DNA of 64,000 nt, from positions 1,209-65,208 of the forward strand of contig CALXLD010000001.1 of assembly GCA_944389105.1 (NCBI GenBank), read 5' to 3'. The notes beneath the pieces were generated by a model. It was not told the DNA's origin and did not search any database. It was given only the letters and a program-made list of their open reading frames with translations. A program made the translations under genes and the position numbers. This DNA is from an uncultured Spirochaetaceae bacterium (GTDB taxonomy: Bacteria; Spirochaetota; Spirochaetia; Sphaerochaetales; Sphaerochaetaceae). Positions 1-64,000 of this stretch are shown here, one piece after another; position 1 is the first letter of the stretch; every line of letters begins with the position of its first letter.

Positions 1-2
1 GG

Positions 3-146
3 CAGTTTGCACCTGGTTCAATGCTCCCGAAGATCCAGGCTATTGTTGATTATGTAGATAGCACTGGAAAGCTTGGGATGATTACTGACCCAGAACATAT
101 TTCCGACGCGATGAAGGGGCTGAATGGGACGCGGATAGTACGCTGA
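3..146 (+). CDS. carbamate kinase-like protein, 3' fragment (gene begins left of the window)
   Basis: Frame +3 is open from the window edge to TGA at 144-146. The translation is QFAPGSMLPKIQAIVDYVDSTGKLGMITDPEHISDAMKGLNGTRIVR. This looks like the C-terminal end of carbamate kinase / amino-acid-kinase proteins (FAxGSMxPKxxA ... GT.I). It is absent from the ORF track because it has no start codon in the window. Confidence 0.5.
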   Translation, partial: QFAPGSMLPKIQAIVDYVDSTGKLGMITDPEHISDAMKGLNGTRIVR

Positions 147-1386
147 CGGCATATTCAGCAGCATATGCAGCGATGGCGAATATGTAGTAGGTGAGATTAT
201 CTTCAATCATATAATCCATTAAGCATCCTTTGATTATGAGCATTGAAGAGACCAGAATGAGCATCAGGCGTGAAATGCGTCCGATGCTTTTTCTTCGCTC
301 TCTTCTTCCGCAGGAGGCAAAATGGAGTGCAGAAAGGATTAAGACAAAAGGTGAGATAATCAGTATATTCCAGTTGCCATATGTTACATCATGATTTGTC
401 GCCACCATCACAAAAAGGAGAATCAGTGATAGAATCCCCAGAAAGAACCATATGAACCCATCTATGATATCAGAGATAACTCGGATGGTTTTCCGCTTTG
501 ATGCTGTAAGGAGTATCAGGAGGGAGAATGCAGCTGATATAGGAAGCGAGTGCAACACCAGACTATAGCTTTCAGGTGTATCCTCTCTGGTTCTGGTCTG
601 ATATAGCGTATCTGCGCTCACACCTTCAAACTCCTCTAGAGCCTTGAGAAGCACATCAGGAAGAAAGCATGCCTGATAAAGTGATATAGGTTCATCAATT
701 GATGGGCCCTGCAGATAATTCAGTATGAATGAGAAGAAAAGAGATCTGGACATATATTCAGTTGACCATGTCCTGAAGCTTTTTCCTGTATCTATGCTTT
801 CGGCCCATTTCCTGAACTCTCCACCCGTCGCGGCATTGTATATATCCCTGAGCCGTGTTGCGCAGTTGTCCTTGTAATAATGGTAAAGATATGTTTCGTT
901 TTCAGGGAGAACATTGTAGGAGAGGAAGCCGATTACGGCTTTCTTTGCTTCAGGGGTAAGCTGGAGTTCTATGCGCCTGATTGTTCTGTCAGCGTTTATG
1001 AAATCATCATATCGCCATGATGCATAGCTTTCTATCACGCTGTAATAAAGACGTCCATAGACGAAATTCAGATAGAATCCATCGTTGAATCTGAAAGAAC
1101 CATAATCAAACATTACTTCAGGATCGTCAGGTGTATCCACGACAATGCCAGCATGCCCGAAATAGACATAGACCGGTTCTGCAGGGGAAGCTGTGACAAT
1201 GTATATATGTGTGTTTTCGTAGTATTCCTTCTCTTCGTTTTCAAGCGGCTTTGTAAAATCCACTTTACTGAGCTCCTCTTCGCTCCAGAAAAGATCTTCT
1301 CTTATCGGGATACCTCCGTTGAAGGAGGCCGCAGAGATCATCTGGACTGAAAAGACAATTAAGAGCAATGAAACAAGCTTGCGCAT
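82..1386 (-). CDS. DUF4105-like envelope protein (exported N-domain plus C-terminal multi-TM region)
   Basis: 434-aa ORF with signal peptide MRKLVSLLLIVFSVQMISA. It carries YVYFGHAGIVVD and FDYGSFRFNDGFYLNF motifs typical of the DUF4105 / Lnb N-terminal domain. The C-terminal third is hydrophobic, with several TM helices. Confidence 0.7.
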   Translation of the reverse strand: MRKLVSLLLIVFSVQMISAASFNGGIPIREDLFWSEEELSKVDFTKPLENEEKEYYENTHIYIVTASPAEPVYVYFGHAGIVVDTPDDPEVMFDYGSFRFNDGFYLNFVYGRLYYSVIESYASWRYDDFINADRTIRRIELQLTPEAKKAVIGFLSYNVLPENETYLYHYYKDNCATRLRDIYNAATGGEFRKWAESIDTGKSFRTWSTEYMSRSLFFSFILNYLQGPSIDEPISLYQACFLPDVLLKALEEFEGVSADTLYQTRTREDTPESYSLVLHSLPISAAFSLLILLTASKRKTIRVISDIIDGFIWFFLGILSLILLFVMVATNHDVTYGNWNILIISPFVLILSALHFASCGRRERRKSIGRISRLMLILVSSMLIIKGCLMDYMIEDNLTYYIFAIAAYAAEYAVSVLSASHSAPSSRRKYVLGQ

Positions 1387-1521
1387 GTGACGATGATAGC
1401 ATTATCGAAAATGTTATAAAAGCTTCCGCATATAATGCCTCTTCTAAGAAGAACAAACCCTCTGGGCAGTCAGGGAAGACTTCAGGTTTAGCTAGAGGTT
1501 TTTTCCACATTATGCGATTTG

Positions 1522-1550
1522 TTGACTTCTTATTTCACACTTCCTATTCT
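1522..1550 (+). promoter_or_regulatory. putative sigma70 promoter of recO (TTGACT-17 nt-TATTCT)
   Basis: TTGACT lies at 1522-1527, followed by a 17-nt spacer and TATTCT at 1545-1550. The recO ATG at 1557 is 7 nt after the -10 element, with no SD between them. Confidence 0.35.
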
Positions 1551-1556
1551 CTTGGT

Positions 1557-2285
1557 ATGGAAAGAGAGAGCAAGGGACTTGCAATAGTAATAAGAAGCAC
1601 GAAAATACGGGAACGTGACAGACTCCTGACTCTCTTTTCTCCATCTCTGGGGATTATCAACGTTCTGTCCTATGGAGCAAGAAAGAGTATCCGGTGTGTA
1701 AAAGCTCCTCTTTATACAGAAGGCAATTTCTCCTTGGAAAAGGGAAGAAGCGGAATAGTTTTAAAGGATATAGATGTAATTTCTACGCACGATGCCATTT
1801 CCGAGGATCTGGATAAATCACAGGCAGCTATGCTTTTTTCTGATCTTGTCCTGACCAGCCGCAGTGCAGAGCCTGAGCTCTATGCGCTTTTTGCTTCCGC
1901 CCTTGATGCTTTGGAAGACGAGAGTTTCGAGAAAGTGACAGTGGAATTCATCGTGCATTTCCTTTCTTTTGAGGGACTTTCCGGAGATTTTTCAATCTGC
2001 CCTGTCTGCGGCAGGGCCTATGGAGAAAAGGAAGTGCTTGGGTTTTCTTCTTCTGAGGGTGTTCCCGTCTGCCATGACTGTGATACTATGGACGGTGCGC
2101 TGCTTCTGCCTCCGAATGCCAGAGCATATCTTAAGCGGTCTTTGGAACTCAGTTTTTCAGATTCCCTTTCTCTGGTTGTCTCTGATGAGCAGGAGCATAG
2201 GATATTCAGATACCTTCTCAGAACGCTTCCTTTTTCTTTTCCGGGAAAACTGAAAAGCCTTGAATATGGTATCTGGAAGATTTAG
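1557..2285 (+). CDS. recO: DNA repair protein RecO
   Basis: The N-terminus MERESKGLAIVIRSTKIRERDRLLTLFSPSLGIINVLSYGARK is an OB-fold-type RecO start. A Cys cluster CPVCG...CHDC matches the RecO zinc motif. The ORF-track start at 1368 overlaps the divergent gene and adds a non-RecO-like extension, so I moved the start to ATG 1557. Confidence 0.85.
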   Translation: MERESKGLAIVIRSTKIRERDRLLTLFSPSLGIINVLSYGARKSIRCVKAPLYTEGNFSLEKGRSGIVLKDIDVISTHDAISEDLDKSQAAMLFSDLVLTSRSAEPELYALFASALDALEDESFEKVTVEFIVHFLSFEGLSGDFSICPVCGRAYGEKEVLGFSSSEGVPVCHDCDTMDGALLLPPNARAYLKRSLELSFSDSLSLVVSDEQEHRIFRYLLRTLPFSFPGKLKSLEYGIWKI

Positions 2286-2293
2286 GGGATGAT

Positions 2294-4420
2294 ATGGATA
2301 TAAAGATACCAGTGTCCGATCCTGGAAAGGTGCGGGCATTGAAGGATCGTTTTTCGCTTGACCTTCTTTCTGCCACCATTCTTGAAAGAAGAGGACTGGA
2401 AAAAGCGGAAGATGCTCTTTACTACCTTGAAACTGATACTGTCTATCAGCATTCACCGCTTGAATGTGATGATGTCCATACTGCTATTGAAAGGATAAAT
2501 GAAGCTATAGAGGAAGAAGAGAGAATCCTGATATTCGGAGACAGGGATGTTGATGGCGTCACAGGTTCTGCGATTCTGTATCGTGGCCTGAAGAAGCTTG
2601 GCGCGAAGAATCTTTCGGTAAGACTTCCGGAAGGGGATGAGCCTTACGGGCTTACATCTTCTCTGGTTGAAGAGATTCTTGAAAAGGAGTTCTCCCTTCT
2701 GATTACAGTCGATAACGGGATATCTGCAAAGGAAGAGATCAGGACACTCCAGAAAAGCGGGGTGGATGTGATTGTTCTTGATCATCATATTCCTCCGGAG
2801 GATCTTCCGGGAGCTGTTGCGGTTTTCGATCCTAAAGTAGCTGGCTCAGGCTATGGCTTTTCAAGCCTCGCAGGCTGTGCTGTTGCGGCGAAGATGGTCT
2901 GGGCATTGGCATTTTCAAGAACACCTCTTTATGGCAGTGAGTGCATAGTGCTCCATGCAGAGCCTAGAAATGGCTCAATAAGAATCAATGCAGTCAGGCT
3001 TGAGAACCTCATCGAGATTGACAGGATTACAGAAGAGATAGCTGAGGGGGAAAAGCTTTCTTCTGCAAAGGACAGGCTTATGGAATTTCTTGCTGTGAAC
3101 CTTCCGATAATTGTTCTTGATGAGGATACGGAGAAGAAGATGCTCCGCCGCGCATTCGGCAATGGGGTTGATATAGCTCTTGTGGATATAAGGCAGAAAC
3201 TTGAGACCCTGATGCCCCGGACCCGCAACCATTCGCTTTTTGATTTGTCCGTGATATCAAGAGCTGCGAAATACAGTGATGGAGATAAGGAGATTGAAAC
3301 TCTTGTTTCACTTTTCCGGTCCATATCAATTTATTCATATCCATTGCTTTCAAAAGATTATGATACTCTGATGCAGTTTGCTGCTATCGGTACAATTGCT
3401 GATCTGATGCCTATGAAGGATGAAAACAGGCTCATTGTGAAAAGGGGACTCAGACTTCTTTCTGAAAAACCTGTTATGTGTCTGCAGTCCCTTCTCGGAA
3501 GGCAGAATCTCCGAGGAAAGAATATAAACACGCGGGATATTTCATTCTATGTGGCTCCGGTTATAAATGCGGCTGGGCGTCTAGGACATCCTATGGATGC
3601 TTTTTCCCTTCTTATATCAGAAGATGCCGCCGAAGCTGATGGACTTACTGAGAATCTTCTTTCAATGAATAGACAGCGTCAGGCAAATGAGGAGAATGCA
3701 TTATCACTTGTGAAGGATAAGGCAGCAGCCAGCTTTGAAAAACTCTGCGGGAAAGCTGTGGTTATTGAGGATAAGGCTATTCCAAGGGGGCTTACTGGTG
3801 CAATTGCCTCAAAGCTTTCAAAGGAATATGGAGGAGTACCTTCAATAGTTATGGCAACTGTTGAGAATGAACGGATATCTGGCTCTGTAAGATGTTCAGA
3901 TAAATATGATGCGAAAGCCTTTCTTTCGACATTTTCCAATTTCTTTGATGATTATGGCGGGCACAGGTGTGCAGCCGGTTTTTCCATGCCATATGAGAAT
4001 AAGGATAATCTGATTGAGATGATGGAGGCTGTGATACTAGCAATGGAAGAGGGGTTCGTTGCTTCTTCTGAAATTACAGTTGATGCCATGATTCCTCCGG
4101 AGTATATGACAACCGGGCTCTGGAGACTTTCTTCTTTGCTTGAACCATATGGACAGGAAAACGAGATCCTCCGGCTTTATCTGAAGGATGCTGTTATTAC
4201 CGATATATCTCCTTCAAAGCAGGATCAGCGCATGATGAGGTTCTCACTTCGCTATGGTACTTATGCATGGCCTGCACTTTGGTGGGAACCGCATGATAGG
4301 GAGAGTTTCAGAAAAGGCTCTCATGTAAATGTAGTTTTTTCGCCTGAAGTGAATTACTGGAAAGGCAGTGAGAAAGAACAGCTTCTTATTGTTGATATGG
4401 AAGTAATTGACAGAGATTGA
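2294..4420 (+). CDS. recJ: single-stranded-DNA-specific exonuclease RecJ
   Basis: DHH-family motifs are present: FGDRDVDGVTGSAIL, TVDNG and VLDHHIP. A DHHA1-like GGHRCAAGF motif and an OB-like C-terminal extension follow. The gene starts 9 nt after recO. Confidence 0.9.
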   Translation: MDIKIPVSDPGKVRALKDRFSLDLLSATILERRGLEKAEDALYYLETDTVYQHSPLECDDVHTAIERINEAIEEEERILIFGDRDVDGVTGSAILYRGLKKLGAKNLSVRLPEGDEPYGLTSSLVEEILEKEFSLLITVDNGISAKEEIRTLQKSGVDVIVLDHHIPPEDLPGAVAVFDPKVAGSGYGFSSLAGCAVAAKMVWALAFSRTPLYGSECIVLHAEPRNGSIRINAVRLENLIEIDRITEEIAEGEKLSSAKDRLMEFLAVNLPIIVLDEDTEKKMLRRAFGNGVDIALVDIRQKLETLMPRTRNHSLFDLSVISRAAKYSDGDKEIETLVSLFRSISIYSYPLLSKDYDTLMQFAAIGTIADLMPMKDENRLIVKRGLRLLSEKPVMCLQSLLGRQNLRGKNINTRDISFYVAPVINAAGRLGHPMDAFSLLISEDAAEADGLTENLLSMNRQRQANEENALSLVKDKAAASFEKLCGKAVVIEDKAIPRGLTGAIASKLSKEYGGVPSIVMATVENERISGSVRCSDKYDAKAFLSTFSNFFDDYGGHRCAAGFSMPYENKDNLIEMMEAVILAMEEGFVASSEITVDAMIPPEYMTTGLWRLSSLLEPYGQENEILRLYLKDAVITDISPSKQDQRMMRFSLRYGTYAWPALWWEPHDRESFRKGSHVNVVFSPEVNYWKGSEKEQLLIVDMEVIDRD

Positions 4421-4477
4421 ACAAAATGATAGTTTTCCGAAGGATTCTGACCCTGATGGGAGAGGAGGTGATTTAAT

Positions 4478-4687
4478 ATGGCATATGTAAAAGTAGATGA
4501 GAACGAACCACTTGAGAAATCTATTAAGCGTTTCAAGAGAATGGTCGAGAAAGAAGGTATCATTCGCGAGTGGAAGAAGCGTGAGTACTACGAGAAGCCC
4601 TCTACCATCCAGAACCGCAAGAACAAGGCTCTTGCGCGTAAGCAGATGAAGAAGGTCAGGAAGATGCATGCTTCCAAGTCATATTAA
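4478..4687 (+). CDS. rpsU: 30S ribosomal protein S21
   Basis: A 69-aa basic protein, [51 protein letters not shown] lies upstream. Confidence 0.95.
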
Positions 4688-4694
4688 TCACAAA

Positions 4695-4716
4695 GCCACC
4701 GGATGGTGGCTTTTTT
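4695..4716 (+). terminator. intrinsic terminator after rpsU
   Basis: GCCACC-GGAT-GGTGGC hairpin followed by TTTTTT. Confidence 0.8.
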
Positions 4717-4894
4717 CATAATTCACATTTAATTGTAAGCATTTATTATAGTTTTCTTTTCTTATTGGCAATGAAGGATTGCTATGTAGTAGCATTTACT
4801 ATTTTTGCAGAAAACATGAAATCTTTCGCAATTGAGATACTGTTAGAGATGTTTTTCCGTCATTTGTAAGTTACAATCAATTATGGAGGATCTG

Positions 4895-5305
4895 ATGAAA
4901 AAACTAGTTAAGTTGTTTCTTTTTGTGCTTGTCGTTTTGGCATTCATCTCCTGCAGTACCAGAATGCCATATCATGAAGCTGGACTTGTGGGTAATGTGA
5001 TTGAAAAAGATTATGAAGTTCTTGGTCCTGTCTCGGTTTCTGGTTCTAATCACAATGTACTGGGAATAATAGGTTGGGGGGGAATTGGTTATAACGATCT
5101 TCTGGAAAAAGCAAAGGAACTTTATCCTGAAACAGATGCAGTTATTAATATTACAGAAGATGTTAAATCCTTCAGTGTGTGGTTGTTCTATAACAGTTTT
5201 GGTATGGATCTTTCGGGGCTTGCAATAAAATATATTGATAATTTAGAAAACCATTCTGTAAATCTGAACGTTTCAATGGTCGATGAGCAAGCTACAGAAT
5301 TTTAG
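4895..5305 (+). CDS. putative lipoprotein
   Basis: MKKLVKLFLFVLVVLAFISCST carries a lipobox (AFISC). SD GGAGGA at 4885-4890 favours ATG 4895 over the ORF-track start at 4883. Confidence 0.7.
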   Translation: MKKLVKLFLFVLVVLAFISCSTRMPYHEAGLVGNVIEKDYEVLGPVSVSGSNHNVLGIIGWGGIGYNDLLEKAKELYPETDAVINITEDVKSFSVWLFYNSFGMDLSGLAIKYIDNLENHSVNLNVSMVDEQATEF

Positions 5306-5334
5306 ACAGAATGCCTGAAGTGTGACAAAAATAG

Positions 5335-5362
5335 AGGATTCTGGGGGTAACTTCAGAATCTT
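5335..5362 (+). terminator. weak stem-loop after the lipoprotein gene
   Basis: AGGATTCTG / CAGAATCTT forms 9 bp including one G-T, with a 10-nt loop. It is followed by a T-rich CTTCT run. This is not a canonical U-tract. Confidence 0.3.
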
Positions 5363-5401
5363 CTTCTATAATTAGGCAAAACATAAATATCGGAGGCGTT
5401 T

Positions 5402-6049
5402 ATGAAAAAGGTTCTTTCTTTACTTCTATGTCTGCTTCTTCTTTCTGGCTTGCTTTTTGCAGCGGAAGGCAGAATTGGTGTTACATTGGCGCCGCAATGG
5501 CTATGGAATACCGCAACAGAAGCTGATGATGGAGAGACGAATTTCCTTTTCATGGCAGAAGGTGCCAACTATTTCGGCAAAGAAGGTGGCTTCGGTGTTG
5601 AATATGGCTTAGGTGTGAATTTCCCAATCAATACATGGGCTGGAGATATTGTTAATGATGATCCTTCTGCATCATCAGCATTTGTATTCAAAGCGGGGCT
5701 AGGATACAAGTATGCATTCAATGATTTCTTCGGTCTTTCCGCAGGGCTTGGTATAATGGGAAATGTTAAATCATATTCAGAAGGCGGTTCCTGGGGTGGT
5801 ATAAATCTATCAGGAAAATCTACGGCTTTTGTAATGGATATGTATGGAAATATTGCCGCAGATATAACTCTTCTTGATTTCCTTGGAATCAATGTAGGTG
5901 TAATTGTCGGTGGTCCTGTTCTTTCTACTTTGACAACTACTGTTGGTGGATCAATTGGTGATTGGGGCGGTTCCCATACAGAAACGACAGATGTTGATAA
6001 CCAGGGAATCTTTGTTGCACCATTTGTTGGAGTTTCTTTTGTTTATTAA
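5402..6049 (+). CDS. putative outer-membrane beta-barrel protein
   Basis: Signal peptide MKKVLSLLLCLLLLSGLLFA. The sequence is Gly/aromatic-rich with alternating strands and ends in an aromatic terminus (GVSFVY). SD GGAGG lies upstream. Confidence 0.65.
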   Translation: MKKVLSLLLCLLLLSGLLFAAEGRIGVTLAPQWLWNTATEADDGETNFLFMAEGANYFGKEGGFGVEYGLGVNFPINTWAGDIVNDDPSASSAFVFKAGLGYKYAFNDFFGLSAGLGIMGNVKSYSEGGSWGGINLSGKSTAFVMDMYGNIAADITLLDFLGINVGVIVGGPVLSTLTTTVGGSIGDWGGSHTETTDVDNQGIFVAPFVGVSFVY

Positions 6050-6106
6050 GTAGATATCCGCTGATATCTGATTCAATTTCCCCATTCTCTCTGCTATCAT
6101 GCAGCT

Positions 6107-6838
6107 GTGTCTGATTTCTGGAAAACGAAATTCACTATAGGTGATGGCCTGGGAATGGGGAGTTATTCTCTCGGCCATTTTGCATGGCTTGCCCTGATGG
6201 CTGCCCTGATAATCCTTCTAGGACGGAAATACCGTATAGAAGATGGAAAAGGACAGAAGCGTATACGGTGGGCTGTTGCCGGCCTTATAATCCTTGATGA
6301 GCTTGCAAAGGACATTGTTACGCCTATTACAGGACAGTGGGAATGGGAGTTTCTGCCTCTGCATCTATGCTCGATTTCAGTTTTCGTTGTTCTTTTCCAT
6401 GCAATTACCGGAAACAGGTTTCTTGAAGAATATCTTTATGCCATTACGCTTCCTACAGCATGCATGGCGATGGTCTTCCCTGACTGGACAGGAAAGCTTC
6501 CATTTCTTAATTTCATGTGTTTTCATTCTTTTTCAATACATCTGCTGCTTGTGCTTTATCCTTGTCTTCTGCTTTTCGGCGGTTTTAAACCGTCCTGGAA
6601 GAACCTGAAATTTATAATTCCTGCTGTTTTGCTGGCTGCATTTGCAATGCATTTTGTAAACAATCTGCTTGAGACAAACTTCTTCTTTGTCAATGGAGGA
6701 GGCGATGGAGCCAATCCTCTTTCACTGCTGGAAGGGTATGTTGGCTGGTGGTATCTTCTAGCAATGCCTGTTATCGCGGCAATATGCTGGATCCCGATGT
6801 ACGTCTTGCCAAAAATGCACAACACTAAGAAAAGCTGA
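6107..6838 (+). CDS. integral membrane protein, YwaF / TIGR02206-like
   Basis: Multi-TM protein with the FLPLHLCSISVF motif I associate with the TIGR02206 family. The start is uncertain: GTG 6107 or ATG 6155. Confidence 0.6.
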   Translation: MSDFWKTKFTIGDGLGMGSYSLGHFAWLALMAALIILLGRKYRIEDGKGQKRIRWAVAGLIILDELAKDIVTPITGQWEWEFLPLHLCSISVFVVLFHAITGNRFLEEYLYAITLPTACMAMVFPDWTGKLPFLNFMCFHSFSIHLLLVLYPCLLLFGGFKPSWKNLKFIIPAVLLAAFAMHFVNNLLETNFFFVNGGGDGANPLSLLEGYVGWWYLLAMPVIAAICWIPMYVLPKMHNTKKS

Positions 6839-6876
6839 ATATATTTTGTAGATTACGTCAGAAAGTCCTATTTGAT

Positions 6877-6905
6877 TTGACAGCTACCGCAACCCATGTG
6901 ATACT
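6877..6905 (+). promoter_or_regulatory. putative sigma70 promoter of serA-serC-asnC (TTGACA-17 nt-GATACT, TG-extended)
   Basis: TTGACA at 6877-6882 and GATACT at 6900-6905, preceded by TGT. The same -35/-10 pair recurs at 40424-40452. Confidence 0.45.
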
Positions 6906-6935
6906 GATTTCGTAAAACATTAAAAAGGAGTGCCT

Positions 6936-7817
6936 ATGCTGATTCTTATCTCCGATGCATTTGACAAGAGCCTTCCTGATAAGCTCTCCGTTTACGGTGA
7001 AGTCACCGACGATAAGTCGAGACTTGGCGAAGCTGATGTTGTCCTGATCCGTTCCAAAACGAAGGCCACGAAGGAATATATTGATTCCGCTCCTAATCTC
7101 AAGTTGATAATCCGCGGTGGTGTCGGTATGGATAACATCGACAAAGCCTACTGCAAAGAAAAGGGAATAATAGCTGTAAATACCCCGAAATCATCGGCAA
7201 TTGCTGTTGCTGAGCTTGCTTTTGCCCTGATGATCTCAGTCCCCTGCCATATTCCGTTCTATGATGGAACAATGAAGAAAGGGGAGTGGCAGAAGAGCGT
7301 CAAGCGTACAGAACTCTATGGAAAGACCCTCTGTCTTCTTGGAATGGGAAATATTGCAAGGAAGGTTGCGGAGAGGGCTAAGGCTTTCGGTATGAAAGTT
7401 GTTGCATATGATAAGTATGTTGAGACCTCTGATCTTGCAGAGATGAAGGGACTGGAAGAGGCTGTTAAAGATGCAGATTATATTTCAATGCATCTTCCAT
7501 TCACACCAGAGACGGACAAAATGGTGAATGCCTCACTGATTTCAAAAATGGAAAAGCATCCTGTGATAATCAACACAGGAAGAGGCAAATGCGTTGACGA
7601 AGGTGATGTCGCTGCGGCGCTTAAGAGCGGAGATCTTTCCTGGTTCTGCACAGACGTATACTCATCGGAACCGCCAGATGCTTCAAATCCGCTTTTCGGA
7701 TGTGAGAATGTTACATTTACTCCGCATGTAGGAGCAAATACAACGGAGAATCTTCTCAGGATAGGAGAAGAGGTTTTTGAGACTATCGGGAAACTCAAGG
7801 AGGAAGGAAAGATATGA
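6936..7817 (+). CDS. serA: D-3-phosphoglycerate dehydrogenase (short form, D-2-hydroxyacid dehydrogenase family)
   Basis: NAD-binding motif GMGNIARKVAERAKAFGM and D-isomer 2-hydroxyacid dehydrogenase signatures. The gene overlaps serC by 4 nt. SD AAAGGAG at 6923-6929 favours ATG 6936. Confidence 0.85.
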   Translation: MLILISDAFDKSLPDKLSVYGEVTDDKSRLGEADVVLIRSKTKATKEYIDSAPNLKLIIRGGVGMDNIDKAYCKEKGIIAVNTPKSSAIAVAELAFALMISVPCHIPFYDGTMKKGEWQKSVKRTELYGKTLCLLGMGNIARKVAERAKAFGMKVVAYDKYVETSDLAEMKGLEEAVKDADYISMHLPFTPETDKMVNASLISKMEKHPVIINTGRGKCVDEGDVAAALKSGDLSWFCTDVYSSEPPDASNPLFGCENVTFTPHVGANTTENLLRIGEEVFETIGKLKEEGKI

Positions 7818-8896
7818 GAAAGCTTAATTTTGCAGCTGGTCCATCTGTAATGCCGCTGGAAGTTCTTGAGGAAATCCAGAAGAATATCGTGGATTATCAT
7901 GGAAAAGGGCTTTCAATCATCGAAGCATCTCACAGAGGTGGAATGTTTGAGGAGATGTATGATGAATGTCTTGCGGATTTCCGCTCCATTCTCTCCATTC
8001 CAGATAATTACGATGTATATTTTCTAGGTGGCGGAGCAACGCTTCAGTTCACAATGATTCCTATGAATTTCCTCTTGCAGGGAAAACATGCGGATTATAC
8101 AAGAACTGGTTCCTGGTCAAATAAGGCAGCAGACGATGCTGCTAAGCTCGGAAATGTGAATATTCTTTTCGATGGAAAGGAAAGCGGCTATACAACGCTC
8201 CCTGATCCAGGAGAGATAAAGCCATCGGAAGGTTCTTGCTATTTCTACCTTTGTTCGAATGAGACGATCGGCGGTATTGAATGGCAGGATTTCCCTGATA
8301 CCGGTGATGTTCCTCTTATTGCGGATATGTCTTCGGATATGCTTTCCCGGCCTGTTGATGTCTCCCGGTTCGCTATGATCTACGGCGGTGTCCAGAAGAA
8401 TCTGGGGCCGGCTGGTGCTGTATTCATAATCATGCGCCATGACATGCTTGATAAACGTAATGCTGGTCTGACTGCTTATATGGATTATGCAAAGCATGCA
8501 AAGGATAGGGGACTGTATAATACTCCTCCTGTATTCTCAATCTGGGCTGTTGGTCTTGTCCTGAAGTGGATTAAGAAGAATGGCGGCGTACAGGGAATGC
8601 AGGAAAGCGCTGCGGTCAAGTCTGGATACATTTATGAGGCCATTGACAGCTCTTCAGGATTCTATCGTTCGCCAGTTGATGCAAGGTATCGTTCAAAGAT
8701 GAATGTTGTATTCCGCTGCCCTACAGAGGAACTTGAAGCAAAGTTCCTTGCAGAAGCGCAGAAGGAAGGAATGATCGGTCTTAAAGGACATAGGTCAGTT
8801 GGTGGCCTTAGAGCAAGTCTTTACAATGCGCTTCCGATGGAAGATGCGGCATCGCTTGCTATGTTCATGAAGGAATTTGAGAGAAGGAATGGTTAA
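7814..8896 (+). CDS. serC: phosphoserine aminotransferase
   Basis: MRKLNFAAGPSVMPLEVLEEIQ, GKGLSIIEASHRG, and the typical SerC C-terminus GLKGHRSVGGLRASLYNA. Confidence 0.9.
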   Translation: MRKLNFAAGPSVMPLEVLEEIQKNIVDYHGKGLSIIEASHRGGMFEEMYDECLADFRSILSIPDNYDVYFLGGGATLQFTMIPMNFLLQGKHADYTRTGSWSNKAADDAAKLGNVNILFDGKESGYTTLPDPGEIKPSEGSCYFYLCSNETIGGIEWQDFPDTGDVPLIADMSSDMLSRPVDVSRFAMIYGGVQKNLGPAGAVFIIMRHDMLDKRNAGLTAYMDYAKHAKDRGLYNTPPVFSIWAVGLVLKWIKKNGGVQGMQESAAVKSGYIYEAIDSSSGFYRSPVDARYRSKMNVVFRCPTEELEAKFLAEAQKEGMIGLKGHRSVGGLRASLYNALPMEDAASLAMFMKEFERRNG

Positions 8897-9344
8897 AAAA
8901 CTCGATGAGACAAACAAAGCCATCATAAAGGCTCTCGGTGATGGACGCCGTCCATATTCTGCAGTTGCTGATGAGCTTGGAATAACGGAGAATACCGTAC
9001 GCTCAAGAGTCAACAGGATGATTGATGAAGGGGTTCTTCGGATTACTGCATTAGTCGATCCTTCGCTTATTCCAGGTGTCCAGGTCGTTGTGATGGGGGT
9101 TAAGCTTAAGACGATGGATCTTGAGAGAAAAGCCAGGGAATTCTCAGCTTTGAGAGGGGTTTTTTCCGCTTCCGTCGTCACTGGGCGGTATGATCTGATA
9201 GTTCAGCTTCAGCTATCTGAGGAAGAAGGGCTTTCGCTTCTTGATTTTTTCAAGTATGAGCTTGTTAAGGTGGCTGAGGTGCAGGAAGTTGAGACTTTTG
9301 TAGTGTACCAGTCTCATGAACTCTGGATTCCATATAGCATATGA
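8889..9344 (+). CDS. Lrp/AsnC family transcriptional regulator
   Basis: The HTH LDETNKAIIKALGDGRRPYSAVADELGITENTVRSRVNRM is followed by an RAM/ACT-like C-terminal domain. Start ATG 8889 overlaps the end of serC. Confidence 0.8.
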   Translation: MVKKLDETNKAIIKALGDGRRPYSAVADELGITENTVRSRVNRMIDEGVLRITALVDPSLIPGVQVVVMGVKLKTMDLERKAREFSALRGVFSASVVTGRYDLIVQLQLSEEEGLSLLDFFKYELVKVAEVQEVETFVVYQSHELWIPYSI

Positions 9345-9350
9345 GATCCT

Positions 9351-9383
9351 GGCTGCTGCAATCGGGGAGGATGTGCAGCAGCC
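9351..9383 (+). terminator. stem-loop after the asnC-type gene
   Basis: GGCTGCTGCA / TGCAGCAGCC forms a perfect 10-bp stem with a 13-nt loop. It is followed by a pyrimidine/T-rich tract, CCTTCCTTGTCTTTTCC. Confidence 0.45.
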
Positions 9384-9479
9384 CCTTCCTTGTCTTTTCC
9401 TGATATGAGAACAGCGGATTTTATAATCTTGATATGCTTTATCCGCTTTGGAGACCCTTTATTATGTATTGTCGTTTCA

Positions 9480-9488
9480 TGCTATAAT
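9480..9488 (+). promoter_or_regulatory. extended -10 element (TGcTATAAT) upstream of the DHOD-like gene
   Basis: TGCTATAAT at 9480-9488. SD AAGGAG lies at 9501-9506 and the ATG at 9514. No good -35 is present. Confidence 0.35.
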
Positions 9489-9513
9489 AAACAAGTTAAT
9501 AAGGAGTTTTTCT

Positions 9514-10482
9514 ATGATTTCGGCTAAATATATGGGACTTGGGCTTAAATCACCTGTAATTGTATCATCAGGTCCTCTTACACAGAATATAGTATCGCTG
9601 AAGAAGGCTGAAGACGCTGGAGCTGGAGCAGTTGTTCTCAAATCGATTTTCGAGGAACAGATTGAAAAAGATGTGTCATCTGAGCTTGAGAGCAATGCTG
9701 AATACCTTGGACATTCGGAAGAATCATACGCTGCGTTCTCCAGGGATCGCTATATCGATCGTTATATGAAGCTTCTCACAGAGGCAAAGAAAACTCTTTC
9801 CATTCCTGTGATTGCATCTGTAAATGCAAAGACTATGGATAACTGGATTGAGTATGCAGAGCGCTTTGTGAAGTGCGGAGCAGATGGCATTGAGCTGAAT
9901 TACTATCCTATATCATCGGAATCCGGTGTCAGCGGGGCAGAAGTTGACAAGAAGATTCTTGCGTTTGCTTCAAAAGCCAGAGCTGCGATAGATGGACCTC
10001 TTTCCATCAAGATAGGTTACAAATATTCCTCACTTGCAAATATCATCTCATCTCTTGATAAAATCGGGGTTGATGGTATTGTCCTTTTCAACAGGTTCTT
10101 CAGACCGGATATTGATATCGAGAAAATTCAGATTTCTGCAGGTTCTCCGGTATCTGAGCCTTCAGAATATGGAGAGGCTCTCAGGTGGATTGGCCTCATG
10201 AGCGGAGAGGTCAAGGCTGATCTTTGCGGAAATACAGGTATACATAACGGTGAGACAGCTGTGAAAATGCTTCTGTCGGGAGCAAAGGCCGTTGAGATAT
10301 GTACAGCTGTCATCCAGAAAGGTTTTTCAGTGATAGGAGAGATAAACTCATTCATTGATGACTGGATGGGCCGCCATGGCTATTCATCGCTGGATGATTT
10401 CATTGGCCTCCTTTCCCAGGAGCATATTGCTGACGGATGGAAGTGGGAGAGAACACAGTTCCTGAAAACAATAGGTGAGTGA
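9514..10482 (+). CDS. dihydroorotate dehydrogenase-like (class 1 DHOD fold) protein
   Basis: MISAKYMGLGLKSPVIVSSGPLT, AGAVVLKSIFEEQ and a TIM-barrel flavoenzyme pattern (IELNYYP, VLFNRF). I moved the start from 9448 to the SD-preceded ATG at 9514. Confidence 0.7.
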   Translation: MISAKYMGLGLKSPVIVSSGPLTQNIVSLKKAEDAGAGAVVLKSIFEEQIEKDVSSELESNAEYLGHSEESYAAFSRDRYIDRYMKLLTEAKKTLSIPVIASVNAKTMDNWIEYAERFVKCGADGIELNYYPISSESGVSGAEVDKKILAFASKARAAIDGPLSIKIGYKYSSLANIISSLDKIGVDGIVLFNRFFRPDIDIEKIQISAGSPVSEPSEYGEALRWIGLMSGEVKADLCGNTGIHNGETAVKMLLSGAKAVEICTAVIQKGFSVIGEINSFIDDWMGRHGYSSLDDFIGLLSQEHIADGWKWERTQFLKTIGE

Positions 10483-10488
10483 GGGACT

Positions 10489-11616
10489 ATGGATTTCTCT
10501 AAATACAGCAATATAGCACCATATCGTGGTAAGGATTTTCAGGATGCGATAAAGAGGGTTCTGGATAAGAGAGAGTATCTCGGAGCTTTTGTTTCCATGC
10601 TCGTTGGCAATGATCTGGAGGCTGTGTATTCATACCTTGGAAGCATTCTGGATAATATAGGGAAAGTCAGTTCATATCCTGAGTTTCAGAAGAGGATTAC
10701 TGCCGGGATATTCGTTCCTACGATAATAGGACGTACGATGGAATCGTTCTCTGATTCAGGGTATGATTCGATAGATTCGGAAAAAGGCTATCTGTTCCTT
10801 TCGAATCACAGGGATATAATCCTTGACTGTGCGCTTCTTGATTATACTCTTCTGACACATAACAAGCCTCTCTGCGAGATGGCTTTTGGTGATAACCTGA
10901 TGATGAATCAGTTTATTGAGGATTTGTTCAGGCTTAATGGCGGAATCATAGTGCGGCGCGCTCTTGGGATGAAGGAGAAATACCTCTCTACAATCGAGCT
11001 TTCATCATATTTTGTCGATGTTATTACAGAAGAGAATATCTCGGTGTGGCTCGCACAGCGGCCAGGAAGAGCCAAGGATGGAGTTGATGAGACCCAGCCT
11101 TCAATCATCAAGATGCTTTATCTGTCGCAGAAAGGAAAGGGTGAGTCATTCTCAGAGCTTATAAACAGAATGAATATCCTTCCTATCTCAATAAGCTATG
11201 AATATGATCCTAATGATATAAACAAAGGGCGTGAAGAGGTGCTTAGAAGCCAGCATCATGGTGAATATGAGAAGAAGAGATATGAAGATCTTATTTCCAT
11301 GACACGTGGTCTGAAAGCCAGAAAGGGCAGGGTGCATCTTGCTGTTGGTACTCCTGTTAAGGGGGATTTCAGCACACCGGAGGAAGTCGCTCGTGAGGTT
11401 GATAGGCAGATTCATCTGAATTACAAGCTCTGGGATACGAACATGTTTGCCTATGATTATCTGGAGAAAAGCGATAGGTTTGCTTCAGAGCTTTCAGATT
11501 TCGATGGAGATGAATTCCTTTCCAGATTTGCTCACCTTTCTCCTGTTGTCAGGGATTTTGTTCTCAATAGTTATGCAAATCCAGTTCGCTCCCGTCTTAT
11601 GGAGGAAGAGGCATGA
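10489..11616 (+). CDS. PlsC-family acyltransferase
   Basis: The HX4D motif appears in FLSNHRDIILDC, within a glycerolipid acyltransferase-like layout. Confidence 0.65.
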   Translation: MDFSKYSNIAPYRGKDFQDAIKRVLDKREYLGAFVSMLVGNDLEAVYSYLGSILDNIGKVSSYPEFQKRITAGIFVPTIIGRTMESFSDSGYDSIDSEKGYLFLSNHRDIILDCALLDYTLLTHNKPLCEMAFGDNLMMNQFIEDLFRLNGGIIVRRALGMKEKYLSTIELSSYFVDVITEENISVWLAQRPGRAKDGVDETQPSIIKMLYLSQKGKGESFSELINRMNILPISISYEYDPNDINKGREEVLRSQHHGEYEKKRYEDLISMTRGLKARKGRVHLAVGTPVKGDFSTPEEVAREVDRQIHLNYKLWDTNMFAYDYLEKSDRFASELSDFDGDEFLSRFAHLSPVVRDFVLNSYANPVRSRLMEEEA

Positions 11617-12203
11617 GAATGCTCTGGCTTTTTGCCGTGCTCCTTCTTTCTTCATGTGCAGCTGAGCAGTTCTCAGTTTCATCCCTCTCTATGGATATGG
11701 AGAGAGAAATTGTTATTTCAGAAGCTGCCAGTGAAAGCAATACGCTTTCTGTTTCGGCGGTTTTCTCATCACCTGATAATTCCTATACTTTCCGCATAGT
11801 CTCCCCGGATGGGGATCTTGTATGGGAGGGAGCTTTTTCCGGAAGCGGAAGTGATAAAACCTCGGAGACTCTGGAGATCACGCCCGGAGCTGTTTTTCCC
11901 CAGGGCGAGTACTCTCTTCTGATTTATTCGGATAACGGAACCGAAGTAGAGGAAAGCTTGTCCCTGGATTATGACGAAGGAATCCGGCATTTTGAGAACG
12001 GCCTGCTTTCAGGGAGTGCTTATGTAAGAGAGCTTGATGAAGCTGGAAACATAATCTCCGAAGGCAGCCGCAGCATGGGATATGAGATTCTCCAGGACAC
12101 TGTTACTGCTGAAATTGATTATCAGGATAGCTATGGACAGAGCGTCAGTGTCACTGAGTTCTTCCAACCATCAGCCTCAGATCCTTCTCCTTCAGCTTTA
12201 TGA
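11613..12203 (+). CDS. putative lipoprotein
   Basis: MRMLWLFAVLLLSSCAAE carries a lipobox. The gene overlaps the upstream stop by 4 nt. Its 3' end overlaps mutL convergently by 53 nt. Confidence 0.6.
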   Translation: MRMLWLFAVLLLSSCAAEQFSVSSLSMDMEREIVISEAASESNTLSVSAVFSSPDNSYTFRIVSPDGDLVWEGAFSGSGSDKTSETLEITPGAVFPQGEYSLLIYSDNGTEVEESLSLDYDEGIRHFENGLLSGSAYVRELDEAGNIISEGSRSMGYEILQDTVTAEIDYQDSYGQSVSVTEFFQPSASDPSPSAL

Positions 12204-13950
12204 GGAAGGTCCGTCCGTGAGGGCAGGCTGGTTCAGATAGCTGGAAAACCTTCTCAAGCAGTGCTTCTGCACTCCATCTGTCTATGTCATCACCTGCTTT
12301 TATCGCAGCTTTGCAAGCTATGATAGCGAAAAGTCTTGATTCAAGCTCTTTCTCATCAAGCCTTGATGATTCTATGAAGTCAATAATCTCGCTTTCAACA
12401 GCTCTGCATGAAGCCGGTAATGCATTTATTTCCCAGACCCCTTCGCCGGTTCTGGAAAGCATTATTCCGAGTTTTGTATATACTTCAGCGTGCCGCTGCA
12501 GGAATTCATCTCCGATATTATCAAGCTCAAGCTTTATGGGAACCAGCAGAGACTGTACCGTTTTCTGCGAAAGAAGCTCATCATAGAGTATCCTCTCGTG
12601 CGCTGCATGCTGGTCAACAAGATATAGCTCGCCATCTGCTTCAGCTATCAGGAAGAGATGGAATGCCTGTCCTATATACCTAAAATGAATCTTATCTTCT
12701 TTTTTTGCTTCCTGCTGTTCAGGACGCTCCTCATGCTTCTGCAGCCTAGCTTCCTGAAGGGCTTTGGCTTTTTCCAGCCATCTGGCATCCTTTTCCCTGT
12801 ATTCTTTCGATATCTTCTCAGAAAGGTGGCTCTCTCCGTGCTGCCAGCTGGTATGGCGAGGAGCCTGTTCCTCCTTTCTTTCAGGAATGAAGGAGGCAGT
12901 GCTATGCTTTGAGTTTTCAAGATAGAATTCTTTCTGAACCGGAGTTATCTGAGGGATTTTTCTCTTTATCCCATTCTGAAGAAGAGTAGTGATAGCATGG
13001 TGGATCTCTGCTTTATTCCTTATCCTCACTTCTCGCTTTGCCGGATGAATATTGAAGTCAACAAGTTCCGGATTATCGTTGATGAATACTGCTGCATAAG
13101 GAAAAGAGCCGCCGGGAAGAAGTTCGCCGTATCCATATGTTACTGCCTGGATAATCGAGAATTCGTCAACCGGACGATTGTTTACGTAAACTCTTATTTC
13201 CTTTCTATCAGAGCGTTTTACGGCAGAGTTTCCTGCGATTATATCGACTGAGAAATCATCCCCGTCAACGTGCAGTGCTTCCACATCTGCATCAGCTATT
13301 CCTTCGGTTCTGTAAAGGAACATAACTCTCTCTTTCAGTGTTTCGCATTTCGGCCAGTCCAGGCGAATAGCTCCATCTGAAACAAAAGTGAACCGTACAT
13401 GTGGAAATGCCAGAGCCTTTGAGATCAGCAGCTGTCTGCACATGGCGGCTTCGGAACTTGCTCTTTTCAGAAATGAACGCCGTGCTGGGATTTCGGAAAA
13501 GAGATTCTCTGATGTTACTGTAGTTCCTCGATCAGGGGAGGATGAGGATATTTCTTCCCTGTGTCCGTTGTCTATTACAAGTGTGGATCCTTCTCCTGAT
13601 TCCCTGGAGTAGGTTGATACAGTGAGTTTTGAAACAGCTCCTATTGAATATAGAGCCTCACCCCGGAAGCCAAGGGTTCTTATATCATAAAGATCATCCT
13701 GCGTGTGGATCTTGCTCGTTGCATGTCTTGTTCCAAGCAGCTTGAGATCCTCTCTCTGAATACCGCTGCCGTTATCGGAAACGGAGAGTCTGTCTATGCC
13801 TCCGCCATCGATTGATACTCTTATTTCATCGGCTCCGGCATCTATGGCATTGTCCAGAAGTTCTCTCAGGACTGACTGCGGTCTTTCAATAACCTCTCCT
13901 GCGGCTATCCGCGAGGAGAGGAGTGGGTCAAGTAAATTGATTCTGGCCAT
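12151..13950 (-). CDS. mutL: DNA mismatch repair protein MutL
   Basis: The GHKL ATPase N-terminus is present: IAAGEVIERPQSVLRELLDNAIDAGA, DNGSGI and LGFRGEAL. The C-terminal endonuclease/dimerisation motifs are DQHAAHERILYE and CPHGR. Confidence 0.92.
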   Translation of the reverse strand: MARINLLDPLLSSRIAAGEVIERPQSVLRELLDNAIDAGADEIRVSIDGGGIDRLSVSDNGSGIQREDLKLLGTRHATSKIHTQDDLYDIRTLGFRGEALYSIGAVSKLTVSTYSRESGEGSTLVIDNGHREEISSSSPDRGTTVTSENLFSEIPARRSFLKRASSEAAMCRQLLISKALAFPHVRFTFVSDGAIRLDWPKCETLKERVMFLYRTEGIADADVEALHVDGDDFSVDIIAGNSAVKRSDRKEIRVYVNNRPVDEFSIIQAVTYGYGELLPGGSFPYAAVFINDNPELVDFNIHPAKREVRIRNKAEIHHAITTLLQNGIKRKIPQITPVQKEFYLENSKHSTASFIPERKEEQAPRHTSWQHGESHLSEKISKEYREKDARWLEKAKALQEARLQKHEERPEQQEAKKEDKIHFRYIGQAFHLFLIAEADGELYLVDQHAAHERILYDELLSQKTVQSLLVPIKLELDNIGDEFLQRHAEVYTKLGIMLSRTGEGVWEINALPASCRAVESEIIDFIESSRLDEKELESRLFAIIACKAAIKAGDDIDRWSAEALLEKVFQLSEPACPHGRTFLIKLKEKDLRLMVGRTQ

Positions 13951-16900
13951 CAGAAGGAGAGCCTTGCCTTCATCATGAGACGTACATCAGCCTGATCCTT
14001 GTGTGCCGGAACATTGATGTATTCGCTTGTGCCGTTATCGAAGGAGGACTGAAGCTCTGCTGTAAATCCGACTCTGCTGAATGAGAAGTCAGCTCCGACT
14101 GAGAAAAGCGCATCAGTTGTTATATAGTCCATGAATGGCAGGCTATTTCTGAATGATGATGTAAGATTGTCCTTTGCAAAAGATGCATAGAGCTTTACTT
14201 CATCATTGATGTTTCCGCCAATTGCGAGAGAGAGATAATCTCCAGGTTCTGCAGCGTATCCAAGAAGATCATTTACGCTGTATGTTGCCTCGAATCCGAT
14301 AAAATCGAAGTCAAGTGCAATTGAAGCCGCTGCATAGTATTTAAGGTCGTTGTTTCCTTCCCTTGCTGCGATTTCGCTGAGCGTTCCAGCTGTATCATTC
14401 ATAGCAGAAGAAAGCTCTGTGAAGATGTAAGGAGCGAGACGGCCATTGTTCCTGATGCCGCCATCAACGGATAATGCAACTGTTCCAAGATCCATTCTGA
14501 ACTGCAGACCAGCCATGTAATCATTCATAGCACCTGCTCCGAAATCATAGATGATGTTGGAATCCACCATTTCACCATTCTGATATACAGTTGAGATCTC
14601 TCCGCTTGCATATACGCTGATTTCATAGTTATCGGCAAATGGCACTGATACTCTGAATTCAGGATAGAAAAGAAGTGCATAATCGAGGAACGATGAAGTC
14701 ATCAGGACTTCTCCTGGGAGCGTAATGCTGATTGAAGGTCCGCCAAACTCTCCTGGATAGAATACAATTCCTCCTTCAACGATATGCGGTGCTTCTGCAT
14801 TGTCTGCATAAACCGCAAGCGAGAGGTTAGGGAAGTTGAATCCAAGTCTCAGGGCAAGCGCATCTTCATCTCCGTAATTGGAGAACAGCGTTCCGTTCTT
14901 TCTGTATTCTCTTTCTGCGTTGAGGTATGCAAGGCTAGAGGCAGGATCTCCAAGATCAATTCCCTCGATGAGAGCAAATGAATCTGTTACTGCACGGTAG
15001 ATTCTCATATCCTCATCGCTTTCATCTGCACCGAAATCCCAGCTTTCATAGCCATTGAAGCCACCCAGGATGAATCTGGAATCAGCATATGTCATTCTGA
15101 TAGGAGCTCTGAGGGCAATTGAGTAGTCCTCATTTCCGATGAAGACTTTCGGCGTTACTGTGAATACCGGTGATGTTTCTCCATCTGTAACAAGATATTC
15201 AAATCCTGTCTCGATTTCCGCTGTCAGCGGCAGGTGGCCGGAAAAGCCGGATGCTTTCTCACGATTTCTGCCGAACATGGATACGGAAGAGGCGAATGTA
15301 AGAGCGAAGCCGTCCTCTGCGTTATAGCTCATCATGAGCTTTGAATCGAGAGGTCCAAGATCGGTTCCGATACCGCCATAGTATTCCATATCTGCAGCAG
15401 CTTCATATATCTGTGCCCTGATTCCTCCAAAGAGGGTGAGTCCATAGAGGTTGAGATAAGCTGAAGCATCTGCGTAGCTATTGGTTGTGGAAATGCTGGA
15501 AGATCCGAGATCGATATCCATCCATCCCTCTGCCCTTACTCCAAATATATTGCTTCTATATTCTGCAAGAGCTCTTACTGTAACATAGTTGCCAGATGCT
15601 GGAGTGTAAAGCGTATTTCCGAGCATTCCGTAGTGCATGTTCTCTGTTGACCAGGCACCTCCGAGTTCGAATGTGAATCCGCTGAAGCTGAATGGTATTG
15701 ATGCTGCGATGAGCATGCCGTTTTCCGTGAATGGATTTACGGTGTAATCATCGAAGTATGCAGTTGCTGCAGAAGCCTTGAGACCAAGGTTGAAGTCACC
15801 CCACATCATAGGAATATAAATGGAAGCTTCCGGATACAGGTCTACGCTAAGAGCTTCAGGATTGAAGTTTACAGCTCCGCCGAATGTTATTGCCAGAGGA
15901 TAGCTGTCTCCAGTTCTGATAGTAAGCTCAAGTCCGCCGTTTCCGCTATTATCTCCAGCATTCCTGAATGAAAGATCATCGAACCATATGCGGTGACCAT
16001 AGTATTCGCTTGTGAATGTATGGTTCAGAGAGAGTGCCGGGAAAGCCCCATCGTAATTATGATTCAGCCCTGTAAAGAGTCCTGCCGTATCTCCAGGCAG
16101 ATAGCTTGTCCTATCAATTGCAAGAAGAACTGAATCACCGTAGTAGCTTATTTCATCGATGAAATCAGATGCAAAGCCAATCCAGTCTGTAACGCTTTCG
16201 TATTCTATTCCGCTGATTATTGCAAATGGATCGATATTGAGGGTGAGGGTAAATGATCCAATGCTAAGCGATGGCTGAATATATGCATTGATATTTTCTG
16301 TTCCATTCTGGCTGCCGTATACTCTTCCTCCAAGTCTGATATCAAAGATGCTCTCATCTTTTTCTGTAACCGCTGGTGGTGTAATCGGAGCAACATCAGG
16401 AAGAGCTGCAGGCTTTTCTTCTACAGCTGTTTCCGCAGCTTCTGTAACAGCTGTCTCCGGTTCTTCAGTTTCAGGTTCTGTGACAACCGCAGGCTCTGTA
16501 ATCTCTATAGGCTCTGTAACAGCTGTCTCTGGTTCTTCAGTTACAGGTTCTGTAACAACAGCAAGCTCTGTCGTTTCTGCAGGTTCCGCAATCTCTGCAG
16601 ATTCTGTGATTTCTGCAGCAGGGATAGTTTCCTTTCCGATCTCAATCAGAGTTGGTTCCTTGCTTACTTCAACCGATGGTTCTCCAATAGAAGGAGATGC
16701 CGGGATCCTTGTTTCTCTAGTGATATCAATAATGGTAGGAGAAGGAAGGCTGACTCCAATCTCTGGATTCCCGATTACAGGTGCCTGAGGAATCTGCTCT
16801 TCTGAGGTTTCTGCGGATGCCGGAATTGCTTCTTTTCTTGGCCATGCCAGATAGTTAAGCGTTTCCATAGGTCCGACTTCCTCATAAATTCCTCTTATTC

Positions 16901-17351
16901 CATCGAAAGCTGTAACGGAATGGGAAGAGTAATTGCTGAAGATTTCCTCATTATCGCTTGTTATAAAGGAATATTCCCCGCTTCCAGGAAGAAGTGTGGA
17001 TGTAACTGGTGTATAGACCGTCAGCTGAAGATCCCCAGCAGTTGCGATATCCATCTCTCCATAGAGAAGATAGAGCGAAGGTAAAGAGAGGTCGTAACCT
17101 GTCACTGCAAGAAGGGAATTGCCATTGAGGCGGATGGTCCCATAATCTGAAGTGAACGCAACACTCTCATCTGCTGTCCTTATGACCATCCCTGTCTCGC
17201 TTACTTCGGACATTGAATCGATTAGAGTTCCATCGGGAGAGTATATAGCGAGGTCATCGATATTACCTTCACTTAGTACTAAACCTGGGGAAGCGAACGA
17301 TGCAGACGTTAAAGCCAGCATGATCATAAGCAACGATAGAATCTTCTTCAT
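13950..17351 (-). CDS. large exported outer-membrane-like protein with an acidic E/T/P/A repeat linker
   Basis: 1133 aa with signal peptide MKKILSLLMIMLALTSASFA. An N-terminal roughly 200-aa domain is followed by an acidic linker (AEITESAEIAEPAETTELAVVTEPVTEEPETAVTEPIEITEPAVVTEPETEEPETAVTE). The remaining roughly 800 aa is Gly/Tyr/Phe-rich and ends in a C-terminal Phe (KARLSF). Its TGA stop overlaps the mutL ATG by 1 nt. Confidence 0.7.
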   Translation of the reverse strand: MKKILSLLMIMLALTSASFASPGLVLSEGNIDDLAIYSPDGTLIDSMSEVSETGMVIRTADESVAFTSDYGTIRLNGNSLLAVTGYDLSLPSLYLLYGEMDIATAGDLQLTVYTPVTSTLLPGSGEYSFITSDNEEIFSNYSSHSVTAFDGIRGIYEEVGPMETLNYLAWPRKEAIPASAETSEEQIPQAPVIGNPEIGVSLPSPTIIDITRETRIPASPSIGEPSVEVSKEPTLIEIGKETIPAAEITESAEIAEPAETTELAVVTEPVTEEPETAVTEPIEITEPAVVTEPETEEPETAVTEAAETAVEEKPAALPDVAPITPPAVTEKDESIFDIRLGGRVYGSQNGTENINAYIQPSLSIGSFTLTLNIDPFAIISGIEYESVTDWIGFASDFIDEISYYGDSVLLAIDRTSYLPGDTAGLFTGLNHNYDGAFPALSLNHTFTSEYYGHRIWFDDLSFRNAGDNSGNGGLELTIRTGDSYPLAITFGGAVNFNPEALSVDLYPEASIYIPMMWGDFNLGLKASAATAYFDDYTVNPFTENGMLIAASIPFSFSGFTFELGGAWSTENMHYGMLGNTLYTPASGNYVTVRALAEYRSNIFGVRAEGWMDIDLGSSSISTTNSYADASAYLNLYGLTLFGGIRAQIYEAAADMEYYGGIGTDLGPLDSKLMMSYNAEDGFALTFASSVSMFGRNREKASGFSGHLPLTAEIETGFEYLVTDGETSPVFTVTPKVFIGNEDYSIALRAPIRMTYADSRFILGGFNGYESWDFGADESDEDMRIYRAVTDSFALIEGIDLGDPASSLAYLNAEREYRKNGTLFSNYGDEDALALRLGFNFPNLSLAVYADNAEAPHIVEGGIVFYPGEFGGPSISITLPGEVLMTSSFLDYALLFYPEFRVSVPFADNYEISVYASGEISTVYQNGEMVDSNIIYDFGAGAMNDYMAGLQFRMDLGTVALSVDGGIRNNGRLAPYIFTELSSAMNDTAGTLSEIAAREGNNDLKYYAAASIALDFDFIGFEATYSVNDLLGYAAEPGDYLSLAIGGNINDEVKLYASFAKDNLTSSFRNSLPFMDYITTDALFSVGADFSFSRVGFTAELQSSFDNGTSEYINVPAHKDQADVRLMMKARLSF
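16441..16584 (-). repeat. in-frame tandem repeat, 2 x 72 bp, encoding the acidic linker
   Basis: Unit 1 (16441-16512) and unit 2 (16513-16584) are near-identical over the first roughly 57 nt: TCTGTAACAGCTGTCTC(C/T)GGTTCTTCAGTT(T/A)CAGGTTCTGT.... Confidence 0.8.
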
Positions 17352-17436
17352 AGACTTTCACCCTCCAGACAAATGTCTGACTAGTGTCATTTTAGCACAG
17401 GAGAATAAATAAAGACCACAGATTTTAACTCTGTAG

Positions 17437-18216
17437 TTATCTGTTGTCATTTTTCCTTGCATCCATAAGGCATTCAGAGAAGTCGTGAGAGTTGTAAATG
17501 TGCTCTCTTGTCAGCTTGTCTATATGCGAAAGCTCCTGGATTATGGGCTTCAGCCTTGCCCTGACATTTGTCTGGTCATAAGGGCATACTGGTTTTATGA
17601 CAGGAAGATCATAAAGCTCTGCAAGCCTTCTCGTTACACTTTCCCTTGTTTCAATAAGAGGTCTTATTATATGCATTTTCCCGGAGAAGAATTCCTGGAC
17701 GGGAAGCATTGTCGAAAAAGAAGCGCGGAAGCAGAGATTCATGAGAGTTGTCTCCGCCAGATCATCAAGGTGATGTCCCATTGCTATGAGCTTTGTTCCC
17801 GTTTCTTCAGCATAGCTGAAAAGAATTCTTCTTCTGTTTCTTGCACACAGGTAACAGTTGAAATCATCACGGAAGGATGTCGGAAACTGCGATTCATCCT
17901 TGATCTGGAAGGATATATCAAGTGCATCGAAATATTCATGAAGCTTATCTCTGTATTCTTCGGGGATAGGGTGCTCTATCCAGTTGATCATGAGCGCTCT
18001 GAGCGAATAGGTGACAGGCAGCCATTTCCTTCTGATTGACAGCGCCAGGGCAAGGGCAAGCGAGTCCTTTCCGCCTGAAGCTGCTATCAGCACATCATCT
18101 CCTTCCTGGATCATTCTGTAATGGTTGATTGCTTTCCCCGTTCCTTTTATGAATCGCATGACCCAAGGGGGGATGTCCCCTTCGATAAGATTCCTATAAG
18201 GCAGTTTTTCATCCAT
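17437..18216 (-). CDS. PP-loop ATPase, TtcA-family tRNA thiolation protein
   Basis: SGGKDS PP-loop, a CYLCARNRRR CxxC motif, and CPYD. SD GGAGG lies 6 nt upstream of ATG 18216, so I trimmed the ORF-track start from 18246. Confidence 0.75.
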   Translation of the reverse strand: MDEKLPYRNLIEGDIPPWVMRFIKGTGKAINHYRMIQEGDDVLIAASGGKDSLALALALSIRRKWLPVTYSLRALMINWIEHPIPEEYRDKLHEYFDALDISFQIKDESQFPTSFRDDFNCYLCARNRRRILFSYAEETGTKLIAMGHHLDDLAETTLMNLCFRASFSTMLPVQEFFSGKMHIIRPLIETRESVTRRLAELYDLPVIKPVCPYDQTNVRARLKPIIQELSHIDKLTREHIYNSHDFSECLMDARKNDNR

Positions 18217-19477
18217 TGGATACCTCCATGAATGCACCTTCTGCATCTTTCTGGTCTATGTATGGAGGAAGGTAAAGGGCAACCTTTCTGAGATTCTTTG
18301 AGAAGAATGGACCTGCTTTCGAGAAAAGCATTTCATCTTCTCCTGGGCTGTCGGAAAGGCCGTTTTCCCTGAGAATCCTGACTTCTGTCTCAAAGCTTAT
18401 CGGTTCAGGAATATCTATGATTACCTCATATTCCCGCAGTCCCGGGTATCTGGATGAAAGCATGCTGAAGATTTCATTTTCCGTTTCATACCGCTTTGCG
18501 ATATCCGAGGCTTTTGCTTCCAGTTTCCCATTCCTGTCATAGGGTTTCCATACAAGGCGCTCCTCGATTGAGCCATCCTCAACCATCTCAACAAGCGAAA
18601 ATGGTTCATAGTCATCATGCATCCTGCATAAGCTCAGGAATGAATAGTCATCACACAGATATAGATCATCCAGTTTTATGACACCATCCCGCAATCCTGA
18701 TAGCACAGCTTTCTTTATCATTGCTGTAGCGCCTCTTACTCCCTTATGCCAGTAAAGGTTGCGGTACATCATGTATTTTGAGAACAGAACCTGCTCAACA
18801 AGAGAAATCGCTCCTTCATCAAGTGCTATCCTTCCATCAGAGAGAGCCATGGAGGCAATTATGTAGCTTGTATCCTGTTTTCCATAGGGAATCCCTGCAA
18901 AGAAAGCATCGCGTGACAGGTAGTCAAGCTTATCCGGATCAAGTGTTCCGGAAAGGATGCTCCTGTAGAAAAGCGCTTCTGCATCATCTGTGTCTTTTTT
19001 TGTATCTATTATCAGACCTGTCATTACAGGATCTGCTCCTGTACGTTCCACGGCCTTTTCCAGCTCCGGAACCCCTGTTATGAGTTCTCTTGCTATTTCT
19101 TCGTGCTCTTTGACGGAAAGCTCCTTTAAGGAATGGGCATATGGAAAATGCCCGATGTCATGAAGAAGACATGCAGCAAGAAAGCTCATGAGCCCGGTTT
19201 CGGTAAAGGGCAGTTCCTGATTCCTCTTTGATAGTGCCGTCATTATTTCCCGGCCAAGATAATATACGCCTATCGAATGGCTTAAACGTGTATGTACAGC
19301 TCCTGGGTAAATATGGAAAGCTGGGCCATTCTGTTTGATCCTCGACAGCTTCTCAGCTTCTTTTACGTCGAGAATACCTCGTATCTCAGCTGTCATTGGT
19401 ATATTTCCCCAAAGGGGATCCTTCACAGTATGCGTGAATCCACGCATCAATATTCCTAAAGCATCATTTCCAGTCAC
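18209..19477 (-). CDS. HD-domain phosphohydrolase (COG1078 / SAMHD1-like dNTPase fold)
   Basis: RLSHSIGVYYLG and LLHDIGHFPYAHS form the HD motif, and DPDKLDYLSRD is also present. The start may be ATG 19447 rather than GTG 19477. Confidence 0.75.
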   Translation of the reverse strand: MTGNDALGILMRGFTHTVKDPLWGNIPMTAEIRGILDVKEAEKLSRIKQNGPAFHIYPGAVHTRLSHSIGVYYLGREIMTALSKRNQELPFTETGLMSFLAACLLHDIGHFPYAHSLKELSVKEHEEIARELITGVPELEKAVERTGADPVMTGLIIDTKKDTDDAEALFYRSILSGTLDPDKLDYLSRDAFFAGIPYGKQDTSYIIASMALSDGRIALDEGAISLVEQVLFSKYMMYRNLYWHKGVRGATAMIKKAVLSGLRDGVIKLDDLYLCDDYSFLSLCRMHDDYEPFSLVEMVEDGSIEERLVWKPYDRNGKLEAKASDIAKRYETENEIFSMLSSRYPGLREYEVIIDIPEPISFETEVRILRENGLSDSPGEDEMLFSKAGPFFSKNLRKVALYLPPYIDQKDAEGAFMEVSNG

Positions 19478-19525
19478 AAAGAGAGAGTAGCACGTTAAAG
19501 GGTATTCACAAAGATTCTTTTTGAT

Positions 19526-19897
19526 GTGAAAATCCTCAATATGCTGAAACTTCTTCTGATATCCCTAGCTTTTCTGTCTCCGCTTTATGCTGTAGCCCCG
19601 GTCTCCGGGACTGTAGGTAAAGTACAATGCACCATTGTTCCGGAATCAATTACAGAGACAGCCCTGAAAGCAGCGGCAGAGGAGTATACAGAGGCGTGGC
19701 TTGATAAATATGCCGTGGACAAGATTTCCTTCGGCGAGGCTTATTCTGAGATCCTCTCTTCCTCCCTTCCTCTCGATAACCCCATAGCTGGAGAAGAGAA
19801 GAATAATGCCGTCACGCTCAGAAGCCTTGCGGACGGCACGATTCTTTCATTTGTATTTGCAGATGGACGGATTGCCGCTGTCAGCGAATCCCCCTGA
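19526..19897 (+). CDS. hypothetical exported protein
   Basis: Signal peptide MLKLLLISLAFLSPLYA. I recognise no family motif. The 3' end overlaps pepF by 17 nt. Confidence 0.5.
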   Translation: MKILNMLKLLLISLAFLSPLYAVAPVSGTVGKVQCTIVPESITETALKAAAEEYTEAWLDKYAVDKISFGEAYSEILSSSLPLDNPIAGEEKNNAVTLRSLADGTILSFVFADGRIAAVSESP

Positions 19898-21659
19898 GTG
19901 TCTTGAAGCGCTCAAGGAGAGCTGCAAAATGCTCTGTTGCTGCCTTCACTGGTGCCGGAGTACTCATATCCACTCCAGCTTTCCTGAGTGACTCGATCGG
20001 GAATGCAGACCCTCCTGATTTAAGGAAGGAAAGATAATCTTCCTTTTCTTTCTCACCGCCTGAAAGCACACGTTCGGAAAGTGCTATTGATGCAGAGATA
20101 CCTGTAGCATACTTATAGCAGTAGAATGCATTGTAGAAATGAGGAATCCTAAGTCCTTCCAGATCGCTTACTTCCTCGAATTCCATCATAGGACCGAAAT
20201 AAGCAGTAAGAAGCTTCCTGTATTCCGTTCTCATGACCTCAAGCGTCACTGGCATCTTCTTCTCTGCAAGGCTGTGGATGATGAGCTCGAATTCCGCAAA
20301 CATCGTCTGTCTGAAAAGGGTAGCTACTTCATCATCAAGATTCTTCCCTATGATATATGCTTCCTCATCATCTGACTCTGCATGGTCAATGAGATATCTG
20401 GAAAGAAGATTCTCATTGAATGTCGAAGCAGTTTCTGCCTCGAAGATAGAGTAGTCATAATTCATATAGGGATTGTTCCTTACTGAGTACCATGTATGCA
20501 TTGAATGCCCACCCTCGTGAATCAAGGTGAACACGGAATCAAGAACATCCTCCTCGAAGTTTGTGAGGATATATGGGTTCCCGGTGTATCCTCCTGCAGA
20601 GAAAGCTCCGCTTCTCTTTCCCTTGTTCTCATATCTATCGACCCAGCGATCGGATGTAAGTCCGTTGATGAGGGTTATCCTGTACTCTTCCCCAAGTGGT
20701 CTTACGGCTTCATTTATGATGGCAACAGCCTCTTCATAGGTATGATGGCTTCTGATTCCCGCGACCATTGGCATATATGCATCCCAGTGATGGAGTCTGT
20801 CCTTGCCAAGTACGGCTGCTTTCACCCTGTAGTATTCATGAAGGGCTGGGAATGCTTCATGGACTGTTTTTATCAGTGATGTGTATACACTTACAGGAAT
20901 TCTGTCAGGGAACAGCGCCGCTTCAAGGGATGACCGGAATCCTCTCGCTTTTGAGCGGAATATATCCTCCTGCACAGATGCTTCATACAGATCCGCTATA
21001 GTATGCTTATGCGCATCATAGCTTTTATAGTAGTTCCTGTATGCCTGCTCTCTTATATTCTCATCTGGATTCCTAAGGAAGATGGAGTAGGTGCTGTGTG
21101 TGAGCTTTTCCCCGTTTACATCATCGAAAGCCATATCTGAATTGTTTAGATCCATGAACGCTTTCTGCGAGGCTCCGGATGCAGGTAGATAAAGGCTCAT
21201 CAGGCGCTCTTCCTTCTCTGAGAGCACGTGATCCTTTTCCCTGAGCGTCTTCTTCATCCAGATCCTGTACTCCCTGAACCTTCTTTCCTTCATCCATTCT
21301 TTTATCAAAGCGGTATCTACTGACATCAGTTCCGGCGTGAAATATGAGAAACGCTCAGAGAAGTCAGCAGCAGCTGCCTGATAGGTCGCAAGCCTTCTCA
21401 TATTCTCCGGATCGGTTCCGTCCGTCTCGTACATCAGAAATGCCCAGTTTCCGATTCTCTCTGCTTCCATTGAGATGTTCTTGTAGTATTCAAGAGCCGC
21501 AAAGAGCGAGTCGGGGCTTTCTCCAAGCTTTCCTTTGAATGAAGAGGCTTTTCTGAAAGCTGCTGCAAGCTTCTTCATTGACTTATCCCATTCTTCTCCG
21601 TTCCTGACAAGTGCGGACAGATCCCATGTATTCTCCGTCTTCTGTTCATTCCTGTTCAT
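19881..21659 (-). CDS. pepF: oligoendopeptidase F (M3B)
   Basis: The zinc motif LIHEGGHSMH is present. The length (592 aa) and the N-terminus WDLSAL... are typical of PepF. Confidence 0.9.
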   Translation of the reverse strand: MNRNEQKTENTWDLSALVRNGEEWDKSMKKLAAAFRKASSFKGKLGESPDSLFAALEYYKNISMEAERIGNWAFLMYETDGTDPENMRRLATYQAAAADFSERFSYFTPELMSVDTALIKEWMKERRFREYRIWMKKTLREKDHVLSEKEERLMSLYLPASGASQKAFMDLNNSDMAFDDVNGEKLTHSTYSIFLRNPDENIREQAYRNYYKSYDAHKHTIADLYEASVQEDIFRSKARGFRSSLEAALFPDRIPVSVYTSLIKTVHEAFPALHEYYRVKAAVLGKDRLHHWDAYMPMVAGIRSHHTYEEAVAIINEAVRPLGEEYRITLINGLTSDRWVDRYENKGKRSGAFSAGGYTGNPYILTNFEEDVLDSVFTLIHEGGHSMHTWYSVRNNPYMNYDYSIFEAETASTFNENLLSRYLIDHAESDDEEAYIIGKNLDDEVATLFRQTMFAEFELIIHSLAEKKMPVTLEVMRTEYRKLLTAYFGPMMEFEEVSDLEGLRIPHFYNAFYCYKYATGISASIALSERVLSGGEKEKEDYLSFLKSGGSAFPIESLRKAGVDMSTPAPVKAATEHFAALLERFKTLRGIR

Positions 21660-22245
21660 TGATTTCCTCCTTAAGCAGTGTCAGCATCTTCCTTGCTGCT
21701 TTTCCCCTGTGCGAGTAGATATCCTTGTCACCTTCTGGAAGCTCTGCTGATATCATGCCGGCTTCATTGATGAAGAAAACAGGGTCGTACCCGAACCCGT
21801 TTGCTCCGGAAGGGGAGAGCGCTATTTCTCCTTCGCAGGTTTCCTGTATTATGTATTTCCTCTCTGGCGACAGCATCAGGCAGAGCGCTGTAACGAATGT
21901 TGCGCTCCTGTCCTCTTTCCCCTCCATATTCCTGAGAAGCAGCATATACTTTTCCTCTGCGGAAAGCTTCTTTCCATTCTCTTCCCCATATCGGGCTGTA
22001 TGTATTCCAGGAGCTCCTCCGAGCGCCCTGACCATAAGACCTGAATCATCAGCAAGGACTGGCTGATGGACAATGCTGTAAAGAGCTTCTGCTTTAATCA
22101 GGGCATTTTCAATGAATGTTGAGCCAGTTTCTTCCGGATCGAATTCTATGCCTTCTTCCTTTGGAAGAACCAGCGAGAACCCTCCTAGGAGCCTGGACAT
22201 TTCTTCTTTCTTGTGTGTATTTCCAGATGCAAAATAAAGCTTCAT
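21646..22245 (-). CDS. rdgB: non-canonical purine NTP pyrophosphatase (RdgB/HAM1)
   Basis: MKLYFASGNTHKKEEM, DDSGL, PGIHTARY and FGYDPVF. The ATG at 22245 gives the canonical N-terminus, whereas the ORF-track start is a TTG at 22275. Confidence 0.85.
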   Translation of the reverse strand: MKLYFASGNTHKKEEMSRLLGGFSLVLPKEEGIEFDPEETGSTFIENALIKAEALYSIVHQPVLADDSGLMVRALGGAPGIHTARYGEENGKKLSAEEKYMLLLRNMEGKEDRSATFVTALCLMLSPERKYIIQETCEGEIALSPSGANGFGYDPVFFINEAGMISAELPEGDKDIYSHRGKAARKMLTLLKEEINEQE

Positions 22246-22277
22246 AAGATGAATATAACCAGTGTGGGCAAACAAGG

Positions 22278-23264
22278 CTATACCGATTCTGAAATACGTT
22301 CCAGCGCTTTTCTCATTGCCTGGATATCGTAGGTGACAGTCGATCTTGAAATTCCGAGAAGATCCGAGATCTCCCTGTGGGATAACCCGCCATGGGCTTT
22401 CGCTATCTGTTCACGCCGTCTATTGTATATGTTCGAAAGCTTCATGTATTTATCGAGAAGTATGTTTCTCTTCTCCTCATCGGCTTCTAGCCAGATTGCT
22501 CTTCTTAGCTTCATCATGACTTTCCAGTGTCTGGAGGCAATAAGCTCAAGGGTAGTGAGAGTCTTTTCGTTATTCTCTGCCAGATACTCATGACGGAGGG
22601 TATAGAACCGCGATATCGTCGAGATATCATTTCTCAGAAGCCTGGAAACACCTGCAATGAATCCCGGAGTTTCCGTCTCCGGCAGCGATAGAAGATAGGA
22701 AATGAACTGTCTTCTCTTTATTGTACGCCTAAGAAGTTCCGATAGCTTTCTCTCAGCTTCTGAAAGAACCATGATTCCTTTGTCCTGGGCATGTATTATG
22801 TGTTTTGAAAGTCCTGCAAGATCCATATCAGAAACATCTTCTGCCTTGCACTGGTAGGGAACGCATTTCTCTTTTACCGGATATTCATAGATGGTGGGAT
22901 CGGAAAAGGAGATGGCCCTATCCATATTCTTCCTGTTATGGTTCCTTTTCGTATAGCGCATCACACGGTAGCGGCATATCTGAGAGAGATACATATTGTA
23001 TGTCAGCCCTGATATCCTGAATGATGATATTATCCAGTCGATATCCTTCTGTATATCGAGGAAGAATCCGCCTGCTTCTTCCTTTCTAAGATAGAGATTC
23101 CGCATCGGTATGAGATACAGGAGAAGGGAAGTGCGTTCCCTGACTTTATTCTCAAGGGAAATGAAGCTGCTTCCATCATCTCCCTGCTGTTTCATACGGT
23201 TGTATTCCAGGACCATTGCTGTGAATGCTATGTCCTCTTCTTCTTTGAATAATCTGTTTTCCAT
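22278..23264 (-). CDS. atypical sigma-70-like / HTH regulatory protein
   Basis: The C-terminal region-4-like HTH is GLSHREISDLLGISRSTVTYDIQAMRKALERI. A central segment, YNMYLSQICRYRVMRYTKR, resembles sigma region 2, and a long insert separates the two. I do not recognise a named family. Confidence 0.55.
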   Translation of the reverse strand: MENRLFKEEEDIAFTAMVLEYNRMKQQGDDGSSFISLENKVRERTSLLLYLIPMRNLYLRKEEAGGFFLDIQKDIDWIISSFRISGLTYNMYLSQICRYRVMRYTKRNHNRKNMDRAISFSDPTIYEYPVKEKCVPYQCKAEDVSDMDLAGLSKHIIHAQDKGIMVLSEAERKLSELLRRTIKRRQFISYLLSLPETETPGFIAGVSRLLRNDISTISRFYTLRHEYLAENNEKTLTTLELIASRHWKVMMKLRRAIWLEADEEKRNILLDKYMKLSNIYNRRREQIAKAHGGLSHREISDLLGISRSTVTYDIQAMRKALERISESV

Positions 23265-23321
23265 TCAATACTCCTTCCTCTTTTCCTGCAAACCGAGTGC
23301 CAAAATGGAAGAAGTATTGAA
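23264..23321 (-). promoter_or_regulatory. SD-sequestering stem-loop in the 5' leader of the sigma-like gene
   Basis: On the minus-strand RNA, UUCAAUACUUCUUCC (23321-23307) pairs with GGAAGGAGUAUUGAA (23278-23264). That gives 15 bp including one G-U, with a 28-nt loop. The 3' arm contains the SD GGAAGGAG and the A of the AUG. Confidence 0.55.
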
Positions 23322-23358
23322 TATATTCTGCAAGTTGTTATGTTATAAGGATAAAAAG

Positions 23359-24360
23359 CTATTGAACATTTTGAACAGCTGCCAAGATAGCCTCTTCAAG
23401 TCTTTCTCTGACCATTTCTTCAGCTTCGCCCAGAGTCTTTCCCGTAATAGTTGCACCTGCAGCTTTGCTGTGGCCTCCGCCGCCGAATAAAGCAGCAATG
23501 CTGCCAACATCAACACCAGCTTTGTTCTTTGATCTCAGACCTATTTCAATAGCATCCCCCTTGTCTTTCAGAAAGAGGACAGCCATAACGTTTTCAGCTT
23601 CAAGCAATGAGGCGTATACACCATCGCTGAGACGTGCGTTCTGCATCGATTCCGGCTGATAAGCTATGATCAGCCGTCCATCAAGAACTGTTCTGGATGA
23701 AAGGATTATAGAGGCAGTATCCTTTATATCCTGCAGCTTTCTGCCATCATGCATCTCATCATAGATTTCATATGGGGATATCCCTTCTGCCGTGAATGCT
23801 GACACTCTCCTAAGGCATTCAGGTGCAGCTTCAGCGGAGAGAAAATGGAAGAATCCCGTATCGGTTGCAAAACCGCGGTAGAGGTAATCTGCAGTTTCCC
23901 TATCTAGCCCAGCTCCCAGCTGTTCCCTCACGATATCGACAAGGATTGTCGTTGATGGAGAAGAGGGGACTATATAGCTCATGCCATCCTCTGTGAACGG
24001 AATACCTGAGGAATGATGATCGATTACGACTCTGCTGAGATTCTCCAGATCTCTGAATGGTTCCCCTGGCCTGTCCGGGGTGGAGCAGTCCAGGATAATC
24101 ACCAGCGGATTATTCTCGACGAAAGCCTTATCGGCTTTTTTTCTGAATCGTGGTTCGAGCTTTCTGATATCATCACGGAGAAAAGGGCCTTCATTTAAAA
24201 GAAGGACCTTCTTGCCAAGCCCTGAAAGAATTCTTTCCATGGCAAGGGATGAGTAAAGAGCATCGCCATCGGGATTGCGGTGGGCAATCACAATGGCGTA
24301 TTCAGTATCCTTTATAGCCTTTATAAGGCGTTCATCACATCGAGGGAATATAGTGTTCAT
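23359..24360 (-). CDS. nrnA: DHH/DHHA1 phosphoesterase (NrnA-type oligoribonuclease / pAp phosphatase)
   Basis: [26 protein letters not shown] and [10 protein letters not shown]. Confidence 0.8.
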
Positions 24361-25585
24361 CTTCCTTTATGATTTTAGGTTCTGTCCGTTTCTCGACATT
24401 CTCCCTGTCGACAACAACTTCCTTTACACCTGTCATTGAAGGAATTTCATAGCTTATATCCAGCATCAGGTTCTCAACAATGGACCTGAGTCCTCTTGCT
24501 CCTGTTTTCTCCTTGAATGCTTTTTCCGCTATGGCGCTTATTGCATCATCTGTGAATATGAGCTTTATGTTGTCAAGCTGGAATGAAGTCTCATACTGCC
24601 TGAGGATTGAATTCTTCGGCTCGGTTATTATTCTCTTCAGATCGGCTTCCGTGAGATTGTTCAGCGTTACATGCACAGGAAGTCTTCCGATGAATTCCGG
24701 AATCAGGCCGAATTTGATCAGATCATCAGGATGCAGCTCTTTGTAGAGCGATTCGAGATCCTTGTTCTCCTTCTTCTCGATATCAGCACCGAATCCCATA
24801 GCTGAGACTGCAATCCTCTTCTCGATGATCTTGTCCAGTCCGACAAATGCGCCTCCGCAGATAAAGAGGATATTCGAAGTGTTGATTTTCAGCATCTCCT
24901 GATTCGGATGCTTTCTTCCTCCCTGCGGCGGTACGGAAGCCACTGTTCCTTCTATAATCTTGAGCAGAGCCTGCTGAACACCTTCTCCGGATACATCGCG
25001 TGTTATTGAGACGTTCTCTCCCTTCTTTGAGATCTTATCGATCTCATCGATGAAGATGATTCCATGTTCTGCCCTCGAAATATCATAATCCGCAGCTTCT
25101 ATGAGCTTTAAAAGGATGTTCTCAACATCTTCTCCGACATAGCCGGCCTCGGTGAGGGTAGTGGCATCTGCGATTGCAAATGGAACATCAAGCTTCTTTG
25201 CAAGCGTTCTTGCAAGGAGTGTCTTTCCAGTTCCGGTCGGTCCGATCATCAGTATGTTTGACTTGTCGATCTCAACACCTGATTCTGCGATGGCACCTGC
25301 ATATTTGACTCTCTTGTAGTGGTTGTAGACAGCAACGGAGAGCACACGTTTTGCAGCATCCTGTCCGATCACATACTGATCCAGATACTCCTTGAGTTCT
25401 GCAGGAGTAGGGATGTCCTTTATATCGTTGCTTTCAGATGTTTCTGCAGCTGCACCTTTTCTGAGGATGTCTCCACATGTTTTGACACACTCTTCGCAGA
25501 TTGCCACTCCAGGACCAGAGACATATCTGACTGTTCCATCGAATGGCCGGCCGCAGAAAGAGCAGTATTTAGCGTTTCTTGCCAT
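24335..25585 (-). CDS. clpX: ATP-dependent Clp protease ATP-binding subunit ClpX
   Basis: Zinc finger CSFCG...CEEC, Walker A GPTGTGKT, Walker [10 protein letters not shown], and the IGF-loop region. Confidence 0.95.
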
Positions 25586-25586
25586 A

Positions 25587-26168
25587 TTATCTTCTGATTA
25601 CCTTATCAACAATGCCGTACTGAAGAGCTGAATCAGCATCCATGTAGCAGTCACGGAGAATATCCTTTTTGATCTCCTCCTCGCTTTTGCCTGTATGGAA
25701 TGACAGGAGGCGGGATGTGACATCATATATTCTCTGCAGCTCTCTGGAGGTTACTACGATATCAGTAGCCTGTCCTTCGGCTCCGCCTGAAGGCTGATGA
25801 ATCATAACTCTTGCATTCGGGAGAATCGATCTTTTTCCTTTTTCTCCTGCAGCAAGCAGGATAGCAGCCATGGAGCATGCCTGTCCGATGCAGATTGTCT
25901 GAACCGGGCAGCGGACATACTGCATTGTGTCATAGATTGCCAATCCAGCAGTAACGCTTCCGCCAGGGCTGTTTATGTAGAGATTGATTTCCTTCTCAGG
26001 ATTCTCGCTCTCAAGAAATATAAGCTGAGCCACTACAAGATCTGCAGTTGCATCCGTAATCTCACCGTCAACGAAGATTATCCTGTCCTTCAGAAGACGG
26101 GAGAAGATATCATACTGTCTTTCGCCTGTTCCCGACTGCTCAACAACATAGGGAACAAGCGTATTCAT
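25587..26168 (-). CDS. clpP: ATP-dependent Clp protease proteolytic subunit ClpP
   Basis: [23 protein letters not shown], active-site context GQACSMAA, and MIHQP. The ORF-track GTG at 26210 would add a propeptide-like extension that overlaps tig. Confidence 0.95.
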
Positions 26169-26190
26169 CCTTTCTTTCAATGTTTTCCTC

Positions 26191-27528
26191 TCAGAGACCC
26201 ATAGCTTCACTGTAGCTCTTTGTCTCTCCGGTCCTGAATGTATTGTTTTCGATCAGGAATGGAGTGACTTTGGAGAACTGAAGCTCGTCCTTGATCATAT
26301 TCTTATAGGATTCCTTGTCTGCTTCAGGAACATTCTGGAGCTGCTTCTCTGCTGCTTCGTTAAGTTCCTCATCGCTTACCTCAAAGTTCTCTGTCTCACG
26401 GATTTTTTCCATGATAAGCTGTGCCTTGAGTTCTTTGATTGTATCAGGTTTCCATTCTTCCTGGATGCTTTCCTTTGTAGAGGACTGCATCTCCATGAAC
26501 TTCTCAATCTGAGCTTCTGTCAGCCCAGTCTGGCGCACGAAGCTTCTCCAGCGGTTGTCAAGTTCAGCCTGGATCATTGACTGCGGAATCACGATCTCTG
26601 TCTCTGCTGCAAGCTTGTCAAGGATAGCTGTAATCTTCTCGTTCTTCAGGTGCTCCTCTACATTCTTCTCGAAGCGGTCCCTGATTCCCTTCCTGAGATC
26701 CTCAACTGTCTTGTACTCGTCCTTAACATCCTCTGCAAAGTCATTATCAACAGCCGGAAGCTCCTTGCTCTTGAGGGTATCAAGCTTTACGCGGAGATTT
26801 ACAGTCTTTCCAGCATAGCCTGGGACATTGTCTTCCTCGGTATATGTCTTTGTGACAGTCTTCTCGTCGCCAGCCTTCATTCCGATAACATCGCTGTCAA
26901 GCTTGTAGAAGTTGTATCCAGAGCCCAGTGTGAATGTAAAGCCATCACGCTTCGTGCTCTCGATTTCAGCTCCGTTCTCATCGAGCTCAACATAGTCGAC
27001 TGTTACGATATCGCCATTCTCTGCTTCACCATCCTTTGTCCGGATGATTGCATTCTGCTCACGATACTTCTCGATTTCCTTGTCGATATCTGCATCTGTG
27101 ACTTCGATGGAAGAGACCTCAACCTCAAGTCCCTTATATGCAGGAAGTTCAAAACGAGGAAGAACATCATATACAACAGTGAATGTGAGATCTTCATTTT
27201 CCTTGAAAGGAAGAAGTTTCTCCTCGTCCTGCAGGACAGGTGTTGAGAATACGAGCGGTGAATGCTCCTTATCGAGTGAGGAGTAAGCCTCTTTCAGTGA
27301 TTCCTCCATCAGGTCGAATGTGCTTTCCTCGCGGATCATAGCACCGAACTTTCTCTCGATGACCGATACTGGAACCTTTCCCTTCCTGAAACCAGGAATC
27401 GTTATGTCCTTGGCATACTTCTGGATTCTCTTGTTGTATGCTTCCTCTATTGAAGCCGCATCCAATGTCAGCGTAAGCGCTGCCTGGGAGTTCTCTAGCT
27501 CCTTAACGCTTTTGTCGGTAATCATCAC
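26191..27528 (-). CDS. tig: trigger factor
   Basis: The ribosome-binding motif GFRKGKVP is present, followed by an FKBP-like middle domain. The tig-clpP-clpX order is conserved. Confidence 0.92.
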
Positions 27529-27634
27529 TACCCATCCTTATATACTTTCTGATTAAATGCATGTACTGCAACTTATGTAATATAAACATTTTTTCTGCTT
27601 AAGTCACTACCTCGTGAAAAACCTTCCAATATAA

Positions 27635-27660
27635 CAAAAAAGGCTCCCTTTCAGGAGCCT
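27635..27660 (-). terminator. intrinsic terminator ending the DUF3798-type ABC operon
   Basis: On the minus strand, the GGCTCC-TGAAAG-GGAGCC hairpin is followed by TTTTT. It lies 18 nt after the stop at 27679. Confidence 0.7.
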
Positions 27661-27678
27661 CTGATGATGTATCGTGAA

Positions 27679-28209
27679 TCAGAAATCCATTGTCATATCA
27701 CCGAACATATCAGCTTCGGAGATATCTGTATCAACTGCTGCTTCACTTGCCGGAGCCTGTCCGCCTCTCTGTAGACCAAGCTGCTGAGCCATTGGGACGA
27801 ATTCCGTAAGATACTGGCTCTGATCCAGCCCTGCAAGAAGGGCAGGGAGTGATAGGACAATCTGCCTCTGGTTGACGGGAAGAGTGAACTCAGCGTCGAA
27901 TTCAACTTCATTGAAGTCATCATCCTCGTAAACGACGTGGATTGTATGCTTCTGCCTCATGACAGTTTCCTCGCGTCTCGTTCTCGGTGAGTATTCCTGC
28001 TCCTCTCCGCCATCTACGGATACCATTGCCCAGTCTAGAGCCCTGTATGATTCTCCGTCGATCTCAATGGTTCTGTTATCTACATAGACTGTGTGCTGCA
28101 TTCCGTAATGGTAAAGAAATACAGCAAGCAGAATAACAACAACAATAACTGCAAGACGTACATAGAAGGACAGGTTGAAGAAGTCCTTCAGATTCTTCTT
28201 ATCGCTCAT
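27679..28209 (-). CDS. hypothetical single-pass membrane protein co-transcribed with the ABC transporter
   Basis: N-terminal TM helix (VRLAVIVVVILLAVFLY) and an acidic C-terminal tail. The gene overlaps the upstream permease stop by 4 nt. Confidence 0.6.
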   Translation of the reverse strand: MSDKKNLKDFFNLSFYVRLAVIVVVILLAVFLYHYGMQHTVYVDNRTIEIDGESYRALDWAMVSVDGGEEQEYSPRTRREETVMRQKHTIHVVYEDDDFNEVEFDAEFTLPVNQRQIVLSLPALLAGLDQSQYLTEFVPMAQQLGLQRGGQAPASEAAVDTDISEADMFGDMTMDF

Positions 28210-29324
28210 GCCCTTGCTCCCTCCTTCTGCATGTCCGCAAGCTGTTTTGCTGACTCAGCTTTCTCTCTTCTTGTCCTGATTTCATAGAGAACAAGCGCAA
28301 GCGTAATTACGCCGTAGGAGACGAATACCCTGAAGTATTCTCCGATCTGGGCCTGTCCCATGAGTTCCCTTCCTGCCTGAGGAGTGAGAATGAACATCAG
28401 ATGGAAGAGGATGATACCAAGGAATACGTTCTTGATTGAAGCCTTGGATACCGAAGCTCCTCCAACAAGAAGTGCTGCGATACTGAACATACCGATCTGC
28501 GAATGGGAATTATATGTATTGAGAGTTCCCATGTTGGAAAGATAGAGGATCATTCCATATGCTGCGAAGACCGTTGAGATGATGATGGCAAGTATTCTTG
28601 TCCTGTCAACTTTGATACCGGCTTCCTTTGCAACCTCAAGGTCCTGTCCGACAGCCCTCATGTCCTGGCCGAGCTTTGTCTTTCTGAACCAGACAATGAC
28701 GACACAGAGCAGGGCGATAAGGATTATCGTGAGGATAGGGATATTCACTCCTCCGATCGTAATCTGCCAGTATGAATCCACCGACTGTCTTACGTTGATG
28801 AGGTCGATTGTGTTCCTTACACCATAACCGCGTGGAAGGATTACCTGATCCGAATGGATTGGGATGACAGGTCCCATGCCGTAAAGCACGACAAGCTGAT
28901 AAACACCATTCATGAAGAATGAGATCATATAGCTTGTGATCATCTCCCTGCCGCGAGCCATGTTAAGCATCTTGCCGCAGAACCATCCAAGAAGAACAGC
29001 GATAGGAGTTGCAATTATTGCAGCGAGCAGAAGCCCTGGGATTCCTACGACATTCCAGGCAGTTATGAAGATTATGCCGATCTGTCCTGCCATAGCTCCG
29101 AGTGTCATACCGAAGTTGAGACCCATACCTGCCATGATAGGAATCAGAAGGGATAGTACCAGGAAGCTGTTACGCATGATTCTTGTGATGATCTGGCCTA
29201 CAAGATACTGTCCTGAGTACCCTGCAATAGGTATACAGATCAGACAGATTACGACGAAGATGATAGGAACTATGTTATTAGCCAGAAAATTTCTGACGTC
29301 TTTATTTGTTACAGTCTTTTTCAT
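28206..29324 (-). CDS. ABC transporter permease (BMP/ribose-type)
   Basis: Polytopic, roughly 10 TM helices. The family pattern includes GGASVSKASIKNVFLG. It overlaps its neighbours by 4 nt. Confidence 0.85.
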   Translation of the reverse strand: MKKTVTNKDVRNFLANNIVPIIFVVICLICIPIAGYSGQYLVGQIITRIMRNSFLVLSLLIPIMAGMGLNFGMTLGAMAGQIGIIFITAWNVVGIPGLLLAAIIATPIAVLLGWFCGKMLNMARGREMITSYMISFFMNGVYQLVVLYGMGPVIPIHSDQVILPRGYGVRNTIDLINVRQSVDSYWQITIGGVNIPILTIILIALLCVVIVWFRKTKLGQDMRAVGQDLEVAKEAGIKVDRTRILAIIISTVFAAYGMILYLSNMGTLNTYNSHSQIGMFSIAALLVGGASVSKASIKNVFLGIILFHLMFILTPQAGRELMGQAQIGEYFRVFVSYGVITLALVLYEIRTRREKAESAKQLADMQKEGARA

Positions 29325-30364
29325 CTGCTTGCCCCCGTTTTTCTTGTCAGAGCGTAAAGAATCATACCGTTTGAAACGATGATTCTCAGAACTTCTGACA
29401 TATCTGTATGAATCAGGTTATTCATTACTGACGGGGTCATTGTAACTATTCCCTGATATAGGATCGTTCCGATGATGACGTTGACTATCGAAGCCTTGTT
29501 GACTGAAGCGCCTCCGATGAGGATTGCAGAAACGGCCGGCATAGCCATGTACATAGGTCCCTGATAGAGCTGTATAAAGCCGTAACCCTGCTGATAGCAG
29601 AGGATTCCAAGAGCGCCAAGCCATGTCGACATGATAACAGAGAGTGTTCTCTGCTTGTCGATGTTGATGCCGGAAGCTCTTGCAAATACAGGGTTTGAAC
29701 CTACAGCTGTCATAGCTGTTCCTGTCTTTGTATGGAGGAATGCCCAGATTATGAAAGCAAAGATAGCGAAGAAAAGGATCTCTCCCAGCGATATCGAAAG
29801 GCTTCCGATATTAATCTGAAGGAAGTTCTTGAGAATGTGGGAATAGAATCCATCTGTCGATATAGTTGTCCTGAGTCCGCTTCCTGAATAACCCCAGACC
29901 ATTGTCGGAGAAGTGTAGGGGAGGATCAGCCACATTATTGACATGAATGCAACCGATGAGAATCCAACGTATGTCGCAATCATCATCTCGCTTCCCTTTA
30001 CCTTGTTGAGAAGCTTTCCATATCCCCATCCGAATATGATTGCAAACGGGGTGGAATAGATTATCGCAAGAATGAAGGAAAGAGGCCCCGTGACTCCTGT
30101 CTGAATGGAAAGGGTAGCTCCAAGCAGACCTGAGATGATTCCAAGAGGAAGGCCGAAGTTGAGGCCACATCCAGAATGGATCATCGGAACCATTGCAAGG
30201 ACCATGATTGAGTTCATTCCGAAACGTGCAAGGGTATCAGTGATACCGTTGCCGACTCCGATTCCAACAAACGGTGCAATAATAAAGAGGAGCAAGAGGA
30301 AGCCTGCGATGATGAGTCTAGGCAGACCGAAAGCTCTTAGCGCTGATTTGATTTTTTCCATCAC
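29321..30364 (-). CDS. ABC transporter permease (BMP/ribose-type)
   Basis: Polytopic membrane protein with GGASVNKASIVNVIIG. It overlaps its neighbours by 4 nt. Confidence 0.85.
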   Translation of the reverse strand: MMEKIKSALRAFGLPRLIIAGFLLLLFIIAPFVGIGVGNGITDTLARFGMNSIMVLAMVPMIHSGCGLNFGLPLGIISGLLGATLSIQTGVTGPLSFILAIIYSTPFAIIFGWGYGKLLNKVKGSEMMIATYVGFSSVAFMSIMWLILPYTSPTMVWGYSGSGLRTTISTDGFYSHILKNFLQINIGSLSISLGEILFFAIFAFIIWAFLHTKTGTAMTAVGSNPVFARASGINIDKQRTLSVIMSTWLGALGILCYQQGYGFIQLYQGPMYMAMPAVSAILIGGASVNKASIVNVIIGTILYQGIVTMTPSVMNNLIHTDMSEVLRIIVSNGMILYALTRKTGASR

Positions 30365-31965
30365 ATAGCCTCCTTTCCAGTCTTTCCGACCATCAGCATA
30401 CCGAAATCCTCACTTGGTGTAGTAGCAGGAAGAATACCGGAAACTGCACCATCGGTGACAATCGCGATACGATCGCAGCACTGTCTTAGCTCTTCAAGTT
30501 CAGAGGAAATCATCACAATGGTTACGCCGTTTTTCCTGTTGTACTCCTTGAGAGCCTGGAGAACGAGAGCCTTTGCTCCGATATCAATACCTCTTGTCGG
30601 CTCGGAGACAAAAAGAAGCTTTGGCTGAAGTGCAAATGACTTTGCGAGACAGATCTTCTGCTGGTTTCCGCCGGAGAGCTCCTTTGCTTTCTGCTTTGAG
30701 GATGTGCACTTGATCTGAAGCTGCTTGATGTACTTGTTTGTAACCTCTTCGATTGCAGCCTGATCACGCCACTTTATAAGTCCTCCGAGATACTGCTTGA
30801 GGAACTTGTTCTGGATCTGCATGGCTGTGAATGCGACATTCCATTCCAGCGACTCGTCGAGAAGCAGTCCTACGCCGCGTCTGTCTTCTGAAACGAATGC
30901 AAGGGATGAATCAAGGCAGGCACGTGGATTGTTGAGCGCAATGGCCTTTCCATTCAGCTCGACTTTTCCTCCTGCTGGATAGAGACCCATGATTCCATTT
31001 GGAATACCGATCTTTCCCTGTCCTGCAAGGCCGCCGATGCCGAGGAATTCTCCCTGATGGACGTCAAGGTTGACGTTTCTTACCGTCTCTCCAGGCATAT
31101 CGACCCAGAGGTTCTTTATAGACAGGACGATTTTGTCTGAAAGCGGCCTTATTTCCTCTGTTCTGACCTGAGGACCACCGACTTCACGGCCGACCATCAG
31201 CCTCGCCATTTCAGAAATAGATGTCTTCTTTGCATCAAGCTCGGAGATTATTTTCCCATCCCTCATGACAAGGACCTTGTTGCAGACATCGATGATTTCC
31301 TGCAGACGGTGTGTGATGAATATCACGGAGATGCCCTGAGCGGAGAGATTTCTGATTGCCTTGAGAAGCATTTCTGCTTCCTTCTCCGATAGAACAGCCG
31401 TTGGCTCATCAAGCACCAGAAGCCTGATTGAGCTCTTGGATATTTCCCTGGATATCTCCGTGAACTGCTTATGACCAACAGGCATTTCAGAAACAAGCAT
31501 ATTGGGATCAAGACTTACCCCAAGTTTTGTTATGGCTTCGATTGCTTTTTTCTGTAGGGCCTTTCTATCTATGGTATTTGCCCTCTTTCCGAATACAAGT
31601 GAGAGGACGCTTTTATTTTCAGGTTCTCTGTTAAGTACGATGTTCTCAGCTGCGGTGAATCCGGGGAGCAGCGAGAATTCCTGATGTACCATGCCAATAC
31701 CGGCTTTGAGCGCATCCAGCGGGGATGCGAATTTTACTTCTTTTCCATCTATGAGGACTTTTCCCCCATAGCCGCCCGTTTCATGGATAACATCCATACC
31801 GAAAAGAATGTTCATGAGGGTGCTCTTTCCAGCTCCGTTTTCTCCTACGAGGCCAAGCACTTCACCTGCTTTCAGGGTGAAATTGACATCTTTTAGTACG
31901 GGGTTTCCATTGTAATCCTTGCTGACGTTCTTCATTTCTAGCAAGGGCTTATTCATTTCACTCAT
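30361..31965 (-). CDS. ABC transporter ATP-binding protein (duplicated NBD)
   Basis: Walker A GENGAGKST, signature LSGGNQQK, Walker B LLVLDEPT, and a degenerate second NBD as in RbsA/MglA-type ATPases. Confidence 0.9.
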   Translation of the reverse strand: MSEMNKPLLEMKNVSKDYNGNPVLKDVNFTLKAGEVLGLVGENGAGKSTLMNILFGMDVIHETGGYGGKVLIDGKEVKFASPLDALKAGIGMVHQEFSLLPGFTAAENIVLNREPENKSVLSLVFGKRANTIDRKALQKKAIEAITKLGVSLDPNMLVSEMPVGHKQFTEISREISKSSIRLLVLDEPTAVLSEKEAEMLLKAIRNLSAQGISVIFITHRLQEIIDVCNKVLVMRDGKIISELDAKKTSISEMARLMVGREVGGPQVRTEEIRPLSDKIVLSIKNLWVDMPGETVRNVNLDVHQGEFLGIGGLAGQGKIGIPNGIMGLYPAGGKVELNGKAIALNNPRACLDSSLAFVSEDRRGVGLLLDESLEWNVAFTAMQIQNKFLKQYLGGLIKWRDQAAIEEVTNKYIKQLQIKCTSSKQKAKELSGGNQQKICLAKSFALQPKLLFVSEPTRGIDIGAKALVLQALKEYNRKNGVTIVMISSELEELRQCCDRIAIVTDGAVSGILPATTPSEDFGMLMVGKTGKEAM

Positions 31966-31988
31966 TCTTACCCCTTATATTCATGGAA

Positions 31989-32013
31989 GAAAGGGGAGGA
32001 AACCTCCCCTTTC
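31989..32013 (-). terminator. intercistronic stem-loop between the binding-protein and ATPase genes
   Basis: GAAAGGGGAGG / CCTCCCCTTTC forms an 11-bp perfect stem with a 3-nt loop, 16 nt after the binding-protein stop. There is no strong U-tract, so it may act as a partial terminator or an mRNA stabiliser. Confidence 0.6.
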
Positions 32014-32028
32014 CTGAGGATCAAAGTA

Positions 32029-33246
32029 TTAGTTGAACTCCTTTCCTGTCATGTAGAATGCCCACTCTGGGACTTCTACATCTGTGTTGCCCATGTAATA
32101 TCCCGGATCACCCATGATATATGTATCCTGATATACAAGGACGAAGTTGTCGCTGGAAACACCGGAATTTGCATCTACATAGTAGGAACCATTCCAGTTT
32201 GCACCAGGTGTATAGTAAGAGAATGCCCGTCTGATGTTGCGGATTGATGTGTAATCGAAATCCTCACCATTCATCTCAGCTTCAACAGCTTCGATTGCAA
32301 GGCGTCCAAGACCAGCTGTAGTTGTGTAGCCATAGCTGTATGCCCATGTTCCGAAGCGTCCAGCACCGCCCTGCTCAACAACAGCAGCCTCAACCTTTGC
32401 AAGAATTGCAGGGAAGTCGCCAGCCTCTGCTGAGAGGTCGATTCCGAGAGCTCCAGGATATCCCATCAGAGGTGATGGAAGGTCAGCTTCTACAAAATAT
32501 CCGCCATACTGCATGAGCTGTCTAAGAAGAGGCTCTGTATGTGCATCGTTTGTACAGAAGAATGCTGTGTTCTCGCCATATCTCTCAATCCAGGAAGGTG
32601 TCTGCTCAAGAATATACTGCTGAGCACCTGCGATACCTACGTCGGATGTCGGGTCTGGAGCAGATACATCAACAAATGTCATTCCAAGCTCATTGCATGT
32701 CTGGATCATGATGGCTCTTCTTCTCTGCATCTTCTCCATAGCGAGGTGGCGTGGGAAGGAGATGTGTACGAATGTATCACAGCCAAGTTCATGAGCAGCG
32801 TTGATCATGAGGTAGCCACGTGCTACGAAATCGTTTGATGTTACGAGATCTGCAGCACCTGAGATGAGGTAAGGCTCCTCGTGAGCTTCTCCTGCGAAGC
32901 AAAGGATGTCCGGTCTTACAGCCTTGATCTGGCGGAATGCCTCAGCTGTACCAGGAACTGCCTGGTTTACGATGACAGCCTTCATGAGAGGATCATCAGC
33001 AAGACCTGCGATAACAGAAATTGTTGTTTCCTGCTCTTCCATGAAGTTGTCAGGATATGTCATGTGCTGGATATATCCGCCATCTGCTACTGCGCCATAT
33101 TCAGCAATGAGAGCCTCTGCACCGCGGAGGTCATCCTCTGACTGCGAAACAGTTCCAGTAACGACACCAATGTGGAATGGTGCATCTGCGAACGCTGCAG
33201 AAGAAAGAACTACAAGCACCATAAGTGCTGTTAAGAGTTTCTTCAT
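32029..33246 (-). CDS. periplasmic substrate-binding protein, DUF3798-like
   Basis: Signal peptide MKKLLTALMVLVVLSSAAFA is followed by PFHIGVVTGTVSQSEDDLRGAE. The protein has a periplasmic-binding-protein type I layout and is the first gene of the ABC operon. The family assignment is from memory of DUF3798 N-termini. Confidence 0.65.
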   Translation of the reverse strand: MKKLLTALMVLVVLSSAAFADAPFHIGVVTGTVSQSEDDLRGAEALIAEYGAVADGGYIQHMTYPDNFMEEQETTISVIAGLADDPLMKAVIVNQAVPGTAEAFRQIKAVRPDILCFAGEAHEEPYLISGAADLVTSNDFVARGYLMINAAHELGCDTFVHISFPRHLAMEKMQRRRAIMIQTCNELGMTFVDVSAPDPTSDVGIAGAQQYILEQTPSWIERYGENTAFFCTNDAHTEPLLRQLMQYGGYFVEADLPSPLMGYPGALGIDLSAEAGDFPAILAKVEAAVVEQGGAGRFGTWAYSYGYTTTAGLGRLAIEAVEAEMNGEDFDYTSIRNIRRAFSYYTPGANWNGSYYVDANSGVSSDNFVLVYQDTYIMGDPGYYMGNTDVEVPEWAFYMTGKEFN

Positions 33247-33414
33247 CGTGTACTCCTTATTTAGTATTGATTGACTTTATCATCCGGAGGGTAAGATATG
33301 CAAGCTTTTGCATTGATTTTCATTGAATATGCAAAACATGATGCGAAAAAATCAAATTACAGCGACAAAATATGTCGTAGTATGTGCTGTATAAAACATC
33401 CAAGGAGATTTGCC

Positions 33415-34155
33415 ATGGATGCAAAGCTTATAAACAGCGCAAAAAATGGAGACCAGAAGGCCAGGAATGAACTCCTTGTTGCTTTTGATGGTATGATAAG
33501 CTCACTTGCAAGGCATTATGCTTCAAAGCTTGACGGAGCTGAGCCTTATGATGATCTTCTTCAGGTCGGCAGGATCGGCTTTCTGGAAGCCGTCAGCAGG
33601 TTCGATGAGAGCATAGCTCCGGCTTTTATTCCATATGCAAAGGAAGGCGTTAAGATTGCTATAAGAGATTACCTCAATTCCTCGATAAGGCTGATCAGAC
33701 TTCCCAAGAGCGCGGTTGAGGGGGTGAAAGTCCTCTCCGATGCATATAGAAAGCTGTCGGAGTCCGGAAATCCTTCTCCTGAAGAGGCTGAGGTGATGGA
33801 GGCAACAGGTTTTACGGAACGCAGATTACGGAATGCAGAAAGAAACCGCAGGCTCCAGATGCCGGTCAGCCTTGATTATCAGTATACTGAAGAAGGGGCA
33901 GTTCTTTCTGATTTCATCGATTCTGGTATTTCAGTGGAGGATGATGTCATGAATGAGATTCTTGTGGATAAGCTTTCCTCATCCTTGTCATCTTTATCGG
34001 TTGATGACAGATTCATCATTACATCTCTTCATGGTTCATTCGGCGCGGATAAGCTTAAGGTTTCTGATATAGCTGCAAAGCTTGATATATCCGAGCACAC
34101 CGTAAGAAACAGGGTCCGGAGAATCGAAGGCTGTCTGTACAGAGCAATTTCATGA
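33415..34155 (+). CDS. sigma-70 family RNA polymerase sigma factor (group 3, FliA/SigF-like)
   Basis: Region 2 is DDLLQVGRIGFLEAVSRFD...IPYAKEGVKIAIRDYL. The region 4 HTH is KVSDIAAKLDISEHTVRNRVRRI. SD AAGGAG at 33402-33407 favours ATG 33415 over the ORF-track start at 33298. Confidence 0.8.
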   Translation: MDAKLINSAKNGDQKARNELLVAFDGMISSLARHYASKLDGAEPYDDLLQVGRIGFLEAVSRFDESIAPAFIPYAKEGVKIAIRDYLNSSIRLIRLPKSAVEGVKVLSDAYRKLSESGNPSPEEAEVMEATGFTERRLRNAERNRRLQMPVSLDYQYTEEGAVLSDFIDSGISVEDDVMNEILVDKLSSSLSSLSVDDRFIITSLHGSFGADKLKVSDIAAKLDISEHTVRNRVRRIEGCLYRAIS

Positions 34156-34170
34156 TGATAGTCTTTCAGT

Positions 34171-34656
34171 ATGATAAGAAAAGCAGGACAAGAAGACCTT
34201 GAAGAGATAACCGTCATCTATGATAAGGCAAGGGCTTTCATGCGCGCCAAAGGAAATTCTAAGCAATGGAGGAATGGCTATCCGGGCTTGGAGGCCCTAC
34301 AGTATGACATAAAGGAAGGCCGGCTGTTTGTTCTTGAGGATGACTTCGGCCTCTATGGCGTCTTCATGCTGAGAGTAGGAGAAGACCCGACATATTCTGA
34401 GATAAGGGACGGAAGCTGGCTTGATGATGGTGAATATGCAGTTCTCCACCGTGTTGCCTCTTCAGGAAGGAGGAAAGGAGTTCTTCATGAAGTCATCTCA
34501 TTTGCATATTCTCAGTGCAGCCACATACGAGTAGACACGCATGAGGATAATATACCGATGCAGAGTGCACTTCTGAAAGAGGGCTTTTCAAGAAGGGGTA
34601 TCATAGTGTGTGATGATGGCACGGATAGAATTGCATTTGAGCGTATTTCTTCTTGA
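34171..34656 (+). CDS. GNAT family N-acetyltransferase
   Basis: 161 aa with an acetyl-CoA-binding-like segment, RVASSGRRKGVLHEVI. The GNAT fold pattern is present. Confidence 0.75.
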   Translation: MIRKAGQEDLEEITVIYDKARAFMRAKGNSKQWRNGYPGLEALQYDIKEGRLFVLEDDFGLYGVFMLRVGEDPTYSEIRDGSWLDDGEYAVLHRVASSGRRKGVLHEVISFAYSQCSHIRVDTHEDNIPMQSALLKEGFSRRGIIVCDDGTDRIAFERISS

Positions 34657-34723
34657 GCTCTGAAGATTTTGGTTGTATCCTCTTTACGGAAATGAAACAG
34701 TGTTCCGTTTCTGAGGAGTTTCT

Positions 34724-35809
34724 ATGTCTGTAATTGTAACCTTCGGTGAGGTATTAGCCAGAATAACAACGGAAGGATACTATACTTTCCGCCAGTCGCT
34801 TCCTGGGCGTGTTACATTCTCGTTTGCTGGGGCTGAAGCGAATGTAGCTGCGTCCATATCGCTTCTTGGAGGAAAATCCAGGTATGTAACGGCCCTTCCT
34901 GATAATGATATTTCGGAAGCCTGTCTTGGAAATCTCCGCAATCTCGGAGTCGATGAGTCCCATATACTGAAAAAGGAATCAGGAAGACTCGGTATTTATT
35001 TTGTCCAGGCAGGAGCTGACCAGAGACCAAGCAAGGTCATCTATGATAGGGAAGGATCTACGTTCTCAACCACCGAAGGCTGCGAATATGACTGGGATTC
35101 TATATTTCAGGGAGCTTCGATTCTCCATGTATCCGGAATAACTCCGGCGGTTTCAAAAACAGCTGCTAAAGCGCAGCTTCTGTGCATGAAAAAAGCAAAG
35201 GAACATGGACTTCTGATTTCATTCGACTGCAATTTCCGGTCAAAGCTCTGGAACTGGGAACCGGGAACACCGAAGGAAAAGCTTGCCGGAAGAGTGATAG
35301 GCGAGATGATGGACTATGTTGATATCCTTTTTGCTGCGCGCATGGATGCGGAAGCTCTCCTTGGTATTTATGTAGACTGCGATAAGAATGCCTCCAGGAT
35401 CGATGAGCAGCCATATATTGCAGAAGCCATAAACCGCCGCTATGGTTCCGTGAAGCTTCTTCTTACAACAATGAGGCAGTCAATAAGCGCGACATACAAC
35501 AAATGGGGTGCCGCAATGTATGACATCTCCGATGGAATGCAGTATGTCTCTCCATGTATTGATGGACAGTATGTTCCTTATGATATCACCTCGATAGTCG
35601 ACCGGATCGGTGCCGGTGACAGCTTCGCAGCTGGCCTTCTTTTCGCGCTCACTGATCCGGAGCTCGGAAAGGATAAGCAGAGCGTAATTGATTTTGCAAC
35701 CGCTGCTTCCTGTCTTTGCCATACTATTCTTCAGGATATAAACTTCGTTTCACGCGAAGATGTCCTTGCCCTGATGAAGAGCGGCGGGCACGGGACAGTA
35801 TCAAGATAG
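34724..35809 (+). CDS. kdgK: PfkB-family sugar kinase, 2-dehydro-3-deoxygluconokinase-like
   Basis: VTFGEVLARI...FAGAEANVAASISLLG is a KdgK-type N-terminus. The C-terminal ATP/anion-hole motif GAGDSFAAG is present. Confidence 0.7.
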   Translation: MSVIVTFGEVLARITTEGYYTFRQSLPGRVTFSFAGAEANVAASISLLGGKSRYVTALPDNDISEACLGNLRNLGVDESHILKKESGRLGIYFVQAGADQRPSKVIYDREGSTFSTTEGCEYDWDSIFQGASILHVSGITPAVSKTAAKAQLLCMKKAKEHGLLISFDCNFRSKLWNWEPGTPKEKLAGRVIGEMMDYVDILFAARMDAEALLGIYVDCDKNASRIDEQPYIAEAINRRYGSVKLLLTTMRQSISATYNKWGAAMYDISDGMQYVSPCIDGQYVPYDITSIVDRIGAGDSFAAGLLFALTDPELGKDKQSVIDFATAASCLCHTILQDINFVSREDVLALMKSGGHGTVSR

Positions 35810-35861
35810 CTTGTCACGATACCTTTCCGGTATTACCTTATATAGATATAAGGAGAAAATT

Positions 35862-36239
35862 ATGGGATTTTCAGTTTATAAATGTTCTGATTGCGGGACA
35901 ATCGTGATGCTGATCAAGAAAGGCGGATGCACACCATCCTGCTGTGGTCATGCAATGGCTGAGCTTAAAGCAAATACAACAGATGCAGCCCAGGAGAAGC
36001 ATGTCCCTGTAGCAGAGGTCAAGGATAATAAGATCGTAGTGAAAGTAGGTTCTGCTGCACATCCTATGACAGAAGAGCATCTTATTGAATGGATTGCACT
36101 TGAGACAAAGAAGGGTGTTGAGATCAGATATCTTAGTGCAGGAGAAGCTCCAGAGGCTGTCTTTGCAGATAATGGCGATGCCATAGCTGTATATGGATAC
36201 TGCAATCTTCATGGACTCTGGAAGACTGAAATTAATTAA
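35862..36239 (+). CDS. dfx: desulfoferrodoxin (2Fe superoxide reductase)
   Basis: The desulforedoxin-type centre is YKCSDCGTIVMLIKKGGCTPSCCG. The SOR domain carries EKHVPV and HPMTEEHLIEWI. SD AAGGAG lies upstream of ATG 35862. Confidence 0.85.
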   Translation: MGFSVYKCSDCGTIVMLIKKGGCTPSCCGHAMAELKANTTDAAQEKHVPVAEVKDNKIVVKVGSAAHPMTEEHLIEWIALETKKGVEIRYLSAGEAPEAVFADNGDAIAVYGYCNLHGLWKTEIN

Positions 36240-36282
36240 TAGCGATAGCTTTATTAATAATTTTTTCTATATAAACTATATT

Positions 36283-36318
36283 AATACAGGGGTAAAAATG
36301 TATTACCCCTGTATTTTT
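36283..36318. terminator. bidirectional terminator between convergent dfx and ldhA
   Basis: AATACAGGGGTAA / TTACCCCTGTATT forms a 13-bp perfect stem with a 7-nt loop. A T-run follows on the plus strand. Confidence 0.75.
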
Positions 36319-36324
36319 AAAGTA

Positions 36325-37305
36325 TCATTTTACCTGATTCTGAAGCGGTTTCCCTTCAGAAAAATCCCTGACATTGCCAAGTGTAGTCTCGCTTATTGCT
36401 CTTAGAGCCTCTGTTGTCAGGTATCCCTGGTGGGAAGTTATGATCACATTAGGCATGCTTATAAGGCGTGCGAGAGTGTCATCCTCGATTCCTTCGTCAC
36501 TCTGATCCGTATAGAAGATTCCAGCTTCCTCCTCATATACGTCGAGAGCTGCTCCTCCGATTCTCTTCTCCTTCAATGCATCCAGAAGGGCTTCTGAATC
36601 GATCAGGGCACCGCGCGATGTGTTGATTATGAATGCTGTATCCTTCATCATACTGATCGTATCGCTGTTGATCAGATGTCTGTTTTCTTTTGTCAGCGGA
36701 CAATGCAGGCTTATGACATCGGAAGATTTCAGAAGGGTATCAAGATCAGTAAAGACCACACCATCCATCTGGGAAGGGTATGGATCATATGATAGAACCT
36801 TCATTCCGAAACCAAGGCCGATAGAAGCTGCTGCACGTCCTATTTTCCCGCTTCCGACTATGCCCATAGTCTTTCCATGGAGATCCATTCCTACCAGGCC
36901 GGAGAGCGAGAAGTTGAATTCCCTTGTCCTGACGTATGCATGGGTAAGTTTCCTGACAAGCGCGAGAAGGAGTGCAAAGGCGTGTTCTGCAACAGCGTAT
37001 GGGCTATATGCGGGAACTCTCACTACTGGGATTCCCACGGAAAGCGCATAGCGGTAGTCGGTGTTGTTGAATCCCGCAGAGCGGAGAGCTATCAGCTTCA
37101 CGCCGTTTTCCTTCAGAATATCGATAGTCTCCCTGTCAACAGTGCAGTTGACGAATGGGCAGACGACGTCCGCTCCTTTTGCAAGGAGTGCTGTATTTCT
37201 ATTGAGCTCAGGCTTCAGATACTTTATATCGTAGCCGAAGCTCTTATTGGCCTCATCGAAATGCTGTATATCATAAGGCTTTGTATCGAAAAGAACTATT
37301 TTCAT
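36325..37305 (-). CDS. ldhA: D-lactate dehydrogenase (D-2-hydroxyacid dehydrogenase)
   Basis: MKIVLFDTKPYDIQHFDEANKSFGYDIKY...ALRSAGFNNTD aligns with the LdhA N-terminus. The NAD motif is GIVGSGKIGRAAA. SD GGAGGAG precedes ATG 37305. Confidence 0.85.
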   Translation of the reverse strand: MKIVLFDTKPYDIQHFDEANKSFGYDIKYLKPELNRNTALLAKGADVVCPFVNCTVDRETIDILKENGVKLIALRSAGFNNTDYRYALSVGIPVVRVPAYSPYAVAEHAFALLLALVRKLTHAYVRTREFNFSLSGLVGMDLHGKTMGIVGSGKIGRAAASIGLGFGMKVLSYDPYPSQMDGVVFTDLDTLLKSSDVISLHCPLTKENRHLINSDTISMMKDTAFIINTSRGALIDSEALLDALKEKRIGGAALDVYEEEAGIFYTDQSDEGIEDDTLARLISMPNVIITSHQGYLTTEALRAISETTLGNVRDFSEGKPLQNQVK

Positions 37306-37388
37306 ATTCTCCTCCATACGGAATTTACGAAAATCTCTGCTGATCGGCAACTTGAATGCTGCTGTCGCCTGAGTGTAGAATCTCTGGT

Positions 37389-38084
37389 ATGAAAAAGTTC
37401 ATTCTCATCATGCTTTATGTCCTGCTTCTGTTTTCCTGCACTACGGCAAGGAGCGGGAATTCATATACGGCGGATGAGAAAAGAGCAGCTATCAGCCTTC
37501 TTGCTTCCGATGTCCTTGAACTGGTAAGGAACGATGGGAATATTGACTCTTCTCTTTTTGTCCAGTCTCTTCCCGAAACATACAGGGCTTATTATGGCTA
37601 TTGTCCCATTTACGAATCGCTTTCCGCTGAGTATGCTGCTTCGCTTTCGGAGATAATCTCTCCGCTCCTTGATGCCGCATACCCTATACTGATCGATGCA
37701 TTTTCCCAGATACTGGAGAGCGATGGGATAGATACGATAATTGCTTCTCCTGAAGGTCTTACCGATGCCCTGCAGAGCATTGCTGCACGTGATATCTATT
37801 CGGTGCTTATTGAAGACATTGCTTCTGTATCTTCGGATCTTGATCAGGCATTCAGCGAGTCTTATGGGATTTTCATGTCACTCCGTGATGCATATCTTAA
37901 TCTTTCCATAGTGGGAGAGCAGGTATCGCTTCCGGTACCTCAGGCAATAAGCACGGATCTTGCTGCGTTCATTGCAGAAGATGCGCTTTTTACAAGGATT
38001 GCTGAGCATGAAGTTGCTCTTAAGAGCCGGATTCCGGATTCTCCAGATTCCCTCTATTCTGTTTTCTGGGAGGAATCGATTTGA
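37389..38084 (+). CDS. putative lipoprotein
   Basis: MKKFILIMLYVLLLFSCTT carries a lipobox. The 3' end overlaps the rarA start by 4 nt. Confidence 0.65.
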   Translation: MKKFILIMLYVLLLFSCTTARSGNSYTADEKRAAISLLASDVLELVRNDGNIDSSLFVQSLPETYRAYYGYCPIYESLSAEYAASLSEIISPLLDAAYPILIDAFSQILESDGIDTIIASPEGLTDALQSIAARDIYSVLIEDIASVSSDLDQAFSESYGIFMSLRDAYLNLSIVGEQVSLPVPQAISTDLAAFIAEDALFTRIAEHEVALKSRIPDSPDSLYSVFWEESI

Positions 38085-40276
38085 ATCTTTTTGAAGATGC
38101 CATTGACAGGACAGAAGAGCCGCTTGCAGCCCGGATGCGGCCCCGGACGCTTGATGAATACATAGGGCAGGAGCATATCCTTGGAAAGGGAAGGCTGCTT
38201 CGCCGTGCGATTCAGGCCGATCAGCTGTCTTCCGTAATCTTCTATGGTCCTCCCGGAACTGGGAAGACAACGCTTGCAAGGGTGATTGCTAATACGACAA
38301 AAAGTCACTTTTCCACACTGAATGCGGTTCTCTCTGGTGTAAAGGAACTGAGAAGCGAAATAGACGATGCGAAATCAAGACGGGAGATGTATGGAATCCG
38401 TACTATCCTGTTTATCGATGAAGTCCACAGGTGGAACAAGAGCCAGCAGGATGCGCTGCTTCCCTGGGTTGAGAATGGAACATTCGTGCTTATCGGAGCG
38501 ACCACGGAGAATCCTTATTTTGAGGTAAATGCTGCTCTCGTTTCCCGTTCAAGGATATTCCAGCTGAAGAAGCTTACAGATGAGAATCTCCATGATATAG
38601 CGATGCAGGCAATCAATGATAAGGAGAGAGGCTATGGAAAGTACCGCGTTGTATTTGAACCTGGTGCTCTCGAGCATCTTATAGCTGTCGCTAATGGGGA
38701 TGCCCGGTCTCTTCTCAATGCACTTGAGCTCGCTGTTGAAACAACTCCCGATTCCTTTCCGCCTCCTGAGGGAACGGAGATCTACATCTCGGAGGAAACG
38801 GCGGAGGAATCGATACAGCAGAAAGCCGTACTGTATGACAAGGAAGGTGATTATCACTTTGATGTGATTTCCGCATTCATAAAGTCATTGAGAGGTTCTG
38901 ATCCTGATGCCGCGCTTTACTGGCTTGCGAAGATGGTAGCTGCGGGCGAGGACCCGAGATTCATATTCCGCCGCATGGAAATCCTTGCTGCAGAGGATGT
39001 TGGCATGGCAGATCCATATGCGGTTGCGATAGTGGAAGCTGATGCCTCGGCTTTTGACAGAATCGGTCTTCCTGAAGGACGTTTCCACCTTGCTCATAGT
39101 GCGATTTATCTCTCGACGGCACCTAAGAGCAACAGCGCTCTTGGTTTTTTTGATGCGCTTGCCGATGTCGAGAGGGAGAAGGCTGAGGAAGTTCCTAATC
39201 ATCTCAGGGATGCCAGCAGGGATAGCAAAGGGTTTGGTCATGGGGAAGGGTATCTTTATCCTCATTCCTACCGTGATCACTGGGTTGCTCAGCAATATCT
39301 TCCGACGGGTCTTCAGGGTAAGATCTACTACAAGCCCGGAAGCATTGGCTATGAAGCAGCGATAAAGGATGAAGTGATGCTTCGCCGCGAAGCTCAGCTT
39401 GAAGCGGTTACTGAAGATCTCTATAAGGAGAACCTGACATTCTCTCCTGGGGATAAGGCCAGGGATAAATGGGTTGAAAGAGCGCTTTCCGGACGTTCTG
39501 AAAGCCTCCTGAAGCTTGTCGGGAAGCTGTATTCGGATCTGTCGATCCTCCGTTATTCAAATGTCCTTGTCCTCAATGCATCCCATGGTCTTCTGCTCTG
39601 GCCGCTCATGAAGAGAAATCCCGAGGGGTTATCTGTCGCAGTTGTGAAGAACGCGGAGCAGAAGGAGATAATCGAGCACTTCTCCCTTGAGCTTGATAAG
39701 CTCCTGAGGCCGGAGATTCTGATCTCGGATCCTGTCTCTGTCTTCTCAGAGCTTGAGGATGGGCTCAGGTTTTCAGTGATTTCCGGAAGGAATGTGCTCT
39801 CTAGGCTGGAACGGGATAAAGCCGTGCTTTCTGCAATAAGGGATAGGCTGGAGGATGATGGCTGCATTGCGCTCCTTGAATCAATCCCGCGTCTTTCTTC
39901 CCGTCTCTCTGAATTCGCGTCTGCTGAGAGCGCACCCTTGTTAAGCAAGGCAGAAGAGAATATCTATTCTGTTTCGAATCCTCTCACGGCCTGGGGAGAA
40001 GAAGAGCTTGAAAGTGCTGTAAGAAGCGTGTTTCCGCAATCGCAGTTCTCATATGAGAAGGAGAGTGAGGAGAGAACCCTTACGGATGCAGCTCTTTTGC
40101 ATTTCTATAAAGAAAGCTATTCCGGCTGTGGTCTTTCAGAGGAAGAGTTCCTTCTCTCATTTCCTGTACGCAGCGTCAGATGGTCGAATACTGTTGCGAT
40201 AATCCGTTCAGGCTTCAGAAGCAGCACGCCTTCTTCCGATGAATGGGAAGAAGTTGTAAGAAAGACAAGGAATTGA
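38081..40276 (+). CDS. rarA: replication-associated recombination protein A (RarA/MgsA) with a roughly 290-aa C-terminal extension
   Basis: PLAARMRPRTLDEYIGQEHILG, Walker A GPPGTGKTT, Walker B LFIDEVHRWNK, and the MgsA_C-type YWLAKMVAAGEDPRFIFRR...YLYPH. The RarA homology ends near aa 440. Residues 440-731 are additional. The start codon is TTG at 38081, preceded by GGGAGGA. Confidence 0.85.
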   Translation: MNLFEDAIDRTEEPLAARMRPRTLDEYIGQEHILGKGRLLRRAIQADQLSSVIFYGPPGTGKTTLARVIANTTKSHFSTLNAVLSGVKELRSEIDDAKSRREMYGIRTILFIDEVHRWNKSQQDALLPWVENGTFVLIGATTENPYFEVNAALVSRSRIFQLKKLTDENLHDIAMQAINDKERGYGKYRVVFEPGALEHLIAVANGDARSLLNALELAVETTPDSFPPPEGTEIYISEETAEESIQQKAVLYDKEGDYHFDVISAFIKSLRGSDPDAALYWLAKMVAAGEDPRFIFRRMEILAAEDVGMADPYAVAIVEADASAFDRIGLPEGRFHLAHSAIYLSTAPKSNSALGFFDALADVEREKAEEVPNHLRDASRDSKGFGHGEGYLYPHSYRDHWVAQQYLPTGLQGKIYYKPGSIGYEAAIKDEVMLRREAQLEAVTEDLYKENLTFSPGDKARDKWVERALSGRSESLLKLVGKLYSDLSILRYSNVLVLNASHGLLLWPLMKRNPEGLSVAVVKNAEQKEIIEHFSLELDKLLRPEILISDPVSVFSELEDGLRFSVISGRNVLSRLERDKAVLSAIRDRLEDDGCIALLESIPRLSSRLSEFASAESAPLLSKAEENIYSVSNPLTAWGEEELESAVRSVFPQSQFSYEKESEERTLTDAALLHFYKESYSGCGLSEEEFLLSFPVRSVRWSNTVAIIRSGFRSSTPSSDEWEEVVRKTRN

Positions 40277-40423
40277 TATTTTTACATCAGAAATGAAAAA
40301 TTTGAAATAATTATCGAAATAGATAATTGTTTAAATTATAATATTTTATATTAATTTATATTAAATCTTCACTTAAATTCATTCATTTTTCTTTGATAAA
40401 ATACTCAATTTTTTCAGAAAAAT

Positions 40424-40452
40424 TTGACAAATCAGGATGCCTCGCAGATACT
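40424..40452 (+). promoter_or_regulatory. putative sigma70 promoter of the sugar locus (TTGACA-17 nt-GATACT)
   Basis: TTGACA at 40424-40429 and GATACT at 40447-40452. SD AAGGAGG lies at 40461-40467 and the ATG at 40474. The promoter is preceded by about 150 bp of very AT-rich DNA. Confidence 0.45.
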
Positions 40453-40473
40453 AGAGACAAAAGGAGGCTTCTG

Positions 40474-41397
40474 ATGAAGAAAGCACTTAGCATATTACTG
40501 GTTCTGCTTCTTGCAGTAACATCACTTTTCGCTGCTGGAAAGTATAAGATCGGCATCCTCGCACCAGCTGTTACACATGGCTGGGTTGCAGGTGTTGCTT
40601 ACTGTGCTGAACAGCGCTGTATTGAACTCTCCGATGAGATCGATTACAGGCTTTATACATCCAACAATGCAGATGAGATGACAACGCAGATTGATGATCT
40701 CATGCTCTGGGGAGCTGATGCGATAGTAGCTTACCCTCAGTGGACAGGAATGGAAGTACCAATTCAGAACGCTATTGATTCTGGTATTCCAGTTGTAAAT
40801 TTCGATATCGAAATTGCATGTGATGGCATCTACCGCGTTTCCGGTGATAACTATGACATGGGCGTCCAGGGCGCAAAGTACATCGTGGATAAGATCGGAA
40901 CAGAAGGAACTGTCGTTATTCTCGACGTCCCATCCTCTGGATCTGTAGCAGCCAACAGAAAGGCTGGATTCCTTGATACGATTGCAGAGATTGCTCCTAA
41001 TATGGAAATCCTCACATATGCAACACAGTTCACACGTGAAGCTGGTCTTACTGATATGAGTGATATCCTGATGGCTAATCCTCATATCGATGCAGTGTTC
41101 TCAATGGATGACGAGACTTCGATCGGAGCTCTTCAAGCCATCGAGGAAGCTGGAAGAACAGATATCAAGGTCATCACAGGTGGCGGCGGAGCTCAGGAAT
41201 ATTTCAACCTCATGCCAGAATATACCGATATCTGGGTAGAGAGTGCTCTCTACAGCCCGACAATGGTCGAGGATGCTGTTGATATGGCACTTGCTATTCT
41301 CAAGGGTGAGGATGTAGAGCAGGTCAAGATTATCCCGACAACAATTGTTGACCGTGATAATTATCAGGACTTCCTGGATCCTACTTCTCCGTACTGA
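40474..41397 (+). CDS. sugar ABC transporter substrate-binding protein (RbsB-like, PBP type I)
   Basis: Signal peptide MKKALSILLVLLLAVTSLFA is followed by KIGILAPAVTHGWVAG and VFSMDDETSIGALQAIEEAG. I moved the start from 40393 to the SD-preceded ATG at 40474. Confidence 0.85.
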   Translation: MKKALSILLVLLLAVTSLFAAGKYKIGILAPAVTHGWVAGVAYCAEQRCIELSDEIDYRLYTSNNADEMTTQIDDLMLWGADAIVAYPQWTGMEVPIQNAIDSGIPVVNFDIEIACDGIYRVSGDNYDMGVQGAKYIVDKIGTEGTVVILDVPSSGSVAANRKAGFLDTIAEIAPNMEILTYATQFTREAGLTDMSDILMANPHIDAVFSMDDETSIGALQAIEEAGRTDIKVITGGGGAQEYFNLMPEYTDIWVESALYSPTMVEDAVDMALAILKGEDVEQVKIIPTTIVDRDNYQDFLDPTSPY

Positions 41398-41410
41398 TTC
41401 TATCTGACTG

Positions 41411-41431
41411 TGGCAGGGGTTTCCCCTGCCA
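41411..41431 (+). terminator. intercistronic stem-loop after the binding-protein gene
   Basis: TGGCAGGGG-TTT-CCCCTGCCA forms a 9-bp GC-rich stem 14 nt after the stop. No long U-tract follows. Confidence 0.55.
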
Positions 41432-41443
41432 TTCTGGAGGGAA

Positions 41444-42934
41444 ATGATGGAACTGGAAATGAAGGGGATTTCCAAGTCTTTTGGTGCCAATCTCGTGCTT
41501 GATAATGTTGATTTCTCTTCCCATGGCGGCTGTATAACAGCGCTTCTTGGAGAAAACGGAGCAGGAAAGAGCACGCTGATGAACATCCTCGGCGGTGTTA
41601 TAGATTTCAATGGCGGTGATATCCTGCTTGATGGGGAGAAAGTAGTTTTCAGATCCCCGAGGGAATCGCTTGATGCAGGGATTGCATTCATACATCAGGA
41701 ACTCAATCTGATCAATGACCTTGCAGTTTATGAAAATCTGTTCATCGGACGCGAAATCAGGAAAAAAGGCGGGATGCTGGACCGGAATGAGATGATGGCC
41801 CAGGCAAAAGCAGTCTTCGATGAAATGGAACTGGATCTCGATCCTGCTGCGATGGTAAGAGACCTGGATGCTTCATACAAGCAGATTGTGGAGATATCCA
41901 GGGCAATGATGATGAATGCCCGTCTTGTGATCATGGATGAGCCTACAACAAGCCTGACAGATCCCGAAATAGAGAGAGTGTTCTCATTCATGAGGATGCT
42001 TAGGAAAAACGGTGTCGGGATAATATTCATCTCACATAAACTCAGAGAAGTCATGGAAATCTGTGATACTTACACAGTTCTCCGTGATGGGCATATGGTA
42101 GCTTCTGGCTCCATTGAAAACGTAACCCCGGAACTTCTTGCGAAGATGATGGTGGGGCATGATGTCAGAAGCGGTAAAAACAGGATTTCGGAAAACCTAG
42201 GCAGTGTCGTCATGGAAGGCAGGAATCTTTCAGATGGCAGGCATTTTGAAAATATATCATTCTCTGTCAGGAAGGGTGAGGTAATAGGTTTTACCGGCCT
42301 TCTTGGAGACGGTAGGAGCGAACTCTTCCAGGCTCTTTTCGGTGCAGCAGGGAAGTATGACGGAAGCCTGCTGATAGATGGCAGGGAAGTCAGGATGAGA
42401 TCGACAATGCAGGCTGTATCGCTTGGAATCGGATATCTTCCAAGGAACAGAAAAGAGAATGGAATCGTAAAGGATCTCTCGATTCTGGAGAATGGATCGC
42501 TTGTCACTCTCTCAAAGCGCCGCAGGCTTGGGCTTTTTATAGACTGGAAAGCAGTGAAAGGCGATTTTGAGAAGGAAAGAAAAGAGCTTTCGATAAAGAT
42601 GGGTGCACCATCGGATTCAATAACATCGCTTTCAGGAGGCAATCAGCAGAAAGTCGTGCTTGCAAAATGGCTTTCGATGAATCCTAAGGTACTCATCCTC
42701 GACAATCCTACCCAGGGTGTCGATGTAAGAGCAAAGGAAGAGATCTATGAGATAATCCTGGCCCTTGCTGAGGCTGGGGTGGCTGTTATTGTGCTTTCTT
42801 CGGAGGCACAGGAAATAATGCGTGTCTGCTCACGATGCTTTGTTCTTTACCATGGAAGGATTATCGGGGAACTGGAGCATAGTGAGATGAACGAGGAGAG
42901 GATGATGAGACTTGCAACGGGGGTAGAGGAATAA
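41444..42934 (+). CDS. sugar ABC transporter ATP-binding protein (duplicated NBD, RbsA/MglA-like)
   Basis: GENGAGKSTLMNILGG, LVIMDEPT and LSGGNQQKVVLAKWL. The start is ATG 41444 or 41447. Confidence 0.9.
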   Translation: MMELEMKGISKSFGANLVLDNVDFSSHGGCITALLGENGAGKSTLMNILGGVIDFNGGDILLDGEKVVFRSPRESLDAGIAFIHQELNLINDLAVYENLFIGREIRKKGGMLDRNEMMAQAKAVFDEMELDLDPAAMVRDLDASYKQIVEISRAMMMNARLVIMDEPTTSLTDPEIERVFSFMRMLRKNGVGIIFISHKLREVMEICDTYTVLRDGHMVASGSIENVTPELLAKMMVGHDVRSGKNRISENLGSVVMEGRNLSDGRHFENISFSVRKGEVIGFTGLLGDGRSELFQALFGAAGKYDGSLLIDGREVRMRSTMQAVSLGIGYLPRNRKENGIVKDLSILENGSLVTLSKRRRLGLFIDWKAVKGDFEKERKELSIKMGAPSDSITSLSGGNQQKVVLAKWLSMNPKVLILDNPTQGVDVRAKEEIYEIILALAEAGVAVIVLSSEAQEIMRVCSRCFVLYHGRIIGELEHSEMNEERMMRLATGVEE

Positions 42935-43971
42935 TGGAAGTAAGTTCAGGTAAGAAGGATTTTGTATCGTGGTTCAAGGAGCTGTGGACGCAGCATCCGC
43001 TCTTTTCGACATTGATTGCCCTCATTGTGATGATTGTTCTTCAGACACTCGCACTTGGCTTTGATCAGGGATCTTTCGGTGAATGGCTTTCCATGTGGTG
43101 CCGCAACTGGCTGAATATCCTTAGAAACAATGCGACAATAGGGATCATCTCGCTAGGAATGACTCTTGTCATAATAACAGGCGGTATTGACCTTGCTGTT
43201 GGCTCTACCCTTGTAGCTATCGGTGCAATAATAATGATTTTCATCGATGGTTCCCAGACAGGGCTTCTTGCTTCTGCAGGAATTACAGGATTCCCGGCAT
43301 ACCTCATCGGAATACTTATGGGACTTCTTGCAGGTCTTATCCTTGGTGAATTTACCGGAGTCCTCATAACCTGGGGCCGTATACCTCCTTTCATTGCTAC
43401 CCTCGGCATGATGAAGATCTGCCGCTCTGTCACCCAGCAGTGCATGCAGACGATAAATCCTTCTGTCCCAAGGGCATTTACACAGATTGCAAACATGAGA
43501 ATAGGCGGCCTTATGTTCATGCCGATCGTCTATTGGCTGATAATAGCGTTCATTATGTACTGGATAAGCCGGAATACAGCCTTCGGCCGCCATGTCTTTG
43601 CAGTAGGCTCCAATGAGAAAGCCGCAAAGCTCTCCGGTATAAATGTCCAGAGAGTAAAGCGCGGAGTCTATGCGATAATGGGTGTTCTTGTTGCAGTGGC
43701 GTCGGTACTGCAGGTATCCAGAATAGGAAGTATGGACTATGCCAATGCTGGAAGCGGATACGAAATGGATGCAATCGCAGCGGTAATTGTCGGCGGTACC
43801 TCAATGGCTGGAGGAAGAGGATCGATAGCAGGTTCTGTACTGGGTGTTCTTATAATCGCAGTAATGAACAATCTCCTGAATCTTCTTGGTGTTCCTCCTT
43901 TCCTGAGAGAAGCTTTCAAGGGATTCATTGTAATCGGCGCTGTTCTGCTGCAGAAAAAGGAGAAGGTCTGA
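42934..43971 (+). CDS. sugar ABC transporter permease (RbsC-like)
   Basis: Polytopic membrane protein with GGIDLAVGS and GGTSMAGGRGSIAGSVLG motifs. TAATG overlaps the upstream stop. Confidence 0.9.
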   Translation: MEVSSGKKDFVSWFKELWTQHPLFSTLIALIVMIVLQTLALGFDQGSFGEWLSMWCRNWLNILRNNATIGIISLGMTLVIITGGIDLAVGSTLVAIGAIIMIFIDGSQTGLLASAGITGFPAYLIGILMGLLAGLILGEFTGVLITWGRIPPFIATLGMMKICRSVTQQCMQTINPSVPRAFTQIANMRIGGLMFMPIVYWLIIAFIMYWISRNTAFGRHVFAVGSNEKAAKLSGINVQRVKRGVYAIMGVLVAVASVLQVSRIGSMDYANAGSGYEMDAIAAVIVGGTSMAGGRGSIAGSVLGVLIIAVMNNLLNLLGVPPFLREAFKGFIVIGAVLLQKKEKV

Positions 43972-45017
43972 TGTATAGGATCGGAATAATAGGATGCGGA
44001 AAGATAAGCCAGGTAAGGCATATACCAGAATATGAGGCAAGCGGAAGAGCCCGGATTACGGCATTTTATGATGTAAACATGGAGAGAGCCGAGGAGATTG
44101 CTGGAAAGCATGGCGGAAAAGCGTATGGGGATCTTGATGCTCTCCTTTCATCCGGTGTCGATGCAGTAAGCGTATGCACTTCCAATTCAACCCATGCTGA
44201 TATCACGATAAAAGCGCTGGAGAAAGGCGTAAATGTACTGTGCGAAAAGCCGATGGCTGTCACTCTTGAGGACTGTCTGAGAATGGAAGAGGCAGCAAAG
44301 AGAAATGGAAGAATTCTTTTCATCGGACAGAACCAGAGGCTAGCCGGAGCTCATAGAAGGGCGAAGGAGCTGATAGAGCAAGGTGCAATCGGGCGTGTTG
44401 TGGCTTTCCGGACAGCTTTCGGGCATGGCGGACCTGAAACATGGTCAGTGGACCCTGGAAAGAATACATGGTTCTTTGACAGCAGAAAAGCCGTCATGGG
44501 CGCTATGGCAGATCTCGGAATACACAAAACCGATCTTATCTCATACCTTCTTTCCGATAGGATCACAGCTGTAACAGCTACTCTGAGAACGCTGGATAAG
44601 AAGGATGGAAACGGCAACCCCATTTCTGTTGATGATAACGCGCTCTGCATATATGAAATGGCTTCAGGTGTCATCGGGACGATGAGCGCAAGCTGGACAT
44701 ACTATGGAGATGAGGATAACTCGACTGTGCTTTACGGTACCGATGGGATAATGCGGATTTATGCTGATCCGGCGCATTCGATAACAATCGAGAAGAGAAA
44801 TGGGGAGCGCTGCTACCTTGATATTGACAGGATTCAGACAAATGACGCGCAGACATCCTCCGGCGTCATCGATGCATTCCTTGATTCTCTCGATAAAGGG
44901 GAAGCTCTGATAAGCGGCGAATCGGTAGTACCTGCTATGAGGGCTGTTTTTGCTGCAATCGAATCATCTAAGACAGGAAGAAGAGTTGAGATTCCTGAAA
45001 ATAAGGAGGTTCTATGA
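43971..45017 (+). CDS. Gfo/Idh/MocA family oxidoreductase
   Basis: Rossmann N-terminus MYRIGIIGCGKISQVRHIPEY and the EKPMA motif (VLCEKPMAVT). TGATG overlaps the upstream stop. Confidence 0.85.
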   Translation: MYRIGIIGCGKISQVRHIPEYEASGRARITAFYDVNMERAEEIAGKHGGKAYGDLDALLSSGVDAVSVCTSNSTHADITIKALEKGVNVLCEKPMAVTLEDCLRMEEAAKRNGRILFIGQNQRLAGAHRRAKELIEQGAIGRVVAFRTAFGHGGPETWSVDPGKNTWFFDSRKAVMGAMADLGIHKTDLISYLLSDRITAVTATLRTLDKKDGNGNPISVDDNALCIYEMASGVIGTMSASWTYYGDEDNSTVLYGTDGIMRIYADPAHSITIEKRNGERCYLDIDRIQTNDAQTSSGVIDAFLDSLDKGEALISGESVVPAMRAVFAAIESSKTGRRVEIPENKEVL

Positions 45018-45928
45018 AACTGGGGATAATCAGTTCCATCCTCGATGGCTGGAGCTATGAGGAGATGATTGATGAGATTTCCGCGATAGGATATGAATGT
45101 GCGGAGGTCGCATGCTGGCCGAAAGGAAAGGGAGAGAGGCGTTATGCTGGAGTAAGCCACATCGATGTCAGCTCCGTTGACGAGAAATCCAGAAACGAGA
45201 TTCTCAGCTATGCTTCTTCCCATGGCATCACGCTTTCTGCCCTTGCATTCTATCCGAATACGATGGATGGGGATCTTGAGAAACGAAAAGCGAATATAGA
45301 ACATCTGTATAAGGTAATCGATGCTGCTTCGTTCCTCGGTATCGGCATGGTGACGACATTCATCGGGCGTGTGACAGATAGGACTGTGGAGGACAACCTG
45401 GAGCTTTTCAGGGAAATCTGGCCACCTATCATCCGATATGCTGGCGATAAGAACGTGAGAATCGCAATCGAAAACTGCCCGATGCTCTTTGATGCCTCCA
45501 ACTGGCCGGGCGGACAGAATCTTTTCACATCCCCTGTTCTCTGGAGGGAGATGTTCTCAATCATCAGTGATGAGAATTTCGGGATCAACTTTGATCCATC
45601 GCATTTCGTCTGGCAGCAGATGGATTATATAGCACCGGTGTATGAATTCAGGGACAGGATTTTCCATGTGCATTTCAAGGATATTAAGCTTTATCCTGAG
45701 AAACTCAGGGAGTGCGGGGTTATGGCTTATCCGCTTTCGTACATGACTCCTAAGATTCCTGGATATGGAGATGTGAACTGGCCTCGTTTCGTTTCAGCTC
45801 TTACCGATATCGGGTACGATGGATGCGCATGTGTCGAGGTTGAGGATAATGCTTTTGAGGGATCAAGGGAAAAAATAACTGATTCCCTCAGGCAGTCATA
45901 TAAATATATGAGGGCTCTTGTAATATGA
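45014..45928 (+). CDS. xylose-isomerase-like TIM-barrel protein (sugar phosphate isomerase/epimerase family)
   Basis: MKLGIISSIL, IAIENCP, INFDPSHF, HVHFKD and CVEVED. These are metal-ligand-type positions of the AP_endonuc_2/IolE/IolI-like fold. Confidence 0.8.
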   Translation: MKLGIISSILDGWSYEEMIDEISAIGYECAEVACWPKGKGERRYAGVSHIDVSSVDEKSRNEILSYASSHGITLSALAFYPNTMDGDLEKRKANIEHLYKVIDAASFLGIGMVTTFIGRVTDRTVEDNLELFREIWPPIIRYAGDKNVRIAIENCPMLFDASNWPGGQNLFTSPVLWREMFSIISDENFGINFDPSHFVWQQMDYIAPVYEFRDRIFHVHFKDIKLYPEKLRECGVMAYPLSYMTPKIPGYGDVNWPRFVSALTDIGYDGCACVEVEDNAFEGSREKITDSLRQSYKYMRALVI

Positions 45929-46737
45929 AAAATCGGCGCATCATTGTTAATTCCAACTGCTATCATGGTTATCCTGTACAGCGTGCTCTTGAATCAATCC
46001 ATAGACTGGGGTTCAGGAACGTTGAGCTTACAGCGACGAAGGGATGGACGGAACATGTTTTCCCTTCTATGAGCTTTTCTGAGCTCCTTTCTGTAAGGAA
46101 CCTCATCCAATCACTGGATCTTTCTGTACCGGCAATGAGCGGACATGTGTCATTGATGGATGATGAGAGAATAGGGGATTTCCTGGATAATATAGAGCTC
46201 GCAGCTTTCTTCGGTGCGCACATTATTGTGTCCAGCGTGGGGGAGGCCCATATCAGGGGCCGTGAGGCAGATGATGATGTGCTTGTGAGGAATATAGAGA
46301 GCATTATCCCAGCCCTAGAGCGAAATAACATGACACTCGTACTTGAGACGCACGGGGAACATGGAACAGGCAGAAGGCTTCTGCAGATAACTGACAGGAT
46401 AAGAAGCGAGAGGGTCGGAATATGCTATGATACGGCCAATGTGGTCTTCTATGGAGGCGTAAAGGGAAGCGATGACCTTGAAGCATGCCAGAAAGCTGTC
46501 AGATATATCCATATAAAGGATAAGGCCGGAGAGGAAAAAGAATGGAATTTCCCTGCGCTGGGGAAAGGATACATAGATTTTCCTGCGCTTCTGAAAGTCC
46601 TTGATGATAATGACAACAGTTCTCCTCTATCCATAGAGATTGAATTCACTTCATCCGGATCATCATCGATTGAAGAGGTTGATAAAGCTGTTGCCGATAG
46701 CCGTGATTACCTTCTTTCTCTGGGGTATACGCTATGA
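45925..46737 (+). CDS. xylose-isomerase-like TIM-barrel protein (second copy, divergent)
   Basis: VELTATKGW, LVLETHGE, ICYDTANV, IHIKD and SIEIEF follow the pattern of the same fold. It overlaps both neighbours by 4 nt. Confidence 0.8.
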   Translation: MKNRRIIVNSNCYHGYPVQRALESIHRLGFRNVELTATKGWTEHVFPSMSFSELLSVRNLIQSLDLSVPAMSGHVSLMDDERIGDFLDNIELAAFFGAHIIVSSVGEAHIRGREADDDVLVRNIESIIPALERNNMTLVLETHGEHGTGRRLLQITDRIRSERVGICYDTANVVFYGGVKGSDDLEACQKAVRYIHIKDKAGEEKEWNFPALGKGYIDFPALLKVLDDNDNSSPLSIEIEFTSSGSSSIEEVDKAVADSRDYLLSLGYTL

Positions 46738-47684
46738 TACGTACTCTGCTTGTCGGTTATGGAGGAATGGGAAAAGTCCATTATGCCAACACAGCAGCAC
46801 TGGAAAGCGCTGTGATAGTCGGTATAGTAGGAACGGAGAGAGACAGGGAGGAGGCAGAGAAAACCGGGCTTCCATTCTTCCTTACGATATCAGAGGGGAT
46901 GAAAGCTCTCTCTGCCGATGTCATAGATATAACGACCCCGACATTTCTTCATAAGGATCATGCTATAGAGGCACTTAGGGAAAAAGCCGATGTCATTGTA
47001 GAAAAGCCACTGGCCTTAAGTGCTGAGGATGCCAGGAAAATCTATCAGGCGGCGGACAAGGCAGGAAAGAAAGTCTATCCAGCTTACGTGATGAGATATA
47101 CCAAAGAATATGATGTTCTATCCTCTCTTGTCAGGGAAGGCAGATATGGAAATGTAGCTGAAGCATCTTTCTGGAGACTCTCGGAGATGCCTGGATGGGT
47201 TGATGGAAGCTGGCTGTTCGACAGGGAAAAGTCCGGACTGATTCCTTTTGATCTCCATATCCATGATCTTGATATGATTATTTCGCTATTCGGGAATTTC
47301 AGCTCTTTTGATGAATATTCGCCGCTTTCCCCTGATGGGATGAAGCATTTCTATTCCATCGCCTATGATTACGGCAGCTTCCGCGTAACTGCTGAAGCAG
47401 GGTGGCTTCGGGGAAAAATACCGTTCTCATCAGGCTGGCGTCTTATAATGGAACATGGCGTCGCCGTTTATGATGGGAATCGCATCACGCTTTACAGCGA
47501 GGACGGTGAAAATGACCTGACCCCTTCATACAGCCGTATAGTTTCAACAGGTATTAACGTTCCCCCGACTGGCTGGTATTATGAAGAGCTGAGGGAGATA
47601 TATGCTGCTATTTCCGAGGGGTCGGATGGCAGGGTGAAAAAAGAAGAGGTTTTTACGGTTCTGGGGGCTGCCGGAAAACTTTAG
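46734..47684 (+). CDS. Gfo/Idh/MocA family oxidoreductase (second copy, divergent)
   Basis: MIRTLLVGYGGMGKVH Rossmann start and the VIVEKPLALS motif. Confidence 0.8.
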   Translation: MIRTLLVGYGGMGKVHYANTAALESAVIVGIVGTERDREEAEKTGLPFFLTISEGMKALSADVIDITTPTFLHKDHAIEALREKADVIVEKPLALSAEDARKIYQAADKAGKKVYPAYVMRYTKEYDVLSSLVREGRYGNVAEASFWRLSEMPGWVDGSWLFDREKSGLIPFDLHIHDLDMIISLFGNFSSFDEYSPLSPDGMKHFYSIAYDYGSFRVTAEAGWLRGKIPFSSGWRLIMEHGVAVYDGNRITLYSEDGENDLTPSYSRIVSTGINVPPTGWYYEELREIYAAISEGSDGRVKKEEVFTVLGAAGKL

Positions 47685-47692
47685 GAGGGGTT

Positions 47693-48700
47693 GTGTATTC
47701 TAAAGAATTTACCTATGAGAGCATCGCCAATGTCTCTGGTCTTTCTATTGCCACGATATCCAGAGTATTCAACAAATCCCCGCTTGTGAGGGAGGAGACC
47801 AGGAGAAAAGTGATAAAAGCGATGGCTGAGATAGGTATGAATCCTTCGGATTATGATCTTCAGCCTCTTCCTGCTGACAACCTGATTCTTTTCAATGTTC
47901 CAACGCTTAAGAATCCTTTTTACAGTCCTATAATCTCTGCTTCCATCGCAGCTGCCAGAAGGCATGGCTATACAGTTGTTGTGAATGAGTTCGATATAGA
48001 CAAGACCGGAATCGAGGCTTTTCTCCGTATCCTCAAGAAAACGAGGGCAGCAGGTGTCATCATAGTAAACTCCGTAGATACGAAATTCCTTGAGGCGATT
48101 TCCTCGTCAATCCCTGCTGTTATCTGCTGTGATGATGAAACTCCGTCATCAATTCCATTTGTTACGATAGATAACAGGAGGGCTGCGGAGGAGGCCGTGA
48201 GATATCTTCTTTCTCTTGGAAGGAAGCGCATTGGCTTTGTCAATGGTCCGGAGACATTCAAATATGCGCGAAGCAGGGCTGAGGGGTATCAGGAAGCGCT
48301 CAGGAAAGCAGGAATTCCCACAGATAGGAATCTTGTCACGTCAGTCGGAGCTGATATGGATTTCGACACAGCGAAGGCTGCCTGCATGCACATGCTTACC
48401 CTCCCTGACAGGCCGGATGCTTTTTTCTGCATCTCCGATGTGCTGGCAGCTGCGGCAATCAAAGCAGCTTTTGCATACGATCTGCGAGTGCCTGAGGATG
48501 TGGCAGTCATTGGATTCGATGACATTCTTGTTTCCAAGATGATGAATCCTACAATCACTACAGTACGCCAGCCTACGCTGCAGATCGGGACGCTTGCAGC
48601 GGAGATGCTTGTAAAGATAATCGAGGGAGATGAATCCTCCCAGCACTCTGTCTGCCTTGATACTGAGCTTGTTATCAGAGAGTCCACACGGATCGTATGA
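47693..48700 (+). CDS. LacI family transcriptional regulator
   Basis: The HTH is SIANVSGLSIATISRVFNKSPLVREETRRKV, and a PBP-like effector domain follows. The GTG start is preceded by AGGAGGGG. Confidence 0.9.
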   Translation: MYSKEFTYESIANVSGLSIATISRVFNKSPLVREETRRKVIKAMAEIGMNPSDYDLQPLPADNLILFNVPTLKNPFYSPIISASIAAARRHGYTVVVNEFDIDKTGIEAFLRILKKTRAAGVIIVNSVDTKFLEAISSSIPAVICCDDETPSSIPFVTIDNRRAAEEAVRYLLSLGRKRIGFVNGPETFKYARSRAEGYQEALRKAGIPTDRNLVTSVGADMDFDTAKAACMHMLTLPDRPDAFFCISDVLAAAAIKAAFAYDLRVPEDVAVIGFDDILVSKMMNPTITTVRQPTLQIGTLAAEMLVKIIEGDESSQHSVCLDTELVIRESTRIV

Positions 48701-48754
48701 GACTCTCAGATGCAATGATTCTTACTCTATGATACTATAATTACGCAGGTTTTC

Positions 48755-50209
48755 ATGGATTATCGTTCAGTATTCAGATTCATTTCATTCATCATGCTTT
48801 TCATTGCGTTTGTGATGACTGTTCCAATGGCTATTGCTTTCTGTTCAGGGGAAGATGTCTCGGCTTATGCTTTTCTTAAGACGATAATCCTTATGCTTGT
48901 GGTTTCTGCGGCAATACTTTGCATCACATGGAGACGGAAGGAGATGAATATCGGGCCGAAGGAAGCTATGCTTGTCGTTTCCTGCACATGGGTGGCAATG
49001 ACAGCTTTCGGCGCTCTCCCTCTGTATCTTACCGGTTCTGTCAATTCCTATTCAAAAGCTTTTTTTGAGATAATGTCAGGATTCACCACAGCAGGTTCCA
49101 CGATCCTTCCTGATATCGAGATACTGGACAGATCCATAATTTTCTGGAGAAGCCTTACGAACTGGCTTGGAGGAATGGGCGTTGTAATTCTCTTTGTAGC
49201 AGTTCTCCCTATATTCGGAGTAAAGGGAAATGCCCTTGTCGGTGCGGAGGCAGTCGGTCCTTCAAAGTCTAAATTCACACCTACGATCAGGGGAACTGCA
49301 ATGGCTCTCTGGATGATCTATCTCGGGCTCTCTATTGCAGAGACTCTTCTTCTGCTTCTCTGCGGACTCGATGCCTTTGATGCTGTCACTGTCATGTTCG
49401 GTACGATAGGAGCTGCGGGTTTCGCTCCTCTGAATGATTCCATAGCAGGATATGGCAGTCCTTCGGTGGAGTGGGTGTGCATAGTCTTCATGCTTCTTGC
49501 CGGTGTCAATTTCTCGCTCTTTTTCTATGTGATCAGAGGCCAGATAAGAAAGGTTTTCCGCAATGGTGAGCTGCGGATATACCTTGGTATAATCGCACTT
49601 TCCATTCTTCTTATCTCCATACAGCTTCTGTATAGAGGTATCTATGCATCGATTCCGGAAACACTGAGGGAAGCATCATTCCATGTCATCTCCATGATGA
49701 CAACCACAGGATATGTCGCAGATGATTTCAATGCCTGGCCGATGTTCTCTCAGATGCTGCTGATATCAGTCTGCTTTATCGGGGCATGTTCAGGTTCTGC
49801 GGGAGGCGGGATGAAAGTTATGAGGTTCAGCGTGATGCTGCGTCTTGCATATAACTCAATGCTTAAGCGTATCCATCCGAATGCCGTAAGCCCTGTAACC
49901 ATAGGTTCCGATCAGATAGACAGCAAGACAGCGCTTTCTATAGCGGGATATGCTGGATGCTATTTTGCGACATTGTTTATCGGTGCGATAATAATAGGGC
50001 TGACGGATCAGGATTTCATAACCTGCCTTATGTCGGTTTTCCTCTGCCTTGGCAACCTTGGAACAGGTGTCGGCGGAATGGGGGCGACATTCTCCTTTGA
50101 TATCTTCCCGGAGTGGTCGCTCTGGGTATTTTCGTTCCTGATGCTTGCCGGAAGGCTTGAGTTCTATACTGTCTATACACTCTTTACAAGAGCCTACTGG
50201 ACTCGCTGA
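48755..50209 (+). CDS. trkH: TrkH-family potassium uptake protein
   Basis: Polytopic protein with repeated selectivity-filter-like segments (MSGFTTAGST, MMTTTGY, LGNLGTGVGG). It is followed by trkA. Confidence 0.9.
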   Translation: MDYRSVFRFISFIMLFIAFVMTVPMAIAFCSGEDVSAYAFLKTIILMLVVSAAILCITWRRKEMNIGPKEAMLVVSCTWVAMTAFGALPLYLTGSVNSYSKAFFEIMSGFTTAGSTILPDIEILDRSIIFWRSLTNWLGGMGVVILFVAVLPIFGVKGNALVGAEAVGPSKSKFTPTIRGTAMALWMIYLGLSIAETLLLLLCGLDAFDAVTVMFGTIGAAGFAPLNDSIAGYGSPSVEWVCIVFMLLAGVNFSLFFYVIRGQIRKVFRNGELRIYLGIIALSILLISIQLLYRGIYASIPETLREASFHVISMMTTTGYVADDFNAWPMFSQMLLISVCFIGACSGSAGGGMKVMRFSVMLRLAYNSMLKRIHPNAVSPVTIGSDQIDSKTALSIAGYAGCYFATLFIGAIIIGLTDQDFITCLMSVFLCLGNLGTGVGGMGATFSFDIFPEWSLWVFSFLMLAGRLEFYTVYTLFTRAYWTR

Positions 50210-50220
50210 TTGGAGGTTTT

Positions 50221-51591
50221 ATGAGAGTTGTAATCCTTGGAGCTGGACGACGGGGTCTTCGTCTTGCGCGACACCTGATAGAGGAGAGGAAGTCAGTTGT
50301 CTTTCTTGATAGCAGCAGCGATAGATGCAACGCAGCTACTGCTAAGCTGGATTGCCTTGCGCTCTGCGGCTCTGCAACTGATATCGATATGCTTAAAGAA
50401 GCTGGCGCAGAAGATGCAGAAGCTGTAATTGCCGTCACCGACAGCGATGAGACGAATCTTGTAGCATGCGGTATAGTTTCTTCCTCTTTCAGACATGTGG
50501 GCATGACAATTGCAGCTATAAGGAGCATAAACTACCTTGGTACAGGGCTTGATGGCGATGTCCTTGGTATTACCCATATAGTCAATCCGGAGCAGGAGGC
50601 AGCAGAACGTATCGTAGGTATCATAGATACCGGTCTTTTCCGTGATTTCGAGTATTTCCCATATGCAGGTTTTGTCATGTTCTCAAGGAAAATTGAGAGC
50701 GGCAATCTTTTTGAAGGACGTACTCTTGCCCAGATAAGAAGGGAGATCCCGGGGCGCTTCGTTGTAATCGGGATTAGACGCAGGGGCAATGTCTTCACTC
50801 CATCAGGTGATACACTGATCCACGAAGGTGATGAGATAGGTCTTATCGTGGATGATGATGAATCCAGCGATATCTATGGACGCCTTTCGGATGTCCATCA
50901 GTCCCATATGAAGAGGATAATACTTGTAGGAGGAACAAGGATTGCCAAGTTTGCTTTGCTTTCCATGTCGGATGACCTGAGGCGGCGGGTAATGCTTGTT
51001 GAGAAGGACAGTGCAGTATGCGAGAAATTCGCGAGGGAATTTCCAGAAGTCATTGTTCTCAATGGGGCAATATCAGATGAGGCATTCTGGGAGGAGGAGA
51101 GGCTGTATCAATCGGATTTCCTTGCCGCAGTGACCGACAATGACGAGCTGAACATCATCGCTGCAAGCTATGCAAAGAGGCTAGGTACAAAGAGGTCTGT
51201 TGCGCTTATCAAGACAAACAACAGCTATATCCCGCTGGCAGAGGCTATGGATATAGATGGTGTCATTTCCACGACCAATACTACAGTTGATGCCATAGTG
51301 CGCTTTCTTCGAAGCGATAGGATACAGAGCCTTCATACGCTGTTTGACGGACAGCTTGAGGTCTATGAGTATCAGGTACAGCCAGGTTTCAGGTACATAG
51401 GAAAAAAACTCAGGGATGTTCCTTTCGGAGGGAAAATCACGATAGCAGGCGTGAGAAAGAAGGACGGCGATGATAACTATATCCCAGATGGAAACTATCT
51501 TCTTGAGGAAGGGGATACAATCCTTCTTGCCGCCGCCCATTCAAACTATGCTTATGTCGAGAAGCTCATGACTGCCAGAAAAGAATCATAA
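50221..51591 (+). CDS. trkA: Trk system potassium uptake protein TrkA (tandem RCK/NAD-binding)
   Basis: MRVVILGAGRRGLRLA, a second Rossmann motif (ILVGGTRIAKF), and two TrkA_C-like segments. Confidence 0.9.
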   Translation: MRVVILGAGRRGLRLARHLIEERKSVVFLDSSSDRCNAATAKLDCLALCGSATDIDMLKEAGAEDAEAVIAVTDSDETNLVACGIVSSSFRHVGMTIAAIRSINYLGTGLDGDVLGITHIVNPEQEAAERIVGIIDTGLFRDFEYFPYAGFVMFSRKIESGNLFEGRTLAQIRREIPGRFVVIGIRRRGNVFTPSGDTLIHEGDEIGLIVDDDESSDIYGRLSDVHQSHMKRIILVGGTRIAKFALLSMSDDLRRRVMLVEKDSAVCEKFAREFPEVIVLNGAISDEAFWEEERLYQSDFLAAVTDNDELNIIAASYAKRLGTKRSVALIKTNNSYIPLAEAMDIDGVISTTNTTVDAIVRFLRSDRIQSLHTLFDGQLEVYEYQVQPGFRYIGKKLRDVPFGGKITIAGVRKKDGDDNYIPDGNYLLEEGDTILLAAAHSNYAYVEKLMTARKES

Positions 51592-53031
51592 GCTGTCTCC
51601 GAAATCTCTCCTGAATGCTGCTATGAGCTTTTCCGGCCATGGTGATACCGGTTCAAGCCGCCCGAAGAAGAATCTCAGCGATGAAGGTTCCTCCACGAAT
51701 CGGAGGCCGCCGATCAGATTCCTGTTCTCATAAAGCCATGTGATTCTGTCTATCGCGTATTTTACCTGGGAAAGCGTAAATACCCTTCGTGGCATTGCCA
51801 GTCTCAGAAGCTCAACGGCTGCAAGATGCTCCGAGCCATCCGGTTCTCTCTGTTCGGATATCGTGCCCCTTTCCATTCCTCTTATCCCTCCGGCTATATA
51901 GACAGCGGCTGCCAATGCACCTGCCGGATATTCCTCCTGCCTTACATGCGGGATGAAACGGCTTGCATCAAGATGGCAGCCAAGACCACCTGGAGGTGTT
52001 ACCACCGGTACGTTGTTCCTTATCAGTTCATCGGTCATGTACTTTATGAAGAGCGGTCCCTGGGAAATGACATCCATATCCATGGTTTCATCAAGGCCGA
52101 CCGTCATTGCTTCCATTTCCCTGACACTCATTCCGCCATATGTGAGGAAGCCTTCGAACATAGGGACAAGTTCCCTCATCCTTAGATAGAGTTCCTTGCT
52201 GTGGATTGATATTCCGCCACCGCGTGCAAAGCCCAGCTTCCGCCCAGAGAAATAGATGATATCCATTTTCTCCGATATCCTTCTCGTGATCTCCCTGAGC
52301 GATAGGTCCTTCGCATATTCCTCCCTTGTCTTTATGAAATAGAGATTATCCTGCAGAAGGCTTGCATCCAGCACCGTCAGTACGCCGTATCGGTGGGCGA
52401 TATCCGCACTCTTCTCGATATTCTCCAGCGATAAAGGCTGTCCTCCAATGAGGTTCGTCCCGGCTTCTATCCTTATGAACGGGATTATATCGTGTTTTTC
52501 TGCAAGGAGCCTTTCAAGCTTATCCAGATCGAAATTGCCTTTAAATGGATAATTGCTTTCAATCTTTACCCCTTCATCTACCAATAGCTCTTCAACGATT
52601 CCTCCAAGCCTTGTGATATGTGCTTTTGTTGTCGTGAAGTGATAGTTCATCGGGATTATCGAACCTGGTCTGACGAATGTCATCGCAATTATGTTTTCAG
52701 CAGCTCTTCCCTGATGAGATGGCAGAAAGTATTCAGTTCCGAATATTTCCTTAAGCTTTTCTGTGAGCCTGGTGAATGTTGCGCTGCCTGCATAACTGTC
52801 ATCTGCAATCATCATTGAGGCAAGCTGTCTGTCGCTCATTGCATTTACGCCGCTGTCGGTGAGCATATCGAGGAATATGTCTTTGTTGAACAGCAGGAAA
52901 GTGTTGAATCCTGCTTCGGATATTGCTTCTGCTCTCCTTTCTACAGGTTGCAGATCGAGTTTCTGGACAATACGGACCTTATGCAGCTCCAGTGGAAGCT
53001 GCTCCCCGTTGTGGAAATGAATTTCTGCCAT
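51586..53031 (-). CDS. beta-eliminating lyase (tryptophanase / tyrosine phenol-lyase family, PLP-dependent)
   Basis: VRIVQKL...RAEAISEAGFNTFLLFNKDIFLDMLTDSGVNAMSDRQLASMM aligns with the TnaA/TPL N-terminus. FSGRKLG lies at the PLP-lysine position. I cannot distinguish Trp from Tyr specificity by eye. Confidence 0.85.
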   Translation of the reverse strand: MAEIHFHNGEQLPLELHKVRIVQKLDLQPVERRAEAISEAGFNTFLLFNKDIFLDMLTDSGVNAMSDRQLASMMIADDSYAGSATFTRLTEKLKEIFGTEYFLPSHQGRAAENIIAMTFVRPGSIIPMNYHFTTTKAHITRLGGIVEELLVDEGVKIESNYPFKGNFDLDKLERLLAEKHDIIPFIRIEAGTNLIGGQPLSLENIEKSADIAHRYGVLTVLDASLLQDNLYFIKTREEYAKDLSLREITRRISEKMDIIYFSGRKLGFARGGGISIHSKELYLRMRELVPMFEGFLTYGGMSVREMEAMTVGLDETMDMDVISQGPLFIKYMTDELIRNNVPVVTPPGGLGCHLDASRFIPHVRQEEYPAGALAAAVYIAGGIRGMERGTISEQREPDGSEHLAAVELLRLAMPRRVFTLSQVKYAIDRITWLYENRNLIGGLRFVEEPSSLRFFFGRLEPVSPWPEKLIAAFRRDFGDSL

Positions 53032-53040
53032 TTGTTACTC

Positions 53041-53069
53041 CTTTTTGTAAATTATTTACGCAAGGAGAG
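53041..53069 (-). promoter_or_regulatory. putative sigma70 promoter of the lyase gene (TTGACG-17 nt-AATAAT)
   Basis: On the minus strand, TTGACG lies at 53069-53064 and AATAAT at 53046-53041. SD AAAGGAG follows, and the ATG is at 53031. Confidence 0.45.
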
Positions 53070-53123
53070 CTGGCGTCAAATACAATATGCATGAAAAAGA
53101 ATAATAATTCAGAAAATATGCAA

Positions 53124-53687
53124 TCAGTTTGTTTTGTATGCAATCTGAGGATCTAGTCCGACAGACCTGAATGCCATATCGATAATGAGGTAGGTTATCC
53201 TATCCACGCTCATCTGGAATCCCTTTTCTATCCATTCCCTTATTATCCCGACAACCCCGTTTATTACAAAGATGAATGACATTTCCTTGTCATCGATGTT
53301 CCTGAAATTCGCGAGCTCATCATACTTATCCATTACCGCAGCTATAATCTGCTCGCCGAATGATCTGTCTGCTGAGGAAGTAAGGAGTATGTAGAAGGTG
53401 TTCCTGTTTTTCCTGATATATTCCATAAGCTGCTTCATTGAAAGAAAGAACGGCTTCTGATCAGTTGGCTTATAATCAGGGAGTTGTGAGATTATATCCT
53501 GCTCGATTTCTTCGATGAGATCCCTCGGGCATGTATAATAGGCATAGAAAGTGCTTCTGTTCACTGCCGCTTTCTGGCAGATTGCCTTGATTGTTATGTT
53601 CTCAAAGGATGTCGTAGTCAGAAGTTCTATGAGTGCTTCTTTCAGATATCCTTTTGTTCTTATTACCCTGGGATTATCGTTTTTCAC
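53124..53687 (-). CDS. TetR/AcrR family transcriptional regulator
   Basis: The N-terminal HTH is TIKAICQKAAVNRSTFYAYY, in a 187-aa protein. Confidence 0.85.
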   Translation of the reverse strand: MKNDNPRVIRTKGYLKEALIELLTTTSFENITIKAICQKAAVNRSTFYAYYTCPRDLIEEIEQDIISQLPDYKPTDQKPFFLSMKQLMEYIRKNRNTFYILLTSSADRSFGEQIIAAVMDKYDELANFRNIDDKEMSFIFVINGVVGIIREWIEKGFQMSVDRITYLIIDMAFRSVGLDPQIAYKTN

Positions 53688-53784
53688 AGAAAAAATGCTA
53701 GCCTATGACTTAAAAACCGTCAATTAATGCTTCCTGCGATATGTATGTGTTTTGCGTGTATATTTAAAAGAGTTTGTCAAGGAC

Positions 53785-53812
53785 TTCCAAAAGCGCAGTT
53801 TCATGATAAAAT
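53785..53812 (+). promoter_or_regulatory. putative promoter (TTCCAA-16 nt-TGaTAAAAT extended -10) driving the riboswitch-led operon
   Basis: TTCCAA at 53785-53790, TG at 53804-53805, and TAAAAT at 53807-53812. The predicted TSS near 53819 coincides with the 5' end of the P1 helix. Confidence 0.5.
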
Positions 53813-53817
53813 ACAAG

Positions 53818-53883
53818 TGATGTATAAGCCCCTGATAAGGAGGGGTGTCTCTACCGGCTGCCGTAAAGAGCCTAGCTACATCA
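53818..53883 (+). promoter_or_regulatory. purine (guanine-type) riboswitch-like aptamer
   Basis: P1 is TGATGTA (53818-24) paired with TACATCA (53877-83), and J1/2 is TAA. P2 is GCCCCT/AGGGGT with L2 GATAAGG (consensus GAUAUGG). J2/3 is GTCTCTAC (consensus GUUUCUAC), and L3 is CCGTAAA (an exact match to the consensus). A C at 53876 precedes P1', which is the guanine-type C74 position. SD GGAGGG at 53884-89 abuts P1'. Confidence 0.65.
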
Positions 53884-53897
53884 GGAGGGTTCTGTGT

Positions 53898-55151
53898 ATG
53901 GCGGCATTTGCGATTCATGGTGATATCATATGGACTGAGGAACCTGGAGCTTTCAGATACAATGAAGGCGGGTATCTCGTCATTTCCGATGGAAAGGTTG
54001 TCAGCGTATCTGATGTGAGACCTGACTGTGAGATAGTGGAAACCGATTCATCCCTTGTCATCCCAGGTCTGACGGATCTGCATCTTCATGCTCCCCAGTA
54101 TGCATTTGCTGGTCTGTATATGGATGAGGAGCTGCTGGACTGGCTCAATCATCATACATTCCCCGAGGAGGGAAAGTATTCCGATCCTGTCTATGCCGGC
54201 AAAGCATATTCAGCATTTGCTGATGATCTGCAGCGTACAGCGACTACAAGGGTGGCTGTCTTCGGGACAATACATACGGATTCAACTCTGCTTTTAATGG
54301 ATAAGCTGGAAAAAGCAGGAGTTGCCGGTTATGTGGGAAAGGTGAATATGGACCGGAATTCGCCGGATTATCTTACAGAGAATACTGATGCCTCAGTTGC
54401 TGAGACAGAGAGATTTATTTCCATGTCCAGCAGGTTCAGCAGCATAAAGCCGATAATAACACCGCGTTTCATACCATCCTGTACAGATAATCTCATGCAG
54501 TCTCTTGGGAGGATTGCTTATCAGCAGGATCTTCCGGTGCAGTCCCATCTTGATGAGAATCTTTCTGAAGTAGAGTGGGTTAAGGAGCTGTGCCCATGGG
54601 CATCGAATTATGCAGATGCATATAATCATTATTCCATGCTTGGACCCAAAAGCATAATGGCCCACTGTGTCTGGCTGAATGATGATGAAATAAAGCTTCT
54701 CCGTGAGAGCGGAACATATATAGCGCATTCCCCCTCGTCGAACACGAATCTCTCATCGGGAATCGCTCCGATAAGGAAATACCTTGAAGCTGGACTGAAA
54801 ATCGGGTTAGCCACTGATGTTGCCGGCGGTTCCTCTCTTTCGATGTTCAGGATGATTCAGGATGCAATAGCTGTAAGCAAGCTGAGATGGCGCTTCGATG
54901 CTTCAGGCGGCAAGGCGCTGAAATTCTCCGAAGCATTCTACCTCGCTTCTAAAGGAGGAGGCTCATTCTTCGGTACCACCGGTTCATTTGAAAAAGGGTA
55001 TGATGCGGATGTTGTCGTCATCGATGATTCAAGGCAGTCAACGATACTCCTTAAGTCCCTTTCCGTTCCGGAACGTCTTGAATTCTACACATACAGGCAT
55101 CCTGATGAGTTCATAAAAGCAAAATACGTCAAGGGAAGACGTGTTCTTTAA
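53898..55151 (+). CDS. guanine deaminase-like amidohydrolase
   Basis: Metal motifs are PGLTDLHLHAPQ (HxH), QSHLDEN, MAHCVWL, and GLATDVAGG with its Asp. This is the amidohydrolase TIM-barrel fold. SD AGGAGGG precedes ATG 53898. The ORF-track start at 53727 would translate through the promoter and riboswitch. Confidence 0.8.
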   Translation: MAAFAIHGDIIWTEEPGAFRYNEGGYLVISDGKVVSVSDVRPDCEIVETDSSLVIPGLTDLHLHAPQYAFAGLYMDEELLDWLNHHTFPEEGKYSDPVYAGKAYSAFADDLQRTATTRVAVFGTIHTDSTLLLMDKLEKAGVAGYVGKVNMDRNSPDYLTENTDASVAETERFISMSSRFSSIKPIITPRFIPSCTDNLMQSLGRIAYQQDLPVQSHLDENLSEVEWVKELCPWASNYADAYNHYSMLGPKSIMAHCVWLNDDEIKLLRESGTYIAHSPSSNTNLSSGIAPIRKYLEAGLKIGLATDVAGGSSLSMFRMIQDAIAVSKLRWRFDASGGKALKFSEAFYLASKGGGSFFGTTGSFEKGYDADVVVIDDSRQSTILLKSLSVPERLEFYTYRHPDEFIKAKYVKGRRVL

Positions 55152-55153
55152 GA

Positions 55154-55429
55154 ATGGCTATAATCATGGTCATGGAAAATACACAGGAAAACCGCATTGC
55201 GGTAATTGGGATAATCGTTGAGGACAAGGCGATGGCGGAGAGCGTCAATACTCTTCTTCACCAGTACAGTGACTATGTGATCGGAAGGATGGGGCTTCCT
55301 TACCGTGAGCGCAACATGAGTATTATCAGCGTTGTTGTAGATGCTCCTTCTGATATCATATCTGCGCTTTCTGGAAAGCTTGGACGTCTTCCGGGCGTAT
55401 CCAGTCAGGCCCTTTATACAAAGGCGTGA
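55154..55429 (+). CDS. TM1266-family iron-only hydrogenase system regulator (ACT / NikR-C-like small protein)
   Basis: 91 aa. RIAVIGIIVED...LLHQYSDYVIGRMGLPYRERNMSIISVVVDAPSDIISALSGKLGRLPGVS matches my memory of this family. It lies 2 nt after the deaminase stop and overlaps the hydE start. Confidence 0.75.
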   Translation: MAIIMVMENTQENRIAVIGIIVEDKAMAESVNTLLHQYSDYVIGRMGLPYRERNMSIISVVVDAPSDIISALSGKLGRLPGVSSQALYTKA

Positions 55430-56454
55430 ACGAGCTTTTAGATAAGCTTATCGAGACGAGGCATCTCCTTCTTGATGAATGGGAGATGCTTATCTCCTCC
55501 GATACTGATGACGAGGAGCTTTTTTCTCTTGCAAGGGAAAAGAGGGATTCTGTGTATGGCAGGAAGGTTTTTCTCCGTGCCCTTATAGAGTTTACATCAA
55601 TATGCCGCAATGACTGCAGGTACTGCGGCCTTAGGCGTTCTAACAGGAATGCAGGCCGCTATAGGCTGACAGAGGAAGAGATTCTCTCCGCTGTCGATAA
55701 AGGCCATGATGCCGGATTCAGGTCATTTGTGCTTCAGGGCGGAGAGGACGGATTCTTTACCGCGGAAAGGATGGTCCGGATCATAAAGGATATAAAGCAG
55801 TCCTTTCCTGATTCCGCTCTGACAATAAGCATCGGTGAACTTGATGATGATAGCTACCTTGCAATGAAGAACTCTGGTGCTGATAGGTATCTGCTGCGTC
55901 ACGAGACTGCAGATCCTGTACATTACAGAATACTGCATCCTGAACCGATGTCACTGGAGAACAGGAAACGCTGTCTCCGTTCTCTGAAAAGGTTCGGTTA
56001 TCAGACAGGAGCAGGAATGATGGTTGGTTCCCCAGGTTCTTCTTTCCATACTCTTGCTGAGGATATGGTATTCATATCTGAGCTTGAACCTGAGATGGTG
56101 GGTATAGGACCTTTCATACCTCACCATGACACGCCGATGAAAGGGGAGAAGACAGGGAGCGTTGAGCTTACCCTTCGTATGCTGGCGCTTACGAGGCTGC
56201 AGAATCCTCATGTTCTTCTTCCTTCTACCACAGCACTCGGAACGGCTGACGGAAATGGCCAGATAAAAGGTCTGGAAGCTGGGGCTAATGTTATTATGCC
56301 GAATATTACCCCTTTATATGTAAGATCTAAATATCTTCTGTATGATAATAAGAAGATTTCAGGCTATGAAGCAGCTGAAAACCTTGAGAAAATTAAATCA
56401 GAACTTATTGAAGCTGGATATGAACCATCACTGACCCGTGGTGATTACATATAA
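55426..56454 (+). CDS. hydE: [FeFe]-hydrogenase H-cluster radical SAM maturase HydE
   Basis: The CRNDCRYCGLRRSN CX3CX2C motif sits in a HydE/BioB-like context (ALIEFTSIC..., GEDGF, GAGMMVG). The start is GTG, overlapping the upstream TGA. Confidence 0.85.
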   Translation: MNELLDKLIETRHLLLDEWEMLISSDTDDEELFSLAREKRDSVYGRKVFLRALIEFTSICRNDCRYCGLRRSNRNAGRYRLTEEEILSAVDKGHDAGFRSFVLQGGEDGFFTAERMVRIIKDIKQSFPDSALTISIGELDDDSYLAMKNSGADRYLLRHETADPVHYRILHPEPMSLENRKRCLRSLKRFGYQTGAGMMVGSPGSSFHTLAEDMVFISELEPEMVGIGPFIPHHDTPMKGEKTGSVELTLRMLALTRLQNPHVLLPSTTALGTADGNGQIKGLEAGANVIMPNITPLYVRSKYLLYDNKKISGYEAAENLEKIKSELIEAGYEPSLTRGDYI

Positions 56455-56507
56455 TCAGAATTATATTTTGATATGAAAATGATTTTCTTCTTTTGAATAT
56501 CATATTA

Positions 56508-56525
56508 TTGCAAACATATTTGCAA
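56508..56525. promoter_or_regulatory. 18-bp perfect palindrome TTGCAAA-CATA-TTTGCAA (candidate operator, Rex-box geometry)
   Basis: A perfect 7-4-7 inverted repeat lies in the AT-rich hydE-hydG spacer. An extra TTGCAAA half-site lies at 56568-56574. Confidence 0.3.
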
Positions 56526-56760
56526 TATTTTATATATCGTATATATACAAAATTCATATTATAAAAATTGCAAATAATTATATTTATCATTTAATAATTT
56601 GACTGTATACAGATAGAATATCAATGGATATTGATTGATACATAGATATTGGTAATTGAATCTGATTTCTGGTATCATTTTCTCATCCGAACGAGGCTAT
56701 GGCGACGGGAGGAGTATCTAACTAACTGAAGGGGAAGATGACTGACCCGAAGGAAGAATT

Positions 56761-58179
56761 ATGTACGACAGATATTCGATGGTTGCGGATGATTTCATCG
56801 ATGATGGTGAAATCAATGAGACACTTCGCTTTGCTGATGAGAACAAGCACAATAGGGAACTTATTTCATCGATAATCGAAAAAGCCAGGAATAGGAAGGG
56901 GCTTGAGCACAGAGAAGCTTCCGTTCTCCTTGCCTGTGATATACCGGATCTCAATGATGAAATCTATAAGCTTGCAGGGGAAATCAAGAAGGATTTCTAC
57001 GGGGATAGGATCGTCATGTTCGCTCCTCTTTATCTCTCCAATTACTGTGTGAATGGCTGCGTATACTGTCCCTACCATGCGAAGAACAAGCATATTGCCA
57101 GAAAGAAGCTGACACAGGCAGAGATCGTTGCGGAAGTCACGGCATTGCAGGATATGGGACATAAGCGGCTTGCACTGGAAACTGGGGAGGATCCGGTGAA
57201 CTGCCCGATTGATTATGTACTTGAGTCAATAAAGACAATCTATTCAATCAAGCATAAAAATGGAGCGATAAGGCGCGTTAATGTAAATATCGCGGCAACT
57301 ACTGTTGAGAACTACCGCAAGCTCAAGGAAGCGGGAATCGGGACATACATACTTTTCCAGGAGACTTACCACAAGGCAAGCTATCTTGAGCTTCACCCAA
57401 CAGGACCGAAGCATGATTATAACTATCATACGGAAGCCATGGACAGGGCAATGGAAGGCGGCATTGATGATGTTGGCTGCGGTGTTCTATTCGGTCTTGA
57501 ACGATATCGATATGAATTTGCCGGATTGCTGATGCATGCTGAGCACCTGGAGGCTGTTCATGGTGTCGGGCCGCATACGATTTCGGTTCCTCGGATAAAG
57601 CATGCTGATGATATAGATCCGAGTGCATTCGACAATGGTATTGATGACGAGACTTTTCTCAAGATCATTGCCTGCATAAGAATCGCCGTACCATACACAG
57701 GCATGATCATTTCAACGCGTGAAAGCAAGAGCGTCAGGGAAAAAGCGCTGAGATTGGGAATCTCACAGATATCAGGCGGGTCAAGGACTAGTGTCGGTGG
57801 CTATGTTGTTCCTGAAAGCGATGATGACAGCTCTGCGCAGTTTGATGTAAGTGATAACCGCTCTCTTGATGAGGTTGTGAAATGGCTGATGGATCTCGGC
57901 TACGTCCCGTCCTTCTGTACTGCGTGCTATAGAGAGGGCAGGACAGGGGATAGATTCATGTCGCTATGCAAATCAGGGCAGATACAGAACTGCTGTCTGC
58001 CAAATGCGCTCATGACGCTCAAGGAGTACCTGATGGATTATGCTTCTCCGGAAACCAGGGCTGTTGGTGAAAAAGTAATTCAGGAGCAGCTTCAGGAAAT
58101 CCCGAATCCGAGGACAAGGGAAGTGACTGGACGCCATATTGCGGATATCGAGAATGGAGAGAGGGATTTCCGTTTCTGA
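56761..58179 (+). CDS. hydG: [FeFe]-hydrogenase H-cluster radical SAM maturase HydG (tyrosine lyase)
   Basis: SNYCVNGCVYCPYH CX3CX2C motif. The C-terminal auxiliary cluster motif is FCTACYREGRTGDRFMSLCKSG. The length is 472 aa. Confidence 0.9.
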   Translation: MYDRYSMVADDFIDDGEINETLRFADENKHNRELISSIIEKARNRKGLEHREASVLLACDIPDLNDEIYKLAGEIKKDFYGDRIVMFAPLYLSNYCVNGCVYCPYHAKNKHIARKKLTQAEIVAEVTALQDMGHKRLALETGEDPVNCPIDYVLESIKTIYSIKHKNGAIRRVNVNIAATTVENYRKLKEAGIGTYILFQETYHKASYLELHPTGPKHDYNYHTEAMDRAMEGGIDDVGCGVLFGLERYRYEFAGLLMHAEHLEAVHGVGPHTISVPRIKHADDIDPSAFDNGIDDETFLKIIACIRIAVPYTGMIISTRESKSVREKALRLGISQISGGSRTSVGGYVVPESDDDSSAQFDVSDNRSLDEVVKWLMDLGYVPSFCTACYREGRTGDRFMSLCKSGQIQNCCLPNALMTLKEYLMDYASPETRAVGEKVIQEQLQEIPNPRTREVTGRHIADIENGERDFRF

Positions 58180-58193
58180 TTTAGGGTAGAAGA

Positions 58194-59420
58194 ATGAATG
58201 CAGCACCATCTTCCGAAAGAATCCATATTTCATTTTTCGGCATGAGAAATGCCGGAAAGTCCAGTGTGATGAATAGGGTTATAGGGCAGGAGCTTTCTAT
58301 AGTCTCCAGCAAGAAAGGTACGACTACCGATCCTGTGAGAAAGTCAATGGAACTTCTTCCAATCGGTCCTGTTGTCATGATTGATACTCCTGGTCTGGAT
58401 GACGAAGGAGAGCTTGGCGAACTCAGAATAAGGAAAGCGAAGCGGGAACTTGTAAGGACGGATGCTGCTGTTGTAGTAGCTGAAGCAGGTGAAAGACTGA
58501 ATGATTTACTGATAAACCTGATAAATACAATCCGTAATAGGAATATTCCTTATGTAATATGTGTCAATAAAATTGATACCGCGGCTAATACTGAAGGAAT
58601 CCTGAAGGACCTGGAGAATCTTGGGATAGGCAGAGAATCCATTTCCCTTGTCAGTGCAATTACCGGAGAAGGCATAAACGATCTCAAAAAGAGCATTGCA
58701 AAAGCCATAGGGACAGAAGAAGCAAGACCTATAGTACGGGATCTTTTCTCTCCAGGGGACACTGTGATGCTGGTAATCCCAGTTGACAAGGCTGCTCCAA
58801 AAGGAAGACTTATCCTGCCGCAGCAGCAAAGCATAAGAGACATACTTGATGGTGATGGAAGAGTCCTTGCTGTAAAGGAAGGGGATGTTGCTTCTTCCTT
58901 GTCGCTCCTTTCAGCGCCGCCAAGACTTGTCATAACAGACAGCCAGGCTTTCGGTACCGTTGCAAAGCAGGTTCCGGAGAGCATCCCGCTGACATCATTT
59001 TCCATCCTCTTTGCCCGATATAAAGGCAATCTTGAAAGTGCTGTGAAGGGGATTTCACAGCTGAGAAAGCTTAAGGGAGGGGAGAGCATACTCATTTCTG
59101 AAGGATGCACCCATCACAGGCAGTGCGGGGATATCGGGACGGTGAAGATACCGCGATGGATAAAGGAGTACACAGGAAAGGAGTTTGAATACTCCTTCTC
59201 TTCAGGAACTGAATTCACGGAGAATCCGGAAAAGTACTCCCTGATAATCCACTGCGGTGGATGCATGCTTACGGAAAGGGAGATGAGATACCGCTACAGA
59301 GAAGCGGAGGAGAGCGGTACTGCAATTACCAATTACGGTATACTTATTGCAGCTGTCCACGGGATACTTCCCCGTTCGCTCTCCCTTTTCCCTGATATTC
59401 TTTCCTATCTGCAGCGGTAG
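58194..59420 (+). CDS. hydF: [FeFe]-hydrogenase H-cluster maturation GTPase HydF
   Basis: G1 is FGMRNAGKSS, G3 is DTPG, and G4 is NKID. The C-terminal cluster ligands are EGCTHH...IIHCGGCM. Confidence 0.9.
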   Translation: MNAAPSSERIHISFFGMRNAGKSSVMNRVIGQELSIVSSKKGTTTDPVRKSMELLPIGPVVMIDTPGLDDEGELGELRIRKAKRELVRTDAAVVVAEAGERLNDLLINLINTIRNRNIPYVICVNKIDTAANTEGILKDLENLGIGRESISLVSAITGEGINDLKKSIAKAIGTEEARPIVRDLFSPGDTVMLVIPVDKAAPKGRLILPQQQSIRDILDGDGRVLAVKEGDVASSLSLLSAPPRLVITDSQAFGTVAKQVPESIPLTSFSILFARYKGNLESAVKGISQLRKLKGGESILISEGCTHHRQCGDIGTVKIPRWIKEYTGKEFEYSFSSGTEFTENPEKYSLIIHCGGCMLTEREMRYRYREAEESGTAITNYGILIAAVHGILPRSLSLFPDILSYLQR

Positions 59421-60193
59421 ACGAAGATCGATGAATTCCCTGAGCTGTAGCGCTTCATCTCATATAGTTCGGGGAATGCTTTTATCATATCTGAAAGCTT
59501 TGAGAATCCATAGGTTTTTGTGTTGAATTCAGGCTTTACGCGCTTTATATAATTCCCTGCCGCCGTAAGCGGAGTAAAGCCATCATCATCCTGGAATTTC
59601 TCGTAGGCGATTCTGACAAGATTGTGTATTTCCGCGATATCCGCATCGAAGTATTCCAGATGGAACTTTACTGGCTCATCGTTTCGTTTTCCGCTCTTTG
59701 TGCTCTTCTTCTCTTTCTGTATCTGGGGTTTCCTGTCATTCTCCGATGAATCCAGATACTCAAGGTAGATAAAGTCATCGCAGGCGGAGCAGAATGCTTC
59801 CGGTGTTTTCTTTTCACCGACTCCGATAACGTATATTCCCGATTCCTTCAGCCTGACTGCAAGCGGCGTGAAATCACTATCCGAGGAGACAATGACGAAG
59901 GCATCGTACATTTCCGTATTCAGAAGATCCATTGCATCTATTACGATGGCAATATCCGTAGTATTCTTTCCTGCAACATAATCGAACTGCTGTTCAGCTT
60001 TTATTGCAAGCCTTTTGATTTCATCTTCCCACTTTGCGAGAAGTCTTTTCTTCCAGTTTCCATAGGCTTTCTTTACGACAATGCGCCCATAGGCAGAGAC
60101 TTCATGAAGCACAGCCTCAAGTTTTGTCAGCTGCGTATTGTCCGCATCTATGAGAACGACCATTTTCTGGAATTCACCGGTTTCTGTATTCAT
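59405..60193 (-). CDS. NYN-domain (LabA-like) protein with C-terminal OST-HTH/LOTUS domain
   Basis: VVLIDADN, YGRIVVKKAYGNW and FVIVSSDSDFTPLAVRLKESGIYVIGVG indicate a NYN/PIN-like nuclease fold. The C-terminal FTPLTAAGNYIKRVKPEFNTKTYGFSKLSDMIKAFPELYE resembles LOTUS. Confidence 0.8.
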   Translation of the reverse strand: MNTETGEFQKMVVLIDADNTQLTKLEAVLHEVSAYGRIVVKKAYGNWKKRLLAKWEDEIKRLAIKAEQQFDYVAGKNTTDIAIVIDAMDLLNTEMYDAFVIVSSDSDFTPLAVRLKESGIYVIGVGEKKTPEAFCSACDDFIYLEYLDSSENDRKPQIQKEKKSTKSGKRNDEPVKFHLEYFDADIAEIHNLVRIAYEKFQDDDGFTPLTAAGNYIKRVKPEFNTKTYGFSKLSDMIKAFPELYEMKRYSSGNSSIFVYRCR

Positions 60194-60332
60194 GATCTGA
60201 ATATAGCATCCAAACAGCGGACAGTGAAAGAGGCGGAAAGGTATGTAAGTTCCGCTTAATTATCATATATTTCATTATATTATAAGATTATCAGGTCTAT
60301 ATAAGAAGTAGCTTTATACTACTTAGCAATAT

Positions 60333-60377
60333 GTATTTCCTGTAAAGTAAGGAGTGCTTATATAATACAGGAAATAC
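60333..60377 (-). terminator. 12-bp perfect stem-loop immediately after the GNAT gene
   Basis: GTATTTCCTGTA (60333-44) pairs with TACAGGAAATAC (60366-77), with a 21-nt loop. It starts 3 nt past the stop codon. There is no clear U-tract, so its function as a terminator is uncertain. Confidence 0.4.
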
Positions 60378-60379
60378 AA

Positions 60380-60856
60380 TCAGCGCATCTCCTCAGGAGT
60401 CTTGCCCGCAAGTCTGTAGACGGTCCAGTCCGTCATCGCCTCTGCACCCAGCCTTCTATAGAACTCTATTGAAGGTGTGTTGGAGTCAAGGCACCACCAT
60501 TCGACTCTTCCGCAGTCCCTTCCCCGTGCAATCCTTCTGATCTCTTCAATTGTGGCTTTCCCGTAGCCTTTCCCTCTGTATTCTTTTCTGATGTAGAGGT
60601 CCTCGATGTAGATTCCCGGTTTGCCGAGGAATGTCGAGAAATTATGGAAAAAGAGCACGAATCCGGCTTCCGTTGCTCCTGCCATCGGGAATATGACTTC
60701 TGCCATCTGCCTCTCAAAGAGATTGTGCAAGAGCGTAGCTTCATCTGCGATGACTTCATCCAATAGCCCTTCATATTCAGCCAGTTCCCTGATCATTGAA
60801 AGAATCAGGGGAACATCCTTTTCTTCTGCTTTCTTGAAAGTGATCATATGCTCCAT
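60380..60856 (-). CDS. GNAT family N-acetyltransferase (diamine/polyamine acetyltransferase-like)
   Basis: IYIEDLYIRKEYRGKGYGKATIEEIRRIA matches the R/Q-x-x-G-x-G/A acetyl-CoA motif. The overall layout is SSAT-like. Confidence 0.8.
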   Translation of the reverse strand: MEHMITFKKAEEKDVPLILSMIRELAEYEGLLDEVIADEATLLHNLFERQMAEVIFPMAGATEAGFVLFFHNFSTFLGKPGIYIEDLYIRKEYRGKGYGKATIEEIRRIARGRDCGRVEWWCLDSNTPSIEFYRRLGAEAMTDWTVYRLAGKTPEEMR

Positions 60857-60867
60857 AGAATAAAATA

Positions 60868-60891
60868 TGCAGGAGCTTTTACGCTCCTGCA
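60868..60891 (-). terminator. intrinsic terminator after pfp
   Basis: On the minus strand, TGCAGGAGC-GTAAAA-GCTCCTGCA is followed by ATATTTTATT. It lies 5 nt after the pfp stop. Confidence 0.7.
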
Positions 60892-60895
60892 GTGA

Positions 60896-62554
60896 TCAGT
60901 CGCCGTTTTCCAGCTCCAGCGTCAGCGTTGTTTTATCCGCAATTTCCGCTGGACCGAAATACTGGATGGCACCGGGGTAGGTATAGCATGTTTCTCTTGC
61001 CCAATGCTCACGGTTTTTCTCGAAGAACCTGAAAGGTCTGCCATCAAGATCAACAAGGGCTTTCTTTATTACAGGCTTATCTTCTCCTCCGCGTCTTTCA
61101 ATATCCATCATCTTCGTTATCGGCATTCCTCCGGCTTTCCATTCATCGATGCCCTTTGCCAGTCCTCTTATTGATGAAAGATAGCCCGTATAGCCATAGC
61201 TGATAAGCAGGTATGCCGTGTAGCCGAGCGAATAACAGTAGTCGGAATCGAAGTTGGAAGGGAATGCAGCTCGTCCTTCGTAACCGAAGAAGTGATGCAT
61301 CGGACTGAATCTGCCGTTGTATTTTCCTTCCTGCTTTCTCTTGTTCAGCCTGTTTCTGACGATTGTGGAGAGAAGCTTTTCCGTCTCTATTCTTGACACC
61401 TGGACATTTCCATGGGGATCCCTATCCATCAGAAGCTGTTCCTGGATGTCGAGAGGAAGAAGATTGAAGACCTTCATTGATTCAACTGAAAGCGCTGCGG
61501 TAAGAAATCCGAGTTTCTCGTCCCATGTTGGGAGTTTTGTAAATCTTTCTCCACGCTTGGCGAGCGTTTCATTGATTTCCTCTATAAGCATCTTGACTTC
61601 CGGTACGAATTCAATAAGACCTTCAGGGACAATCACGACACCGAAGTCAGAGCCAAGGGTAGACCGGGCAACAACACTGTCTGCGATATAATCTGCAATA
61701 GCCGTAAGCCCCATTTCCTTTTTCTCGACTTCCTCTGAGACGATGCAGATATTCGGATGTGTCTGAAGTGCGCATTCAAGTGCAATGTGAGATGCTGAAC
61801 GGCCCATGAGCTTGATGAAATGCCAGTACTTTTTTGCACTGTTTGCGTCGCGTTCAACATTTCCGATGAGTTCTGAATAAGTCTTGGTTGCTGTATCGAA
61901 GCCGAACGATACTTCTATATCATCATTTTTCAGGTCCCCATCGATGGTTTTCGGACATCCGATTACCTGGACAGGAACGCTGTTTGCCTTGAAATACTCA
62001 GCAAGGACAGCTGCATTGGTATTCGAATCATCCCCGCCGATGATGACAATGGCATCCATTCCATGCTTCTTTGCCACTTCGGCAACGACCTTGAACTGTT
62101 CTTCCTTTTCAAGCTTTGTGCGTCCTGAACCTATCATATCGAAGCCGCCGGTATTGCGGTATTTGTCGATAGTTTCGCCTGTAAGGGTTATGTAGTTATC
62201 ATCGATAAGGCCGGAAGGACCGCCTTTGAAGCCCAGAAGGACACTTTCCTCGTTATCTTCTTTGAGGGCATCATAGAGACCTGCGATGACATTATGGCCA
62301 CCGGGTGCCTGTCCGCCGGAAAGAATTACGCCGACAATATGCTTCTTTTTTTCAGCTGTGCTTGCTCCGTCGACGAAGTAGACCTCATTCATTCCATATG
62401 TATTCGGAAATAGGGATGCTATCTTTTCTTTGTCGGAAGCGGCCTCAGTTCTGTCTCCTTCCTTTACCGTGATGCCTTTTACACCCACGCGAAGCATTTT
62501 AGGAAGCTTCGGTTTGTATTCGTATCTCGCTTTCTGAAGCGGTGATATGTCCAT
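60896..62554 (-). CDS. pfp: diphosphate--fructose-6-phosphate 1-phosphotransferase (PPi-PFK, long form)
   Basis: 552 aa with [37 protein letters not shown] and [11 protein letters not shown]. These are typical of the PPi-dependent clade (GGDD, with K in PKTIDGD). Confidence 0.9.
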
Positions 62555-62647
62555 CTGTTACCTCCTCTCGATAATAGTTTATTTCATCTGGTGCTGAAAT
62601 TCTAGGATATATGGAGGCTTTGATAGCTTTCTGGTACACTCATTTCC

Positions 62648-63193
62648 ATGATCAGACTGTACATCGATGCAGATTCGCTTCCTGCAAGGCAGCTTGAAAT
62701 AGTGCTTCGGAGGATAATCAGAAAAGGCTATGAGGCATGGTTTGTTGCCGATAGGTCAGTTCCTGCTGTTCTCAGGGCGATAGAAGAGGACAAAAGGATA
62801 AGAAGAGCTGCTTTCCGTGATACGCTCACAAGGGAAGAAGCAAGGAAGATCGGATCCGGGATAGAGATGGTGGTTGTCGAAAGCGGTGCAGACAGCGCAG
62901 ATGACCGGATTGCTGAAATAGCTATTGCACCGGCATTGGCAATTACCCATGATATACCTCTTTCCGAGCGGCTTATCAGAAAGGGTCTTACTGTAATCGA
63001 TGATAGAGGCAATACCCTTACGAAAGAGAACATAAGGGAAAGAATGTCCGAGCGTGACAACAATGCAAGATTCAGGGAGATGGGCCTTTTCGATAATAAA
63101 TCAAAACGGTTTGATGAAAGAACGATCCGGGATTTCTCTGCAGCATTCGACAAGGCAATCAATTCTCTTGAAAATGCTTCCGGTATTCTCTAG
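62648..63193 (+). CDS. YaiI/YqxD family protein (UPF0178/DUF188)
   Basis: MIRLYIDADSLPARQLEIVLRRI...VESGADSADDRIAE is typical of UPF0178. Confidence 0.8.
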   Translation: MIRLYIDADSLPARQLEIVLRRIIRKGYEAWFVADRSVPAVLRAIEEDKRIRRAAFRDTLTREEARKIGSGIEMVVVESGADSADDRIAEIAIAPALAITHDIPLSERLIRKGLTVIDDRGNTLTKENIRERMSERDNNARFREMGLFDNKSKRFDERTIRDFSAAFDKAINSLENASGIL

Positions 63194-64000
63194 GGCTCAT
63201 TCCTTCATAGCTGGAGAAAGATGCGGAGAATAGGGAAGAGCTGGAGAAGCCTACGGATTCCGCGATTTCATGTATAGTTGATGTGCTTGTGGAGAGGAGC
63301 GTCTTTGCATGCTCCATCTTCATTGCCCGTACTCTTTCTCCTGGTGACTGGTCATAGTATGCCCTGCATAGTCTTGTCAGATGCGATCTGCTGCAGTTCA
63401 TGATTCTGCAAAGTTCTTCAACGGTCCATGTATTCTCAAGATGCTGCGACACGGTGTTCCAGAGATCTGTCATCTGGGCTTTATGCCCTCTTTCGATGCC
63501 ATCGCTTGCTGTTTTCAGTATTCTTCTTACCGTATGCGTGAATAGCTTTGAAGCCAGAGAGAACGACATCGTATCTGAATTGCTTCCTGAGAGATCCTCT
63601 TTTATGATTATCCTGATCAATTCCCTCAGCAGTGCCGATGAATCGAATCTGATTATCTTGTAATCAAAGCTGGGGAATGGAAGCAGCAGCGATGAAGGGG
63701 TGAGCATAAACCATATATGTTCAAATGGCTCAGGTCCCAGTGTTTCTTCTCTGTGTCCTTGCCCTTCGGGCCCTGATATAAAAGCATCTCCTTTTTCAAG
63801 TATCAGCTCCTTCCCGTCCTCAAGTGTGATCCTTCCTTTTCCAGAGAAAGTCAGGACAACGATGGTGAAGCCTTTCTTTCTTATTCTTTCGACCCAGAAA
63901 TCAGTATCGAGGATGCCATATCCTCCTTGCTTTATATCCGCTATGGTGAATTCCGTGCTTTTGAGGATTGAGGAGCTGAGATGCCACTGCTCAAAACGCC
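63159..64000 (-). CDS. AraC family transcriptional regulator (cupin-like N-domain plus AraC HTH), 5' end beyond the window
   Basis: The C-terminal HTHs are WTVEELCRIMNCSRSHLTRLCRAYY and IHEIAESVGFSSSSLFSASFSSYEGMSPREYR. The same frame stays open upstream of the ORF-track Met (63707) through to nt 64000 (...FSGKGRITLEDGKELILEKGDAFISGPEG...). The gene is therefore truncated by the window edge. Confidence 0.8.
   Translation of the reverse strand, partial: RFEQWHLSSSILKSTEFTIADIKQGGYGILDTDFWVERIRKKGFTIVVLTFSGKGRITLEDGKELILEKGDAFISGPEGQGHREETLGPEPFEHIWFMLTPSSLLLPFPSFDYKIIRFDSSALLRELIRIIIKEDLSGSNSDTMSFSLASKLFTHTVRRILKTASDGIERGHKAQMTDLWNTVSQHLENTWTVEELCRIMNCSRSHLTRLCRAYYDQSPGERVRAMKMEHAKTLLSTSTSTIHEIAESVGFSSSSLFSASFSSYEGMSPREYRKHFQEN

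Follow-up and report, generated by a model that had tools for sequence, protein, structure and literature searches.

The placement of a purine-catabolic gene at the head of a set of hydrogenase maturation genes raises the question of whether the two are functionally connected or have become neighbours by inheritance. In the window, a 64,000-nucleotide stretch of DNA from an uncultured Spirochaetaceae bacterium, a TetR gene on the minus strand is followed by a purine riboswitch, the genes of a guanine deaminase (GDA), a TM1266-family protein and HydE, a spacer of 306 bp, and finally hydG and hydF. The initial annotation had viewed this arrangement as a maturation island devoid of hydA, embedded among ammonia-releasing enzymes and apparently under purine control. 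Its placement of every described element agrees with our profile searches and our reading of the sequence, which define the following features:

51586–53031, minus strand: gene of a beta-eliminating lyase of the tryptophanase/tyrosine-phenol-lyase family (NF009709, PF01212)
53124–53687, minus strand: TetR-family regulator, transcribed away from the riboswitch-GDA unit (PF00440 and PF14278)
53744–53758, plus strand: conserved intergenic motif TATGTGTTTTGCGTG
53804–53812, plus strand: candidate extended –10 promoter TGATAAAAT of the transcript carrying riboswitch and GDA
53818–53883, plus strand: guanine-type purine riboswitch aptamer, P1-P2-P3 (RF00167)
53884–53900, plus strand: expression platform, with the Shine-Dalgarno sequence (SD) GGAGGG at 53884–53889, immediately adjoining P1, and the start codon of GDA at 53898–53900
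53898–55151, plus strand: guanine deaminase, clostridial type, amidohydrolase superfamily (TIGR02967, PDB 2I9U)
55154–55429, plus strand: TM1266-family small protein, putative hyd regulator (TIGR03959, PDB 2NZC)
55159–55164, plus strand: TATAAT box, candidate internal –10 for a leaderless TM1266-hydE mRNA, 7 nt before ATG 55172
55426–56454, plus strand: HydE radical-SAM maturase, GTG start (TIGR03956)
56455–56760, plus strand: AT-rich hydE-hydG spacer
56761–58179, plus strand: HydG radical-SAM maturase (TIGR03955)
58194–59420, plus strand: HydF GTPase scaffold (TIGR03918), with HydF_dimer and HydF_tetramer domains

The cut-offs of the respective equivalog HMMs are exceeded by HydE (473.6 vs 254.6 bits), HydG (921.7 vs 312.15 bits), HydF (526.6 vs 325.55 bits) and the TM1266 protein (116.5 vs 60.8 bits). 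As proposed, hydA is absent from the window, whose contig has no match to Fe_hyd_lg_C; hydA is found on another contig of the genome (C24), which has three matches. The operon-like organization claimed for GDA, TM1266 and hydE is supported by a gap of 2 nt between the GDA stop codon (TAA, 55149–55151) and the ATG at 55154, and by an overlap of 4 nt between the GTG of hydE at 55426 and the TM1266 stop codon (TGA, 55427–55429). The length of the spacer and the location of the TetR and lyase genes upstream on the opposite strand are borne out as well. At its 3' end, hydF overlaps by 16 nt with a convergent NYN/LOTUS gene (59405–60193).

The start of GDA was assigned to the ATG at 53898, and an upstream ORF start at 53727 was rejected. 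The protein narrowly misses the equivalog cut-offs of TIGR02967 (363.1 vs 375.4 bits) and PRK09228 (313.7 vs 351 bits). It aligns over its full length (residues 7–416) with a guanine deaminase of solved structure, PDB entry 2I9U (E 1.3e-112), its HLH, SHLDEN, AHC and TD stretches coinciding with HAH, SHLSEN, AHC and SD in the latter (metal-binding and catalytic motifs HxH, SHL(D/S)EN, AHC and (T/S)D), and is also matched by the human and Escherichia coli guanine deaminases. By homology, GDA is an ordinary clostridial-type guanine deaminase, whose job is the breakdown of guanine.

The leader of this gene, described previously as riboswitch-like, proved to be a real purine riboswitch. RF00167 matches positions 53800–53898 of the plus strand with 50.1 bits (gathering score 37) over the full model (1–102), and the match is unique in the genome. 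In an alignment of 23 copies from the genus, the equivalent of the specificity position C74 is an invariant C, the columns of the UAUAA junction, of GU(N)UCUAC and of C63 are invariant and the equivalents of U22, U47 and U51 are in place, whereas the equivalent of A73 is a G in this copy and either A or G in relatives. Among the same 23 copies, 93.6% of cells are paired and both sides have changed in a compensatory manner in 11 of 17 pairs. The covariation score is reached in none of 500 shuffles, and slid controls are paired to 35–46%. Conservation and covariation identify the leader as a member of the guanine class, for which a response to this ligand is predicted.

Upstream of P1, a TGnTAnnAT box is found at a distance of 6–10 nt in all close relatives (TGGTAGAAT, TGCTAAAAT, TGTTAGAAT, TGCTATAAT and others). 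Downstream, the leader shows no terminator between aptamer and ATG. Its unconstrained minimum free energy (MFE) fold, at –36.4 kcal/mol compared to –27.7 kcal/mol for the aptamer-constrained fold, pairs the 5' strand of P3 and L3 with the AUG region and the 3' strand of P3 with the SD. This alternative helix is the MFE structure in most of 15 close homologues, including compensatory changes in locus L052, and a second clade of the genus contains an anti-SD overlapping the 3' strand of P1. From these folds, we predict a translational ON switch, in which the P3/L3 strand would mask the SD and AUG of GDA by base pairing as long as guanine is absent, and in which folding of the aptamer in its presence would free both.

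A translational ON purine riboswitch acting on a purine deaminase gene is known from add of Vibrio vulnificus, an adenine riboswitch in which strands of the ligand-free aptamer pair with SD and start codon until the ligand frees both. The leader described here resembles add in combining a purine aptamer with a purine deaminase gene and in its predicted ON mode of control over an enzyme of catabolism or salvage. Unlike in add, the specificity nucleotide is a C (guanine type) instead of a U, P1 leads straight into the SD, with a platform of only about 15 nt, and the gene under control encodes a guanine deaminase and has unrelated hyd genes behind it. The guanine riboswitch of Bacillus subtilis xpt-pbuX, the type member of RF00167, has a terminator and turns transcription OFF. 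Our leader belongs to the same aptamer family and has the three-way junction, the kissing loops and C74 in common with xpt, from which it differs in the absence of a terminator and in its predicted translational ON mode.

To place this unit in the context of the family, we turn to its distribution in the genus, a group of gut spirochaetes in which two relatives bear the name Candidatus Ornithospirochaeta. GDA is present in 72 of 80 relatives, RF00167 matches occur in 49 other genomes of the genus and 48 of the 51 riboswitch matches are located directly before GDA, whereas HydE is found in only 27 of 81 genomes (26 of the 80 relatives). The riboswitch-GDA unit is thus genus-wide and independent of hyd, and it mostly occurs without hyd genes. 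The same pairing is found in 11 Lachnospiraceae-type loci; in gut Firmicutes (Mediterraneibacter, Lachnoclostridium, Velocimicrobium and Schaedlerella), a purine riboswitch directly precedes a homologue of GDA with about 50% identity, with, in contrast to our locus, no hyd maturase genes within 8 kb. The linkage to hyd is much narrower. GDA abuts TM1266 or hydE in 15 of the 27 hydE-bearing species of the genus, while the hyd genes reside away from it in the other 12, and relatives G002 and G024 contain hydEGF but no GDA. On the HydE tree the linkage requires one change, on the GDA tree at least four, and it has one origin and at least four later losses. Outside the genus, none of about 74 GDA homologues has hyd genes within 8 kb and GDA is found at none of 28 hydE loci of other Spirochaetia. 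The flanking genes encoding NYN and PPi-PFK are as syntenic among relatives as the GDA-hyd linkage, which indicates that the whole region is simply conserved.

We favour, with a probability of roughly 0.6, the view that the juxtaposition in the operon is inherited and entails partial coupling, two modules having become neighbours once in an ancestor of part of the genus. The gene order looks like an inherited accident with some co-expression, confined to one sub-lineage. The first module would be a purine-catabolic unit consisting of the divergent TetR gene, the extended –10 promoter, the guanine riboswitch and GDA, the second the maturase set, divided into TM1266-hydE and a hydG-hydF unit with its own promoter and leader.

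A closer connection would exist if deaminase and lyase supplied NH3 or tyrosine for H-cluster assembly, as suggested in the initial annotation. GDA would then have taken the place of AspA in providing ammonia specifically for the bridgehead nitrogen in the dithiomethylamine (DTMA) ligand, possibly helped by the lyase, and it would belong functionally to the maturation operon. The tie of ammonia-lyase genes to hyd operons mentioned in the initial annotation is indeed published: of authentic hydF genes, 79% have aspA, sdaA or ilvA no more than 20 ORFs away on either side, and in vitro the nitrogen of DTMA can be provided by AspA or SdaA (Pagnier et al., 2024, PMC11736057). In 11 of the 28 hydE loci of other Spirochaetia, an aspA-like gene is placed between hydE and hydF. 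No AspA is found in this genome (best match 34.8 bits vs a cut-off of 681), nor an aspA-like gene at the hyd loci fetched from the genus, and a NH3-releasing enzyme as first cistron of the operon, with coupled junctions, after the loss of aspA is what a replacement would predict, a point that counts against the juxtaposition.

The resemblance to aspA-carrying operons (PMC11736057; Spirochaetia loci L181–L192) extends to the clustering of a gene for a NH3-releasing enzyme with hydE, hydG, hydF and TM1266. Unlike in these, the enzyme is a guanine deaminase of the amidohydrolase superfamily instead of a lyase of the fumarase/aspartase family, its gene is located at the 5' head before TM1266 and hydE and not between hydE and hydF, and it has its own riboswitch and TetR regulator. 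No aspA, sdaA or ilvA gene lies within about 10–20 ORFs of hydF at our locus, and three serine-dehydratase-like genes are all found on other contigs. Moreover, GcvH and GcvT, the H- and T-proteins that would turn NH3 into an aminomethyl donor, are both missing from the genome, and in 81 genomes of the genus the search gave only partial matches, which do not exceed 26 bits and fall within ORFs of roughly 700 residues, whereas it detects GcvH at 141–149 bits in four other Spirochaetia. With GcvH, GcvT and AspA not found, the published route from NH3 to the H-protein is unavailable here. The prevalence of GDA without hyd, the presence of hydEGF without GDA in G002 and G024, the 12 unlinked species, the lack of an independent recurrence at the outside loci and the ordinary character of the deaminase add to the case against metabolic coupling, which we consider very improbable. 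Nothing here shows a dedicated role of the deaminase in H-cluster assembly, and a pathway of nitrogen supply is not proven.

The distribution of the lyase gene also speaks against this reading. The protein scores 557.6 bits against NF009709 (cut-off 285) and falls below both equivalog cut-offs, TIGR02618 (415.9 vs 720.7 bits) and TIGR02617. Its gene is restricted to the closest relatives (G012, G063, G074, G064 and G067), and in G067 it has stayed with TetR-GDA although hydEGF was deleted. The lyase is part of the TetR-GDA side of the locus and not of hyd.

The junctions bear on the extent of co-expression. The start of TM1266 is at 55154 or, judging from its homologues, at 55172, and no SD was found before the latter ATG nor, in the sequence of the junctions, before TM1266 or hydE. 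TATAAT, TATGAT or TAGTAT is located 6–7 nt before an ATGGA(A/C)AA start in G000, L025, L069, L071, L075 and L076, in an otherwise variable spacer, which suggests that the conserved box is a candidate internal promoter. No convincing terminator was detected between GDA and hydE. TM1266-hydE would probably be transcribed in part by read-through from the riboswitch promoter and in part from this box, giving rise to a leaderless TM1266 mRNA; upon read-through, translational coupling across the 2-nt gap and the 4-nt overlap, together with polarity, would transmit part of the response to guanine. In G055 and G096, the TATAAT of the G000 subclade is replaced by an SD inside the 3' end of GDA combined with a 2-nt gap. 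In a riboswitch-less clade of the genus, TM1266 is gone from the locus and GDA and hydE overlap as ATGA or TGATG. Tight junctions are kept down to about 58% identity of GDA; their persistence, and the overlaps re-formed after TM1266 had left, provide a hint of selection for co-expression that weighs against the favoured juxtaposition.

hydG-hydF, by comparison, is a separate unit with its own predicted promoter and a conserved leader. The hydE-hydG spacer contains the promoter-like TGGTATCAT at 56670–56678 and, at 56726–56756, a motif of the form CUGAAGGGGAAG-N4-CUGACCC-GAAGGAAG that extends to the SD of hydG. This motif precedes hydG in 22 of 24 loci of the genus and has no match in Rfam at E≤10. 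Among relatives, the spacer measures between about 100 bp and 3.5 kb and contains unrelated inserted genes; the hydE-hydG boundary is a hot spot for insertions, including genes on the opposite strand.

These data also bear on an adaptive regulatory coupling, by which the production of maturases would be tied to purine availability through the guanine-opened riboswitch. Translation of deaminase, TM1266 and HydE would be coupled from one to the next, the conserved leader of hydG would be a target of TM1266 and the whole maturase set would follow the guanine status, with guanine signalling either nucleic-acid-rich gut conditions or the supply of GTP needed by HydF. Besides the junctions, such a scheme is favoured by the position of the motif at the hydG SD, by a similar motif in the vicinity of orphan TM1266 genes of two further spirochaetes and by the retention of TM1266 elsewhere in four of five genomes checked in the clade lacking it at the locus. 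We nevertheless consider it unlikely: the riboswitch-less clade retains GDA-hydE without any purine sensor, the linkage arose once, was lost at least four times and does not extend to 12 of the 27 hydE-bearing species, a candidate internal promoter precedes TM1266 in this genome itself and a translational riboswitch alone does not control downstream cistrons. Of the proposed purine control of the maturases, the genuine guanine-type leader and the operon-like junctions remain; since the switch is predicted to act on the translation of GDA, any such control would be indirect.

On the opposite side of the locus, nearly all relatives with this type of deaminase have TetR upstream of GDA in divergent orientation, irrespective of the presence of hyd genes. 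The intergenic motif TATGTGTTTTGCGTG is located at the equivalent place in L035, L038, L041, L042, L043 and L046 between flanks that vary, and it may serve as the operator of TetR or belong to the divergent promoter region.

Gene assignments, made from the ORF listing in combination with profile searches, confirm every gene named in the initial annotation and place them, together with the intervening sites, in the following order:

51586-53031, minus strand, beta-eliminating lyase of the tryptophanase/tyrosine-phenol-lyase family (subfamily cut-off passed, both equivalog cut-offs missed)
53124-53687, minus strand, TetR gene
53744-53758, intergenic motif TATGTGTTTTGCGTG, flanked by the TetR gene and the riboswitch promoter, kept in at least six relatives, candidate TetR operator
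53800-53898, purine riboswitch
53898-55151, plus strand, guanine-deaminase-like gene
55154-55429, plus strand, TM1266, a small putative regulator of the hyd maturase genes
55159-55164, TATAAT hexamer, 7 nt before a TM1266 ATG at 55172, position kept in five relatives
55426-56454, plus strand, hydE
56508-56525, palindrome TTGCAAACATATTTGCAA
56670-56678, extended -10 box TGGTATCAT
56726-56760, leader motif before hydG
56761-58179, plus strand, hydG
58194-59420, plus strand, hydF

The 2-nt gap between the deaminase gene and TM1266, the 4-nt overlap of TM1266 with hydE and the 306-bp spacer between hydE and hydG are all read from the sequence as originally claimed, and the riboswitch-like leader proved to be an Rfam purine riboswitch (50.1 bits vs a gathering score of 37). 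Since the mechanical deaminase ORF opens at 53727, which is 5′ of this riboswitch, we place the real start of the gene at 53898, an ATG with GGAGGG upstream of it. The absence of an [FeFe]-hydrogenase structural gene from the 64 kb also holds, as Fe_hyd_lg_C finds zero matches on the contig of the window and the three HydA-like genes all reside on another contig of the genome (C24), where two Rex-like genes adjoin hydA genes. The perfect Rex-box-like palindrome in the hydE-hydG spacer was considered as a conserved regulator site of the hyd genes and was rejected, as it is absent from every relative's hyd locus even with one mismatch.

The riboswitch is the single copy of its class in the 2.13-Mb genome (90.7% complete). 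An alignment of the aptamer across 23 species within the genus displays invariant junction nucleotides, including a C at the equivalent of the ligand-specificity position C74, which by sequence assigns the element to the guanine type. The three helices are 93.6% paired in these aptamers, compared to 35-46% in slid controls, with compensatory changes in 11 of 17 pairs and a covariation score that was reached by none of 500 shuffles. Neither the aptamer-ATG segment nor the stretch from the deaminase gene to hydE yielded a credible intrinsic terminator. The ribosome-binding site (SD) starts directly at the end of the 3′ strand of helix P1 and the AUG follows 8 nt further on. In the unconstrained fold (-36.4 kcal/mol), the 5′ strand of P3 and loop L3 pair with the start-codon region while the 3′ strand of P3 pairs with the SD; the aptamer-constrained fold amounts to -27.7 kcal/mol, ligand and tertiary energy excluded. 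The alternative helix masking SD and AUG is the minimum-energy fold in most of 15 close homologues and is preserved through compensatory changes in one of the fetched loci (L052), and a second clade of the genus carries a classical anti-SD overlapping the 3′ strand of P1. Both designs predict from folding that guanine would turn translation ON, a logic that is expected for a catabolic enzyme. An OFF switch by extension of P1 over the SD was rejected, since the ACAAG that flanks P1 on its 5′ side lacks complementarity to GGAGG.

The deaminase scores 363.1 bits on TIGR02967, slightly under the cut-off of 375.4. It matches the Clostridium acetobutylicum protein 2I9U over the full length (E 1.3e-112), contains the metal-binding and catalytic motifs and is an ordinary clostridial-type guanine deaminase. 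Within the genus, where two relatives are Candidatus Ornithospirochaeta and the other close ones are MAGs of gut spirochaetes, the deaminase is found in 72 and the purine riboswitch in 49 of the 80 other species-level genomes. By coordinate comparison, 48 of 51 riboswitch matches lie directly 5′ of a deaminase gene, and in most relatives TetR is divergent from this unit. A model of the genus aptamer also locates riboswitches immediately 5′ of deaminase homologues at 11 Lachnospiraceae-type loci, which together with the deaminase context in the genus indicates that the pairing recurs in gut anaerobes independent of hyd genes. In four loci (L045, L049, L051, L056), a same-strand gene resembling aroB (3-dehydroquinate-synthase-like) comes about 30 nt after the riboswitch-controlled deaminase; this arrangement, with another unrelated gene in the same downstream slot, characterizes a clade whose hyd genes are located away from the deaminase.

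The initial annotation had proposed to compare hydE/hydG/TM1266 neighbourhoods across genomes, and the outcome is divided. Of the 81 genus genomes, 27 encode HydE, and 15 of these have the deaminase gene immediately 5′ of TM1266-hydE or hydE, but elsewhere the linkage does not hold: about 74 deaminase loci outside the genus (Firmicutes, Actinobacteria, Bacteroidota, Synergistota and other spirochaetes) are free of hyd genes over a distance of 8 kb, and the deaminase is missing from all of 28 hydE loci of other Spirochaetia, 11 of which contain an aspA-like gene in the hydE-hydF interval. One change on the HydE tree explains the linked state, and at least four are required on the deaminase tree; together with its absence outside the genus, this argues for a real linkage of single origin, confined to the genus and repeatedly lost. 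Besides the clade with an aroB-like gene 3′ of the deaminase and hyd elsewhere, the events behind these changes include precise hydEGF deletions in three species (G014, G071, G067) and two genomes (G054, G062) where the deaminase gene abuts the downstream flanking gene NYN and a divergent hyd cluster is located elsewhere. Two further hyd-bearing species, G002 (97% complete) and G024 (99% complete), contain no deaminase at E<=1e-30.

Where present, the linkage is part of a larger syntenic block in the order TetR, riboswitch-deaminase, TM1266-hydE, hydG-hydF, the convergent NYN gene and PPi-PFK. Since the entire block is syntenic, the adjacency of deaminase and hyd genes is no better kept than that to unrelated flanking genes. 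We favour, with a probability of roughly 60%, an inherited arrangement in which a guanine-inducible deaminase unit came to lie beside the TM1266-hydE half of the maturase cluster, and in which their co-expression would be partial and possibly incidental; an adaptive regulatory coupling of both appears unlikely. The beta-eliminating lyase was rejected as a hyd partner because its distribution tracks that of TetR and the deaminase, with which it stays even where hydEGF is deleted, leaving its originally suggested role as supplier of NH3 or tyrosine for the H-cluster without specific support. In two of the deletion genomes, G071 (locus L075) and G067 (locus L076), an intact TM1266 (86% identical) is left between the deaminase gene and NYN, and its retention may reflect a role beyond the neighbouring maturases or a recent deletion.

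The junction between the deaminase gene and TM1266 follows three designs across relatives. In G055 and G096, an SD within the last deaminase codons and a 2-nt gap plainly suggest an operon. In a clade lacking the riboswitch, TM1266 is relocated in the genome (recovered in 4 of 5 genomes checked), and the deaminase gene overlaps hydE directly, by ATGA or TGATG. In the subclade of the window, the TM1266 start supported by homology (55172) is devoid of an SD and has a conserved TATAAT/TATGAT hexamer 6-7 nt ahead of it, the rest of the spacer being variable. This hexamer would fit a candidate -10 box of an internal promoter for a leaderless TM1266-hydE mRNA, and both this promoter and coupled read-through to the ATG at 55154, 2 nt past the stop codon, are possible in the present genome. 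Further downstream, an extended -10 box before hydG in every relative, combined with a conserved leader motif, defines hydG-hydF as a unit of its own. The spacer between hydE and hydG varies in length across relatives, from about 100 bp up to 3.5 kb, has taken up unrelated genes on either strand and is an insertion hot spot. A hidden aspA-like gene in these spacers was ruled out, as the inserts encode an esterase-like protein, Big-domain surface proteins, an ATPase and, in G009 (L024:6685-7252), a small antitoxin/toxin-like pair between hydG and hydE.

In 22 of 24 loci of the genus, hydG is preceded by the leader motif, CUGA(A/U)GGG(G/A)AAG-N5-9-CUGACCC-N-GGAG, which extends into the SD of this gene. 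The fetched loci with the motif, and with its counterparts near TM1266, are the following:

Before hydG: window 56726-56760; L025, L028, L064-L073, L077-L083, L023, L027
Similar motif before TM1266 in the unlinked clade: L081, L082, L020, L021, L023, L027
Similar motif beside orphan TM1266 genes of two other spirochaetes: L022:9848(-); L032:10222(-)

Apart from these two orphan genes, a regular expression of the motif finds no match outside the genus in the class-level hydE loci, and Rfam at E<=10 returned only chance snoRNA matches for the hydG leader. The motif could be an RNA site for protein binding; candidate binders are TM1266 and CsrA-like proteins.

A dedicated role of the deaminase as NH3 donor in H-cluster assembly would have a precedent in the published link to ammonia-releasing enzymes, which the initial annotation had correctly noted: aspA, sdaA or ilvA are near 79% of authentic hydF genes, and AspA or SdaA can supply the dithiomethylamine nitrogen in vitro via aminomethyl-lipoyl-H-protein, which the published route requires (Pagnier et al., 2024, PMC11736057). 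Such a role could be suspected from the position of the deaminase as operon head and from the distribution of aspA-like genes, which are present in hyd loci of other Spirochaetia, while AspA is not found in the genome of the window nor an aspA-like gene in any hyd locus fetched from the genus. It is nevertheless highly doubtful, as the maturases, unlike the near-universal deaminase, occur in only part of the genus, the deaminase is absent from some species with hyd genes, the linkage is lacking in 12 of the 27 species with hydE, the window's genome contains three serine-dehydratase-like genes elsewhere, and the acceptor machinery is missing. Searches for GcvH in the 81 genomes returned only partial matches of <=26 bits within ORFs of about 700 residues, and GcvT (T-protein) was not found in the window's genome, which its search covered. 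The identical GcvH search scored 141-149 bits in four other Spirochaetia, all with aspA-containing hyd operons. In the genus, 27 genomes contain hydE, and almost all of the loci fetched also include hydG and hydF, yet no bona fide GcvH was found in any of the 81 genomes, which questions the universality of the H-protein route to the dithiomethylamine ligand.

It is similarly improbable that the riboswitch-controlled deaminase operon feeds hydrogenase maturation, either by providing dithiomethylamine nitrogen that bypasses the H-protein or through co-translated TM1266 binding to the conserved hydG leader so that guanine would gate all of the maturases, a reading that is placed in a genus without GcvH and a genome without AspA or GcvT. 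Guanine riboswitch, guanine deaminase and HydE/G/F maturases are components of known kinds in a new arrangement, and a full-text literature search found no paper naming both a purine riboswitch and hydrogenase maturation. If functional, the coupling would add a purine deaminase to the NH3-releasing enzymes linked with H-cluster assembly and would connect the hydrogen metabolism of gut spirochaetes with their purine status. The present evidence for an inherited juxtaposition makes the locus mainly an example of gene order mimicking a pathway, and the absence of GcvH and GcvT, the unclassified motif on the hydG ribosome-binding site and the occurrence of HydA without maturases may carry more weight. 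With respect to the latter, a high-scoring HydA catalytic domain is found in 78 of the 81 genomes; among the 44 of high quality, 43 have this domain and 11 have HydE, and HydG is also absent from five HydE-less genomes that were checked. Most species of the genus (about two thirds) hence retain [FeFe]-hydrogenase genes without maturases, and the cluster of maturase genes has the character of an accessory island that is often lost.

Follow-up and report, generated by a model that had tools for sequence, protein, structure and literature searches.

A guanine-I-type riboswitch, most likely a translational ON switch, at the guanine deaminase gene of an uncultured spirochaete

A compact RNA element lies directly 5′ of a guanine deaminase-like gene in an uncultured Spirochaetaceae bacterium, which raises the question of whether it is a purine riboswitch and, if so, which purine it senses and how binding would alter expression of the gene. 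We analyzed the whole surrounding stretch of 64,000 nucleotides (hereafter, the window), and all coordinates refer to it. A prior sequence-only reading had proposed a purine aptamer with an unusual junction that adjoins the Shine-Dalgarno (SD) sequence of the gene and acts as a translational ON switch. We find that the element is a genuine purine riboswitch of the guanine-I type and a member of RF00167. It is not a new regulator class, and standard Rfam annotation would find it. That this guanine-I-type riboswitch is most likely a translational ON switch for guanine deaminase is a reading to which we assign a probability of roughly 80%. The parts of the aptamer are as follows:

53818-53883, + strand: purine (guanine-type) riboswitch aptamer, by RF00167 score, isolated fold, and covariation in homologues
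53818-53824 with 53877-53883, + strand: P1, 7 bp
53823-53827, + strand: UAUAA, from the sequence
53825-53827, + strand: J1/2, UAA, by model alignment
53828-53833 with 53841-53846, + strand: P2, 6 bp, one G-U among them
53834-53840, + strand: L2, GAUAAGG, from the sequence
53847-53854, + strand: J2/3, GUCUCUAC, 8 nt, by model alignment
53855-53860 with 53868-53873, + strand: P3, by model alignment
53856-53859 with 53869-53872, + strand: Watson-Crick part of P3, GGCU/AGCC, with C-U and G-G mismatches either side
53861-53867, + strand: L3, CCGUAAA, from the sequence
53874-53876, + strand: J3/1, A-G-C (inserted A, G73, C74), by model alignment
53876, + strand: specificity nucleotide C53876, equivalent to C74 of xpt, by Rfam alignment; directly 5′ of P1′

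Family membership was evaluated with the Rfam check that had been suggested for the proposed aptamer. Across the whole window, Rfam 15 returned RF00167 (Purine riboswitch) at 53800-53898 on the + strand with 50.1 bits, above the gathering threshold of 37, and the match spans the full model (1-102; E = 1.8e-5 for the whole window and 4.7e-8 in a local scan), well beyond what chance would give. This was the sole match, with no other Rfam 15 family above gathering in the window. A low-stringency Rfam scan of 53760-53930 likewise gave no competing family; the sub-gathering matches in this permissive scan were Transposase-1 RNA (14 bits vs 42.8) and serC leader (10.6 bits vs 35). All sequence features listed previously for the aptamer were found in place. 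Equivalents of the pocket nucleotides U22, U47, U51, A52, and C74 are all there (U53825, U53848, U53852, A53853, and C53876), as are the top P1 pairs U20-A76 and A21-U75 (U53823-A53878 and A53824-U53877). On sequence alone, the L2-L3 kissing bases G53839-G53840 and C53861-C53862 are present and kept in relatives. The 68-nt aptamer segment by itself folds into a three-way junction at -20.5 kcal/mol, a stability that is unexceptional (z = -1.26). This junction is common to the element and Bacillus subtilis xpt-pbuX, the type example of guanine-I in RF00167, and the two further share the UAUAA, GUNUCUAC, and C74 junction signature, the GG/CC kissing loops, and a 5′ UTR location at a purine-metabolism gene.

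The gene, its expression signals, and its downstream neighbors are arranged as follows:

53785-53812, + strand: putative promoter, comprising -35-like TTCCAA (53785-90), TG (53804-05), and -10 TAAAAT (53807-12)
53884-53889, + strand: Shine-Dalgarno GGAGGG, adjoining the 3′ side of P1, 8 nt 5′ of the ATG
53898, + strand: ATG start codon, from the sequence
53898-55151, + strand: regulated gene, amidohydrolase-type guanine deaminase of 417 aa, by TIGR02967 and PDB 2i9u
55154-55429, + strand: TM1266-like [FeFe]-hydrogenase-system regulator, by the NCBIfam TIGR03959/TIGR03956 set
55426-56454, + strand: HydE, by the NCBIfam TIGR03959/TIGR03956 set

The reading frame of the deaminase is open from 53727 in the list of open reading frames. 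Its product scores 363 bits against the TIGR02967 guanine deaminase model (cutoff 375), and its best PDB match is 2i9u (E = 1.3e-112), deposited as "Cytosine/guanine deaminase related protein" and next come human, yeast, and further chains that bear the name guanine deaminase. The protein and 2i9u align at the HxH..Q, PRF, HxxE, and D motifs. An 8-oxoguanine deaminase identity was rejected, given 121 bits on that model (cutoff 532) against 363 on the guanine deaminase model. A 5′-deoxyadenosine deaminase role, considered with the adjacent radical-SAM HydE/HydG in mind, was also rejected as the primary reading: the guanine deaminase models and 2i9u score far higher, and C74 is invariant. Directly 3′ of the deaminase, the gene order is TM1266-like regulator, HydE, HydG, and HydF. 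The deaminase and the TM1266-like gene are separated by 2 nt and the latter overlaps HydE by 4 nt; the TM1266-like gene and HydE are possibly in one operon with the deaminase. On the 5′ side, a TetR regulator and a tryptophanase-family lyase are divergently oriented. The closest genome relatives of the deaminase come from uncultured Spirochaetales and Spirochaetaceae MAGs, which makes a gut spirochaete the probable host, and synteny of the downstream genes is kept in relatives.

The leader between promoter and gene is minimal. The putative promoter, assigned from its motifs, would place the predicted transcription start at ~53817-53820, the first P1 nucleotides. TGnTAnnnT lies 5-10 nt 5′ of P1 in 12 of 12 members of the spirochaete clade described below, and a CTTCCA -35-like motif was found in several of them. 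At 53300-54300, a simple consensus promoter/terminator scanner called neither a promoter nor a + strand terminator. The argument for the promoter consequently rests on conservation: the extended -10 motif suggested earlier is kept throughout the clade, while the scanner lends it no call. With the motif so close to P1 in all 12, the leader holds hardly anything besides aptamer, SD, and start codon and leaves no room for a terminator. Together with the TIGR02967 and 2i9u matches, this upholds the previous description of an aptamer fused to the SD of a guanine deaminase gene. At ~80 nt, the leader has its promoter abutting P1 and its SD abutting P1′.

Comparative evidence was drawn from loci encoding deaminase homologues. 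Rfam finds the aptamer directly 5′ of a homologue at spirochaete loci L002-L005 and at Firmicute loci L014, L015, and L017. A covariance model built from these deaminase-linked aptamers, eight sequences in all, places an aptamer 5′ of the homologue at 37 of the 80 genome loci and, among the matches listed, at 31 of 80 metagenome loci. The metagenome scan used a single deaminase protein and yielded relatives of at most 55% identity among the matches listed. Close relatives (L162-L173), obtained by exact-protein look-up, carry the aptamer before the deaminase in all 12 cases checked. In Firmicutes, the gene after the riboswitch-deaminase unit encodes xanthine dehydrogenase XdhA or adenine deaminase, or else is an ORF resembling a purine permease (labeled by eye, without a family match), a gene context that is clearly purine-catabolic.

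Across 59 distinct deaminase-linked aptamers, 92% of cells are paired and double changes occur in 18 of 20 pairs, in alignments that were fitted to the model and so favor structure, for a family that is independently established. Slid controls were 30-42% paired, and none of 500 shuffles equaled the observed covariation, with the exception of the count of further pair types (4/500). Within the 12-sequence spirochaete clade, P1 and P2 have five covarying pairs each; P3 is 73.6% paired, its basal pair being unpaired in 10 of 12. The compensatory changes that had been suggested as a check on orthologous leaders are present, with strong covariation of P1-P3 among the 59 aptamers and, inside the clade, covariation of P1 and P2. 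The two top P1 pairs, C74, and an 8-nt J2/3 of GUNUCUAC occur in 59/59, and no pocket or kissing-loop base varies among divergent relatives, at only 56-79% protein identity.

Such conservation would be unexpected in a relic, namely a decayed aptamer that no longer binds ligand and whose leader hairpin sets a low constitutive level of translation. Features that would fit decay include a P3 of four Watson-Crick pairs plus mismatches that is 73.6% paired across the clade, the unexceptional z-score of the isolated aptamer (-1.26), and the loss of binding that A73G caused in xpt (PMC2018637). Against these stand the invariant pocket and kissing-loop bases at 56-79% protein identity, the upkeep of P1 and P2 by compensatory changes within the clade, and an Rfam score well over gathering, and we give the relic almost no credence.

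The ligand was considered in light of the three oddities that the sequence-only reading had flagged. The shortening of P2 to 6 bp is real, making it 1 bp shorter than in xpt, and so is the weakness of P3, which has 4 Watson-Crick pairs. The extra J3/1 nucleotide is real too, but its placement required correction to between P3 and position 73 (U53873/A53874). Further differences from xpt are a G rather than an A at position 73 and the missing 54-72 closing pair of P3, where a C-U/A mismatch is found. The element thus lacks the combination of A73 and a closed P3 base (C54-G72) used as a guanine-I criterion, which is not strictly defining. The extra nucleotide between P3 and position 73 is shared by the window and a sub-clade (L162, L164, L169, and L173), and G73 by most of the clade, with canonical GAC in L171 and UAC in L003. 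Among the 59 deaminase-linked aptamers, 25 have A at position 73, 12 have U, 12 have G, and 10 have C, and nine carry an extra J3/1 nucleotide.

Published aptamers display comparable deviations. Position 73 is the least conserved position of the core (~90%), and G73 is natural in LM-pbuG, whereas the same change made in B. subtilis xpt (A73G) abolished binding of 2-aminopurine (PMC2018637). Given that effect, tolerance of G73 in the window element is assumed to be context-dependent. Judged by its published description, the Bacillus halodurans BH-ssnA aptamer (Mulhbacher & Lafontaine 2007, PMC2018637) likewise carries one extra nucleotide immediately 5′ of position 73, its P3 is unstable, and like the window element it resides 5′ of an amidohydrolase-annotated gene, albeit in a Firmicute host. 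BH-ssnA binds guanine specifically but weakly, with a KD of ~414 nM vs 4.7 nM for xpt, and showed no response to xanthine, hypoxanthine, or adenine at 1 uM (PMC2018637); this is the behavior expected of the window element. The flagged oddities are inside described natural variation.

A C at position 74 indicates the guanine/hypoxanthine/xanthine class and not adenine (PMC9295807, PMC10556655). An adenine riboswitch was accordingly rejected, as C53876 takes the place of U74 and the related aptamers have C in 59/59. The guanine-II, xanthine-II, and 8-oxoguanine classes share the scaffold of the window element and switch on genes of purine salvage or degradation (PMC9295807, PMC12445698, PMC10556655). 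In the 8-oxoguanine class, U47 is deleted from J2/3 and the association is exclusively with 8-oxoG deaminase genes (PMC10556655); the window element keeps U47 and a full 8-nt J2/3, and its gene is not an 8-oxoG deaminase. Xanthine-II is marked by U51G, a 2-nt J2/3 insertion, and a J3/1 insertion (PMC9295807), but here U51 is kept and J2/3 is without insertion. Guanine-II has a 1-nt J2/3 insertion, a 3-4 nt J3/1 insertion, and PRT genes (PMC9295807, PMC12445698), as opposed to an 8-nt J2/3, a single extra J3/1 nucleotide, and a deaminase gene. All of these assignments were rejected. Because the defining changes of the three classes are absent, guanine is most likely the ligand, probably bound with reduced affinity, as the junction sequence and the analogy with BH-ssnA suggest. 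The earlier caution that the ligand should not be assumed was fair but is probably unnecessary for an element with a guanine-I pocket and none of the changes of the altered-specificity classes.

The G at the A73-equivalent position is nonetheless a trait of guanine-II and xanthine-II, which also carry extra J3/1 nucleotides (PMC12445698), and it is present in the window element while the class-defining changes are not. One could envision that the unpaired C54, the inserted nucleotide, and G73 remodel the junction roof toward guanine-II/xanthine-II, yielding a specificity variant that would prefer hypoxanthine, xanthine, 2′-dG, or 8-oxoG, or would sharply select guanine over xanthine, the product of the enzyme. 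Position 73 varies to an unusual degree in deaminase-linked aptamers, compared with ~90% A in general (PMC2018637), which is in keeping with this idea, as are the extra nucleotide in 9/59 and the reduced binding of xanthine and hypoxanthine by BH-ssnA (PMC2018637). However, the direct ligand contacts are unaltered, J2/3 is without insertion, U51 is not G, U47 is not deleted, and the gene encodes a guanine deaminase, not an 8-oxoG deaminase. In addition, the sole characterized aptamer with such an insertion binds guanine. J3/1 is also free to vary within the clade before orthologous genes, including the canonical GAC of L171 and the UAC of L003, which argues for neutral or affinity-tuning drift and against new specificity. 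We consider altered specificity quite unlikely. A further thought, itself rather unlikely, is that the junction of the spirochaete clade constitutes a functionally distinct low-affinity guanine sensor that strongly rejects xanthine, an evolutionary intermediate between guanine-I and guanine-II. If that were true, the variability of position 73 would reflect selection for tuning and not drift. For the guanine-I-type sensor that we favor, the extra J3/1 nucleotide, G73, and weak P3 would probably lower affinity, such that the catabolic enzyme would be induced only at high guanine.

We then considered how binding could be coupled to translation. In the predicted structure of the leader, part of the aptamer is consumed by a hairpin that covers the ribosome-binding site:

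53857-53905, + strand: predicted OFF-state sequestrator hairpin, part of the leader MFE
53857-65 with 53897-905, + strand: outer stem, GCUGCCGUA (P3 5′ strand and L3) with UAUGGCGGC (start codon and codons 2-3)
53867-73 with 53887-93, + strand: inner stem, AGAGCCU (P3 3′ strand) with GGGUUCU (3′ part of the SD)

The hairpin is mutually exclusive with P3, L3, and P1. It belongs to the MFE structure of the leader plus 18 nt of the ORF (-35.8 kcal/mol), in which P2 persists; taken alone, it has -25 kcal/mol (z = -3.86), and 0 of 200 shuffles were as stable. Pairs of the outer stem have probabilities of 0.87-1.0. Enforcing the aptamer gives a best energy of -23.7 kcal/mol and leaves the SD and AUG mostly open. 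SD pairing in the unconstrained ensemble has p = 0.99-1.0 at G53887-89 and 0.99 at G53884 (0.08 at G53885 and 0.0 at A53886), and falls to 0.29-0.53 when the aptamer is enforced. Growing transcripts have the aptamer as their MFE fold for 3′ ends up to 53888 and the sequestrator for ends at or beyond 53903.

The direction of switching proposed by the sequence-only reading is supported by this geometry, whereas its anti-SD pairing is not. That proposal combined the same aptamer and ON direction with pairing of the P2 5′ strand, GCCCCUGA (53828-35), to UCAGGAGGG (53881-89), breaking P2 and P1. Such a helix exists, with 7 bp and one bulge, and it appears in the MFE of transcripts ending at 53891-53900, before the start-codon region is made. 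Clade P2 5′ strands (CCUC, CCCCU) also resemble anti-SD sequences, and the MFE of L173 pairs this strand with the SD. The helix by itself, however, is worth -6.1 kcal/mol, its pair probabilities in the full leader are ~0, and the transient fold beats the aptamer by only 1-2 kcal/mol. Moreover, 8 of 9 close relatives keep P2 in their MFE folds. We rejected the helix as the principal OFF state, since the best structure that contains it has -27.4 kcal/mol vs -35.8 for the MFE, and the dominant alternative fold keeps P2 and breaks P3. Control through P2 is thus very unlikely, and the modeled P2-SD helix may represent a fleeting intermediate.

Related leaders provide further support for sequestration that competes with the aptamer. 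The sequestrator is in the MFE of 8 related leaders, and L162, L164, L165, L166, L169, L171, and L172 have the same design. The outer stem shows three one-sided substitutions (U-G/U-A, C-G/U-G, and G-C/G-U), each of which maintains pairing; true compensatory double changes in this stem were absent among the related leaders. Both of its arms are otherwise constrained, one as the conserved L3 and the other in coding for Met-Ala-Ala. The P3 5′ strand GGCUGCC is equally conserved in L003-L005, where the start regions are not complementary to it. MFE folds there indicate different solutions: in L005 and L173, the P1 5′ strand sequesters the ribosome-binding site against the AUG, and in L003 and L004, a local CUCC...GGAGG hairpin overlapping the 3′ side of P1 does so. 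These alternative helices always compete with aptamer strands. In the MFE folds of Firmicute homologues, the P3 5′ strand/L3 forms the left arm of a long helix that ends in a U-tract, from which we infer that these homologues would be ON switches acting via a terminator. In leaders L043 and L054 from Firmicutes, a simple scanner called no terminator because large internal structures are contained in the helices predicted to terminate transcription.

On these modeled folds, the ON direction is most likely for the window riboswitch, and ON logic suits a catabolic or detoxifying enzyme. Transcription would start at the first P1 nucleotides to give a leader of aptamer, SD, 8 nt, and AUG, and the aptamer would be complete ~20 nt before the competing strand is made. 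Guanine would pair in Watson-Crick fashion with C53876, enclosed by the U22, U47, and U51 equivalents, and would lock P1, P3, and the L2-L3 kiss, leaving the SD and AUG single-stranded for loading of the 30S subunit. Without guanine, the deliberately weak P3 (4 Watson-Crick pairs, end mismatches, and an absent 54-72 pair) would be invaded. The P3 5′ strand and L3 would then capture the start codon along with codons 2-3, and the P3 3′ strand would capture the SD, so that a -25 kcal/mol hairpin buries the entire ribosome-binding site and P2 stays. The nearest-neighbor model makes the OFF fold ~12 kcal/mol more stable, from which we infer kinetic control; the switching decision is probably co-transcriptional. 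With so large a gap between the OFF fold (-35.8) and the aptamer (-23.7), switching relies on assumed kinetic trapping and on tertiary and ligand energy outside the model.

The predicted behavior has precedent in purine-family aptamers that activate deaminase or efflux genes, namely Vibrio vulnificus add (translational ON) and B. subtilis pbuE (transcriptional ON). In both, ligand binding blocks an alternative helix that consumes aptamer strands. Control of SD/AUG access, as predicted here, is the mode of add. Both add and pbuE sense adenine through U74, in contrast to the C74 of the window element. They also differ in that the left arm of the window sequestrator is the P3 5′ strand plus L3 and the right arm is the start codon, within a much shorter leader whose SD abuts P1. 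The contrast with xpt is of another kind: xpt is a transcriptional OFF switch of salvage/uptake genes, whereas the window element has no terminator, is predicted to be a translational ON switch, and precedes a catabolic enzyme.

In the open-access literature, we found no explicit description of a guanine riboswitch controlling guanine deaminase (guaD) and no description of purine riboswitches in spirochaetes. Most studied guanine riboswitches are transcriptional OFF switches; the locus described here is predicted to offer a clean and very compact natural guanine-responsive translational ON switch. The locus suggests that weakness of P3 can be part of the design, giving the ribosome-binding site a foothold for strand invasion. 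The J3/1 variants that nature has placed before these genes are on offer for studies of affinity and selectivity tuning. Purine aptamers paired with guanine deaminase genes are widespread among gut Clostridia and are also present in MAG relatives labeled Spirochaetales and Spirochaetaceae.

The riboswitch-deaminase unit is flanked on both sides by genes that recur beside it in related loci. Coordinates of these genes, and of the extended gene calls discussed below, are:

51586-53031, minus strand: tryptophanase/tyrosine phenol-lyase family gene, divergent from the unit
53124-53687, minus strand: TetR-family regulator gene, also divergent
53898-59420: row of guanine deaminase, TM1266-like [FeFe]-hydrogenase-system regulator, HydE, HydG and HydF genes
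L164 1501-1575 and L172 1501-1512: regions of upstream-extended gene calls in two close relatives

Most close relatives (L162, L164, L166, L172 and L173) retain the two divergent genes beside the unit. A TetR operator may share the 210-nt intergenic region with the riboswitch promoter. Downstream, the TM1266-like gene begins 2 nt after the deaminase gene, and HydE overlaps its predecessor by 4 nt. The deaminase and TM1266-like pair, often with HydE, was found again in the closest relatives L162, L166, L171 and L173. There is no obvious metabolic connection of guanine deaminase with these hydrogenase-system neighbors. HydE and HydG are radical-SAM enzymes that release 5'-deoxyadenosine, and the deaminase superfamily contains 5'-deoxyadenosine deaminases; a tie through this by-product is an idle thought, and the window protein scores as a guanine deaminase, which argues against its being a 5'-deoxyadenosine deaminase.

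The mechanically called ORF in the window opens upstream of the real ATG and crosses the riboswitch (53727-53897). Public gene calls P0003 (442 amino acids) and P0010 (422 amino acids) likewise begin 5' of the real ATG and span the riboswitch; all three are likely mis-annotated start codons.

Because four deaminase homologues (L006, L007, L040 and L070) lack an upstream purine aptamer detectable even at E ≤ 1, the unit is patchy in the phylum. All four are from metagenome-assembled genomes (48-58% protein identity), three labeled Spirochaetaceae/Spirochaetales and one Sphaerochaetaceae. Such a distribution is compatible with horizontal acquisition of the unit from Firmicutes. In the Firmicute homologues L014, L058 and L081, the aptamer lies ~70 nt 5' of the ATG, and translational control appears to proceed through pairing between the J1/2-P2 5' segment (UAUAGGUUCAU) and the start region (AUGAAUGAAUCUAU). 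This aptamer-gene pair thereby has a third type of expression platform. Two other Firmicute loci carry an additional purine aptamer immediately after the deaminase gene (L065, 3900-3971; L045, 1881-1952), each with a GCGC J3/1, i.e., an extra nucleotide plus G73. These second aptamers presumably control the gene that follows, which is absent from the list of ORFs of at least 100 amino acids.

Alignment A3 comprises 59 distinct deaminase-linked aptamers from L002-L173; in raw counts that ignore kinship, only 25 have A at position 73 (U in 12, G in 12, C in 10), and nine carry an extra J3/1 nucleotide. Among guanine aptamers generally, A at this position is reported to be ~90% conserved (PMC2018637). 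The variability at position 73 and in J3/1 could reflect tuning of affinity or selectivity for catabolic ON switches.
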